Assembly (NCBI GenBank): GCA_051047955.1
Contig: JBPGPT010000003.1
Span: 372,001-436,000 of the forward strand
DNA: 64,000 nucleotides
Direction: 5' to 3'
Source of the DNA: Cystobasidiomycetes sp. EMM_F5
Taxonomy: Eukaryota
Part shown: one piece after another, positions 1 to 64,000 of the stretch
How positions within the stretch are numbered: position 1 is the first letter of the stretch
Layout of the letters: each line of letters opens with the position of its first letter
Notes under the pieces: generated by a model
Seen by the model: the letters and a program-made list of their open reading frames with translations, nothing else
Database searches by the model: none
Told to the model about the DNA's origin: nothing
Made by a program: the position numbers and the translations under genes

Positions 1-77
1 CGACTGTATATAGGGTGGTGCCAGCTATTTTGATTCAGCCTCCCTCCTTTTCTGGAGATCTCCTGTCTATTCGCAGC

Positions 78-185
78 TGCAGCTGCAGGTTGCCCAACCA
101 GTTGAAGTAGGTTGCCTAATACCAGCTGAAGTAGGAACCCTACTGCTCAACCCTACTTCAGCTAGTCGGGCAACCTGCAGCTGCA
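78..185. repeat. Imperfect 34-bp inverted repeat (MITE-like/foldback remnant)
   Basis: Arm 78-111 TGCAGCTGCAGGTTGCCCAACCAGTTGAAGTAGG matches the reverse complement of 152-185 with 3 transition mismatches; internal copy CCAGCTGAAGTAGG at 122-135. Confidence 0.7.
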
Positions 186-1116
186 TCTAGCTCTCGTCAC
201 TCTTAAAACTGGACCGCAATGATTACATTGCAAATTAGTCTTCGAGGCACGTTCATTCAGTCACCGGTCCCGGTCACTTCGAGACCGCCGCGGCCGCCTT
301 CGTGCGCACCGGTGTCGTGCGGACTCAGCTGTCCTGCAGCTGTCAGCAAGTAAAGTATGTGTGCAGTGTAAATAGGACAGCTGTGTTTACACTTTGCATC
401 ATTTCCCTAGGTGTAAGTTATATAGCAGCTGCGGCCGGCATCAACGCCAAGATTCTGACCGACTCTGACCGACGAGCCTTTCACGTCTACGCCTCACAAG
501 CTTCAAGTGGAGTTGAAGTATCTATGTGTTCGTGCTAGAGTGTGCCAGCATATCCATGTCGTCTTCGCGAAGTATGTACGCTGAAGTTGCCAGAACTTGA
601 AGCCTGCGGAATCAGCAGGCGAGACTTCGCTCGCTGCGAGCAACTTGGACACCGCTACATAGATTCATGCCGCGACACAAAGTCACTTGCGCCGCGGCTG
701 CATCTTCTGATCGCAGTATGATCAAGGGACCTGTCTCGCGAGCCTGTCCCAGCATGTCAAACTTTATTTGTGACTTTAGCCTGTTGCAATTGACTTGGGT
801 TCACGCAGACCGTATCATGCCGTGCTCTTTGCTGATCGAAGAAGGAGCACGATACTACCTGCTGGCGGGCTCTGTTGCGGTGCCATCAGTTCATGGACAT
901 CTGCACAGCTGAGCGTGAGACCCCCTGAGGCCACCCCTAAGATCGATACCTGCAGCGCGCCAGTCGAGACCTGAAGATCCGGACGCGCGTACTTCGGCTT
1001 TGGACGTGCTACACAGTATCTAGCAACCCATCCCCTGCCCCAAGTGTCAGACGTCGGCTCTGCTCGCTCTCGCAGCGCACCTCAAAGCGAGAGCTCGTGG
1101 CCGCCGCCACGACCCT

Positions 1117-2832
1117 ATGCTAGAAGAGACTTCGGTACAACCTGCTCTGTACAATGCATTCCTCCTGACTACGAAGGATGCTCTAGTAGTTTTCGAAGCC
1201 GCGAAGCGCGGTATCACTCCGTTCGTAACGAGAAGACTGCAGGATCGCGAAAAGGCGTCCCTTATTGCGAGCGGGGCAGTCTTCATCTTTGACGAAAAGG
1301 CGACCGGTATCAAACGATGCAAGTAGCGTTACAAGCAAAGGCTCTCCGTCTTCACTGACCTCTGTACGAATCAAGGGACCGATGGAGCCATCTGGAGTCC
1401 GTCGCGAATTGTTGGAAACTATCTGGTGTATCGAGGTTAGCTGGCGGAAACATCACGCTCGACCTTGCCCGTCACTGACATACGCAAGGGTGCTCCTATA
1501 CTTACACTAGAGCTTGACAAGAAGGGTACTCTTGAAGCAGATCGACCGGCCGAAATACAGGGTGCTGGCTTTCCTGGCTCCTCTGGCGGGATGTACCAAG
1601 ATGTGGCCAGACACGATATGGGACAGAACAAGATGCTCGACACGATCTCCCAGTCTTCTCTGGGTTCCACGGGCTTACGTAAAGACGTCGAGCGCGCTTT
1701 GATCGGAAGCCTGCATACAGGGTACCGATTCAAGGCGGGTGGCCTCGTGAAGAAGACAATCAGCAACGGCAGCCTTCATATCATGTGAGCCAACCCCTCT
1801 TGTGGCAGCGTCGACGCGTGCAGCTGATATAGAGCGGATGCGACTACAGATCGTACTATGTGAGCCGTATAATGCCAGCGATCCACCCGCTGTCTTGTTT
1901 GGTCTATGCGTAACTTACTCATACTTACTTAGACCATTGAAGACGTGAAGGCTGGCCGACTTAGAACGCCGTCCAGCCTGAATGAGCTGGTGAGCCTGGA
2001 GATTTCGCCTTCTCTACTGGAGCCTAAGCATTTCAGAACACCACCTGTATCGGAACAAGGTAGCATGCCGCTTAACGTGATTTGTACCGCTTCAGCTGAA
2101 GATTTTGGTCGCGGTTGATACACAGACACCGGCGATCTCATAAGGTACATCAAATCGGATGAACACCTTTTCCCTCACCCAGATCGTTATGGGTCGGCAG
2201 GGTGGCCTGCCCAGACTGATTCTGGGCCCTCGGAGCCTCTACCGCTCCATAACGACGGGATCTGGAGACAACCATCAGGCTTGACGTATGCTGCACATCC
2301 TCGGTCCAGGAGCAGCTCCGCTATTTCCACAGCACCCTCTCCGTTCCCTTACGAGCAAGAATTGCCACCTCAGCCCCAGTACATGCAATATCCATCCGAT
2401 AATTCGCTTATTCCATTGAGACGGATACCGAGGCTTGAAGCAGACACATCTTATACAGACCCACATTGGATAGGCGCACGACCTGTAGAAATACCACATT
2501 CTACACAGCAACAGTATACCGTCGCCGATATCAACCACATGCCCTCATCAGCACCGCCTCAGCTACGTGTACATCACGCTGCATCTTTTCCTACATTAGC
2601 CCAATATGTGCAATCACCTGCATCGTCTTCAGGGCTGAGAGCGCAACCACAAGGACTCCAACGTAGAGCAAGTGATTACTCGTATTCGCATGAACACGAT
2701 CGACGCATGCAAGAAGCGCAGCCCTCCTATGCATTGCCGTCATTAACGTCTCATCCATCATATCGGCCACCACCTATTGACATGCCGCAGTATCAGCACG
2801 ACTTTATCCCATATGTCCATCACAAGCAGTGA
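1117..2832 (+). CDS. Gti1/Pac2 (WOPR) family transcription factor, multi-exon
   Basis: DALVVFEAAKRG...RRLQDREK...SGAVFIFDEKATGIKRWTDGAIWSPSRIVGNYLVYR and GGLVKKTIS motifs; first intron is GC-AG (1319-1375); Pro/Gln/Ser-rich C-terminus. Confidence 0.9.
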
Positions 2833-3771
2833 CGTTCCCCCATTTGGTAAAACCAGACCATGCATTGGAAGCATTCGAAGTTTCCCCAAGTCAAAGCAGG
2901 CTGTTTCGCAATTGGTAATCAATAGTATCATAAGCATTCGTTGGTATAGGTGTTACGTCCCGTTGTCCACATGAGTACATGCGTATGTTAGTCTCGAAAT
3001 GCATCGGTAGCCGAAGTGAGCGTCGTTCCGAACTACTACACTGTACCGTTGGATTTCCACCGACTACTTTTCAACCGACCGCCAACGATGATGACCACTC
3101 CATACTAAGCTGATTTGTAAAACCTGATCGCATTCGTCTCTCGGCAGCGTGCCCATAGTCTTGGGCGTCGAATGTATTCCCTTGTCAGCTTCGTACATCT
3201 TTGAACACCGTGACCGCGACGCGTCGGACGACTGCGTAAGATTGGCTTAAGTACAGGCTTGTTTGGCGATTACGCGCCATTCACGGCGCATCCACACCAC
3301 GAATCCACCGCTCTTCATGGTAGATAGTGACGAAGCCCATCTACCGTGATCTTCGGTCAGATCGCCACGGGAAAACATGGCTAGACAAGGTACTCCGGTA
3401 CTGTCTTGGCACGCACGAGCACCTATAGCATGTCTAAGTCTCCTCTGCCGCTGCGTACAATAGTGGCACTCGACCCATTGATGGACGGCAACATCGCCCT
3501 CTCGTATGGGCGATGTATGTCGTCCAGCAAGCGCTCTGCAGGTGACAGTATGGGCCTGTCGTGTGGGCCTCGTTGCCTTCACTCACTCTTAAATTGCCAA
3601 ATTTCTAGGCCATGTTGAGCGTTCAAGCCTTTTGCCGCTTGGTAGCTATAGTTGCTGTGGTCATCGGATTCTTAGCTTCTTCAAGCACCGCGGCGAGTCA
3701 GTACTATCGCACTTCTGCTAGAGTCTCGCATTACTGACTATCCCGGCTTTTCAGCTATAATAGATACGCAC

Positions 3772-4210
3772 ATGACGCGAGGCATACCTTCTAGACATGC
3801 AGGCGGCGTGCTCGCGATACGAGGTGCATCTACTGCTGGCACATCGACTGGCGTTGCCTCTGGCACCTCGTCGACACTTGCGGCAAGCTCAACGCAGTCA
3901 GGCAAAACTAACGGGACATGCCAATGGACGGAGGTCATCGGCACTACAAACGTAACGCCTCTGGTGTAAGGCTGTAATGTCTGCTGGTGATACCTTCAGC
4001 TGACTAGTCCGTTCTCACATAGCATCACTATCGGACTTACTGTTGGCACGTTTGGTGGTATATTGGTCAGTGTTCCTGCCGCTGACAGACTGTATCCAGT
4101 ATGTAGATACTAACGAAGACGCCTTGGATCCGCAGATAGCGATGTTTTCGTTCTACCAGGTTGGCTTGAATAGCAAGACCGGCTATGCTGGTGGTGCACC
4201 GATGTACTGA
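3772..4210 (+). CDS. Small single-pass membrane protein (103 aa), paralog A
   Basis: Exons 3772-3965, 4023-4065, 4136-4210 with GT-AG introns give ...CQWTEVIGTTNVTPLVITIGLTVGTFGGILIAMFSFYQVGLNSKTGYAGGAPMY*; similar to the next gene. Confidence 0.75.
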
Positions 4211-4740
4211 AGCGGCTGACAATCCGACATGCTGCTAAAGCGCGATACAGCTTGTACGGGGATAAGTTCGCAAAGATGACGACAATTACGCGACCTTCGT
4301 TGTTTCCACGTTTACGATAGCAACTATGATTTACAAGATGCGTACTGCATTAGAGAAACTTCTTTCGTCCAAGCCGGTCAGCAACCGTTCTTTCCCTTTG
4401 ACATAGATCGCCACCCCAGCTGGCCGCTTGCTCAGACATTGCCTTGTTGCCATCATCCCTCAATAGCTTCTTACTAAAGCAGATCACCATTCGGCGACCC
4501 CTTGCGATACCGCCGACGACCGCCCACAATCATTGAAAGCTCGATAGCGCTTGAAGCCGCTGAAGCCGCTGGCCCTGTAGAGGGTAATTGAAGTTAAAGT
4601 AAGTATGCTCATATCTACGCAGTGCAAGACAATCGTCGCAATGCTGCTGACAGTGGCGGTCGTTCACGGTGAAGTATTTCTTTCACGAGTACACCACGCT
4701 CGCATAACTGATCTTTCGTTGAACATCGTACGCAGCTGAA

Positions 4741-5179
4741 ATGGCAGCTCCGGCAACCTTTCCCCGTCTAGACACTCGCGCAAAGGCAAAGCCCGCGCAA
4801 AATACCACGATATGCAAGTGGTCATCCGAGATACGGGGGAGTAAGACAACCCCGCTTGTGTGAGTGCGATTGTGGCCGACTGTGGTGACGAGTTGACGTG
4901 CGAACAACTTCCACTACCCACACATGAATGGAACAGCATGACGATTGGCCTTTCAGTCGGAAGCTTGGCCGGTATCATCGTGCGTACCGTTACGCATTTC
5001 CGCGCATCGAAACTGACGAGCTGGTGGCATTTGCTTTGATCAAAGGTTGCCTCCTTCACATTCTATCAGGTAGTGTCTTGCTGTCAACACAAGCGTCCAT
5101 ACGCTTACGAACTTGTCAGGTCGGCGTCAATTCTCGAATGCATGGCGGAGGAGGTGGCATGGGGATGGGCATGTATTGA
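4741..5179 (+). CDS. Small single-pass membrane protein (81 aa), paralog B
   Basis: Exons 4741-4859, 4937-4979, 5046-5069, 5120-5179 give ...CKWSSEIRGSKTTPLVMTIGLSVGSLAGIIVASFTFYQVGVNSRMHGGGGGMGMGMY*. Confidence 0.75.
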
Positions 5180-5832
5180 ACGCCTCGTGATATGTAATTC
5201 GGCAGCGTGTATCGATACATCACCTTCAAACACCTTACGCGTTGAAATGATTGCAATCCTACGATGCAAGAGGCTTGATCAGTTCAAGTGTACGCGAAGG
5301 CTCGTTGCACCGCTTTTAAAAACCTAGGTATGGGTAGAGAGTGTTTGCGTGCTTGAGTCAGTCAGTTATAAGCTGGTGCTCCATTGTCTTGCGTGACAGC
5401 TTGTGATAATATGCAAAAGCAAGTTACCTAGCGAAGTCTTCCTGCGATTGGTCAGAGGTTCCGCCTTTCTCAGTTAATGCATGTTTGGCGCAAGAACGCA
5501 GGATTGCGTACCGGGAGGATGTCAGTATCCGTAATCTATTCTGTCAAGCGCGCCAGACCATGGTGGGACTATAGTTTGGACCTAGAAAGCACTCTGTACG
5601 ATGTGACCGTATGAGGCTGCACGAATACTCGAGTCAGTCGCAGTAGCAGTATCAGATTGCCAGAGATATGTAATGTTAGTCCTGGCGCTCTACTTCCTGC
5701 TGTGTTGCGGGATCCTGGATGCCTAGTACGTAGAAGGTACTCTGTCTCTCGGAGACCAACCAGCGACAATTCACCTGAATTCAACCAAGAAATATTCTGC
5801 CTATTCTGCGCATATAGCCATAGCAGCACATT

Positions 5833-7518
5833 ATGTCAAACGTGAGTATGCGTTCACAACCTCAGTCAGCCATATACATCAAGCCTGGCGGAAAGGGCTG
5901 GCTATGAGTGCCTGGCGACACTTGGCCAGAATGCAGCATCTCTGGCGCGACCGCTCAGTGACGACACCAATGCTAGGACAGTGCTTGCGAGGGTGCTTCG
6001 GCTGAAGCTGCTCTTCGAGTCGAGTCCCAGTCCTGTCTATACACTCAGTGTTAGCGGGGTTTGCGACTGGCGTGATGAGCAGGTTCAGCCGCATGGCAAG
6101 AGACTGCCCGGACCTTGATGTCCCACTCTGCGACTTTCTTGCACACTGTCTCAGCGTATTGGAGGTCCGCAGCCGTCTTGGGCAAGAGACTGCGTTCCAG
6201 CCCGAAAATGCGACCTGCCGTCAAATAGATGTAGTACCCGCACTGACAGGTATTGCTGTGTATTTAGGAGCGTGAGACAGATGTCTACATGGCAAAGGTA
6301 TGAATAATGCTTCAAGAGTCAGAACGAAGCTAACATTACGTGTCTCAACAGTTGGCCGAGCAGGCAGAGCGCTACGATGAGATGGTGCGGACTACGGCCG
6401 TTTCTGCACACCACTGCGTGCTGACATCCATTTCGGAGCATAGGTAACATACATGAAGAATGTGGCCAAGGTCGGGGAGCCCTACCGAAGAGCCAATACA
6501 GCACAATTCTGATTTTTGCTTATATAGCTTGGTGTTGAGCTGTCCGTCGAGGAGCGCAACTTGCTCTCTGTGGCATACAAGAATGTACGGTTGAATCCTG
6601 CTGAAGCTCGAGTACGGCAACTGACCTTGGACTGGCAGGTTATCGGTGCTCGTAGGGCTTCTTGGAGAATCATTTCTTCCATTGAGCAGAAAGAGGAGTC
6701 CAAGAGCAACACTCCCCAAGTCGAGAAGATCAAGACCTATCGCAATAAGGTCGAGACCGAACTCGCAGACGTCTGCAACGATATTTTGAAGGTTCTGGAC
6801 GAGCATTTGATTCCATCTGCTGTTGCTGGAGAGAGCAAGGTATTCTACCACAAGATGTACGTTTCGACTAGCTTGTATATCACGGCGCAAGGTTCTGACT
6901 CTTTCGAAATGCTGTTCTTTTCCATAGGAAAGGTGATTATCACCGATACCTCGCGGAGTTTGCATCGGGGGAAACCAGGAAATGTGAGTGTAGTCACGCA
7001 GACTTGCAGCAAGTACATGCTCAGATCAGACATGCCACGATCAGCTGCCTCGGAAGCTGCTCACGAGTCGTACAAGCAAGCCACCGAAATCGCACAAACA
7101 GACCTAGCTCCGACGCACCCTATCCGCCTTGGTCTTGCATTGAACTTCAGTGTCTTCTATTACGAGATCTTGTGCGTGATATGCATTACTGGTCCACTTG
7201 TTGTACGGTGTCAGCTGACATAGATGAGTCGAGCAGGAACTCGCCCGACCGGGCATGCCACCTGGCCAAGCAAGCGTTCGACGATGCTATCGCTGAGCTT
7301 GACACTTTGTCCGAGGAGAGCTACAAGGACTCTACAGTGAGATGATAGCGAGATTTCCTAGACTTGCGGACTGACCAGTCGCACTATCGCAGCTCATCAT
7401 GCAATTGCTGCGTGACAATCTTACTCTCTGGACTAGCGACATTCAAGACGCTGCGCCAGTAGAAGAGAAGGCACATGATGATGCCAAGCCGGAAGAGTCG
7501 GAGTCTGTTGCCTCATAA
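5833..7518 (+). CDS. 14-3-3 protein
   Basis: [98 protein letters not shown]; many short exons. Confidence 0.97.
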
Positions 7519-7927
7519 ATATCGAACTCCTTGCAGGCGCATAACCTGTGTGTCATCGATAGCGAGACTCTCGCCTTACAGACGGATTTCACTACCTATA
7601 GCGGACGCGCGCACAATCTTGCTCCTTCATCTTCTTTTCTGAGAATGGTGTGCTACTGTCATCCTTTTCTCCTTTGTGCCTGGCCTCTTTGTCATTAGCG
7701 CAACTCTTCCCGTTTAGACGGTCCTTCCCCATATCTCATGTAGTGTATCTGTGAAGAACGTTTACCCTACTACCAATGCAAGTTATTTTCGAGGTTCCTC
7801 CGGATGTGATTTGACCGATACCCCAGCTTCAAAGTGGGGATCATAGTAATGCTTGGATCTGGAACAAATGGCAATAACGAAAGGCGCAGCGACCACCTTA
7901 GCAATCCCACGAGTCCGACAATGAATC

Positions 7928-9758
7928 ATGGCTTCGGATGGCGCTTCGAACAGTGAAGACGCGCTGAATGTCAAGGACCAAACAATGTTCAGCCAGGCAG
8001 CGAGCAGTTCGTCGACTTCGACAGCTGAACGAGATCCTTCAGATGAGGCCATTGCAACGGAGACAGTTCTAGAGCTCAAGTACAAATGGTCGGGAGTTTT
8101 AGTGAGTCGCGCGAACTCGGTAGATGCGATTTGTTGAACCATCTCATTCACGTTTGCAGTACGAGATCAGCAGTATGTATCACCCAATATTGCACTCGTA
8201 TGAAAAGCACAGCTGAAGGCGCGTTCATGCATCCAACACCCATCCATTCATACGTTGTCCATGCACCCCCTTAGTCGCGGTAACTGACACCGTTGGCGAT
8301 CTCAAAGCGCTCGTATACTCTCAAACTACAGTCCCTCCGGAACGCCAGAAGATTCTAGGCCTGACGAAGGGCAAATTGTTGTCAGATGAAGCAGCTATAA
8401 ATGAGCTGCAGCTTCTGGAACGAGGTCGGAAGGAATTCACAGTTCTGGGTGCCGACTCTGCAATGCTTAGGTGCACATCGCGCGCTTACTGAGGCCGACT
8501 CCTAGGCACTCCACTCGGTAAGGAATTCCAAATGAAGCTCTTGGCTGGTCCATCGGATACTGTGGATGAGCAGGTAAATGTGCTAGCGACACGAGCTACG
8601 TGGCCATCCTCACCATGGTCACAACATCTAAAAAAGAGTTGCAGGATGTTGAGCCCGCTCAAGCGATGTGCATGGATGATGCCAACATGCGCAAGCGTAA
8701 CGCTCGCAAATTAAAAGAAGCCTGCGACAAGCTGCAGCTGAACGTAATGAACGAGCCGCGTCCTGGGAAGAAGCTACTCGTGCTTGACCTGGATTACACA
8801 ATACTCGTGAGTGTGCCATAGTACAATCTTGGTGATGCCTGGGTATTGACCACGCGCTATGCTCATATTAGGACAGTAAAGAGTCTGCTTTTTCTTGCAT
8901 GAACAGAGCCTAATGATCGAGTAGCGCAGGCATGGCAAAGTCAAAGCTTTCATGCTATTGATTATCAGAGACCTGTAAGTTGTTCACGGGTAGGACATTC
9001 GGTAAACTGAGCTGAAATGCGATTGACAGGGTCTGCACCAATTTTTGGAAGATGTGTACCCGTACTGTAAGCTTATGGTCGCGAAATGCAATCAGTAATG
9101 ACTGAGTCCCAATACAGATGATATAGTCATCTGGAGCCAGACTTCGTGGATGTGGCTCGAAAGCAAACTCGTCGAGCTTGGCATGTTAGGCGATGACACA
9201 AGAGGCTACAGAATCTCCTTTGGTGTGTATACTGGCCATTGTTATGCAAAACCGCTCCGCTGATATATGCAATACCAACTAGTCCTTGATCGAAGACCAA
9301 TGTTCTCTGTGTACTCGGTTCGCAGGGGTAAACCGTTCAAACATGAAGTAAAAGCTTTGCAAATTATTTGGAACAAGGTAAGCAGGACCAGACCATGCTG
9401 CAGGGACCCTACTGACTGTGCGCAGTTCCCTCGCCAGTATAACAAAGACAATTCAGTCCACATCGATGATCTGGGGCGTAATTTTGTATTGAAGTGTGTG
9501 ATCAAAACAAACTCCTGCGTAGCAAAGCTGAGTCAAGAACAGTCCGCAGCAAGGTCTGAAAATCAGTGCATATCGTGATGCATCGAGCAACCGGCATACA
9601 GATCAGGAGCTGCCCGCTTTAGCAAGGTCCGGTAGCTTTATGCGTGGGTATGTAAGCAGCTAACGAATTGTGGTTGTAGGTATCTCGTTTCGATAGGCGA
9701 TCTACCTTCCCTGTCACATTTGGATCACAATAAATGGAAGGAACATACGTCAAACTAA
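7928..9758 (+). CDS. UBLCP1: Ubiquitin-like domain-containing CTD phosphatase (HAD family)
   Basis: N-terminal UBL (TVGDLKALVYSQTTVPPERQKILGL), PRPGKKLLVLDLDYT HAD motif, IVIWSQTSWMWLESKLVELGM, VHIDDLGRNF. Confidence 0.88.
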
Positions 9759-9832
9759 GTTATCTGTAATCGTCGTGCTGCTACGCTCGCGATCTCAAGC
9801 ACGTCGCGAGATTCACACCAGATCAAGACAGT

Positions 9833-10805
9833 CTACGGCAAGATGTCCGTCTCTGTGACGTCGCATACGCGTGGCATCGGAACTGTGGTGCTTTCTTTTG
9901 TCTCCTGAAGAGCTGCCAGGCATAATTCAATGGCTTTCTGACACCCTTCAACTTCATCGGCAGTCATACCCGCTCGCAAACACCCGCGGAGATGCCATAA
10001 GACTTCGCGGTGAGCGTGACGCGCCATCAAACAAGTCAGAACGACGATCTCTGTCTCCGCAAACGTAAGCGCAGCTCGCGGGAATTCTGGTCGAGTAATT
10101 GCCAACAATTGGCCGTATGTGACTGCTGGTCCCAGCCATTCTGAGTGTGCAATAAGCTCAGATGGCGGTAGTAGTGAGACGAAATACTCACGAATGTCGT
10201 AAAGGCCATAGTGCTTAAACCTGTCCTGTATTGGTTTGTTGTTCTGCTTGTATACTCGATCCAACCCAAAAATACCTCTTTCCATGGCTTCTCCATCCTT
10301 GTCGAAGTCAGCGCGAACAAAGATGTCTTCCTAGACACGGTTGAAACTCGTTCATCTTGCTCTGATGGGCGAAGGGCATGATTCGTATTGCGGAGACTCA
10401 CTTTGTCCCCTTCCGGCAAACTCGACGCAAGAGCAAAGCTGGCTTCAATGCAATGCCCAACGCCGACGAGAATGGTTGACTTGACGAGCGTTTCCTTGAT
10501 TTGACGGACTATGCGTCTTCGTGGCAGATCGTCAACCCAATTATCAATGTCGGGTTGCCGACTGGGCGGAAATTGTAGAGTAGACACTGCAGTCTTGTAA
10601 ATCTCGGGTACCCATTGTCCTCCTTGTCCGCTGGCTGCCGCAGCTGCAGTCTTTCGCGTTGGAATCTGGCGTCAGGCACTTCACTGGCCAGCACGTAATA
10701 AAAGTCGCGCACGCAGATCAAAGAATAAGTATGCTTGAAGCGTGCCGAAAGGCAGTTCTGCATACGAGGAACCAGTGTCGCGATGACTGCTGACATGTTT
10801 GCCAT
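9833..10805 (-). CDS. AhpD-like / carboxymuconolactone decarboxylase-like protein
   Basis: RQIKETLVKSTILVGV and ETEIVVLTCLMARHAHREVLWHLRGCLRAGMTADEV segments typical of fungal AhpD-like proteins; start approximate. Confidence 0.6.
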
Positions 10806-10970
10806 GGATTGTCGCAATTTATACCGAGTGTACCGTGGCTGCCGCAAGGTGCAAGATGCGCGCTCTATACGATACGACAGCAACCATGTACATTCGCGAG
10901 CGTGAATGAATTGTGTGAGACGGATTGTTGCCTCTACAATTGATTCGTCCGTACTAGCAATCCATTCTAG

Positions 10971-12605
10971 TCAACGGTAACGAACCTGCATCACAGTGCG
11001 ATCCACGCCCTTACCCCCGTGCCAAACGTTTTCCACCGTTGCTCCCATCTTCTCCGCCAGCGCCCTGAACGCGAATTCTCCGCCTCCCACGCCGAAGTAG
11101 ACTCGCTTGCAGGCGACCAGTGTCATTTGCTGCGCGCCTTGAATCGAAGATCGGTTTGCGGATGATTGCGCAGTCGCTGCCTCTTGCAAGATTCTACATA
11201 GTGGTGGTAGACTTGTCGTCTCGTAGACTGTTTCACTTGTCAAGACGATGTCGTACTGCTGAGACGGCGGAGGAAAGGTCTGCCATGATCCAGCCGAAAA
11301 TTTTAGGCTGATCTTGTGCAACTTTAGGAAATTGAAGAAAGAGTCCACGAACTCAGTTGTCAGCGGAAGTTCGTTGACTTCAGCTTCAGCATCTGCATCC
11401 ATACTATATGTCACATCACCGGAAGGAGCGCGACGTGTGCGCGGCGAAGGCTGTGATGCAGGAAGAGGTGGAATTTCCGCCAGGCTTTCCGTAGGTTTTG
11501 GTGGTGGGCTGGGACTGTCGTTCGCGCTCTCTGCGCGCTCTGCCATACGTTTCGCTTTCCAGTAGGCCAGCAGAACATTGACAAACGTGATGTAGATTAA
11601 TACTGTCGGCACCTTCGATTTAGCATAAGAGTGCGATAATGATGATTATCAATGACAAGCATTGCGAATGATTACCTTCAGCATTATAGTCTTGAAAGTG
11701 TACAAGCGTCTCCACATTTTCGGTCGCGGTTTCTGCAGATGGACTAGCGAGCAGTTTGTGAAACAGCGCCTCGAGCAGGTACACGGTGGGGATCGCAGAA
11801 CCGCATCCAATCTCCAGCACTGTCTTGCCGTGAATGTCCTTGTGACCCGGTCCGTATCCTTGCTCGTGCAAGCAATCCTACGTATTAGACATAAGTGCTC
11901 TTCAGCATCTAGTCGCAGACCGTTTCGTGCAATTACTCTCACGTACAACCAGATCCAGGCTGGCTTCCCAAGTCTTCATACCACCCTCGTACACCCCTTT
12001 GATGAGGTCTGAGGTGGAAGCGGAGAATCCTATGCCTTGAGGTGGACTCTTATTCCTGGGAATCATGTTGCCAAAAGACGATCCCTCATCGTCGGAGTCG
12101 TCTTCCTCGTTGGCGAGCTGAAATCGAGCGTCGAAGAGGTCACGACGGAGCACTGTAATGGTTTCGCCAGTGGGTTCGCCCTGGATCGTGAGCGGAATGT
12201 CCAGTTCAGAGAATGATATCGCTGGAGGCAGATGATCTAGCTGTGTCAGTCGTCAGCGAGCTGCTAATTCTATTTCAGCTATTCAGCGGACCAGTGTGTC
12301 CATGTCGAGTTCTGTGAAAGTGGACGTGTGCTCTGGTGGTTCTTTTGTGCCTATCTGCAAGTCTGATATTTCGGTCTCCAAACCATCCAAAGGCGTCATC
12401 GTCCCGTTAGAACCTACAGGAGTACAACAGGTCAGTTACTCCTCGCGAGATGAGTTGCACGCGTAGCGTACCACTTTCAAGCGCGCCGTTGTCAGCAACG
12501 CCATCGTCATCCGCCGTAATGTTCTATACTAGACTCAATCAGCAGCACTTCATTATATGGTGAAAGTGACCGGGCTAGTCGCACCCAGTCAAATCTGAAC
12601 GCCAT
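10971..12605 (-). CDS. HPM1: Histidine protein methyltransferase (Hpm1/METTL18-like)
   Basis: RRDLFDARFQL, SDLIKGVYEGGMKTWEASLDL, VLEIGCGSAIP, FQDYN, YDIVLTSETVY, LVACKRVYFGVGGG. Confidence 0.88.
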
Positions 12606-12727
12606 GTGCTGTCCATCGGCCGCAGATGCTGTCAGTATGGAAACCAGCGCAGTGTGATTCTCAGCACGGACGGCAAGCGCGATCATTTGTCGTTCCTCTG
12701 CACCGAACAAACTGCCGGACGACAGTC

Positions 12728-13255
12728 ATGGCTGCCTATCTGGACTCTGTGCGGAGCTCTCTCGAAATGTCAATCGTATGTTGCGCTAGTCTCATGGCTG
12801 CCCCGCTGGCTGTCCGTCGGAGCCTGATTTTCTCCACCTGGTTCTAGGATTTCCAAGGGCAACGTCAAGCAGAGACGTATACGCAGATTATTCTCATCGT
12901 ATCGGCTGTAAGCAGTGGGCGTTGGTGCCGCTGACCCTCTCTCAAATATGCCTGACGCGCCGTGCTACTTTTGTACCTATACGCATAGATCATCGCGTTC
13001 CTCGCTGGCTTCGTACTGCAAGATCTGCGAATTACTCTCGGAATCTATGCTGTGGGATTCGTACTAACTCTTGCCGTAAGTCGGTCATGGGTCAAAGGCA
13101 TGCCGATTGTCCTAATGTTCTGGCTCATATTCTCCCCACGCAATGCTATGCGGCTGCAGGTCGTGATACCTCCATGGAGCATGTACAAAAGGCATCCGAT
13201 TGCATGGCTAGCTCCGCAATCTCCTGCGCAAGGCGACAGCAAGAAGACATTGTGA
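12728..13255 (+). CDS. SPC1: Signal peptidase complex subunit Spc1/SPC12
   Basis: Spliced DFQGQRQAETYTQIIL...IIAFLAGFVLQDLRIT...VVIPPWSMYKRHPIAWL. Confidence 0.85.
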
Positions 13256-13445
13256 ATGGACCTTTTTGGGTGTTTAGCGAACCGGTCGCTATGCCAGCCA
13301 AGGTCGGGCCAGAGCACCTATGCTTAGATCCGATGATCATACTACAAAGGGGCAGTCGCTACATCATGTTACTTTGCCGAAATCATGAATCTGAGTGTCC
13401 GTCTATGCGAGGCTAAATCAAGGCGAAGTGTCAATTCGTACAAAC

Positions 13446-15517
13446 CTACCTGCCTGTACAGGCCGATGCTGGCACTTGTGCACCGACGCCTGAATATGGA
13501 TTCATGTACGAGCAGCCTGCGATCGCGGTGTACCACCCCGTGGTAACAGACGGTGCAGCTGTGGAAGCGATAGACAGCGGCGTAGGCATGCTTATCGGTA
13601 AGTTAGGCACTGAACCAGTTGTTGTATATCTTGGAAGCCTCGTTGCTGCTGCAATATTGGTCAAGCTAGTTGGTGGCCAGGGACGATTGCTGGAAAGCTG
13701 AGTTGCTCGGATAGAGGATGAAGTTCCGCTGTCGCCAGTCATGGATGCTGCCAGCGTCTTAGTGATTGGTACATTCCTTCCATAGCCCCCTCCAAGTCGC
13801 GAACAAGCTCCTGTGATAGCACCCAATTTAGCTCATGCAGATGCTCTCGAAAGGCTCAATAACGTACCCCTGGCGGCTCGAGGATCGTTAGGCATATACC
13901 CGTATTGCAAGCCACAGGAGTAGCACCACAGTGGGTTATAAGGCAGACCAGATGTTGCGTTTCGCTGCGTCTTCCATGCTGCGGGAGATGCTAAGAATTA
14001 GACCTGACCGAGTTGTGGAAGACCCGTTCAACCCACTCCAAAACATAAAATTCTGGAATGTATCCATATTCGTAAGCGCAAAGCTCTGCAACTGTTGCTT
14101 GAACGAGTCGCTGAATCTTGAAACATCCGTAAAGCCAGAACAGCTTCCGTATGATCTGCCATTGGCATTCGAATGTGTCCCGTCATAGTATGCGCCCTCT
14201 CCAACAGCATTTAAGAAGATGCCGCAATCATTCGGAGCCAAGCTCCACTCTCCTCCGATCGTCAACCCATAATTGAGAGTAGAGGTGTTGAACCCGGGTG
14301 CCCACCATTGGCACGGTCTTCCTATCATTTCTTGCATGCTCGTACCAAAATTGTCGGGAGAGAATGCAAAGTAATAATGGGATTCCAGTCCAATGCGGTC
14401 CGCACCCTCCAAGAAGCCTTCCCATGTGTTTAGACCTACAAACCCATCATGTATAATCATAAAGGGTCCCTTTCCAGCGCCGATGCCGGTAACATCGCGC
14501 ATGACATTGTAGGCTTCGAGGTACAGGGCTCCCAATTGCGGGCGCCCAATTGTCGAAACGCTGTCCGCAGGTTCAATCAGTAAAAGTTGTTTCCCTCAGA
14601 TCGGCCACGCAAATCACGCACTAGGCTTCGTTGATAATATTGAATAGTAAGACATGGCTATATTCGGCTCGCATAAGCAATTGCGTCAGAATGCGAATGT
14701 AATTTAGTGTTCGTTGAGCATTGACGATGCCCATAACTCCGTTCAAGAGGCCGACACTGCCCATCTTGCCACTGTGGTTGAGACCGTTCTGGCTGCCGGG
14801 AACGCTATGCAAATCCAGTGATACACGAAGGCCATATTTACGTGCCCATTCTGGGATCAGCAGCTTCGATAAGTATCGACACGATCACACCTGGCGAAGC
14901 GACTCACCAAACGCTTGCAACATGTAGTTCCAAGCTACACCCTCTAGGTACGGCTCACCCTCGACAGTATCGATTGCCCAGTAAGGGACTGGTATCCTAA
15001 CCCAATTGAGTCCTGCTGCTGCGATGGCTGCAAAGTCTTGCTCTGTGATGAATGTCTCGTAATGGTTGGTCAAAACCTGTCCTAGCCTATCACCAAGCGC
15101 TTGTGACAGCGTGTATTCATCCACGGCGCGTGGATTACTGTTTTGGTACGGCAAGTACAGTTCAGGCGTGATAAAGGGCTCGGTGAGAAGCCAACCTCCG
15201 ACGTTGACTCCATACGTTTTGTTGGTGTTCCAATCCCAGGGTTCGTTCAAAGCAGGGGACCAGCTTTGAGCTCGCGCGCTGAAGCTGCCAGACTGCGAAT
15301 CCCAGGTGCCTCCAAATGGGTTCGTATAGGCGAACGTAGAGCCATTACGCAAAGTCACGACCGACCCGGTGCTGCCAGTAGTGGCTATCTGCCGCTTGGG
15401 CGAATGCCTTCGAACCTCGTGGAACGACTGATGCAAGGGTAAAATTGACGACATCGTTGCGAACGCTGCGAGACTGATGGAAACGGTGGACAGGACGACA
15501 ACCAAAACTTGGACCAT
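13446..15517 (-). CDS. Secreted GH5 exo-beta-1,3-glucanase-like protein
   Basis: Hydrophobic N-terminus; YGVNVGGWLLTEPFITP, ITEQDFAAIAAAGLNWVRIPVPYWA, INE catalytic region, IGGEWSLAPNDCG; last exon uncertain. Confidence 0.9.
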
Positions 15518-16192
15518 GCGATGAGATTTAGGACGGTTGCCGGTATGCAACACGCCCATATCGAGCGTGTCCTTGCAGCAAATACTGTGCGACAAGCGCC
15601 ATGTTTGAGCCTCGTTGTCGTAAACTGGCATTGCCTTGCCGCTGTAAAATGCTTGCCAGTGACCCGAGAAATGGAAGGGGCAATGATGAACTGATGAAGG
15701 ATGACGACTGATGCTGCGAGAGAAATGAGAGTGCGGTGAGAAAAAGAGAGAATGGCGAACTTAGTACATAGATGCGGTGTGAACGAGTCTGCGACCTGCG
15801 CGAATACGCTGGTTTGGCCAAGGAGGCCATTCGCCACCGCCGGCCGCCATCTAAAAGCTTGGGTCTTGCCTACTTACAGATGAGTACTTCGAGCTGCGAG
15901 CTTTAAGACGAAGGAAATGATTTTGACAACATATCTCACTTGGTACGCTCTTCATCCATTTGCGGTGTACACGAATTACCGGTTGTCCGTATGTCTGCAA
16001 TGTACGACAATGTCTCAAGTTGGTAGATCTGGACAAGACACCGTGAATATGCTACAAAAGTTTACGGGCTGCTTGATTCCTCTGTCGCTATCTCGCTAGA
16101 GAGCGTTTTCGCTCATCGATTATTTATTTTTGTGCTATATCTGACGTAGTCTCGAAAGCTACTGGTTGGTGCTTTTCATTATATATTGCCCT

Positions 16193-18425
16193 TCACACAT
16201 CACGAAGAGTCGTTTCGTCGCTCGAAGGACGGACAGCTTGAGGCACGGGCTTCGTATATCCGCCGTTTGCGGTTTTCTCGCTTTTGCTACCTGCGTGTTC
16301 GACGCGTTCCTGTTGCGAGGCATATGGCTTGCGCTTCTCCATGGCTTCTGACTGTTGCAACACATCAGTGCGGCTTGTATAGCCGGCTGGAACCCAGGAT
16401 CTACTGGTCCAAGGCTTGCAATTCTGTGAAATGGCATTTATTAGAATTGCAAGCAGAAATTAGATGTGACATTACCGGATCATTGTACTGTGAGATGATG
16501 AAGGTCAGATACATGCGATAACGCAGCATTACTAAGCTCACCATCTGGTCAACAGCCTCCAGCGTGATACCCGAACTTTCGTAGAGGAAGAAGTAGACAA
16601 TGACAGCGCCGGCCAAATTACAGGATGCGAAAACGAAGCCGTATCGGTAGCCAATGTCTCGCGTTATGAAGGTCGTAAAGAAGGCAAGAAGGAAGTTCTG
16701 CATCAATGTCCGTTAGATTGCGTCACGATATGGGTACGAACGAATAGAGCGACTGACCCATAGCCAATTCGATGACGTTGACAGAGCGCCTTGCTTGGCT
16801 CGCGTGGCGGTCGGGAACGTCTCACCGACTGTACATGGTCAGCTGTTGCAATACACAATTAGGTCGTAGACTCCGTCTCAGCTTACTGATGATCCACACG
16901 CCCGGAGCCCAAGTCGATGCGTAGCCGAAGATGAACAGACATGCCGAGACGATCATGAGATCTCCGATTGATTTGGATGTCGCTGGATCTTTAGCCGTCC
17001 CAGCAGCAGCAAACACGAAAAGCCAGGCCGACTGCCATACACCTCCAATAATGAGCGGCATGCGGCGACCAAATCTTTCCATTACCTTCACTTTCACGTT
17101 AGCTTCGCTTGACTTGGCGACCGGCATAATGACTAACCCATAGGCCAAAGAATGTGCAGATAAAGTTTACCGCGCCCAAAATAATCTGTGTCACGAAAGA
17201 ATCTGCGATTCCCACTGATTGAAAGATGGTGGCTCCGTAATAGAAGAAGCTGGGATAAACAAAGCCCGCTCAGCCCAAGACATGCTTTGCCTGCCAAAGC
17301 TGCCTACTAGTTTGCTCCCGTAAGCTGTTGGAACATCTGTAATGTCATTCCCAAGAAAGTGCGATAGCGTGTCTTGTTGGCCGCCCGGAAACAGTCTACC
17401 CATCCCCTCTTGCCAATCTTGCGCGAAAAGTCGATGGCGTCCTTCTGTTCGTTGTACATCGCTACAACCTGCGGGTCGTTGACTTCACGGTAAGACGTCA
17501 GCACTTGCCCAGCATGTCCGAATGCAGGATGTACTACACGTACGGTCTTTGGTCGACCGGACCCGGGCAATTGCTCGCTTGGCATCCTCGTCACGTCCCT
17601 GGGCTAACAGCCAGCGGGGAGATTCTGGCATTGTTTGTATACCAATACCGAGTATGAGAGCAAAGACGATGCCGATAGCGATGGGCACTCTCCAAGTTCC
17701 ACTACTCTGTGTGTTACCGATTGATCGCGTTCCAATGCAGATGGCGTAAGCGACGAGAATTCCCGCGGTGATGAACAGCTGGTATGTCGCAGTCAGTGAT
17801 CCTCGGATAGCTTTCGGCGCCGTCTCTGCCTGATAGAGCGGTACTGCTGCGGACAAAGCTCCAACGCCTAGACCTGCAACGAGTCGACCAATAGCAATCT
17901 GATACCAGGCGTTCATGGCAGTTACTTGTATGATCACACCGATGATAAACACCACACATTCGATGCTCATCGCCCAACGACGCCCAAACGTGTCTGCAGT
18001 TGGTGCACCAGCCAGCGCGCCGATGAGCGTCCCTATAGACAGGAGGCCGACAATTAAGCCTTCGATGCTGGTGGAGAAAGCGCAACTAGCAGGGTCGGCG
18101 GTCGCGCACGATCCAAAGCTGCCCAAAAACAACGCGTGAGCTGACGGCAACCAGGCGCTGCGCATTCACCTACCGCTGAAGGAAGTCTGGCATGATTAGA
18201 ATATCGGAAATTTGACCAGTATCGTAGCCTGTCATGATGCCAATTTAGCCCGAGATTATGTTCAGCTTGCTCATGCCGTACCAAAGATGAATCCGCCCAT
18301 CGAGGCCACCTTAGAGAGAGCATAGAGGCAATTTTGGTGCGGTTCATTGCAGATTTCTCAGCACATGCACTCACCCCTGCGATGAGGAAGGTGAAGGGAG
18401 TCAAAACCTCCCCACGGATCTGCAT
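16193..18425 (-). CDS. MFS sugar porter (hexose transporter)
   Basis: [52 protein letters not shown] motifs. Confidence 0.93.
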
Positions 18426-19146
18426 CTTGTCGCGTTGCTACGGATTTGCGACAGTCTGAATCATGGGGGCAGCGAGGTTATCAGCTGCCTGTGCTCATTG
18501 GCTCGAGAAACATAACCAAAACTTGTTGCGGGGATTTGGAATTGTACGGTTGCCGGTGTGGGATATTGTGTGGGAGATGCGAGCAATCAGACAATCGTTA
18601 GTACCTACAGATTGCGCGTACTTATACGGTGGACGGAGTGAGAAGGTAAGCGAGTAAGGCAAGTGCAGAGGAGCAAGAGCCGCAAGCCGTCACTTTCTGA
18701 GCGATTTCTCTCTTCGGCTTATTTGCCTAATTTCTCGGGCCGCATTCTGTCACTCCATCGACCTCGCCGGCGCGGACGTCATGTGCATGGAAATGACGAC
18801 ATCCAAGGCAAAATACGACGCCTCCTCTTCTGTAACGTTAGCTGCAGTATCGCACACTACCCTACCTTTGCGTGTGTTGCGCAACGGAATGCAATGGATC
18901 ACTACCTCTGAAGCACCCAATCTTGCGAGCCGTAGTCGGAGGTTCATCCATGGCATACTTGGAATGTGGAATGGAGAGCGAGCAATCAGAGTAGTTTTTG
19001 CTAGCCTGAGCCTGTGTGCTACAGATAGATTGCTGCTCGAAGCATTAACAATCCGTTGTGCGCGCATTGTTTGAGCTGAATGCATTATTTGCTGAATGGG
19101 AAAGCAGCCTCACTTAGACCTGATTTGACTGAAACCAACACACAGT

Positions 19147-21111
19147 ATGCCACTACCGTTCGGAGTGTCAGACAAGGTCTCAGCCTTAAGAAATGCAGAC
19201 TGGAAGACTGAACTACAGCCCAGCTCGTTGAAAGGCCGAGCACAAGGCCTGCAAGATCGCTTCTCGAGCGCAAGCAGCACTGGAAGCGGAAACGTCCATC
19301 CACGACCTGCCCTGGAGAACGACGGCAGTGCTCCACCTCGACGTGTTCTAGCACCACCTCCGGGCGGTTCCATTGCTCCGAGGTCCATCCCTCCTCCGCC
19401 TGCGCGGTCAGCATCGGGATCATCCAACCACAGCGCCTCTGCTGCAGTTCCATTACCTCCAAGGCGGAACCCCGTCAATTCACCACCAGCAGTAGCTGCT
19501 GCAGTTCCTGCTGCTCCTGCCCGGCGAAGTCTACCCAGTCCTGCCGAACCTGCACCTGCTTACGAAGATAACCATTCATCCGCATACGGAGCTCAAGGAC
19601 TTGCCCAGTATAGCGACGGTAGTACCTACGCGCGGCCGCGTATCGATTGGCAAAACATGTCAAATCAGGACAAGAAAGCGCTCTTTGCTGGTCTGGATAA
19701 CGTGAGCAGGTGACACATCGTACAAGCGGATCGTATACTGAATAGTGCTGTGCTCCACAGATATTCAAGTCAGCTTCAGCGCCAAAGACTGCTCTACGCG
19801 TAGATCCGCGAGCTGATATTGTGCAGCCGCCAGTAGCGCCGTCGCCTCGCGTCACTAAGCAATACGTGAACAGTTCAGATAACAGCAGGACAAGAACAAC
19901 TAGCTCGCAACTGGTGCGTACTCATAGACTGCATCGTTCAATCTCATTTGCAGTAGCTGACAGTGACTGTATCATCGGCAGCACCCAAAGCGATCGTCGG
20001 GCAAGCCAGACGTGCACTCTTCAGCATCATTACCTTCTTACCCTCTCTCGTATCCCCCACCTTCTCAGACAGCGTCGCACGCCCAGGATGTAGCCGAGTA
20101 TTTCTCTTCGGCAAATCAGTGGCGCGAACCGTGGTTTACAAAAGCCACTCCTCTCCCTCCGCCTTTGGACAATCGATCAGATATGACCTGGACCTCATCG
20201 TGGACACAGATCGGTCCTTCAAAAACCGTTGTAGGAACTGCTCTCTTCTGTGATTTGTCTGTTGTATGGTGGAAGGTCGAGTGGAATGTAACCCAAGAAC
20301 GCAGTGCAGGCTTGGTCCAAACTGCAACGAGGTCCGCAAAGTACCTCGGTAGACCGGCTCCGCTTGGAAAGGAAGAGCTCTGGGCGGCGACCTCTTCTTA
20401 TGGTGAACAAGTCGCTATTTTTGCCGAGAATGCAGAAGTCGCTCGGAGGCCAGTTGCGCACGGTCGGTCTGTTTTCCGGTTTCGCAGCAACATGCTGAAG
20501 TGATTAGCATGCAGGAGAATGCTGGGATCTCGCTAGTCAGGGTCTTGCCTCTGTCACTGACCTGGCCGCACCTGTGCCATCCATCACACGAACCCATGGC
20601 TGTCTGCTGTTTAGTGGTACAGCGAATGGAAAGAACTACAAGACCGATCAAACAGGAACATGGCGCGGGGTGAGTCTGCTGAGATGTTTCCTTGGCGCAC
20701 CCAATTGAGTTCCGGGGTGAATCTTCAGGACGATACTTCAATCAGACGGGGCGACATAGTGGAATGGCGTAAAGTCCGCTTGGCCAAACTAGATGGGTCT
20801 GGATATAGTGATCTAGGAGCTCCTGATCATACGGCCATTATCGTTCAAACCTATTTGTCAGCAGACGTATCCGCCGCGCGGGAAGCCAGAGACGGGCAGA
20901 GCCTCCCTCCGTGGGCTGTTGGATCATCGAGGTGATTGAGCAAAGCAAAGGAAAAAATCCCGCTAGAGCATCGTATGACTTGGCTGGGATGCAATCTGGC
21001 GAGATATACATCTACAGACCTGTTGGAATGCAGCATTATGTCGGAGTAGGAGAACTGAGCCCAAATTGGGAGCAGAGGTCGAGTCGTGGGACTATACAGT
21101 ACATCAATTGA
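19147..21111 (+). CDS. Proline-rich protein with Bbc1/Aim3-like C-terminal domain
   Basis: Pro-rich N-terminus; C-terminal GECWDLA, RTHGCLL, IRRGDIVEW, LGAPDHTAII, IEVIEQ motifs. Confidence 0.65.
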
Positions 21112-21160
21112 GCGGCGAACGTATACTGGAGTCCAGTGAGGAGATTCGCAACGATGTAAT

Positions 21161-22041
21161 CTATAATTCAGCAATTTGCGAAGACCCTTTGTATGGAGGC
21201 GGATCTAGGTTGTATTTCGAAGCGATGCTAGGTGGAATAAAGCGCCCGCCAAGGTAGTGTTTGCCTTGAAATGCTTTGCAGCCTTGTTTTGGCGCAGTGA
21301 GCGAGACCAGCACGGCTTTGGAGAATCGCTGTTAGCCGGAGAGACGTCATGACTCAAGCTCGCACTGAAATACACACAAGGTGTGAAAAAGCGACCTTCC
21401 GGATCCCCCTTCTCGACGTCCCATCCGCTCGGAATATCAACGCTGACAATGGGTTTGGTCGTTCTCCGTAATTCGGAAAGTACTGTATCAAAAGGAGGTC
21501 TGGGTTCCCCGCTGAATGAAAACCCAAATACAGCATCCATGACAAGATCACTTTGTTGTAAGGCGTGACAGAAAGCCTGTTCAGTTGCCTCGACGATGGG
21601 AATCGCCAATTGCTGACATTGCTTCTTGAGACTCTGGTAAAATGCATTTCCGCCTTGTTTGGGATAGTAGAGGGACCTGCGGAGCTGTTAGAGAATGTCC
21701 GCACGGGCTTACTGTGAAGCTTACGGTTTGTACCCAAAATGCCAAAGATGACGTGCCGCGACCAACCCGTCGCCGCCCTTTGTTTTAGCGCGAAAAGCAA
21801 AGGTAACCGCTGTCTGAGTCTCAACAAAATAAGAGAGTATGCACGAGCGTACTTGATTGCCGGGTCCACAGCATACTAAGATCCTCGAGAATTGTTTCAA
21901 ATCGGGATAAGCATCTTGTAAAGCCTGAGCACACGATAGTCCAGCGAGTTCCATCAGCTGTTCTAACCTGAAGCCGCCTTCTTCAGACATCAGATCTACG
22001 TCCAGCTGTTGTGCTTCGCGTTGTCCCAGACAGGCAGGCAT
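21161..22041 (-). CDS. NNR1: NAD(P)H-hydrate epimerase (YjeF-N)
   Basis: [56 protein letters not shown]; a longer N-terminus is possible. Confidence 0.93.
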
Positions 22042-22290
22042 TTTTGCGGGGATGATTCGGGTAATGGGACTTTGAGCAGCAAGAGCTTCCAGATTGTGGT
22101 CTCGAAACCGTCTTCTGATCTTAGATGGAGGGGCACGCGGTGCGTCAGAGTCAATCACTTTCGAATGTGCTTCCAGGCCTTACAGGCGAAATTGGTCTGG
22201 TCCCGTTTGAAGTAGCTCGCCAGCTTTTTTCTCTGGTTTCTCTGATCTCGACAACATCCGTCAATCAATTCTCTGGATCTGGATTTGGGG

Positions 22291-22300
22291 TATATATAAA
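22291..22300 (+). promoter_or_regulatory. TATA element upstream of the tRNA gene
   Basis: TATATATAAA located 28-37 nt upstream of tRNA position 1. Confidence 0.6.
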
Positions 22301-22327
22301 ACTAAACCCGACTGTGTAACCTCAATT

Positions 22328-22467
22328 GAGGTTTTAGCTCAGCGGGTGAGCTACCAATGCGCCTTACTCTGTAACGCTATCTAAACCGTTGCTTCGGGTG
22401 CAGTAGAGCGTTCGACTCCAGTGTTTCTGCGATCGATTGGTCACCTGTTCAATCCGGGTAAGCCTCT
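22328..22467 (+). tRNA. tRNA-Trp(CCA) with two introns (58-nt GT-AG intron in D-loop; 10-nt intron at 37/38)
   Basis: Exons 22328-22345, 22404-22421, 22432-22467 join to a 72-nt cloverleaf: acceptor GAGGTTT/AAGCCTC, D stem GCTC/GAGC, anticodon arm TTCGA-CT-CCA-GA-TCGAT, T arm ACCTG-TTCAATC-CGGGT; intact A and B boxes. Confidence 0.88.
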
Positions 22468-22480
22468 ATGGCTACTGTTA

Positions 22481-22513
22481 TTTTTGGGGCGACAATGCAG
22501 TCTACCCTTTTTT
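22481..22513 (+). terminator. Pol III oligo-T terminators
   Basis: T5 at 22481-22485 and T6 at 22508-22513 downstream of the tRNA. Confidence 0.65.
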
Positions 22514-22588
22514 GGGGAAATTGTTTGTTCTTCGAGTCTCAATCCACCCTACCCTTTTTTTGGGAAATTGTATCTTCTTCGAGTCTCA
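22502..22588. repeat. Direct duplication of ~40 bp (period 47)
   Basis: CTACCCTTTTTTGGGGAAATTGTTTGTTCTTCGAGTCTCA (22502-22541) vs CTACCCTTTTTTTGGGAAATTGTATCTTCTTCGAGTCTCA (22549-22588). Confidence 0.85.
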
Positions 22589-22662
22589 CGCGCAGTACTG
22601 CAATCACCCCGTTCGCAACCCGTTGAATGAATCCAACAGACAAAAGCGGAGTAACAACGCTT

Positions 22663-23736
22663 TTATTCTAGCTTCCCGCATCTGCTCTGAATGTACTGCA
22701 TCACTTTCTTTCCTTCTTGGCCTCCTACTCCTGGCGTGTCCTCCGGACGGTCGCTGTGCGGAGAAATCAGTTTAAGATGGCAGGAAAGAGGGGCGCTACC
22801 CTACCCATCTGAGTTCGTTCGTTGTCTGTCTGCACCAGCTTCAATCCTGCCATTATTTTTAGCGTTGGTTTTTCCATTAGTGCTCTAAACTCACAAGACT
22901 ACCGCGGCTTCCGCATGACCGCTCTCAATAGCTGCGGAAGCATTACGAACGAGCTCACACGCAGAGAGAGACGCACTCACCTAAGTGCAATGGTGTATTT
23001 CCAGCCCTATCTTGCAAGTTCAAGCGGGGCTTTTTGACGGAGCCAGTAGATTCAGAAGCCAGGATGAGCTTGATGAATGGGGTCGCTCCAACAGTAGCAG
23101 CTCGATGCCTAGTATGACATGAGCATTGAAAGTGACCGGTCAAGATGTATGCCTTACAGAGGTAACTGCGAGGCAGAGTCCCGGGCGTTGATATCGGCAC
23201 CTCTCTCGATGAGTAGGCGACCAATCTCAAGACGGCCGCGACTGACAAGATCTTTAGCATAGACGTCAGGGTTTCAAGTGAGTCGTATGCTACCTTGCCG
23301 CATAATGAAGCACAGTAATGCCTTTATCGTTCTCCGCAATGACACTGGCTCCGGCTCCAACCAATTCGGTGACAATGTCGGTTGCGCCAGCGCTGGCTAG
23401 AACTAAGGTTAAGCATTGATTGTCTCTAATTGACAGCTGTTCGTACCTGCTATCATTAGAGGCGTCCATCCTAAAGAGTCGCGAGCTTCCACGTCTGGTT
23501 TATGGTGCAAAATGGCCTGCACGGTCTCTAAGGAGCCAGATGTTGAAGCATTGGCCAAAGGCGTCCTTGCATCCTACAATCTCAAGCATCAATTGTACGT
23601 ATAATATTGATGAGGACATCATGATGACGCGTACTGCATCTTTGACATTGAGCAACTCTGGGTTATCGGCCAAGGCCCGTCCGACTAGATGGCTCTGTCC
23701 TTCTCTGGCGGCACGGTGGACGTCAACGGAAGTCAT
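22663..23736 (-). CDS. NAS6: Ankyrin-repeat 26S proteasome assembly chaperone (Nas6/gankyrin-like)
   Basis: VHRAAREG, TPLMIA, HRAATVG, NLQDRAGNTPLHLAIESGHAEAAVVLIEAGADR; final exon ends ...SRCGKLE*. Confidence 0.78.
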
Positions 23737-24142
23737 TTGCTCGTAAGCTTGTCTGGTCAGTCGTTTGCGTTGCCGAAGGAAGTGCAATATGCAAAAAAAG
23801 ATGCACGTGCCCCGATCAATTTTGAAACATCTACAGGAGGCGCGGCGCAGGCTCTTTGGAAAGATATGACGGGCAAATTTAGCTGACGGCAGAGGCTGGA
23901 AGATGACGGCTGTTGACTTCTCTCCAGTTCGGTTTGCAGTCTTGGAAGCGGGACTGCTTTACTGCAAGCTCTCGCAAACAACTCGTTCTCAACGCGACCT
24001 CACTGCTACACGTAGCGCTTGGTCAGACAAAGGCAGCCTACCAGCCACCCTCAAGCTTCTCGAGCGCGCACAACTGGATCATCGTTGACGCTTTCGGTAG
24101 TCGTCAAGACCGGCTTTCTTGCGTCACTGATAGCTCGAAGGC

Positions 24143-26011
24143 ATGGCTACCCCAGTCGTGGTCGTTAGCCATCCGGGCGCCCCAGTCAGCGATGGTGTCA
24201 GTCAGAATGCCCTTGCGGCTTCGACGCCAGTCACTTACAACAATGGCTTGTATACCCCTTGGACCCCAACATCTGCAGCAGTGGTAACGCCTGCTGTTGT
24301 GACAGCGACTGTCCCAACAACAGCTGCCGTCGTTAGCTCTCCTCAGCTACCAAGTGTGATTGTCTCCCCGTCGTCAGCCGCAACAGTACCGAGTCCCGTC
24401 ACCTCCTCACTTCCCCAGCCCAGCACCGTGGCGGTCGCAACGTCCACTGCCATTATGACTACGCCGACTGTCACGTTTGCATCAGTAGTGTCCTCGTCGT
24501 TGAGTCCTACCACTGTAACATCGGAGCCGGCCTCAACGTCTTCTGCTGCGAGTGAATCGGACTCGACTACCTCTGATACCTCAACATCCGCGACATCCTC
24601 GACCTCAAGTCTGTCTGCGTTTGATGCTGACTCGAAGGGTTCTGGGAAAGCTTCCGGCACAAATGTGGCAATACCAGCAGTAGTGTCCTTGCTAGTGCTG
24701 GCTATGCTTGTCATCGGAGCATGGGTTTTCGCGAAGCGGAGAAAGGCGAAACGTAGCTGGTCGGAAGCTCGCCGCTATGACGACGACGAAGCAGAAAAGA
24801 CACAATATGGATACAATGACAAAGGCACAGACACAGTGACTGGCGCCGCGGCTTGGACGACTTTCTCGAATCCAGCGCCGTACGACGATCCTTACAATGC
24901 CGTTGCGGGCGGGTCTAGTCATTACGAAACACAATACAACGCCCATAGAGGTGGACTTGGTTGGCAGAATGGCTCAAACGACCAGAATGGAGTAGCTCCA
25001 GGGGCACCATCTTTGCCTCCGGCCCGCGATGCTGCCCTTAATGAAATGATGGCAGATTCGCGGCGTGGGTATGAGCCATATCAGCAGCCTCCTCAACGCC
25101 AAAATAGCGTTCGCAATGCAGCCGTTGCACTCTACTCATCTCTGTCGGCAAGAAACAAGCGATTTGGAACAGGCGGAAGCGTAGCATCTCGATTCGATCA
25201 AGGTGCAGGTCACTGGGACGATCAAGGCATCTGGCATGCTGACAAAGCCCAGATAGTAGCCAATCATTACGGCACAACAGGATTCTCGCACGCTGCTGGC
25301 TCGGATGCCCCCGAGAGGCCCCTCTTGTCATGTGTTGACGAAACGCCCAGGAAATCACGCAACGCTTCCCACCGAAAGATGCCGGCTACTTATGCAGAAT
25401 CGCCAACCACAACGAGTCCCCCACGTTACCCCTCTCCAGGTGTTCTGCAGTCTAAAGCTCGGAGCCAAGGAGCTTCTATGTCAAGCACGCATGATCCTGG
25501 CTTAGACTCACCATCTCTGTACTCTCCGTCTGCGTATGGCTATGGGGTCAGCTCACCCAGCTCGACGTTCCCAGACTCACTTCAGCCAGGGCGATCTCCC
25601 GGTTTCAGCAGTCGACCAGCATCACCAGCAGTTGGTCGGAATCCACTCGCATCTAGTACAGCATCAGGGACAACGTACTCGTTGGGCGGAGTTGCAGGTT
25701 TACTGTACGGCGGCAACACCCAGGCAGATGTTGGCGATGCCGGCTTGACAGCAGTCCCGCAGCGGAAATCCAGGAAGAAGTCTGCCATCGTTAAAGCACG
25801 ATCTCCGTTGGCACAAGACGACGACGACAGTCCTCACAGAGCCATTAGCCGCGTAGTGAAAGCATCTCGGGAGCGTTCAGATTCTACGAGCGATCGCAAC
25901 AGCCGTGCGTCAGATTGGAGCGATCGCGTACGCTACTTACGACCATCTAATAGTCAGGAGTCAATAAACAATCTGCTGTCTGATGTCCTAGGAACAGCGA
26001 GACACTCATAA
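24143..26011 (+). CDS. Ser/Thr-rich single-pass membrane protein (cell-surface sensor-like)
   Basis: 622-aa ORF: S/T/P-rich ectodomain, TM helix VAIPAVVSLLVLAMLVIGAWVF followed by KRRKAKR, long disordered tail; true start may be upstream. Confidence 0.7.
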   Translation: MATPVVVVSHPGAPVSDGVSQNALAASTPVTYNNGLYTPWTPTSAAVVTPAVVTATVPTTAAVVSSPQLPSVIVSPSSAATVPSPVTSSLPQPSTVAVATSTAIMTTPTVTFASVVSSSLSPTTVTSEPASTSSAASESDSTTSDTSTSATSSTSSLSAFDADSKGSGKASGTNVAIPAVVSLLVLAMLVIGAWVFAKRRKAKRSWSEARRYDDDEAEKTQYGYNDKGTDTVTGAAAWTTFSNPAPYDDPYNAVAGGSSHYETQYNAHRGGLGWQNGSNDQNGVAPGAPSLPPARDAALNEMMADSRRGYEPYQQPPQRQNSVRNAAVALYSSLSARNKRFGTGGSVASRFDQGAGHWDDQGIWHADKAQIVANHYGTTGFSHAAGSDAPERPLLSCVDETPRKSRNASHRKMPATYAESPTTTSPPRYPSPGVLQSKARSQGASMSSTHDPGLDSPSLYSPSAYGYGVSSPSSTFPDSLQPGRSPGFSSRPASPAVGRNPLASSTASGTTYSLGGVAGLLYGGNTQADVGDAGLTAVPQRKSRKKSAIVKARSPLAQDDDDSPHRAISRVVKASRERSDSTSDRNSRASDWSDRVRYLRPSNSQESINNLLSDVLGTARHS

Positions 26012-26181
26012 TCGTCTGTACCCTGCCATTCCATGTAACATAGCTATATAGTCATCCGTCTTAGCGTAGACGACCATTGCTGTATTTAGTTCGATGGCAC
26101 AGCAGCCGACCTTCCAGCCGCACAACAACTTGAACACACCGTGACTACGTCTATACTGTGCGCGGTAGGTACACCGGTGTC

Positions 26182-28847
26182 TTAGAGATCCTTCTCCACC
26201 ATCGTGATACCCTCCTTCTCCACTTCAGCCATCAGAATGTCCACCAGTTTACGGTCATAAGGCGCCAGGACACCCGGTGTGTTGATGACACCGTCTAGCA
26301 CTAATTGCACAGCAATACCACAAGGCACACCAACGAGCTTCGCCATGGATGAGGGGCCTTCACCGCGATGGAAGGGTGCACCGTAGTCAAGCAGGGTAGA
26401 AGTGCGTGTAATGACAGAGCCATCGGCATTCTCGATCTCGAATCTGTGTTGCAACATCACCATGTCTTTCTCGCCAGCGGCGTACTCCATCTTCTGCTCT
26501 AACGTCGCACAGAGTGTATCCAAGAGGTTTCCACGCGCGTTTACAGGTTCTTCGGAAAACAGACCAATCCATCGTAGACCTTGTATAATTCGCTGTTCTT
26601 CGCTAGCGTCAGGGAAGGAGGCAAGGGAAGTAATTTTGGCGATGAGGTCGGATTCGGAGCTGGACGATGCACCGAGAGCCTGTCTAGTGACATCTGCCCA
26701 CTTGGCTTGGGTGCCTGGCTTGAGATAGTCCTTTGGTGACTCGTTGAGGAATCCAATTTGTACTAAGCATTTGATGAATTCCGGGAAGCCTTGATATCGC
26801 AGAGTACCTCGAATGACCGTGCCCGCCTCTGGGATGCTATATTTCTCACGGAAGCTGGTAGAATCGCGATTCGGGTAAGCCACGAAAGCGAAAGCTGGGT
26901 TGATGAAGTATGGCTTTGCTACGCCCATAAGGTCTTTGCCGTCAATCTCGACAAGCTCTCCAGCTTTGTAATATTTAGCTGAGTTGAGCAAAGCCAGCAA
27001 TACGCCCCGACTGGACCAAGAGAACTAGTGTGGGTGTGAATTAGAATGAGTACTGATAGATATCCCAAATGTCTGCTAACCTTGTATCCTAAGGGATTGT
27101 CAGCTGCACTAGGAGCCGGTAGACCACCTAACATGAAATCGACTTTAGCATTGTTGCAAAGGAAAGCATCAATATCAACTCACCGCAGTACGAAATGAAG
27201 GATCGAATCTTTCCGCCAGCTTTGTGTGTATCGTCAATTGTCTTGACTGCGTATAAGTGATCGATACCTGGGTCCAGACCAATTTCATTCATGACGACTA
27301 TGCCCGCTTCCTTGACGGCGGGTTCAAGCTCCTTCATCGCATCGGAAACGTAAGAGGTCGTCACGACATTCTTCTTGAACTTGATTGCAGACTTGATGAC
27401 GCGGGCGTGGTGGGTGTATGGAATGAGAGAGATGACCAGATCGTGCGCTGAGACTAGCTTGTCAAGCTGCTCGCTATCAGTCACGTCCAATGATGCAGCC
27501 TCCGCTGGGCGAGACAGTTGCTGTACAAAGTTTTGAGCGTTCTGTAGGGTAGAAGAGGCCACAGTGAGACTGTTTTCGGGGCGACGAAGAATATAGTCGG
27601 CGCAAGGCTGAGCTACAAATCCAGATCCTAGCAGGAGAATCTTCTTAGGTGCAGCCTGTTTTGCACCTTCGCTGATTTGGGGTCGTGCGGCGTCCACAAC
27701 CTTCTGTGCGAATGTCGGAAGAACGAAAGCGGCTCTGTGAACCTTTTCGTTGTAGTATCTGCAGTTGGCGACTTTGCGGAGAGGTATCTTGACATCCCTG
27801 GATGAATCCTTGCTGCATACAACGAAGCCAATGGTACCAGACGGGTACGTTGGTATGGACGTCCATCCCCATTCAACGACTGGGAAGAGTGATCGCATCG
27901 CCGACAAGACGTTGCTGATCAAGGGCAGGTTGTTCCACATGCATTCGCCCTGGGTTGAGATGTGACCTCCTTCACGTAGCGCTTCTTGCAGTAGTTGAAA
28001 GTATGGCTTTTCGAAGAGAGCTCCCGCCGGTCCTACTGGATCAGAAGAGTCTGTGATGATGCAATCGTACTGGTTTTGCTTGCCAGCAAGCCATTTAAAG
28101 CCGTCGCCAATGTGCACAATGACGCGAGGATCGTTGAAGCCAGCTGCCATGTGAGGGAGGAACTCCTTTGATGTTCGAGGAACTGCTTCGTCGATGTCTA
28201 CTAGTGTAGCCGTTTTGACTGACGGATGTTTCAGCACCTCTCGCAACACACCGCCGTCACCTCCGCCAATCACGAGAACATGCTGATTGATTGAGAATGG
28301 CAGAGAGTGTTCCGGAACAGGAGTCCACACAGAAGATGATTGCAGGTGTCAGGAGATGCGCACATGGATTGCGTCTAAATACCGCCCACCTCTGGGTATG
28401 GGTGCGATGCAAGCGGCAGATGGGCAATCTGCTCTTGATACGAAAACTGTTGTGTCGTATGTTAGGTAAGACGTTAGAGGTCATCAGGATAGACTAGATA
28501 TGCACACCTCATCATTCTCCACGCACTGGCGAAAGGAACGGCAACATCAGTTTTCTCGGATAATGTCGGTCGCGCATTCGTGGATTACCTGAATGGCGCC
28601 GTCTAGGACTAAAACATTACCATGGTTGGTCGACTTGAAGATTAGTACGTCCTGGCAATGAGAGCGAGGTGAGTTTCGTGTCTCTAAGGCAAGGCATCTT
28701 TGAATAGGCGGTCGAGCGTACCTGAAACTTGCTCTGTTCTGTATGGAGAATGCGCTCGACCTGGAGCGACGTTGCCTGACCTGGCCATTGCGAGTTCTTC
28801 TCCATGAACCAGCCGTCGCTGGTAATGAGCGGATGCGACAAAGCCAT
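26182..28847 (-). CDS. Spermidine synthase-saccharopine dehydrogenase (reductase) fusion, Spe-Sdh
   Basis: [40 protein letters not shown] run in one ORF into [44 protein letters not shown]. Confidence 0.96.
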
Positions 28848-29121
28848 GACTATGGTTCAATGTCTGTCGGAAATTTGTTCGGAGTTGTGCGAAATGAGAA
28901 CATCAGCCTAGCTCGGTATGCGGTGAGCAGGCCAGAGCAGGGTAACAGTGACTGACATTTGTCTTGGGCTGTAGCACCTCAGGAAATCAGCAAGAGTCAA
29001 GGAGCCAGCCAAAGCCAAACCTGCGCACAGTTGCGCGAGCGTGATCAACAAATTTTCAAGATGCCGATACAAATCCGAGCAGGTCATGAGAAGTCCCCTC
29101 AGGCCAAACAGTATCACGAGT

Positions 29122-30885
29122 ATGGTACAGCTGCCGAAGAAGAAGAAAAAGGGCAAGGAGCCTGCGACTCTGCAAAGTTATGACGAGTTTATCGAAGCCG
29201 CCGATGAGCAGGAGCGACAGGGTCTCCGGTTCCAGTTTGTGCGTCGCCAGTAAGAGGATGAGCCTGTGAAATGAAGCCAATAAGCTAATGTGACATTGTC
29301 TGTACAACCACGGGCAGGGCGACAAGAGTCAACGACACTACGACGAGGCCGCCAGATTATACGGTCAAGCGATTCGACTAGCAAAGCCAGATTCGGACGA
29401 GCTTCACGATGCGACGTTCAGCCTGTACGCTATTGAATGCAGCCACGCTGACTGGCAACCCAAGTTGATCTTCAAGAGTGATTTCGCAGTGCCCAAGTCC
29501 GATACACCCTGGCGACTGAAATATATTCGGAACCACAGTGTTATGAAGCGCTCTTCGAAAGCATTGCGCTCTATCGGCAATGTCTCATCTTATCGCCCAA
29601 ATTTATCGAGGCAGCTTTTAACCTCGCTCAAGCACTGCACACCCTCGGAGACTTTGTCTCGGATGGCGTAGACCGCTCATTGCCAATAGCCAGCACGTCG
29701 GCCGCTTCCGTCTGGACAGAAGCTAGATCACTATTGCAGCAGGTCGAGGACTTTCAGGCTGGGCAGTTGCGGGACGAAACCCTCCCTCAGCTTATGGCAG
29801 GCGATGAGCAACAGGCAGACACGCCGGATTCATTCATCGACCAAATCGACGCTCCAATAGAACAAGCAATGGCCGAGGAGACTCGTGTAGTCACACCGTC
29901 AACCGTCATTGAAACAATCCTGACTTCAATCGACGTGACTACCTCGATGCTTGATGTTATTGGTCCTGAAGCCGTTGCGACATTGGAGACACTTCTTGCA
30001 AAAGCGGTTTCACTCGATGCGAAAGACGGTTACATGCGTGTCGAAGTTATTCGAGCCAAACATGATATTATTCGCGAGGTGTCTAGTTGGCAAATGGCCA
30101 ATTCGCAAACACCTGACATGCAGTTGCTTCAAACAAGCATCGACGAGCAGCAGGCTGCTATCGCTAGCGGACCAAGGATCAAGGCACACCCATCTGCATA
30201 CAGCGACCTTGCAGATACGATCCTCGTCGCCGTAAACGTAGCAATGCAGACAGTAGATGCAAGTACGGATGTCATGAATATGCAGCTGTCCCGCGCATCT
30301 GACCTGTATGCCACCGCGAGAGAAATTCTTCAGGACTCTCTCAGACGAACCGCAGATATTCCATCGCATCATGTGGCAGCATTGACGAGCTCGAACTATT
30401 GCGCCGTCTGTGATGCACATCTAGTGCGTTCATGCCTAGCAGCACAACAACATGATCAACAAAGCTCGGCAATTGCGCTCGAAGCTGCTCGCAACGTTTC
30501 ACTCTCCGCACTAGATGTCTTGTCGGGGCCATTCAAAGTCGCCTCTTCGGTTGCAACAGTACAAATTCCGAATTTTTCCCGGATAGCGAAAGCGATCGCT
30601 CGAAACGACCGTCGAACGCTCTCTGCCTCCCGCGAAGCTGTTCTATGCATTTCACGTGCCTACCTGTTTCATTATATATGGAATGCTGCCCCGCAACAGC
30701 CAGAAGAGTTTCGGAATCTGCATGTTTTGCTGAAAGCTGTCTGGCCTGATCAGCAAGATAGAAGGACAGCCATGGAAAGCTATATCTCGCAGTTTGACGG
30801 AGGTGGCATATCGTATTTTGCCAGTATGCATTCTTGGCGAACCGAGGCGCAAGTATGGCAGGAGGTTATCACATCCATCGAATGA
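29122..30885 (+). CDS. Hypothetical alpha-helical (TPR-like) protein
   Basis: Lys-rich start MVQLPKKKKKGK, short 5' exons, then a 401-aa helical ORF; no recognised catalytic motif. Confidence 0.6.
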
Positions 30886-31025
30886 GATGTACAATTCGCT
30901 AGACCCCTCTTGTAGCATAGAACTTTACATGCGGCACTGAGAGCAATACGCCAGGACTCGTCTTAACGTCCATGAGCAATTTTGTCCAGTTTGTTTCTTC
31001 GTATTTCGCCGATACAGTCGCAACC

Positions 31026-32023
31026 ATGCAAGTGCGAATAGCTTTCGCTATGCCAGCCTACCGTTCTTCCTCGTCCTAACATCGTCACTGTCCTCATGCA
31101 GGTGCTGGACGTGCACGCAGGCTTTCTCTCCAATATGGAGGTGCTGCAATATCTCGAGGACGACGTTGCTCAGCAGGATAAAACGATAAATGCTTTCAAG
31201 AAGAAGCATATGCAGAAAGCAAATCAGCACAGTCCCGAGCCTGGCAAGCCTTACTTTGATTTCCAAGCAGCGGTATTGCAGGTAGTCCCAGACAATGTCA
31301 GAACGCTGCAAGTGGAGGTGCGTCTGCGCCTGAAAGCTCTTGGCTTTTGCGACTGACACGGCCCGCATATGAAGATGCTCAAGTATCTGAAACAGCAGGA
31401 CTTGCCAGCAAGCAGACAATCGCCAGCCGACCTCCAGCGCTTTATGGCAGACTTGAAGACTGTGCAAGCCATACCCGATGATCCGAAAGGCCGTGGAAGC
31501 AATGCTTTAACCAAGACCGAGAAGCTCATGCTCGTAAATCTATCTCCGACATCTCAAGTGGATCTCATCATCGTGAGCATTTTACTAGCATACAGAGAGA
31601 ATTTTCAATAAATGACCTTTGCGCCCGTAGATATGCGATGAATTGGAGAGACGCTTTTCAGAGGCTGCGCAGGAGCAATTGCTCGAAATCTGTATCAGAC
31701 ACTCAGCAGTGGGTAAAGCACAACAAATTGCGGCCGCCGATGCAGCATTGGACACCATCATGCAAGAGGAACTGGAAGCCAGTGCCGCTGAAACAAAGCA
31801 TGAGCAGGGCATGGAGCAAGCGGCAGAGGATGTCTATCGAGGCGAGGAGTATGCCCATCAGTTCGATATGCCGGACGAAGAAAACGACTTGGGTAAGAGC
31901 GAAGAGTCGACTCTACAGAGTGCAAGCGGTACTGACAGACTCTGCCTAGTCGACGAAACGTTTGGCGGCTCGGGAGGTCGAGAAATGGATGTTCGAGAGA
32001 TCGACGAGGTCAATGAAAGCTGA
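31026..32023 (+). CDS. RPC17: RNA polymerase III subunit C17 (Rpb4 family)
   Basis: FLSNMEVLQYL, NVRTLQVE..LKYL, LTKTEKLMLVNLSPTS, ELERRFS. Confidence 0.82.
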
Positions 32024-32163
32024 AACAATATCAAACATTGGTCTCTCGTCCTATTGCCAGCATCAATAGCTTCAACGAGAATCTGAGTGTTTGCGAATCT
32101 GGCAGGCATGCTACACTTGGTGATAAAGTCTGCTACATGATCGACGCACGGGCAAGCGCAACG

Positions 32164-35100
32164 TCAATAATCCATAGGCTCGGCTCCGCCTGCGACCGAT
32201 TCGTCCATATCGTTATAAGCACCAGCAAAGCGTCCATCCACACTACGCACACCTCCAACTCTATCAGTGCGCGTGGCGGCACCGCCCATGATGGTTCTGT
32301 CGTCTCGACGACGGTGATAGTTCGGGGCATTATCTCGCGGCTGTGCGCGTTGCGAGCCATCCCAGTAGGGCTCCGACGGAGGACCCTGATGAAGGCCATT
32401 TGCAGGAAGCGGGCGTGTCGGTATACTATGCCCAATCCGCATCAAGGGCTGCTGATAGCTCTGAGGAGGCTGTGAAGGAAGCATGTTACTCATTGGACCG
32501 CCATTCGCGTACGGCATATTGGCTTGAGCCCGCATGTAACCATTGGGACCCACGGGTCCACCACCGTTCCTATACACACAGAAGGTCAGTCGTGGGATGT
32601 CGCCGCGACAGTCGAGACTCACACTGTTGGTACGGCTGTATGCATCGGCGGTCTACCCAGTAGAGGATTTGGTGGTAGACCCGGTGGGCCACGGATTACG
32701 GGATGTACAGGGAATGGCAGAGGTTTAGACGGCATGGGTACGCCCGAAAGTTGTGGAGGTCCTGTAGACGGCATGGGTACGCCCGAAACTTGTGGAGGTC
32801 CTGGTCTGCTCCAAAGTGCTTGTCCATTGACCTGCTGAGCTTGAGAAACCATCGCCATCGGCACTGGCGCTTGCAATTGCGGCTGGACTTGTGGAGGCAG
32901 TTTGACCAATTCGTTTGGCCCGCGGAACGCTGCTTGTTGTGCAGCGCGACCGCGGTCACCGCCTCTGCCTTCCTGATTCTCGGCAACTTTCCGCTTATCA
33001 TACTCGTGCGATGAAGGGAAAAGATCAATGTTACCAATCTCGGCCGGCAAAGGATATGTCCAGAACCAATCGTGATCCAGAGCCTCGTCTGCCGTCAGCC
33101 GACCAGCAGGATCAAGGACAAGTAGCTTGTCCATAAGGTCGGCAAGTTCAGCACTGAAACGCGTAAATTCGGGTACTACCACACGCTGAGCGGGGTTCAA
33201 TTGTATATTGCGGCTTTCTGGCATTGCTGCCAGTCCAGGCATGGAGATCTCGTCAATGGTCCCGCACATCTGCACGATGCAAGCTACTTGGTTGATATCG
33301 CTGGATCCAGTGAATATGGGATGTCTGAAGAACATTTCCCCAATCACACACGCGACGCCCCACATGTCAATTGGCTTTCCGTACGCTTTGAGTCCTAGCA
33401 GCAGTTCCGGAGGCCGATACCAACGCGTGACGACGCAGTTAGTATATTCCTGGGCAGTATATCAGCTAAACGCAAAGCCGATTCATAGCAGAAACACCTT
33501 ACCCTTGTTTTGTCGGGTGCAGTCTGCTCGATGCTCCTTGCAAGCCCAAAATCTGCTATTTGCAATCTACCATCATCGGCTATCAGAAGGTTGGCAGCCT
33601 TCATATCGCGGTGCAGAATATTATTCGAATGGAGATACGAGGTGCCATCTAGCAACTGTCGCGCATAGAGCTTGAGCAAAGAAGGCTCAAGTCGCTCTAT
33701 TTTGCGGTTTTCGAGCAGGCCGGCCAGGTCGTGCGCCATGTATGGAAACACCATGTAGACAGTGCCTCGCCGTAGCGCATCGTAGTCACCTGCCGATTAA
33801 AAGTATAGTAAGGCGCATGTGCGAGACACATTAGGCAAGTCCACGCACCAGGTTGGAAAGCCATGTCTACGAGCGGAACGATGTTCGGATGATCCAGGGA
33901 TTTCAATATGCGAATTTCGCGTAGAGCGGTTATAGGCACTCCATCGAGGTCATTGTGCATGACGATCTTCTTCAATGCCACTACCTGACCTTCCCTGACC
34001 TTGGATCTTTGCCAATCCTCCTCATTGCATTCGCTGCCGCCGCTGGCTAGTTCCCCTTGGGTTCGTGCGCGCAACTTCCAGGACCGCTTCTTACGACAGA
34101 CAACCGAGTCCGTAAGGGGAGGAGAAACACTCCCGCCAGTGGGATATTGTCTTACGCTGCCCGTTTTTCGGATGGCTTTGTGCACAACGCCAAAGGTCCC
34201 TTCTCCCACTTTCTCCTCGAGGATGTAGTCGTCGAGTTGTGATGAGCCGAAAAGAACATACTGCCGTTCAACAAGCGAAGGCAACACGCGAGGTTCGCTT
34301 GCAGGTGCTTCTAACTCCACATCCGCGGGCGCAACATCAATGTCCAAAGCGTTAGCGGGAGTAGTTTCGGATAACAATTTGTCTGCTTGTGGTTCTGAAA
34401 CAACTGTCGGGCTTTGGAGAAAGAAAGGTGTTGCAACAACTTGTTGAGGCTGAACCACCATCGGAATCTGCTGTTTGGCAGTGTCATGCGAGAGCTGAGA
34501 CTGAGAAGCGTCCGCTTTTGGCGGCAAGCCTGCAGCATCATGATCGTACGGTGTGGGTGCAACAGACTGTTTGCCCGCAAGTTCGCGTGATGGATGCCTG
34601 GGTGCACCTGGATCCATCGGCGTAAGATGGTTAGATCTCGGCGACCGCAGACGATCTCTCCGCAGATGACCCGGCTCGTCCCAGTCATCTACTCTCGGAT
34701 CCTCAACCTGAAGCGGTAGGTCTGATTTCTGGTTGCTGTCAACTCGGGTGCCCTGCTTATTGCGCGCGTAAGAAGTCTCAGCACGGGGTGATCTGTACCT
34801 CTCGCCATACGCGCGATCGCTCTGTCGATAACTGTCTCCATCGCCATCGCGGTACGCGCGCCTACTACTATCACGGCCGGGAGATCTTGAACGTGATCTC
34901 CGACTATAGTAATCCCCTCGAGCCGGCCGGTGAGAGTCTGAGTGGTAAGTCGGGTCATAGTGCTGTCGCCAATAGTGTTCCTGTCGCGGATCGTAACGCA
35001 AGTCACGCTCATCGTGCCTATTATCCCTTCCGTGATTGTACCTGTATGGACTGTATCTGCCGCCTGATGGAGATCCAGTGTCCCATGTAGAGCCTCCGCC

Positions 35101-36114
35101 ATGACGACTGTATTTTCTGTCATCGTCATCGTCATTGTATGCTTTGTGACGACGGTAGTCGTCGTTAGCATTCTCAGCGGAGGGCAGGTGCTGCTCGCGA
35201 CCGCGACCTAATGCGCGACCCTGAAGCGAGATTTCCGGTTTGCGGCAGCTTGCAGGTCTCCCTGAAGGTACACCCTGTTCATTATCTGCTTTCCGCCGCT
35301 TGCGATCACGCTCGTCTTCGCTCTGCTCATCGGCTGGGATGCTTTGCCTGTCGATGCTTATAGACGATGATTGTTTTACTGGTAGCGATTCATTTGCGTG
35401 GCCTGCCAACGACGTCTTTTCGACTCGAGATGCATGACTCGGAATGTCAATCTCTTCATCTTCTTCACCTTCCTCCCTCTCCTCCTGGCGATGTTTGCCC
35501 TTCAGTGACAGTATCGGTGATGACGCAGTAGACGTGGATGTAGCGCCGACAGAATCAGCTTGCAAGGCGTTCATGGGCTGTCGCAAACCAGAGAGAGCCG
35601 AAGACGGAGAGGACGGCCTCGATGGAAAGCTTGGCTTGGAAAGATCCGGGATTGCTCGTTGACCGCTAGGCGGGGTAGGCCTGGAGTAGCCCCCCGAACC
35701 AGCGCCATTATGCGTGATTTTCGGTATAATATCAAGCCGAGCTGGCAGCGTATGCGACGTGTCTAGTCCGCTTGAAGGGGCCTTGGGTTTGAATGGGAAC
35801 GGAACAGCTTTACCCGCAGCGGATGCACTCGTCAGCGGTTTTGGTGGAAGTGCGATGCTTGCTCTGGAAAGGGAGCTGGAGGGTTGCTGGATCCCAGACA
35901 TGGCCGTAGAGATTTCGTCGGCCTGCCCACGCTGACGACCTGAAGCTGGCTCTGCACCGCGACCCCGAATAGATATGGCAGAGTTGGGCTTTAGGACCGT
36001 CGGACTATCAATTGATGCTGGGATTGCAGCCGCGCTCCCAAGTGCTGCTGCACCTTTAATCGCGAGTCCCAGGCTGCTCCGTTGACCGCCGACAGACTGG
36101 TCGTGTCCGGACAT
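32164..36114 (-). CDS. BUR1: Cyclin-dependent kinase Bur1/CDK9 family
   Basis: [59 protein letters not shown]; long RS-rich disordered N-terminus. Confidence 0.9.
32726..32803. repeat. Two-copy 39-bp coding tandem repeat in the kinase C-tail
   Basis: TAGACGGCATGGGTACGCCCGAAA[G/C]TTGTGGAGGTCCTG x2, encoding GPPQ(V/L)SGVPMPS. Confidence 0.9.
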
Positions 36115-36556
36115 GCAAAGTGGAGATACTTGAGCTCTGAACCGCCTTGTTCACAGAGTCAGAGGTCGTTCCTCAACGAGCACTGTCGAATTGTGCTTTT
36201 GCTGAATGGAGCTCAGCAAAAATGTAGACTGTCGCGAACCCAGCCTGGCGTGTCGAGCATAACATTGCCAGACCGCGACCGAAGCACAGCGTTGCAGTGA
36301 ACGAGCTGCCGCTGAGATGTCCACGGTGTTGTAAACGGGCAGCAGTTACCCGCTTGAAGAAAGGAGAGCAGGACCTTCTTGATCAAGTTTGTACGAAAGT
36401 TGCGTTTTTTTTGGTCAGATGTCCACGCTTTCTCGTCTGCTACATACTGCACATCCTGGCGTTTCCCTCGCTCTGAAGCTGTGATTTCCAGCGCCGCTCG
36501 CTGTCCACTGCCAAACTTCGCCAACAAGAATTTGGCATTGCGAAAAACCGGTCAAT

Positions 36557-39500
36557 ATGCCCGGCAAGGCAGCCAAACATCATCTCGACATCCAACCGAT
36601 GGCGTCTACGAGTAAGGCGACTCTAGACATAACCGCGGCTGGATCATTCAATAATAACAGGTTGAGCCAAATTTTGTCGTCTTTGCTCATACAGCCAGTC
36701 TGATGGACATGTCACAGCAAAAGCGTATCTGCGACCACGCTGCTGATCTCCTCGCTTCCGTCCGCGTACACGTCAGAATCACTCTCTGCACTCTTGTCCT
36801 CCATCGGGCCTATAAGAACCGCCTTCGTCGTATCTACAGCAAGGGGGAACAACGATGACCAGGCTCACAAGCAAAGTAAAGGCTACGGCTTTGCGAAGTT
36901 TGTCATGAGGGATGATGCTGAAAGAGCTATTTCCGATCTCAATGGCACCCTGGTCGACGGCAGAAAAATAAGTGTAACATGGGCGAAGCGTCGACAGAGG
37001 GGTACAGCTCGCGGAGGAGAGGCAGGCTCAGAATCAGAAGAGGATGCTGTACCGAACATGGTACCAGAGTCTTCGAGACCTGCGGTCCGTAATGTGCAAA
37101 ATGCGTATGCGGACCGCAGGCAGGAAAATCGCAGTCGCGCCGCTGAAGGCTCGGATCGATACTCTGGCCCACACACGGCTGCTGATAATCGGAAGGATGC
37201 TCGTACTATCATTATTGAGGGCGGTCTGGATGCTACGTCGGCTGAGGATGCGAAGGCGCTAAGGAACCGGCTGAAGAAGGCTGTCATTGGTATAAATACC
37301 GGAGATGGTCCATTGCAATTAGCGGATGTTCAGATTGAGAGCGGCACCATCTCTGTGAACGCATCCGCTGCGCCTCCAGCTCCTGCAAACGAGGATCCTG
37401 TGGCGAGCGAGACCCATCAGAATACAACGAACGCTCCGGACAGGCAATCAGTGACACTCCTCATCTGTCCCTATGCGAAAGTTGCGGTTGCGTTGGCTCA
37501 AAAGTTGCACAACACTGTTCTCAAAGGTCGTTTGGTGCTGGCAAAGGTAAAATTCGAGAGCGATCTTCTCGTCAAGAAACCGAATGCCGAAGAGTCGCGC
37601 CTGATTGTGCGCAACTTGGCGTTTGATGTGACGGCTCTCGATATAGCATCGGTATTTGCTCCGTACGGATGCATCCACTCTATTCGCCTATTGAAAGGCT
37701 TTGGTTTCGTACATTTCCTTCGACGCCAGGACGCTCAGACGGCCCTGCAGAAGCTAAATGGCACACGCGTTTTCGCCGGAATCATACAGCAGCGAATCGA
37801 TGAAGCCGCCAACCACAAATTGTCTAGTACCGTCAGGAAAGAGCAGAAAGGACGCATCGTAGGTGTTCGCGGTCGGCCAATGGCTGTCGACTGGGCAATC
37901 AACAAGAAAGAATTCCAGAAACTTGAAAACGGTGACTTAGGCGAAGCGGAGAATTCGGAGAAAAGCAAGAATTCGAAGCATAATGAGCCTAAATCGTATG
38001 ATTCGGATACCTCTGATGACGTTGGATCCGAAGGTGAGATGGACAAAGACGAAGATATGGCATCAGAGGGGACGGACTATTCGGAAAAAGGGTCGGAGGA
38101 TGAAGATATCGCTACGGACGAGCTCGAGTCTCCGGATGAAGACGACCAGGAGCACGACGAGACAGCTCCAGATCAGGGAGTGACACTCTTCGTGCGCAAC
38201 ATACAGTTCGAGGCAACAGAGGATGAGCTCTTTGCCCTCATGAAAGCATTTGGTCCTGTCCGCTATGCTCGCATAGTGATTGATTCGGTAACGAACCGAA
38301 GTCGAGGCACTGGCTTTGTAAACTTTTACAAGGCCGAGAGCGCATTGGCTTGCCTGGAAGAGGCCCAGCGCCTGGCTGCTCAGACCGGCACAACGAGTGA
38401 CCTGTCCTCACGGAAAGACGGGAAGGTCACGGCACAGGCCCGGAGCCTCCTGACTGTCGACCCTTCGTCGGCTAGTGCAGCCAAACTCACATTGCATGGC
38501 CGTGTGCTTGGTATCTCGGAAGCTGTTTCCAAAGGCCAGGCGGACCGATTACGTGAAGACCGCGACAAAAGTGGTCAGACGAAAGACAAGCGCAATCTAT
38601 ATCTGATGCACGAAGGCAGTAAGTGCAATCTGTCTCCGTTGTGTGCGAGCAGCATTATGGTTGACAACATTTCCCAGCCATATTGCCCGAGTCTCCGTTG
38701 GCGGAAACCTTGGCTGCTGCTGATGTCCAAGCCAGGACGTCGTCTTTCGAGAGTCGCAAAGGCTTACTGCGTACAAATCCAGCACTATACGTGTCCCGAA
38801 CACGGCTGGCAATCCGGCAGATTCCCTTGTTTGTCACAGACGGTATACTTAGACGATTAGCTGGCTGGGCAATCAAGGCATTTGATACAGACGTTGAAAA
38901 GGGTCGCCGGAGTCCGCTCACTTTGGACGAATTGCGGGAGCCTGTCGCTGCTCTCGGGAGCGCAACCTTCACGACTGCAGTGGCAAAAGAAGGCTCAGCA
39001 TCCAGCAAAGCCAAAGCTGGCAAAAAGCCTTTTTTCAAAGGCAAAGATAGGTCTGGTATCAGCAAAGTACAACAGGCGAAAATTCTGCGTCAAGACGATC
39101 GAGTGGATCCGCTGACTGGATTCAAGCGGAGCAAAGGTTATGGCTTTTTGGAAATGGCTACGCATGCCGATGCCCTGAGAGTAGTCCGCTGGGCGAATGC
39201 CAATCGAGACGTGCACAAACTCCTGCACAAGTGGTGGATGGAGGATCTGCAAATCCGAATAGCGTCTTTGGAAGAGGCGGAAAAGGCTGACCCAGGCGCA
39301 AGCGTCGACAAGAAGAGACATGCAAAGAAAACAAATCCTGAGGGAGATGAAGACAATCTGGATAGTCAAGCCCGCTTGAAGCGGATGAAGGACAAATTGC
39401 AAGAATTGTTAGCTGAGGGCGACAAGGGCGCAACTGCATCCCGTCAAGGCAAGACGTTGATCATCGAGTTCTCGATTGAAAATGCGATGACAGTACGGCG

Positions 39501-39735
39501 ACGCACAGAGAAGGTGGAGAAGGCTCGCGAGCGTAGCGCGAAGCGGAAGCGGGAAGTAGGCGACGAAGGCGAGAAGCCAAGCGACCCTAAGATCGAAAGC
39601 ACTAAGCCTGTGATCGATGGTACTGCATCACCAACTGGCTTATCACCTGTTACAGCCAATGGCGGCAAGGGTTCGCTTGGCTCCATGATTGGCAAGAAAC
39701 GCAGGCTAGCGAAACAGAAACGTGGCAAGAAATAG
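36557..39735 (+). CDS. NOP4: Multi-RRM nucleolar protein Nop4/RBM28
   Basis: SKGYGFAKF, RLIVRNLAF, RPMAVDWA, acidic linker, TLFVRNIQF, DKRNLYLMHEG, SRTRLAIRQIP, SKGYGFLE, LIIEFSIEN. Confidence 0.92.
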
Positions 39736-39796
39736 TAACCTAGTATCTCTGACAAGAACTGCAAGGGATACGTTCAGCCTTCAGCATTAAAAATGT

Positions 39797-40514
39797 CTAG
39801 GCGCAAGTCATGGTGCACAGAGTGACCACAACGTTGTCTGACAGCTGCACCACTCGTTCATCCTTGGTCGTGAAGTGGTGATTGGAATACATGGTGCTCT
39901 TTGCATTCGTATCAGCCGTTGTGCATATTGGCAAGGACTGCTTGTTGGACCATGTTTCGCAATTGGCCAAAAGCGCAGAACAGATTTCGCCATTCGCATC
40001 ATCCAGCGCGAGGGGGCCAACCAAAGCTGAGCGCGCGGGTAGTCATTCCATGAGTTCAGCTGCAATGCGCTACCGCCGAAGACTATCAATACTTACCAAC
40101 ATGTGGGCTGGATCTGATCACCTTGCGTTGCGATTGAATCAGGTCGATAGCCACTGCTCGCTGATCAGTATTATCGGTCTTTTTAGCGTGCTTGAGATCA
40201 GAGAGCCATTCGCCTTGCGCCTTGCCTTCGGTGTGCGCGAATGCTTGGCTAAAACCGACTACTCGCTCGTGAGGTCCATCATGTTCAACAGCTACTTTCA
40301 TAAGCATAACATTCAAGCCTGCTTTGCGAAGCTTCTTGGCATCGCGGGCGTTACTGGCCATCGTCTTGACGAGCTTCGCCCGCTTTAAGCTGTCGTATGT
40401 GCCGTCCGGATACCACAGCCGCTCGTAGTCTGCAATGGTGGCCTCGAGGATGTTTACGATCGCGCTGGCATCAGCTACGAGCGCATTGCGAACAGTGAGT
40501 GAGGATGCAGACAT
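39797..40514 (-). CDS. Putative GNAT-family acetyltransferase
   Basis: LTVRNALVADASAI start, VVGFSQ strand, C-terminal SALLANCETWSNKQSLPI...MYSNHHF resembling degenerate GNAT motifs A/B. Confidence 0.5.
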
Positions 40515-40874
40515 CGCGCGCCGAGACCGATAATGGAAGGTGAATTGGACGAATGGATGTACCAACAGAAGCAACATACAGCAGCAGCGTGTGCAGGGGA
40601 GTATACCTCTGGCAGCGGCTGTGATGTGCAGTGCGATGGCACTGCCTAAATGTCGAAAGCCATCGGTATTGTTCCGGACCATACTGGAGCAACTACGTCA
40701 GATGTGCAGATATTCAAGGTAATCGCAGTTGGGGCCATTATGCTGAAATGCTGCATCAGAGATGTGGAATGGGCTAGCTACACGATTATTGGATGTAATA
40801 TGGAGATTCTCTCAAATAAGTATCGATTGCTGGTGTTTTGTGTTGAATAGAATGAGCCATCGGAATTTGCGTTC

Positions 40875-41821
40875 TTAGATAGAGGTCGGTGTGCCGATGC
40901 CTGATCGCTCGATGAGCATCTTCTCCCATCGCAAGGCCTGCGTTCGTCGTGAGTGTGTTAGTAGCAGGCATTCCGTTTACAAGGACGCCAGCTTACCTCG
41001 ACTATAGCCCCATCTAAAGTGACACTACGATTGAGCATACGAGTTGCAGCTGGAAATTTTCGGAAAGTCCTGCAGCCACATCCCGCTGTCAGTAGAGGAC
41101 TGATGCCTGATAAAGAATGCACCTACCACAAGAACTGTTCCCTCTTCTCCCGGTCGTCATCGATACGCGCCAACGGCAGGTACCGCTCGAATTCTTTAAT
41201 CAGATCCTGTACTGATTCACCCCGATGCTTCTCGTCTCGAAACGCTCGCACATGCAGCGCATTCAGTGCCGCTTGCTTTGTCTGCGAGCACACCAAACCG
41301 TCGAGTCGTCAGCCAAGGCAATATATGGGTTTGCATAGTCGCCATACCGCTTCGATTCGGTTGGGAGAACCGAACTTGGTCTGGATGAGTTGCAAGCAGT
41401 GGCCGAATGTTTGCTTGTATTCAACGGGTTCCAAAAGAAAGAAGCGTTCTGCTGGTGAACCGCTATCCAATGCCATTAACAATATATCGCGTCGCCGTGC
41501 GTCATCTTGTTCAGGAATGTTGGTTGCCCGCAGATACGCCAAGAACTTGTGAATCCACGTCAATGAATCTCTGATGGAAATCTCGGTGAGCGCCGCCACA
41601 TCCTGATGATCAACAGCCAAATTTCCAAAAAGACATACTCGCCAATGCTGCCGCCGAAACTGTCCAATTATGGCACAGCAAGTCGCATGAGGAGTGGATG
41701 TCAGCGGAATACAGGATCTAGAAGTCTGTCGGACCGGGTGCGAACAGAAATTTCCGCCTCATCAGTGGTGATGAGGACGCGAGGGGGCTCACGTTGGCAT
41801 TCGCAGTTCTAGGCTCGACAT
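40875..41821 (-). CDS. Intron-containing retrotransposon Gag capsid-like protein (187 aa; 201 aa from ATG 41863)
   Basis: Six phase-consistent exons (41793-41821, 41639-41659, 41348-41570, 41127-41281, 40997-41069, 40875-40937); MPTFGGSIGEDSLTWIHKF...LIQTKFG...GESVQDLIKEF...TLDGAIVEALRWE. Confidence 0.75.
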
Positions 41822-42012
41822 TGTGTAGATGTCATTTGTATTTGTTGGCGAGGTCGAAGTCATCGTGTTGGACTGCGCCGGCGACTCAAACACAAAGGCC
41901 TCTAAAACAGTTGGAGGGTGGCGGCAAGGTCCGCGATGGCGACGTGGGAAATATCGTCGAAAGATTTGTAAAGGCAGGGGCTCTCGCATGCACGTCATGT
42001 TACAACTCGTAC

Positions 42013-44249
42013 TCAAAAGTACGCTGGAGGCGGTTGCTCAAGCCTCTCGAATTGCGTCATACTGAGATCTTCTCCAAGATGCCTCTTCAGCAGCTCGTGT
42101 GTCACAAATCTGTTTAAAATCATAGAGCAGGTCAGTCTAGTCACTCGAAGAAACGGCGCTACACCCCACCTCTCTGGAGTATTGCCTTGAGCGTCAACAA
42201 ATGCAACATGGTGATTGACATCGCTAATGCGTTGTAATTCCAGTGCGTGCCGGTGATGATGAGGACACCCGTCCACACCGATGAGAAAGATTGTGACATG
42301 GGCCCAGTCCAGGCCGAGCAGATCAAGCTCGAATTCATCCATATCCGTAGCTTCTCCGTCCAGCAGCAGCAGAAGTCGCAGCATGGGCGTGTCTGGACCA
42401 GCCTGCCACCCGAGGATGGGATGGTATGTTGCTGAATCCTGATACTTGAGGAAATGCAGTTCCTTGACCTTCTGCCATCCAGTCATAACCTACTCCTACT
42501 ATTTTAGCTGATTCGCATATACGAAGCGGCATAATACTCACCCTCGTACCACCTCCAATTCTGATGTTATTCCACATATATTCGAAATTAGAGTGCTTAA
42601 TCTGTCCGATATGCTCCGCACTGTTTGCAAAGGTTACTAAATCATATCCTTCGTGAGCATGATCTCGGTTCGCCATCGCGTCAGTAAAGCGACGGATGAT
42701 AGCCTTGGCGACTGCTTTGTTCTTTGGCTGGGTCGAATTATCCCATCCTGTTACTAGATACTGACTGTAGATCGGTCTTCTCGGCGTAAAATCCATCGAG
42801 CCCGAAACATCCAACAGAATCATCGTATCATCTGACGCACTCTCGGGTCTGTCAAAGGCACGAAATGGTCTTGGCATGACTTGACGGGAATAGCCGGCAC
42901 TGGTATGCTGGAGGTGACAAGTATCTTGGTCCGAGTAGTACATCGGCGGCGGCTCGACAGCCTGTGCCATTCTTTCTCGAGCCATATTCATCGCGGAGAT
43001 AAAGTCCGGTTTGAGTCTTTGAACATGCTGGGCGTCTTCGCGATGATTCAATACCCAGTACAATCTTTCCTCGGCGGTATCTTCGTAACCTCTCCAGGAT
43101 GGGGTGATACCACGCCAGCCAGCTGCGCCATCGATGCTGAATTTGAGAGGGTTTCCATTCATCGTTGCCCATGCAACTGGTATAGGTTCGAAATACCCGG
43201 CTCGCAACAGGTGAAGATATTGAATAGGCTGGTAGGCGCGCAGATGAGCAATCTTGCTCTTCATACCAGTCTTGACATGATAGACGGCTACAATGTGACG
43301 CCATTCTTCAGTAGGCCACCTCCCGTTTTCCTCAGCCAGTATTGCGTTACGGAGTTCAGCAGAAGCTTGCTGAGCACGAGCGTTGGACATCTGCTGCTTC
43401 TCCTCGACAGACTTCATGCCCAGTGCCTTCTTGAATGTTGTAAAGCGTTTGGAAGAAGCTGGCGCTGGGACTGTTAACCCGCTGTTCGGTGGAGCTTCGG
43501 TATCCTGAACAGACTGCTTCTTTTCCGTCCTTGCGGCTGCAGCTTTTGCATCTGAGGTAGACGCGCTTGGTAGTTGTTCGTCAATTCCGCTGTCCCAGAT
43601 GGATGTCTTAGGCTCCAAGGCGTCGACCGCCATCTGCGCTTTCTGGTTCAATTCGTTGTTCAACTTGATGGTCTGTCGGATGAATGTGAAATGAGCGTCC
43701 GGCCTGGGAAATTGGCCAAACATGCTCGGCATCATATTGTAGCCATACGGAGACATGACCTTGTACTGATACGGGTTGCGACTCAGTAGGGACATGGATC
43801 CATTCCGATTCCACAGGTCATTGTACGATTTTTCTCCCGGATACTTTACGGCTTCTGACCACGCTTTCTGGACTGCTGAACGAGCCCATTTAGCTCGGAG
43901 ATACTCGTGCGTTGCGCAATTGCAGTAGAAGTCGACATCGTGTTCTGGCTCGATCTGGGAATGCGTGCAAGATCACATCAGCAAACGTTCGGTATGCATA
44001 ACCGAAGACTCACTTCTGAGTTGTATATACGAGATTGAAATTGCGCATTCTGTAGTAAGTTCTGCATCATTTGCTGCACGGTGTAGTATGCCAACTCAGT
44101 TTCACGACACTACAAGCTTGCTTTTCTGCGAGGCAGACCTCATCTCTGGCACGAACAAGGCCAACCTCGATGACAGGATTCGTGTAGTGGAGGTTGCTTC
44201 GCTGATCACGGAGATCTTCCTCTCTGCGAGCGGCTCGAGCGGCTTTCAT
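42013..44249 (-). CDS. von Willebrand factor A domain-containing protein
   Basis: MILLDVSGSM (MIDAS DxSxS), GGGT, LLLLDGEATD, IFLIGV; 5' exons inferred back to ATG 44249. Confidence 0.75.
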
Positions 44250-44628
44250 GTTGGAATGCTTTGTGACCAGCATGATTTCGTTGCGAGCTTAGACGTGTTG
44301 AGATGGAATCAAGATGTTATGGGAAAGAGACGAAGCTCGTCAGATGCATTCTCTTTTGAATATCAGCTGAGGTAAAGTGGTGGCAATGCCGATGCTATTT
44401 CCGGAAAGAATCGTATATGGTGGCAGTGCGTTTGCGACCCACAAACGAAGTGAATGACCATTGAGGTCGCACATATACACCGGAATCAAACGAGCTATGC
44501 TTCTCGTGAAGACAATGCAGAAGGTCTTACGATCTTCAAGTTGTTTTGTGGGGTACGCGTGACCTGGACAAGACGTCGACGGTGCGTGTCTGGAGAGACA
44601 AAAGACAAGGTCCAATCTGCTCAGTACC

Positions 44629-45147
44629 ATGCTAGACTTGCATCGACCAGAACTACAAGTCATTGTCGAACCATTCAGACTCATTCTGCTGGCTTTCGAA
44701 GCGGACGCCGAATTGCCTCAATCAGCAAAGCAAGCTCTCTACAAGCCAGTCAAGGAATTCTACTCCCTGCAACGAACGTCTTCGGAGATTAGTATACTAT
44801 GCGTGCCAGAACAAGCAAATCTCATCATGTCAGAGTTGACCGTGAAGGCCAAACAGCAAACGCTGGGATCTGACGAGGACAGAAGGCCTTGGAGGGTCAT
44901 TCGAATTCGAGGTCCTATGGATCTTACAATGGCGAGCAGCGACTATTTAGATGAGCTTATCATGGTCTCTGCTGACCTCTTGCAACAGACGGGCGTGATG
45001 GCATCCTTTGCGACCGCATTAGCCAACGCCAATATTGCGTTATTGGCACAGAGCACATATCTGACCGACTACGTGCTCGTGCGACAGGACGAGCTCGATT
45101 CTGCATTGGCAGCGTTGGCAAAAGCTGGCTGGAGCGTAGCCAAATGA
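44629..45147 (+). CDS. ACT-domain protein (CASTOR/ACT_7-like)
   Basis: FYSLQRTSSEISI, WRVIRIRGPMDLT, GVMASFATALANANIALLAQSTYLTDYVLV. Confidence 0.82.
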   Translation: MLDLHRPELQVIVEPFRLILLAFEADAELPQSAKQALYKPVKEFYSLQRTSSEISILCVPEQANLIMSELTVKAKQQTLGSDEDRRPWRVIRIRGPMDLTMASSDYLDELIMVSADLLQQTGVMASFATALANANIALLAQSTYLTDYVLVRQDELDSALAALAKAGWSVAK

Positions 45148-45517
45148 AGAGTTCCATTCATGAAATAATAAGCGCGTTTAAGGCACAGCAGTAGAGTAGA
45201 CAACTGGTGAGGGAGAGTAGCCGCGCCGTTGGGTCATAGTCGCACAGAGCGTTACAGGTCTTGAATGCACCAGCCCAGGTTTCCGCATCCTGACAATGAA
45301 TTTCTGGGTGTTCCGACTCGATTGGCCCTTTGAACCGTGACCACCAGGGGCAGCACAGGTTGCTTCGAAATCGAAACTGCAATAAGCCTGCCGAATAACC
45401 AAGCAGCCGGTGCACTCGCTGGCACTCATAGGCTGCCATCTGGGCACCGACGCCTGTATTCAGGGAATTCGTGGTGACCGCACGGGCCGCAGCAGCGCTC
45501 AGGCGTAAACAGGCGTA

Positions 45518-47168
45518 ATGTGAGTCTGGTCAAGGCCTAAAATGTAACGAGGGGACTGCTGATGTTGTTGTACCTTCAGGGTCGCTCCAATGAGCTCGGG
45601 AATCGGCATGTGTGTTTCGAGTAATTCAAGCTAGGATCCTGACAGCCGAAACTGACGAACCAATGAATCTAAAACTCATGCACAATGACACGCCGACAGA
45701 GCCAGTCAGTCATCTTGACGGCACTCTCCCTGCAAACGGCGTTTATTGGCTGACATTCTATCGCCATTTGCGCTGCACTCCGCCACAGACCTGCCAAACC
45801 AAAGGCACCGTATCGTCGCACGCCGCGGAGCACACTTCACTTTAATGGTGGTCGGAGAGTCCGGTCTAGGAAAGACGACACTCATCAATACGCTCTTCTC
45901 TACCGAGCTCGCCTCTGGAAAGGACTATGTTCGAAGGCATACAAAGCAGCTCGAGGACAAGTATACCGAGATTGACATTGTCAAGGCCGAACTGGAAGAG
46001 AAGCAGTTCAAAGTCAAGCTCACAGTTATTGATACTCCGGGCTTCGGCGACTATGTCAACAACAAGGATTCCTGGACGCCCATCATTGATTTTATCGACG
46101 ATCAACACGAGAGCCACATGCGCCAGGAGCAGCAGCCGGATAGAGCGGACAAGACAGATATGCGCGTCCATGCTTGTCTTTACTTCATCCGTCCAACAGG
46201 TCACGCGTACGCATTCTTTCCACCCTCCCGTTTTGTCTTTAAGCTCATGACATCTACTGCGCCCATCCAGCTTGAAACCTCTGGACCTTGAAATCATGAA
46301 GCGATTAGGCTCGCGGGTCAACTTGATACCGGTCATCGCAAAAGCAGATACTATGACGCCCAAGGATCTTATGACCTTCAAGCAACGCGTGGGTGCATCC
46401 TCGTTTCTTTTGCTGATGAGCGTTACTGAAGCAAGATGCATAGGTACGAGAAACTCTTACCGCGCAAAATGTACGCATCTACACCCCTCCAGTCGAACCG
46501 GATGATCCACAAGCTGCAGAACACGCGAGAAACTTGATTGTAAGTCCTCGCGGGTGCATTAGGTAGCCAGGCTGACGTACTTTGTACGGCAGTCTTCAAT
46601 GCCATTCTCGATCATTGGCTCGACACAGGATGTCGTGACTGGCGATGGCAGACAGGTAAAAGGACGCCAGTATCTCTGGGGTGTTGCTGAAGGTCTTTCG
46701 TTTTTCATTCGAAATCATCGGACTGCACTGACGACGTACTCGCTGTTTACAGTCGAGAATGAGGAGCATTGCGATTTCAAGAAGCTGCGCTCGCTGTTGA
46801 TCCGCACGCACATGCTGGATCTCATAACAACGACCGAGGAGGGTCATTACGAATCGTATCGCACTACGCAGATGGAGACTCGCAAATACGGAGAAGCCAA
46901 GGTTCGCAAGATGGACAATCCCAAGTTCAAGGAGGAAGAAGAGGCTCTCCGGCGTCGTTTTACTGAACAGGTCAAGCTTGAAGAAGCTCGCTTCCGGCAA
47001 TGGGAACAGCACCTCATCGCCGAGCGAGACAGACTCAACAAAGACCTTGAGCAGTCTCATAGCGCCATCAAGGCTGTAGAGGCTGAACTTGACAGTATGC
47101 AGCATATGAGTGCAGCAGCATATGCAGGCTCATCAATGTCGGCACGGGGCACTGGAGCGCGAAGATAG
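45518..47168 (+). CDS. CDC12: Septin, Cdc12 group
   Basis: [74 protein letters not shown] coiled coil. Confidence 0.92.
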
Positions 47169-47559
47169 ACCATCGGAGAACGTCCCCACGCAGCGGCTGC
47201 AGACCACGCAATTCCATCATGTTGCAGCTCGCTTTTCTCCTTCTGCGCGCCGTGCCTTGCCGCTGATATACACATATCTCCGCACACGGCTTTGATTAGT
47301 CAGGGTCTCTGGGTATGCAGCATGCAGTCAGCAGAAGTATACGTGTTGTGACCTGTTATGACCTGGAATTCCGTAATGCATATGCTTATTCGTCAGTGAC
47401 AGGCGTATTTCTCAGTTCGTCTTCACTGTATGTCAAATTCTCCGCGATGCTCCTTTCAAACGGTACATGAGGTACTGATACTGAGGGACTGACGGGCGAA
47501 GGAGGATCGAAGTTAATTGTATCATAGACTCAAGGTGTCGAAGAAGCGATCTATGGTGA

Positions 47560-50406
47560 TCAAGGTTTTGTTGCCCGCGCAGGGCTTTTTGGCACAGCGA
47601 TGTTCTCGTGCACATCAAGCAGGATCTGCGGAAAGGAAAGGTTTAGATGGGCGGTGTAACAAGGCGCTGAGAGGATTCACCTTGAGCGCATTGCGTGCAC
47701 GAATGCGAGTGATGTCCTCAGATTCTGCCAGTAGGGTTGTAGTCGTCTTGCTGGTCTTATCACGAGCTGAGAACTGTAAAAAATTGTAAAAAGTTGTCGG
47801 CTCTCTGTTAGCAAATGATCAAGTTCCCGCATGAATGACAGCTACTCACGGGGAAAGTTGTCTGTAATGTCTCGTATGCAACCAAAGTCACGCCGAATTG
47901 CGGCGAGGATCGCAGAACACGTGCAAGACCGCCCTTGAACAATGCTTTTGGACCCTCTTCTCTGTATATTCGGGAGAAGGCATCGACTATGCCATCGTAT
48001 GCCTTTTCTCCACCTCTCAACTCTGATTGTAGCCGTGTTCTGCAACGTAATGCAAGTCAGTGCCGCTATTCGTCAGTCTATGTTTGCGATCCGCTCACTT
48101 CACGCAATCAAACGGGGTTGTCAGATATGCAGCGGGCATGCCGGCAATACCGGCCGCTGCAAGTGTCTGCATGAAGGACAGCTTCTTTCCATTCTCTCCT
48201 TCGCGGAATAGATCAGTCTTGAGATGGGAATAGCCAGTGAAGTATATTGCGGAGAATGGTACGTCGCGTAGTAAGCTGGGATTACAGCCAGCCAGGTCAG
48301 CGAGATCGTATTTAAATCTTATACTCGGTCGCTCACCATGCCCCCGCGCCCTTGTACAGTCCGAAAAGTCCAAGTTGCTTTACGATGTGTACAGCTCCGC
48401 GCGGAGCTTGCCCACTGGCTCTCGCCATCTCTCCCTGCATTTGCAGCCTGTGACAATGTCAGCTTTGCTCAAGGCGAACGACACTTGTAAGGTCTATACA
48501 TACCGGATCTTGACCTAAAAATATCCCGAATAAAACGTCAAACACCGTCTGGGAAGATCTGGCGGTACACTTACTATCTCAAGTGGATTAGTAAATACGA
48601 CTTGCGACCCTCCCGCAGTAGCACCTGCTACGACCTCCCAATACAGCTTGATCTTTCCAGTGTCAGGATCTCTCGTCTTTCCTCGCACAAGATCGTTCAT
48701 TGTAAGCTTGATGGCCTTCTCTGGAGCGACACCAATGAGTTGGGGGACCAGGCCTCGATAGAAGCCAAAGAAGCCTTCGTTTTTCCAGATCTTGCGGGCA
48801 CAGTCGATGCCGTTTTTGTACAGCAATTCGCCTACGACCTTAGATCGCTGATTTTGCAGCCGCGTCTTGACGGTATCGATCGCATACACAGCCGTCGCAC
48901 CCAGACCTCCTGCGATACCTCCAAGACCAAAATTGTAGGCTGACCGCGCGAGATCCTGCAGAAAAGTCTTGCCTGCCGGAACCTCAGAACCAACCTGCAC
49001 TTCTTCGGGTCTCTCCCATATCGGGTTGATCAGAGCTCCAAAATCTTTGTACGCCAACCGTTGCGTTCCAAGACCCATTCCAGCAAAGTGAAAGATGATC
49101 TTGGCTTCGAGCGGAGTATAATTGCTATAGCGAGTCGTCGACGCTGCAGCATCGAGAAAGTCTGCACGGTCTATCCGTCCATCTTTCGATTTGGAAATTG
49201 CGTGCTTGACGATCCGTTCTATGCTATCCATGCCAGTGATGATGTTGTGAAACGCAAAGACTTCCGCGTAGCTGACTTGGCTGCCAGCAGACAAGGTGCA
49301 CAGCGTTGCCAACCGTGACAGGAGCGCATCGGAAAGCTTGTGTTGCGCCATTTCTCGTATGATACGAGCAAATTCATCCGGTCGTATGTAGCCTCTCTGC
49401 TCTTTGTCAAAATGGTGAAACGCTTGCCGTAACCTCTCCCCTGGTAAGCCTTTCACTGCAAGCGCAACGGGCCTGAGTCAGTATGTGGAGACTAGGAACA
49501 GGGATGTACGAACTGAGCTGGGCGAATTGCGGATAATCTAGGACGTGTTTGCCATCTCTCTTTCCGAGGTACAGCTTGACCCAGGGCGAATCGAAGTCGA
49601 ATGGGATGGCATCTTGACCCATAGCTTGCCGAAAGACATCTTGGAACTCTTCAAACGATACCATCCCGTTATTGTCGGTGTCAAACCACCGAAACGCGAT
49701 CTCGTATGGAGCATCCGGCTTTTTTAGCAAGGTCTCAAAGACGACAAATTCGTCCCACGTCACGCGTCCTGCTTTACGGGTGTCTGCGACCTTGAAGAGT
49801 ACTGCAAATTGCTCGCGTGGTATCTTCTCAAAGTCGCCCTTCGGCGCAATCGCATTGACAAAGGCCTCCTGGTCCAAATATCTGTCGAAACTATCCTCAG
49901 ACAGCTTCTAGAGGTTCGCAGATGTGTACGTACTTGTTACCGGATACTTCATCCGACCTAGCATTAGAATCAAAGGTTCTCTTCCATTTTGTCAATTCTT
50001 GGGTGGCCGTCGGCAGTGTAGGTTGCGATACACTCTTTATCGTCTGTCCGAGCTTGACTAGACCGGACGGCGAGTTGTCGACAGGTACGGAACTGCCTGA
50101 TGGTGTGCTACCGCTAGCATCGCTGATGGCTTGTCGATTTTGCTCCGAAAAGATACCAGTCTTTCGCGGAGCTGGACTGCTGGTGCCTGAGCTCGAGGCC
50201 TGTCCGCTACTGTCGTCGCAGCGAACTGCTGGAAACACTGAGCAGCGAAGGTCACAATCAGTTGCCTCGTTGCTTCATGTCGCGCAGTATCCGCTTGAAT
50301 TTTGCAAGCACTGCGACTCGGCTCGGTTTATCCATGACGCTCGCTACAGCTCAGAGCTATGCGTTGCTGCCTTGTTGGTAATTGCCCACTTACGCGACCA
50401 CCGCAT
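47560..50406 (-). CDS. AGC1: Ca-binding mitochondrial aspartate/glutamate carrier (Aralar/citrin type)
   Basis: EF-hand-like N-domain ([14 protein letters not shown]), [49 protein letters not shown]; start approximate. Confidence 0.93.
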
Positions 50407-50609
50407 TATCGTTCCAGCGAGCAGAATACAGCAGTATCGCCCGCAGCACGGCTTGTCTGGTCACAACAAATTTCTGTACGTCCGACTGGTGTCCAGCACG
50501 AATTCGATCATGCGGCCGACATGCCGCCGGACAGCCTGCGGAGCGGTCTCCCTTGTGCTGAGGACATGCCCGAACTCATTGTATGTCATACAACAGCGTC
50601 CCTTGCCTT

Positions 50610-52682
50610 CTACGTCCCGTTTTGCCGTTCCTTCTCCTGACTGGCGAGCTCCGGTTCTAACAACCCATGCACCATTCTAAGCGCTTTTAGCGAATCTGTG
50701 CGCGCAATAACACACGATACGTTGATTTCTGAAGATCCTTGCGAAATCATCTCAATGTTGACCCTGGCTTCCGCTAGAACGGAAAACATTCTGCCAGCGA
50801 TACCGACCATGTTCTTCATCTGCTTTCCGACCAGTGACAGGATGGCCATTTCGTGAAGGACGTAGACGTCTCCAACTTTCTTGAGCTCGTTGACGACCTT
50901 GTCAAGTAATTGCCGCCGGATAGCTCCATTCATCGCTATCGAAACATGCACTTCTGACGTTGATATTAGGTCAACGACGATTCCGTAACGGTCTAGTGTC
51001 CCAAAAATGCGCGCTAGGAAGCCATGCGAGATTGTTTTCCGGTTGCTGGTCACGTTGAGAACGATTATTGTATCTTTGATCGTGACCGCGGTTGGTATTT
51101 TCGCTATACTTGTGCGATCAAAGGCTAGTGCAGCCAATGCAGAGGCCGGCGGCGTGCCCGGCTCGCTGGCAGAAACATCAGGATAGATGACGGTGCCTGC
51201 ACCGCTTGGCTTTTCTACATTCTTGATTCGGATAGGTATGCTCGCGTTGATGACTTGTTCCATTGTGAACGGGTGGATGACTTCACTGCCGTAGTATGTC
51301 AATTCCGCTGCCTCCTCAGGGGTGATATGTGAGAGCAGACGCGCCCCTTTGACTTTCCGCGGGTCTGCTGTGAAGATGCCGTCCACCTCCTTCCATATCT
51401 GCAGCTCCGCTGCTTCTAACCCAACGGCACATAATGCCGCACATAAATCAGTGTACCCTCTCCCGACTTGACTCAATAAAGAGCCTGGCACAGCACCAAA
51501 GAAGCCAGTCACGACTGGTACGCGGTTTCCGCACTCCCGCAGCCGCTCCCCAAAGGTCCGCGCCAGTCGGTCATAGAACGCTTGTCCGAGACTTTCGCCC
51601 TCGGTATACGATGATTCACCGCCTTCGTCATCTGTGACTCTCGTGATGATGTTTTCGAGTGATACCAACTCGGATTCAATGCCCTAAAGAGACACCTTGC
51701 TCAGTCATCATACGGGATCTTATGCAATATTCCACTGACCCTGTCTTGCAACACTGCCGCAACTATCCTGCAAGACAGTCGTTCTCCCACACCAATGATG
51801 GTATCCTTCGAACGTGGCGATATCTCTTCTAATATTTGAGCGGCCATAAGAAAGCTTCTCAGCTGATCGCAGTCATAGTCGATTTGAGACTCCAATTGAT
51901 CAAGCAGTGACTCATCCCGAATGACACGCTTTGCTGCTCGCAGGTGGTCGTTCCGGATCTGTTCGACAGTAGCTTCAAAAGCTTGAGGCGTATTGCCTTG
52001 ATATTCCTCTCGCAACGATGATATAGAATTGGACATGGATCTCCGACTTGGTGAGCTAGGGGCTGGACTGTTGGCGCGGGAATACCATGAGTTGCCGTGA
52101 GCAAGGGTTGGTAGTATGCTCGAAGATCCGCTGCGCTGGAATTGTTGAGATGTCATGCTTAGGGATAAAGGGTTGACTCCGGGGGTGTTCAGAGAAGGGG
52201 TTTGAGCTCTGCTAGACGACGGCGAAGGGTTGTTGGGTCTTAAGGCTTGCAAAGACGCCTGTATCAACAAATTTGTTGTTCCAGTCTCTTTCGTGTTGCC
52301 AGATCTGGCGGAACAGACGAGAACAACCCTGTTTCCGGCATCGATGAATGTCCTGAATAGTACAGTCCCACATAGCAGGTCGTGGGCATTGTCAGTATTC
52401 ACGTCTCGGCTTTGACTTGCAGGTCGATCATCTGGGTCACGAAAGCCCATTGCGGACCCGCTTTGACTTACGGCACCACCTGCTCTGCGATATTATCAAT
52501 GAATTTGCCAATGCTCGTGCCGCCAAACTTTTGCACTATCCATCTTCAGCAGAACGTCAGACATTCTTGCAGCTCTCTTGGACGCGTAGAGCAGCTTACG
52601 GCGCTCCCTCTGGATTTGACCGCTGCTGGGGCTGCGCTATGCTGCCTGGCGGAGCGACCTGCTCCTGTATAGCTCGCAGCAT
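50610..52682 (-). CDS. HOM3: Aspartokinase
   Basis: VQKFGGTSIGK, VCSARS..TK..GTT, GRGYTDL, WKEVDGIFTADPR, ELTYYGSEVIHP, two C-terminal ACT domains. Confidence 0.95.
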
Positions 52683-52960
52683 AACCGCAGGCAGATTATG
52701 GACAGCTTGTGCTTGTGATAAAGTCAGAGAAAACAGCCACAGAGGCCTGACTCGTCCTCCGTGAAGACCGGCCTGGACGGCCTGGATAGGGGTCGTCAAG
52801 TAAGTCCAGTATCAACAGATTGTTAGCACTGCTAGCATGACACAGATGTCTCTACTAATCTACAGAGGCACGCAGGCTTGGCTACTGACACATACTCAAT
52901 TCGCTAGCGGCGGATGTTCTATATTCAGACCCAACAACGCGTACATAGGAAGGCCCACAA

Positions 52961-54030
52961 TCAAAATTCCGAATCCTTCAGCCGCCTGTTCTGAGGTACG
53001 TTCCAGCGACGAGCAGTTTTCGCTACGCAACACTGGTCAGAACAGGCTGGAAGCTGTCCGCCTTCGCCGAAATGCTGCCAGATCTCCTTGTTAACCACTC
53101 CGCTGATCATGCTACCGAATTGGTGACTTACCTGGTTGAAGTCTGACACTTGGACCCAAATGATGCAGAAGCCAGCTGGAGGCAGTTGTCCATTGATGAC
53201 GCCTGACCAAGGGAAGTAGCTTTTCCCGATGTATTGGTCGCCAGGTTTGCTACATACGGACGAAAGGCGTACGTCAGTGTACTACCGACGTCGAAATCAG
53301 AATACACGGACCCGTATCCCTCAAAATGAATGCCCAGACCGGAAGTTTTCCATGTGGATGGGTGGTTGAGGTAGCTTCCGCCTCCTGTGAAGCTTTGACA
53401 GTCGACGACCTGGAAGTTGATATCTCCGGTAGGTTGAATAGCTGAAACGTTTATATGAGCACATGCACTGTTGCATACTCACCTACAGACGATCACTCAC
53501 TGCGTCCGCCTAAAAGTGTCAGACCCGACCCAGAGACTGAATACAAGCTGTTTGCATAGACGAACTCAGCCAACAGGACATCAAAAGACGCGGATTTTCC
53601 AGCTCACTTGTTTAAACACCCATCACTACCTCCTCCTCCTGCCTGACAAGTCTTGACTGCAGGGCCAGTGGGAGTTGGATTTGCAGTACAAGTACTGGTG
53701 GTTGTCGTGGTTGACGGTGACCCATCGCGGCGATGGGGTCCGCGTTGCAGCAGCGGTGCGTTGGTTACTTGTGCTCGCTTGGCTCGTTCTGTTGCCAAAG
53801 CTAAAGCGTGGACAGGTTGGCAATTCTCCCCGGTTGTGCTCATTTGCGTACGGCTTACTATTGTTGGCCCCGCTTGAATAGTTCGGGCCGCGATGACGGG
53901 GTGCAATGACGTTTCGCCTAGCTTGTGCAGGCGCAGCAGGTTGGTGTTCGGCAGCTGAGACCAGCGTAGTAGCCGATACAACCAGCCAGCTCAAAGCAAG
54001 GGTATTAGCTACTTTCACGATGCCAAACAT
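52961..54030 (-). CDS. Secreted Cys-containing protein of unknown function, paralog A (no CBM)
   Basis: Signal-like N-terminus; spliced [73 protein letters not shown]. Confidence 0.75.
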
Positions 54031-54554
54031 CGTTCTGCCTTGCGTCAAGAACTTGTCAGTTGAGTGGTCCGGAAGAGACCTGCTTCAATTCCCGGAGTTT
54101 GGGTTTGTAGGCTCCCTGCATTGGTCATGCACTGCTTCGGTAGGTCAGCATTATGCAGGAACCATCACTGCTCGGCGCATCGAATGAATAGGCTTCGGAA
54201 GCAGACAGCACGTCAGCAGACCTCGAACAAAGCGAATGCTGGAAGTGTGGGTATCGCTTCTGCTACCGTAGCGGTATTGATTGCCTAAAGGAGGAGGGCT
54301 ATGGATAACGAGGAGGCCCGGGGGCAGTGTGCCGACGGACCTGAATTTTGCTTCCCGACCTAAGTTACATACGCAGGCACCGACACTGAACCTGTAACTT
54401 ACGGCAAGCCTCACTAGACGGCTCACTAGACATACATACATTTCAATCGCTCTGGAAATCAACAAACTTAAGAAATAGGCTACTCAGAATACTGGTGTAC
54501 GAACTATGCGGTGTACACTACTGCCAGACCCGGCCTGCAGGTATTGGATCACGG

Positions 54555-55958
54555 CTATGGGATGAGACACTGCGAATAGTAGTCGTTCTGCCATACACAG
54601 CTGTTGCCTGGCGGGCAGCAGGTGGCCCCACTCCAGTTCTTGCCGCCGCATTGAGAGTAGCGATCATTCGTGCATGACCCGCTCTTGACCCATTGGCATT
54701 GGCTATACCAATCGGATCCACTCACGCACGTAAAGGGGTACTTGCAGCATGTAGTACCGCTCCATCCCTTCCCACCACACTGACCGCCTTCATTCTGCGG
54801 TGTTTGTCCAGCTGCACATGTACCTTGTGCTGCACTCGCGGATGATGTCGATGTCGACGATGTACTGGTACTGCGTGGTGCCGAGGAAGTCGTCGGAGTC
54901 GGTGTAGCACTCGCCTGTGACGATGTCGTGCTGCTGATCACCGCGTTACCTCCGTCCGAGGCGTAGCCATTCGATCCGGCACTGCCACTTGTGCAGCATT
55001 GACTCGTGCAGATAGGAAGCTGCCCGCCTTCCCCGAAATGCTGGTTCTGATTGGCAAATGACATCTCAGCGTCCTGTTCCCGGTCGAGCGACTGAAGAGG
55101 TTGCATCACTTACAAACTGTCCTACCTGAACCCACGTCACGCAGTAACCGCCCGAAGGCAAGCTTCCTGAAGTTGCTCCGGAGAATGGAAAGTAATTCGT
55201 CCCAACGTACTTGTACCCGGGTTTGCTGAATGCTATATCAGCCCATTTTTACGAGGTCAGCAGGACCTTCGTTCAAGCATACCCCTGGATTTCAAAATTT
55301 ATCCCTCCAGAATAGGTGGTCCATCCTGGTTGCGGGCTGAGGTATGAGCCTCTCCCGTTCCAGCCTTTGCAGTCTATTACTTGGAAATTGACGTGACCAT
55401 TCGCGGGATAAGCTGTAGCAGAGGGGTGTATTGTTATTACAGACGTCCTATTCGTCTCCCCGCAAGAAAGTCTGACTTACTGTACCCGGGACCCAGCGTC
55501 ACACCATCTGCTGAGACCGTATAGTAGGGCGGAGTGCAGCTGTCGCTTCCACCTCCACTGCTGCAGGACTTGACAGCTGGTCCTAAAGCGCCGGAATTTG
55601 CAGAGCAAGTCGCAGCCGGCGAGGTCGAGGTGGACGTGGCAGTGGAAGTGGTGGTAGTCATTGAAGGCCCTCGTCGAAGACGGTCATGTTTGCGTCGCCC
55701 AATCTCGTGGGGGTTGAATTGAGCTCGTTTGATCCTTTCGCGGAGAAGGGCTATTGCATCAAGTACGTGATCAGTTCGTTATAGTGTGTGCATGTATCGG
55801 TACATCTTACTTTCATTGACTGCAACAGCGTTCGTAGGGACCAGCCCTACTAAGCCGTTCCGCATGAGGTCCTGTCCAACATCGTGCTCTATGCCCGCTG
55901 AAGCCAGAGGAATCAACGCAGCCAGCAGGTAAGTCAGACGTTTCAGTGACAGTGACAT
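54555..55958 (-). CDS. Secreted protein: unknown domain + S/T linker + two CBM1 modules, paralog B
   Basis: Signal peptide [21 protein letters not shown]; same domain as the neighbour; [19 protein letters not shown] and [22 protein letters not shown] are CBM1 signatures. Confidence 0.85.
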
Positions 55959-56739
55959 AGTGCGGCCAACACTGCGTTGAGTGCGGCAACTGCAGGTTCT
56001 GCTGTATGGCAGTTTACGATATCGCAGAGTTTGAATAGATGAAAGTCACAGACGCAGACGAGGCAGTTCAGGCCCCCCATTGCATTCGCCCAGGATCTGG
56101 CAGTGTTAATTGCACTATCGCAATGACCAGTGTTGTTAGCTCTGCACTTTCCGCAAACAGCTGTGATGTATTGGATTCCGCATTGGGAAGGCGGACTGCC
56201 ACCGACTTGCCGGATCCATGGATGAAAGAGAGGGAGAAGAGGATCTAGAGAGCAGCGATGCAGTTGCTGTGTACGTAGCCAATGGAATTCAGGGCCGGAA
56301 ACGAGGTCTGAGCCTGGCTATGCAAAGGGCTGGACCGAGCTGAGCGACGTCGGGAGTAGCCTGCTTTATCGCCGCTGCCATCGTGGGTGTGTTTGGAGGA
56401 TAAGAGATAGTTTATGCTGATGCACACCCTACGGTGAATACTTTACTGTCGTCGTGCAGTCTGTCAAAGTCAGTCTTGTGCATTTCGGGGTAGACAGTCT
56501 TTGACCCATTTCCGCGACCATGCATTTGCAATTTCTCTGTGCAGACATGCATTCTCAGGCAGAATGTAGAGCGAGCATATTGCATGTGCAATATTCCATT
56601 ATTGAATGTCTGTAGGCTGTCTTCAGCAAAGAAGCTCTGTCTCTGGTCCGTCAATGTACAGAAAAGTCCTCGATCACTCGCATCATGAACCAGACAATGC
56701 AGTCTCTGCCATGCTTGCCATACAGACTGCACATCCACC

Positions 56740-58466
56740 ATGCCCGCCATACCAGTCGTAGAGTCACGGCTACGCGGCCCGCAGTTTGTGACTTCAACAT
56801 GCCCGTACTGCAAGGCCGACATCGAATACGTCAGACCAGCAAATCTGCCATCAGCGCCGACAGCAGGGAGCTCGTCAGGACAGGCGCAGTTTCAGATAAG
56901 ATGCTGCAAGTGCAACGAGACGTACAATGGGCCGGTGCACAAGGAGCGTAAAGTAAAGATGGCCGGGCGGAGTATCGGTACAGGTGGGTAGTTGCGCACA
57001 TGTCTTGACGGCGCAATTCTGATAAGTTCTAGACAGACGAGAAGCCTCTCGAGACAGAGTATTACGATGTGAGCTCCTTCCCTCATGACCAGCCAATACG
57101 GCCTGACGAATTTGCATACATGAAAGGTTTTGGGTGTGGGTATAGCAGCTACAGATCAAGAGATCAAGACTGCATATCGTCGATTGGTAAGTCGTCCGTG
57201 ATGAGTCTCGTATTCATTAGCGCGTTTGACTGGGTGCGTCTTTTGTCAGGCCATCAAACATCATCCCGATAAGAGTATGTTGCGAATTCGCTTAGGACAA
57301 GATCACTGCTGAACCGGCGGTTGTCGCGCTTGCCCTGCAGATCCAAACGACCCAGAAGCGGAAGAGAAGTTCAAGTTGATTGCAGTCGCGTACTCCACCC
57401 TCTCAGACCCCGTCACACGGCATAAATACAATGAATTTGGTAGCAAGGCTGGTAAAGGCGGGGAGGATCAGGTCATTGATCCAGAGGCAGTCTTCTCCAC
57501 TCTCTTCGGCGGTGAACGCTTCCAAGATATCATTGGCACAATATCGCTAGGGCAGGAGATGAAGGCGGCCATGCAGGAAGAAGGGAAGGATGAGGAGGAG
57601 GATGAGGAGGAAGTAGACGTTGTCGTACCTGCTAGCACAGTAGCCAAGCCGGGACAGCCTCCTCCTCCGCCAGGAGCGACGACGGTCGTCAAGCAGAAAC
57701 GCAAGAAGGTCCTCACCCCCGAGCAAAAGGCGAAAAAGGCAGAGATTGAGAGAAAGCAACAGGCGGAGAGAAATAAAGCCAGAGAAGCCAGAGTCATCAA
57801 GCTCGTCGAAATATTGGTGCGCAAGCTGGCTATTTACACCGAGCAAGTCATGCAAGGGCATCGTGCAGAGGTCGTCAAATCTGGTGAGTCTGCCTTCTCT
57901 TGTATTTCAGCCGTTCCTTCGCGCTAACATGCTCGACAGTACGGGCAATATGGACTATCGAAGCGACCGAACTCAAGGACGAGTCGTACGGGGTCGAGCT
58001 ACTCAATGTAATAGGCGCGACATACATAGCCAAAGCCAAGCATCACCAGGCTGCAACGGGTACACTTTTCGGCGTAGGAGGATGGTGGCACGGGGCGAAG
58101 ACTACAGCACACGTTCTTGGCGAAACGTACAGCACGGTACGATCGGCGTTGGAGTTAAAGGCCATCTTTGAGGAACTGCAGAAAGCGGAACAGAATGGGC
58201 TCAGCGAAGAAAAGAAGAAGGAGCTGGAAGAGAAGGCCGCGACAAAAGGTATTGCTGCACTCTTCAAGAGCGCCAAGCTCGAGGTCGAAAGTGTGATACG
58301 CGAAGTGTGCGAGCGCGTTTTATCGGAGAAGGGCCTTTCCGAGATCCAGCTGGAAAGGAGGGCTGAAGCATTGCAGATTCTTGGCGAAGTCTATTCAGCA
58401 GTCCGGAAAGAAGAGGGCATGGGTAATGATGCAGATTATGTCAAGATTAACGCGTCTAAAGCTTAG
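56740..58466 (+). CDS. DnaJ + DnaJ-X protein (Djp1/Caj1-like) with N-terminal CxxC pairs
   Basis: CPYC...CCKC; spliced YYD..EIKTAYR..AIKHHPDK J-domain; FGGERFQDIIGTISLG; ELKDESYGVELL; LEVESVIREVCERVL. Confidence 0.88.
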
Positions 58467-58593
58467 TGTATTGCATATGGCACAGTCTCGATTCTGCATA
58501 TAGCGCTTGCATACGTCACGAGCAATCCTCCTTACGATGTGTGAAATTCGCATATCCATGGTAGCGCTCTTGTCTACCACACTCCACGCTTCT

Positions 58594-60156
58594 CTATTGT
58601 GACACGTCCACGATTGCGGCTTTGACGGTCGCTAGATCTATCGCTTGCCCTTCTTGCTGACCATCCGTTTGATTCGCAACCGCGCCGTCTACGCCATCTT
58701 TCGCTTGTGGTGTCGGAATTGGCTGTGCTTCCTCACCCAATCTGTGCTTCTTGTTGACCTTTTTCTTCTTTTCCGGTTCCGGCGGCGGAGGATAGGCTGC
58801 TAAACTAGCTGCTTGGAAATCGGCATTTGTTCTGAACTCCTCTTGTATTGGTGCTAGCAGAGTGTTGATGGCTTCAGTCACGAAACCCTTCAAATCGCCA
58901 GGATGGACTTCTTCCTTGGCGTACGCTGCCTCTAATTGCTCGTAGGATGCAAAGTGCAGTATTCCACCGTACTGCTCTGGCCTGACGATAGTGAACAGAT
59001 CATTGGTTGCAGCATCGGCCTTGACGAAAGGGCTCTTGTTACCCTTTGAGGCTGTCTCTATCTGCAATTTCGCTATTGGGTCGACGACTGCCTTGACAAA
59101 AGCAAGCAAGCCGTTGTCTTCCACGACTCCCGGAGCGGCTACTGCTGCCTTGATCTTCTTCTTCACTTCCGCAGGGGAGTCCATGAAATCAATTTTGCTG
59201 TTGGGATCAGACGATGACATCTTGCCTCCTGCTAGACCGGGAACCATTGCGTTCATCAAATGCGCGCGCTTCTTCAATCCCAATTTCGGCAACGCCAATT
59301 CGGCCAAGATGAAGATTTTCCGCTGGTCGACACCGCCGAATTGAATGTCCACCCCTAAATATTCTTCATCCAGCGCTTGAAGGAGAGGGTACAATAATCC
59401 GGAAAGAGGAGGACTTGACGTTTGCTTTACTACTTCTGCTCCTGCTCGTTTCGCGTCATTTTCGCTCGTGATGGAAGACAGCTTAAACAAGTCTCTGCTG
59501 TAGTCTGGAGAGTACTGATACGAGGAGCCGGTCACGAACTCAAGCTTGTCCAGAGGGACGCCTATTGAACGGAGGGCTGCAGTGAGAACGAATGCATAAT
59601 AGGTGACTCGGTGATTGACCAATTCGATAGGCGCCTTGAGGTTGTCGAGGAATGCATGGACGTCTTGTGGGATCATGTCCAATCAGATAAACATATTCCA
59701 TCTAGGCTGAAACAGTCCCGCACCTGCCAGCAGTACCTTTACGCGAACACCGGCTTTGAGAAAGTCGGCAATTTTTGTGAGCGGTACGAAGTATCCACAA
59801 TGTGCTAGATCACAGATGCGCGGTGTAAGATATGCAGCATATCCCAACACTAGCGCTGGCGGTATGCTTGCTCACGCTTGCCAGTTGGAGCCGTGCCCCA
59901 GTACAGACTAGGTGTTTTCTCTTCGCGTAACAGTTGCTGGATAGTCTCAGCTCCTAGCACTTCCTGGCAATGTATAGATGTATCATAGATTGAACGATTC
60001 ACCCCGCCAGCGTCGAAGCAAATTGTGCGCCGTTCAAATAATTAGCAACAATGCTCAATTCAACACGGCTTTCTGGACCGCTCCCACCTGCAGATTTCGC
60101 GTTATGAGCTCGAACCGTTCATCGGGTGTCATAATTGCACCATTTGCGTCCGTCAT
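58594..60156 (-). CDS. TYS1: Cytoplasmic tyrosyl-tRNA synthetase
   Basis: [56 protein letters not shown]. Confidence 0.96.
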
Positions 60157-60321
60157 GCTGGCGCCGAAGCAGAGCGAGTCACACAAATGTCACGCATCAA
60201 AAACGGTCGTGACTGTGACTGAATTTGCCACAGGGCCCGTGTAGCAACACCACGAGTTGCGGAGCTTGTATAACTGCGTCTCATATTCTGGTCGCTCCGT
60301 ATCACGCATATATGAATGATT

Positions 60322-61805
60322 TTACGCGCAGGAAAATGCAATGCCAAGGTCTAGACAACGATGGGCAAGCTGCGCAGCCTCTGCTTCAGTGGTCATGTCA
60401 TACTCCGGACCCATGGCAGCCAACTCCAGGCATGATATCAAGCGCCCTCCACCAAGAAAGTGAGTCAAATCTGATGGAGCAAGTCCACTAGGATTTGCCA
60501 TTATGGCTTCCTTCTCCTCCTTTGCGCGTGCGTCGTCGTCGTCACGTAAGGGTCTGATAGGCCAAGCATTGAAAAGACGTAATGTATGTAACGGCTTGCG
60601 GTCAGGTTCTGCGAGGGCAGCCAACAAAGCTGGCGATACGCAACGCAATCCGCCAAGGGTGAGGGTGTCCAACTGAGTACATATACGAGCGGCAGCATCT
60701 CCTACGCAATAGGTTGATCTCAGAAAATCCATTGGATAGTGGAAGCCAGTGTCATACGACCATTGACCAGCGTAAACCAGGCATGACAGATGACCCCGGT
60801 CGGTAATCGTCTGCGGTGTACTGCAACCAAGCTCGAGGTGACGAAGCGAATGAGCGTGATGGCTGAGAGTACTCTCCAAGAAGATGCTTTCAAAGTCGCA
60901 ATCTCGCAGAACTAGTTTTTCGAGTCGGAGTGCCGAGCTAAGGAGCACTCCAAATCCAGTTTGTTCACTAAAGTATGCGTCTGGTGAGTTGCGGAAGGTG
61001 AAGCTAGTCAGTTGAGGCAATATCAACTGTAAGCCGTGCGGCATTTCAGAGCCATTCGGCACCAGTATGTTGTCAAGGACGAGGGTTCGTAATATTGGCA
61101 TGGTCGTAAGGAGCTCCATAACCTGGTAGAGGGGCTGCGGACGGACATTCATGAGGGACAGACTGAGGAGAGATCGGCTACCTGGCTGGAGTGCAGTCGA
61201 TGCGTCGGGTTGCTCCAGCGGCATTTGTTCACGCGCTGTCATCAAGGGGCCGAAGTTTCGCAAAAGTTGTAAGTATGTTGGAGCGCCTTGCGCAACGCGC
61301 TTGCTCAATGAGCACTGTTCATTGAATCGCAAGCGGAGATGACCGATTGCGGGCAAGATAGTCGCTATCTCACGGAGATCGCTTTCATCGAGGCCGCCAT
61401 GACCTGTTCCCGGAGATTCCAACTCTAGATCCAGGATGACTATAGCTTCCGGTTGCAATATTGCAGGGTTTTTCTTGAATCTGTTGCCCCGCAGCAGCGA
61501 CTTGAGCTTGGTCCACTGCCGTATACGCGCGCGTGAGCATACATGGTTACATTGCACGCGCGTCTACCTACCCTATGTTTTGACGGTATGCGGACTTCGC
61601 GCCAGTAGATAGGTCTTACTACAGCTCGCATACGTCGCGAGCTCGTCATGAGGATATGTAGAAATATCTGTGCCGTGGTTGACCGCGGCGCTTCATCGTC
61701 ATCGAATGATGCACCGAGATATCCCGCAATCTTGAGCAGTAGTTCCACAGGTAATTGGTCAAGGTGGTCTCGAAGGCTCGTGGAACCGTGTGTAGTCTTG
61801 GTCAT
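60322..61805 (-). CDS. F-box-like / LRR-like protein
   Basis: LDQLPVELLLKIAGYL F-box-like start; repeated LxxLxL segments (LRTLVLD, LEKLVLR, LRHLELG, LDTLTLG). Confidence 0.65.
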
Positions 61806-61945
61806 TGCGTCGCAGTCCAGACATCCAGTCCTCCAATTTGAGGCCTGGTTACAACATGATCATGAGCAGAAGCAGATGGTCACGTTCCCAGGATTTAGAC
61901 GGGTAAGCCACAGCGTAGGAGGAGTTATCGAGATATGGGTGTACG

Positions 61946-64000
61946 TTATATTTCTGCGGGAGTCAAGTCGTCGGGCACTCGAGTGGAGATCGTGGACCGG
62001 AGGATTTCCATGCAACCAAGTAAAAGCTTAAGCTTGAAGGACAAAATGATTTTACGACTCATGTCGCATATGCCTCCTATATACGTATACGTACGATCCG
62101 AAAAAGCTACACTACGTGGTACAAATTTGCGGCCGGGGCTGAAGACATTACTATCGCAAGTGACCATCAAGGAAAATACGCGATAGAGGGCGAGCCTGCG
62201 ATGCTTCTCTTCTTTGCCTGCGCAGCCCAGTTCCGGACCGAAGGTCCCGGAGAGCCTCGTCAAAATCGCCTCTTGCGATTGCCCGTTGGGTTGCCTGTTT
62301 TTGCCGTCAACACGACTATAGTTGAGAAGCTTCAACAAATAGCCCACCTTCTGTGACGATGTTGCATTACTGGTAGCACCCTTCTGGCGCTCGTCATGCA
62401 CGTCCTCAGCAGCTGCTTGTAGAGCGTCGCCGAACGACGCAATAGTGCGGAAGAGCTCCTCGGAGTCTGTAGTGGTAGCATCCAAGCCAAAATACAGCAA
62501 GAGAGACTCGACATCTTGTTCTAGCTGCGCCGTCATCTGCTTAAGGGTCGTGATAGCTGGTTGGGCTTCGTCGAGGAAAGACTGCTGACGCATATTAAGC
62601 ACAATCTACAGGCAAAAGACGACAGCTGCACTCACGTGCATCACGATACGGAAGCGATCTTTTGGTTCGAATTTGGACGTAGCCGCCACGGTCACTTCCG
62701 TTGCGACATCATCTACAGCTTTGGCCAAAACTGAGACGGACGCTACAAGACCAGGCAGTGATACTGTAATTGCGCTTGATCAGTATACCATCTGTACACG
62801 ACGACGTATCACGTACTTCTAGCCGCTGCATGAATGTGCTGACATTCCGTGAGAAAGTATACCGCGTCTGGATAGGATTCCAGGAGCGTTTTAGCAATAA
62901 AATGCAGCAGAGTCGGCGTCTTCTTCGAAGCTGATGCTCTTGTAGCACGAGTATCGCGCAGCTGACAGGGGCTGCACGATTCAGCTCTATGCTGCGATCG
63001 GCGCGACAGTATGACCTACTTTTTGCAACGCGTCCAGGTGAAAGCCATTCGCATTGCCTCGGAAGGTTGATGCGTTCATAGCATTACCAACAACCAGCAC
63101 CACCTGTATCGGCATCAGCTGCAGTCGCTGATATTCCCGCTGTCAGCTGACCTCTAAACATCGACGGAAGTTGCCCGACTGTCGGACCTCGTCTGTTGCA
63201 TTCCGTAGTATCGCCAATTCAGGTCGGATCTCTTCCAGGTCCAAATCCAATTTACGACGAGTAAGCATGCATCCTAGCCGTTGAGACAGGCGCGGGATGC
63301 CACAAATCTGTAAAGACGAAAGTGACACAAGATTGAGCTACAATTATAGCAAAACGTCAGCTCCTCACGATAGAGAAGTAATGATCGCTGGAAGTGAGCT
63401 TTGCCAGGTCTCCTGTATAATTTGTGAAGGCTTGGATCTGTAGGAAGTACTGTATGTCACAGGTTGATGCAGCGCAACTCGCTTCAACTCACTTCTTCAG
63501 CAGTAGGCGAATTAGATATGAGCATTTTTAGGCGGTCTTGGGATAGTTTGCGGTCGTCGACTTTTAAAATGGCAGCTTTGATATCATCATTAGACATTCG
63601 CATGCGCGCGAGCATGATTCCTGCAACTCTAGCTTTAGGCGAAATCTGTTATATACGGAACAATTAGATTCACCGATGTTTTGAGCCCTTGAGATCGCCA
63701 ACAAGGAGGACACTTCTGCTTTTTGCGGAGCCATCTTGGACTTCGATGCCGCTAGTTTCGGTGCCGCAAAGTCCATCTCGAGCTCTTCAATGTTCAGCGC
63801 TACGTTATCGAGCTTGAGATTGTTCCATATGGAGTCCGACTGTCCTGCTGGCGGCTGCAATTTTGTCCAGAAGAATGGCTTCATTTTCACCCGAGATGGG
63901 AGCTGGTGACGCCCGGTACTTGTCCCCTGGCTGGTCTTGGCCAGTGATACACTCACACTGCTATTCAATGCGCCATTTGGCTGCGGTCTGACAGGTACGA
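61946..64000 (-). CDS. Formin, FH2 domain (5' end outside window; 3' end approximate)
   Basis: KMKPFFWTKL, SRAQNIGIML, IPRLSQRL, LVVGNAMNASTFRGNANGF, LLLYFG..EELFRTIASF. Confidence 0.9.

Follow-up and report, generated by a model that had tools for sequence, protein, structure and literature searches.

Spliceosomal introns are known from several non-coding RNA genes of fungi. In the accessible portions of PMC5855946, the U6 RNA of S. pombe, a Pol III product, is described as being spliced by the spliceosome, fungal U6 genes are described as carrying up to four canonical spliceosomal introns in one Pol III-transcribed gene, and spliceosomal introns are placed in U2, U5, U1 and rRNA genes as well. 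Judged from reference titles in that paper (PMC5855946), the U1, U2 and U5 snRNA cases come from Rhodotorula hasegawae. A taxonomy lookup gives this species as Erythrobasidium hasegawianum, of the class Cystobasidiomycetes, the same class as that of the DNA studied here. A four-intron U6 gene from R. hasegawae was reportedly described by Tani and Ohshima in 1991.

A different set of introns has been described in tRNA genes. According to the part of PMC4090602 that is available, non-canonical tRNA introns, including some in the D arm, are excised in the Guillardia nucleomorph and in Cyanidioschyzon. The same text has the non-canonical introns of C. merolae relying on bulge-helix-bulge motifs, has the eukaryotic tRNA splicing endonuclease locating canonical sites by their distance from the tRNA body, and gives the mechanism by which very short non-canonical introns are excised as unknown. 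It further states that eukaryotic tRNA genes with insertions in the D or T arm are mostly one of many synonymous copies, and because each is one odd copy among many, such genes are usually taken as pseudogenes (PMC4090602). In the available parts of PMC12530127, PMC10275265 and PMC4390854, tRNA introns and spliceosomal introns are treated as separate classes with separate substrates. A full-text literature search, with most subscription journals outside its coverage, turned up no paper that describes a tRNA gene with a spliceosomal intron, and the accessible portions of PMC12530127, PMC10275265, PMC4090602, PMC4390854, PMC13578239, PMC5832005 and PMC11146597 mention none.

We analysed a window, the whole 64,000-nt stretch of DNA, and observed on its plus strand a tRNA-Trp gene interrupted by two inserts. 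Exon 1 (22328-22345) holds the 5' strand of the acceptor stem, T8 and A9, the 5' strand of the D stem, and the D loop as far as G18 G19. It is followed by a large insert of 58 nt (22346-22403), reading GTGAGC...GCAG, which is a candidate spliceosomal (GT-AG) intron in the D loop. Exon 2 (22404-22421) resumes with T20 and A21 and continues through the 3' strand of the D stem and the 5' strand of the anticodon stem into the anticodon loop, through CCA and G37. The small insert (22422-22431, 10 nt) lies at the place of the canonical tRNA intron, 37/38. Exon 3 (22432-22467) supplies A38, the 3' strand of the anticodon stem, the variable loop, the T arm and the 3' strand of the acceptor stem, and ends in a T as the discriminator base (22467). 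The A-box region (positions 8-19) falls wholly inside exon 1 and the B-box region (22446-22456) inside the T arm of exon 3, with the boxes taken at their usual positions. The expectation that the large insert preserves the A box was therefore borne out.

When both inserts were excised in silico, ARAGORN called a 72-nt tRNA-Trp(CCA). Its acceptor stem is fully paired (7/7), its D stem has 4 bp, G18 G19 and A21 are present in a D loop of 7 nt, and the T loop has the usual bases. The original prediction had named a complete 72-nt tRNA-Trp after both removals, and its coordinates and letters agree with this product. The invariant bases read off the cloverleaf are T8, A14, G18 G19, A21, T33, G53 T54 T55 C56, A58 and C61. 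Excision of the 10-nt insert alone gave no tRNA call, with or without intron mode. After excision of the 58-nt insert alone, the gene was called in intron mode only, as Gly(CCC) with a 10-nt intron at register 34/35. Removal of 22422-22431, on the other hand, leaves the anticodon loop CTCCAGA, which ends in G37 A38, with the intron one base 3' of the anticodon.

The identity of the tRNA was judged against other tRNA-Trp genes. A metagenome scan with an anticodon-arm pattern returned 24 loci, five of them true tRNA-Trp genes and the other 19 chance matches in unrelated sequence. Two scans of prokaryotic genome contigs and one of viral contigs gave no match, as would be expected because these collections are prokaryotic or viral. 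Three of the metagenome tRNA-Trp genes share the anticodon loop found here, and two fungal-looking ones (L004 and L012) carry 14-nt introns at 37/38, directly after CTCCAG, indicating that Trp, and not the Gly(CCC) of the intron-mode call, is the correct identity. One base sets the locus apart: its discriminator at 22467 is T, versus A in all five other tRNA-Trp genes retrieved. A73 matters as an identity element for eukaryotic TrpRS.

We then considered how firmly the boundaries of the 58-nt insert are fixed. Removal of 58 nt from 22346, from 22347 or from any start in 22348-22352 yields a cloverleaf, so that seven registers are available. Several registers fit because the beginning of the insert, G-T-GAGC, resembles the T-A-GAGC that stands just after it. 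The seven registers give three distinct products, with D loops ending in GGTA, GGGA or GGGT, and GGTA is restored by the GT-AG register only. Among the five tRNA-Trp genes without a D-loop insert, the D loop ends in GGTA in three and in GGCA in two. For the insert as originally proposed (22346-22403), the size, the letters and the GT and AG ends hold, whereas the boundaries are not unique. The cloverleaf, not the splice motifs, fixes the boundaries of the insert, and the chance of meeting such motifs can be estimated from the window. Among all 127,884 58-mers on both strands, GT..AG ends occur in 0.40%, GT..AG with G at +5 and YAG in 0.053%, and the same combination with TRAY 10-35 nt from the end in 0.016%. 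Multiplied by seven registers, these values become 2.8%, 0.37% and 0.11%, and the chance of insert-like ends on an arbitrary 58-mer is accordingly 0.1-0.4% over the seven registers.

The insert was next compared with introns of protein-coding genes in the same window. Eleven reference introns, seven in a 14-3-3 gene and four in a septin gene, were defined by homology and not by motif. Junctions were placed by GT..AG ends, an open frame and the best alignment, to the C. minutum protein for 14-3-3 and to two relatives for septin. With its 58 nt the insert falls inside the length range of these mRNA introns, 53-71 nt (median 57). Ten of the 11 carry G at +5, as the insert does. Two of the 11 start with GTGAG, compared with GTGAGC in the insert. 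At the 3' end, CAG is found in eight and TAG in three, with GCAG, the ending of the insert, in four. The claim that size and end motifs are those of the local mRNA introns is well matched by these figures. T runs are different: the longest is 4-5 in five of the 11 mRNA introns and 2 in the insert, and no run above 2 occurs in the insert of either the window or the related locus described below. The absence of T runs from the insert fits passage by Pol III.

The putative branch site is a less close match. CTRAY, the fungal branch-site motif, is present in nine of the 11 local introns, 14-29 nt from the end. A perfect CTRAY is lacking in the 58-nt insert, as it is in the remaining two local introns. 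The best candidate is GTAAC (22371-22375, plus strand), which matches the local CTRAY at four of five positions; its putative branch A lies at 29 nt from the 3' end, a distance still inside the local range. Two branch-like motifs had been pointed out in the insert; TGTAAC agrees with the local consensus at four of five positions, and CTAAAC does not fit it. The related locus differs at 22373 by A>G, which is the variable R position of the motif, and its last 20 insert bases have a pyrimidine fraction of 0.65 versus 0.50 in the window. On these comparisons the branch would be the only weak point of the insert as an intron.

In its unspliced form the gene escapes the finders that we tried. ARAGORN on the unspliced 64 kb, without and with intron mode, reported no tRNA gene. 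Rfam gave no match at the gathering score in the whole window; for 22200-22600, searched at E<=10, it gave two weak unrelated matches and no tRNA. The suspicion that standard scanners overlook such a gene is therefore upheld for ARAGORN in both modes and for Rfam. Because split genes escape these finders, Cystobasidiomycetes genomes may seem short of tRNA genes that are actually present. We also ran a split-tRNA scan that asks for a T arm with G53-C61, a complementary acceptor strand (7/7) within 400 nt upstream, and T-R-R-Y after that strand. Over both strands (128 kb) it found one site, the tRNA-Trp locus itself, and no other split tRNA in the window.

A TATA-like element lies at 22291-22301 on the plus strand, 27-37 nt upstream of tRNA position 1. 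Downstream, a T5 run at 22481-22485, 14 nt after the discriminator, is a likely Pol III terminator, and further T runs follow on the same strand (T6 at 22508 and T7 at 22555). The flanking TATA element and oligo-T terminators described originally are thus in place. The part taken to be transcribed contains a single T4 run, in exon 1. The gene is intergenic, between two minus-strand genes: a YjeF_N-family gene that starts at about 22040, and an ankyrin-like gene, named from its translation only and with no Pfam family, that ends at about 22955. Tandem Repeats Finder reported nothing downstream, and a separate repeat search found a 47-nt direct repeat. A class I synthetase encoded at 58597-59682 was considered as a linked TrpRS gene and rejected, being the cytoplasmic TyrRS. 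The proteins of the window match Cystobasidiomycetes. Its 14-3-3 ORF is 100% identical to an NCBI protein of Cystobasidiomycetes sp. EMM_F5, and for its septin the identity is 90% with a protein from Cyphobasidiales and 84% with that of Cystobasidium minutum. Pfam found a fungal CBM_1 domain, and an ORF in which a spermidine synthase domain is joined with a saccharopine dehydrogenase domain, a fusion that is typical of basidiomycetes.

A second, related locus provided a comparison between exons and insert. It is a single 218-nt DNA contig (depth 2.6) from another public sequencing run, aligned at a threshold of 80% likeness, that covers 22323-22470. The search of sequencing runs that led to it returned this one run, at a share of 0.04, and no RNA run. 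Its flanks beyond 22323 and 22470 are unlike those of the window, indicating that it is a separate locus. Eight substitutions (at 22353, 22357, 22361, 22367, 22373, 22378, 22396 and 22397) and one 2-nt insertion (after 22400) distinguish it from the window, and all nine differences fall within 22353-22400, inside the 58-nt insert. Identical in both loci are all 72 exon bases, the 10-nt intron, and the first seven and last three bases of the large insert, the GT and AG ends included. For all nine events to fall by chance within the insert, 58 of the 148 aligned bases, the hypergeometric P is 1.5e-4, and substitutions at 8/58 insert bases versus 0/72 exon bases give a Fisher P of 0.0012. Conservation of the 10 insert end bases is not significant when taken alone (about 0.16 from the interior rate). 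The relative also has an A/T-rich, TATA-like run upstream at a similar distance despite the unlike sequence, and a T run about 15-23 nt after the gene. Invariant tRNA positions, both box regions and the downstream T run are intact in the two loci.

This pattern, from comparison with one related locus, is that of exons under selection around an insert whose interior is free to change. Selection very probably acts on the tRNA-Trp gene and its insert together, and the gene looks functional. The same pattern makes it less likely that the locus is a dead gene, a SINE-like repeat or an assembly artefact.

We then asked whether the insert could be recognised in the way that non-canonical tRNA introns are. 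A bulge-helix-bulge was sought as a central helix of 4 bp between two 3-nt bulges, each cut after its second base, with further helices on either side. Neither a strict nor a relaxed form was found in any of the seven registers, in the window or in the relative, in accord with the initial impression that the motif is absent. The nearest approach is register 1, where three of four central pairs form beside the D stem and there is no inner helix; in the relative one of the four pairs is left. Since canonical sites are found by their distance from the tRNA body, as set out in the available text of PMC4090602, the D loop would lie out of the endonuclease's reach. Judged on the two sequences, neither the measured-distance route nor the bulge-helix-bulge route of the endonuclease is open for the D-loop insert. 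IRE1-type splicing was considered as well and set aside, as the predicted fold does not place the cut sites in hairpin loops of 7 nt, at the third base, the rule given in the accessible part of PMC12530127.

Inside the insert, RNAfold forms a 7-bp outer helix that in the relative loses three of its seven pairs, gains the 2-nt insertion and is gone from the fold. An inner 6-bp hairpin (22371-22376/22387-22392) keeps all six pairs in the relative. In addition, the minimum free energy fold of the precursor pairs exon 1 (22335-22341) with the insert (22347-22353) in a 7-bp hairpin (22335-22353, plus strand). This pairing is perfect, and in the predicted fold it looks like a D arm and occludes the 5' splice site; it is retained in the relative, where A>G at 22353 leaves a T.G pair. 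The hairpin, rather than pairing with U1, could be behind the conserved GTGAGCT. Splicing may be hindered by it, or its presence may be due to chance.

As to when and how the insert arose, none of the five metagenome tRNA-Trp genes has a D-loop insert. Since it is missing from other fungal-looking tRNA-Trp genes whose anticodon arm is the same, the D-loop intron is probably a gain of this lineage. A duplication of tRNA sequence was tried as a source and rejected, local alignment of the insert to the mature tRNA scoring below the shuffle mean. Nor was a second copy of the insert, as a repeated introner-like element would give, found in the 64-kb window, which is a small sample. As one possible route of gain, the intron could have been reverse-spliced into the RNA and the product then reverse-transcribed, as proposed for U6 introns.

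The explanation that we favour, at about an even chance, is a spliceosomal GT-AG intron in the D loop of a Pol III-transcribed tRNA-Trp gene that has a second, canonical intron. The anatomy of the gene, the contrast in conservation between exons and insert, the likeness to local introns and the lack of an endonuclease motif are direct observations; what we infer for the polymerase, for excision itself, for the machinery and for the origin of the insert takes the following form. The locus would be a working nuclear tRNA-Trp(CCA) gene with two introns of different kinds. Transcription by Pol III would use the intact internal A- and B-box regions together with the upstream TATA-like element and would end in the T5 run, 14 nt past the gene. 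Treated by the spliceosome like any other GT-AG intron of the U2 type, the 58-nt insert would be excised and G19 joined with T20, and the tRNA splicing endonuclease and ligase would excise the 10-nt intron at 37/38. That a Pol III tRNA precursor should be a natural substrate of the spliceosome, with tRNA-Trp then needing both the spliceosome and the endonuclease and ligase, is a step that we take tentatively, at slightly less than an even chance.

Other readings were weighed against the same evidence. The genome could have normal tRNA-Trp genes beside this odd copy, which might be inactive or only weakly active: the insert would never be removed, uninterrupted tRNA-Trp genes would supply the tRNA, and the splice-like ends would be a coincidence or a by-product of the hairpin. 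Insertions in the D or T arm of eukaryotic tRNA genes are usually read in this way in the available text of PMC4090602, and the discriminator T, where five of five other genes have A, is in keeping with it. Such a copy would be hard to reconcile with the two loci, whose 72 exon bases are all identical although their inserts have 8 of 58 bases different and an indel; were the gene dead, its exons should show about 10 changes at the rate of the insert. The invariant positions, both promoter-box regions and the downstream T run, intact in both loci, speak against it too, as does the low chance (0.1-0.4%) of the end motifs. We consider an inactive copy unlikely. It is less likely still that the insert is a real intron removed by protein enzymes, with the cuts made by the tRNA splicing endonuclease or some other nuclease and the ends then joined by tRNA ligase. 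The insert would then resemble the D-arm non-canonical introns of red algae, nucleomorphs and archaea and might be recognised through the hairpin that mimics a D arm. That hairpin is kept in the relative, the inner hairpin (22371-22376/22387-22392) retains its six pairs, and D-arm introns are excised in the Guillardia nucleomorph and Cyanidioschyzon (PMC4090602, available part). Against this, a bulge-helix-bulge is absent from all seven registers in both sequences, the outer helix joining the insert ends is not conserved in the relative, and an enzyme that measures distance cannot reach the D loop as the same text describes it (PMC4090602). Excision by protein enzymes would also leave the GT-AG ends, the G at +5 and the mRNA-intron length unexplained.

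The remaining reading keeps the spliceosome and changes the polymerase. A capped Pol II precursor would start from the strong upstream TATA, and RNase P and RNase Z would release the tRNA after splicing. Pol II transcripts are the usual substrates of the spliceosome, and the TATA-like element 27-37 nt upstream would suit such a start. Upstream TATA elements are, however, normal for fission-yeast tRNA genes. The T5, T6 and T7 runs directly downstream, the T run in the relative, the intact A- and B-box regions, and an insert that avoids the T runs present in five of the 11 mRNA introns all point away from a Pol II precursor. Moreover, the accessible portions of PMC5855946 have Pol III-made fungal U6 RNA spliced by the spliceosome. 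We hold a Pol II precursor to be the least probable of these readings, and a poor prospect.

Should the spliceosomal reading of this Pol III-type gene be true, and should it be the sole tRNA-Trp gene, the decoding of every tryptophan codon would depend on the pre-mRNA splicing machinery. Spliceosomal introns would be able to colonise abundant RNAs that were never part of the spliceosome, and the non-coding RNAs invaded by them would extend beyond snRNAs, U3 and rRNA. One tRNA gene with introns of both kinds would break the separation between tRNA and spliceosomal classes. The locus would also offer a simple test case for intron gain and for the action of the spliceosome on a compact Pol III transcript.

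Compared with the non-canonical introns of C. merolae, of cryptophyte and chlorarachniophyte nucleomorphs and of archaea, as described in the available parts of PMC4090602 and PMC4390854, the locus is similar in having an extra intron outside 37/38, the D arm included. Those genes likewise sometimes hold a canonical intron too, and standard finders miss them (PMC4090602, PMC4390854). By contrast, the Guillardia introns are 3-24 nt long in these texts, whereas the insert here is 58 nt with GT-AG ends, and the introns of C. merolae and archaea depend on a bulge-helix-bulge, which is absent here in every register. The 10-nt insert occupies the ordinary position of a fungal tRNA-Trp intron, as the 14-nt introns of L004 and L012 do, and its short length is its sole oddity.

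The likeness to the spliceosomal introns of other non-coding RNAs concerns the large insert. The introns of fungal U3 snoRNA and rRNA genes, in the accessible portions of PMC5832005 and PMC5855946, are also normal-looking spliceosomal introns in a non-coding RNA and mostly computational inferences; they differ in their host RNAs, and no tRNA case is mentioned in those portions. With the fungal snRNA introns (U6 of S. pombe and other yeasts; U1, U2 and U5 of R. hasegawae) the candidate shares a short GT-AG intron in a structured non-coding RNA. Like the U6 introns it would sit in a gene transcribed by Pol III, and like those of the R. hasegawae snRNAs it belongs to the same fungal class. Unlike them, its host is a tRNA and not a component of the spliceosome, and the precursor holds a canonical tRNA intron besides. 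Because a tRNA is no part of the spliceosome, the insertion cannot be put down to proximity to the catalytic centre. Introns of mRNA type in small non-coding RNA genes of Cystobasidiomycetes are a kind already known; what would be new is the tRNA host.

At the 5′ end of the 58-nt D-loop insert (22346-22403) of the tRNA-Trp gene (22328-22467, forward strand), the D-stem strand of exon 1 is predicted to pair with the first bases of the insert, forming a perfect 7-bp hairpin (22335-22353). In this predicted fold, the hairpin is a mimic of the D arm that would cover the 5′ splice site. The insert also contains no T run longer than 2, whereas T runs of 4-5 are present in 5 of the 11 homology-defined mRNA introns of the window (6471-6527, 6857-6927, 46207-46270, 46389-46443 and 46693-46752). 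This difference in base runs weakly suggests that Pol III stop signals are selected against within the tRNA-Trp gene. Just 3′ of the gene lies a 47-nt direct repeat of 77% identity (22478-22571). Runs of T5, T6 and T7, each followed by a G run, are found in this repeat and the sequence preceding it, and they may represent stacked Pol III terminators.

Seven of the 11 mRNA introns belong to the 14-3-3 gene (6268-7515, forward strand), which was delineated by homology to Cystobasidium minutum. The NCBI-named 14-3-3 protein (254 aa) is identical to a stop-to-stop ORF (6528-7220) and includes stretches that are introns by comparison with the C. minutum homologue. Because the gene possesses at least seven short introns, some of them translated in this protein, the deposited model is probably wrong. 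Elsewhere in the window, a single reading frame (26185-28348, reverse strand) carries spermidine synthase and saccharopine dehydrogenase domains, a fusion typical of basidiomycetes. A class I tRNA synthetase gene (58597-59682, reverse strand) is located 36 kb from the tRNA-Trp gene; TrpRS identity was rejected, as it matches cytoplasmic TyrRS (yeast 2dlc, E=9e-104).

The discriminator base of the tRNA-Trp is T (22467), as it is in the related 218-nt contig from another public run, and A in all five other tRNA-Trp(CCA) genes of the metagenome scan. In one metagenome, two tRNA-Trp genes of fungal appearance have the anticodon arm, variable loop and T loop in common with the window's tRNA-Trp. 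Both possess a canonical intron of 14 nt and lack the D-loop insert, which argues that the 58-nt insert is probably lineage-specific.
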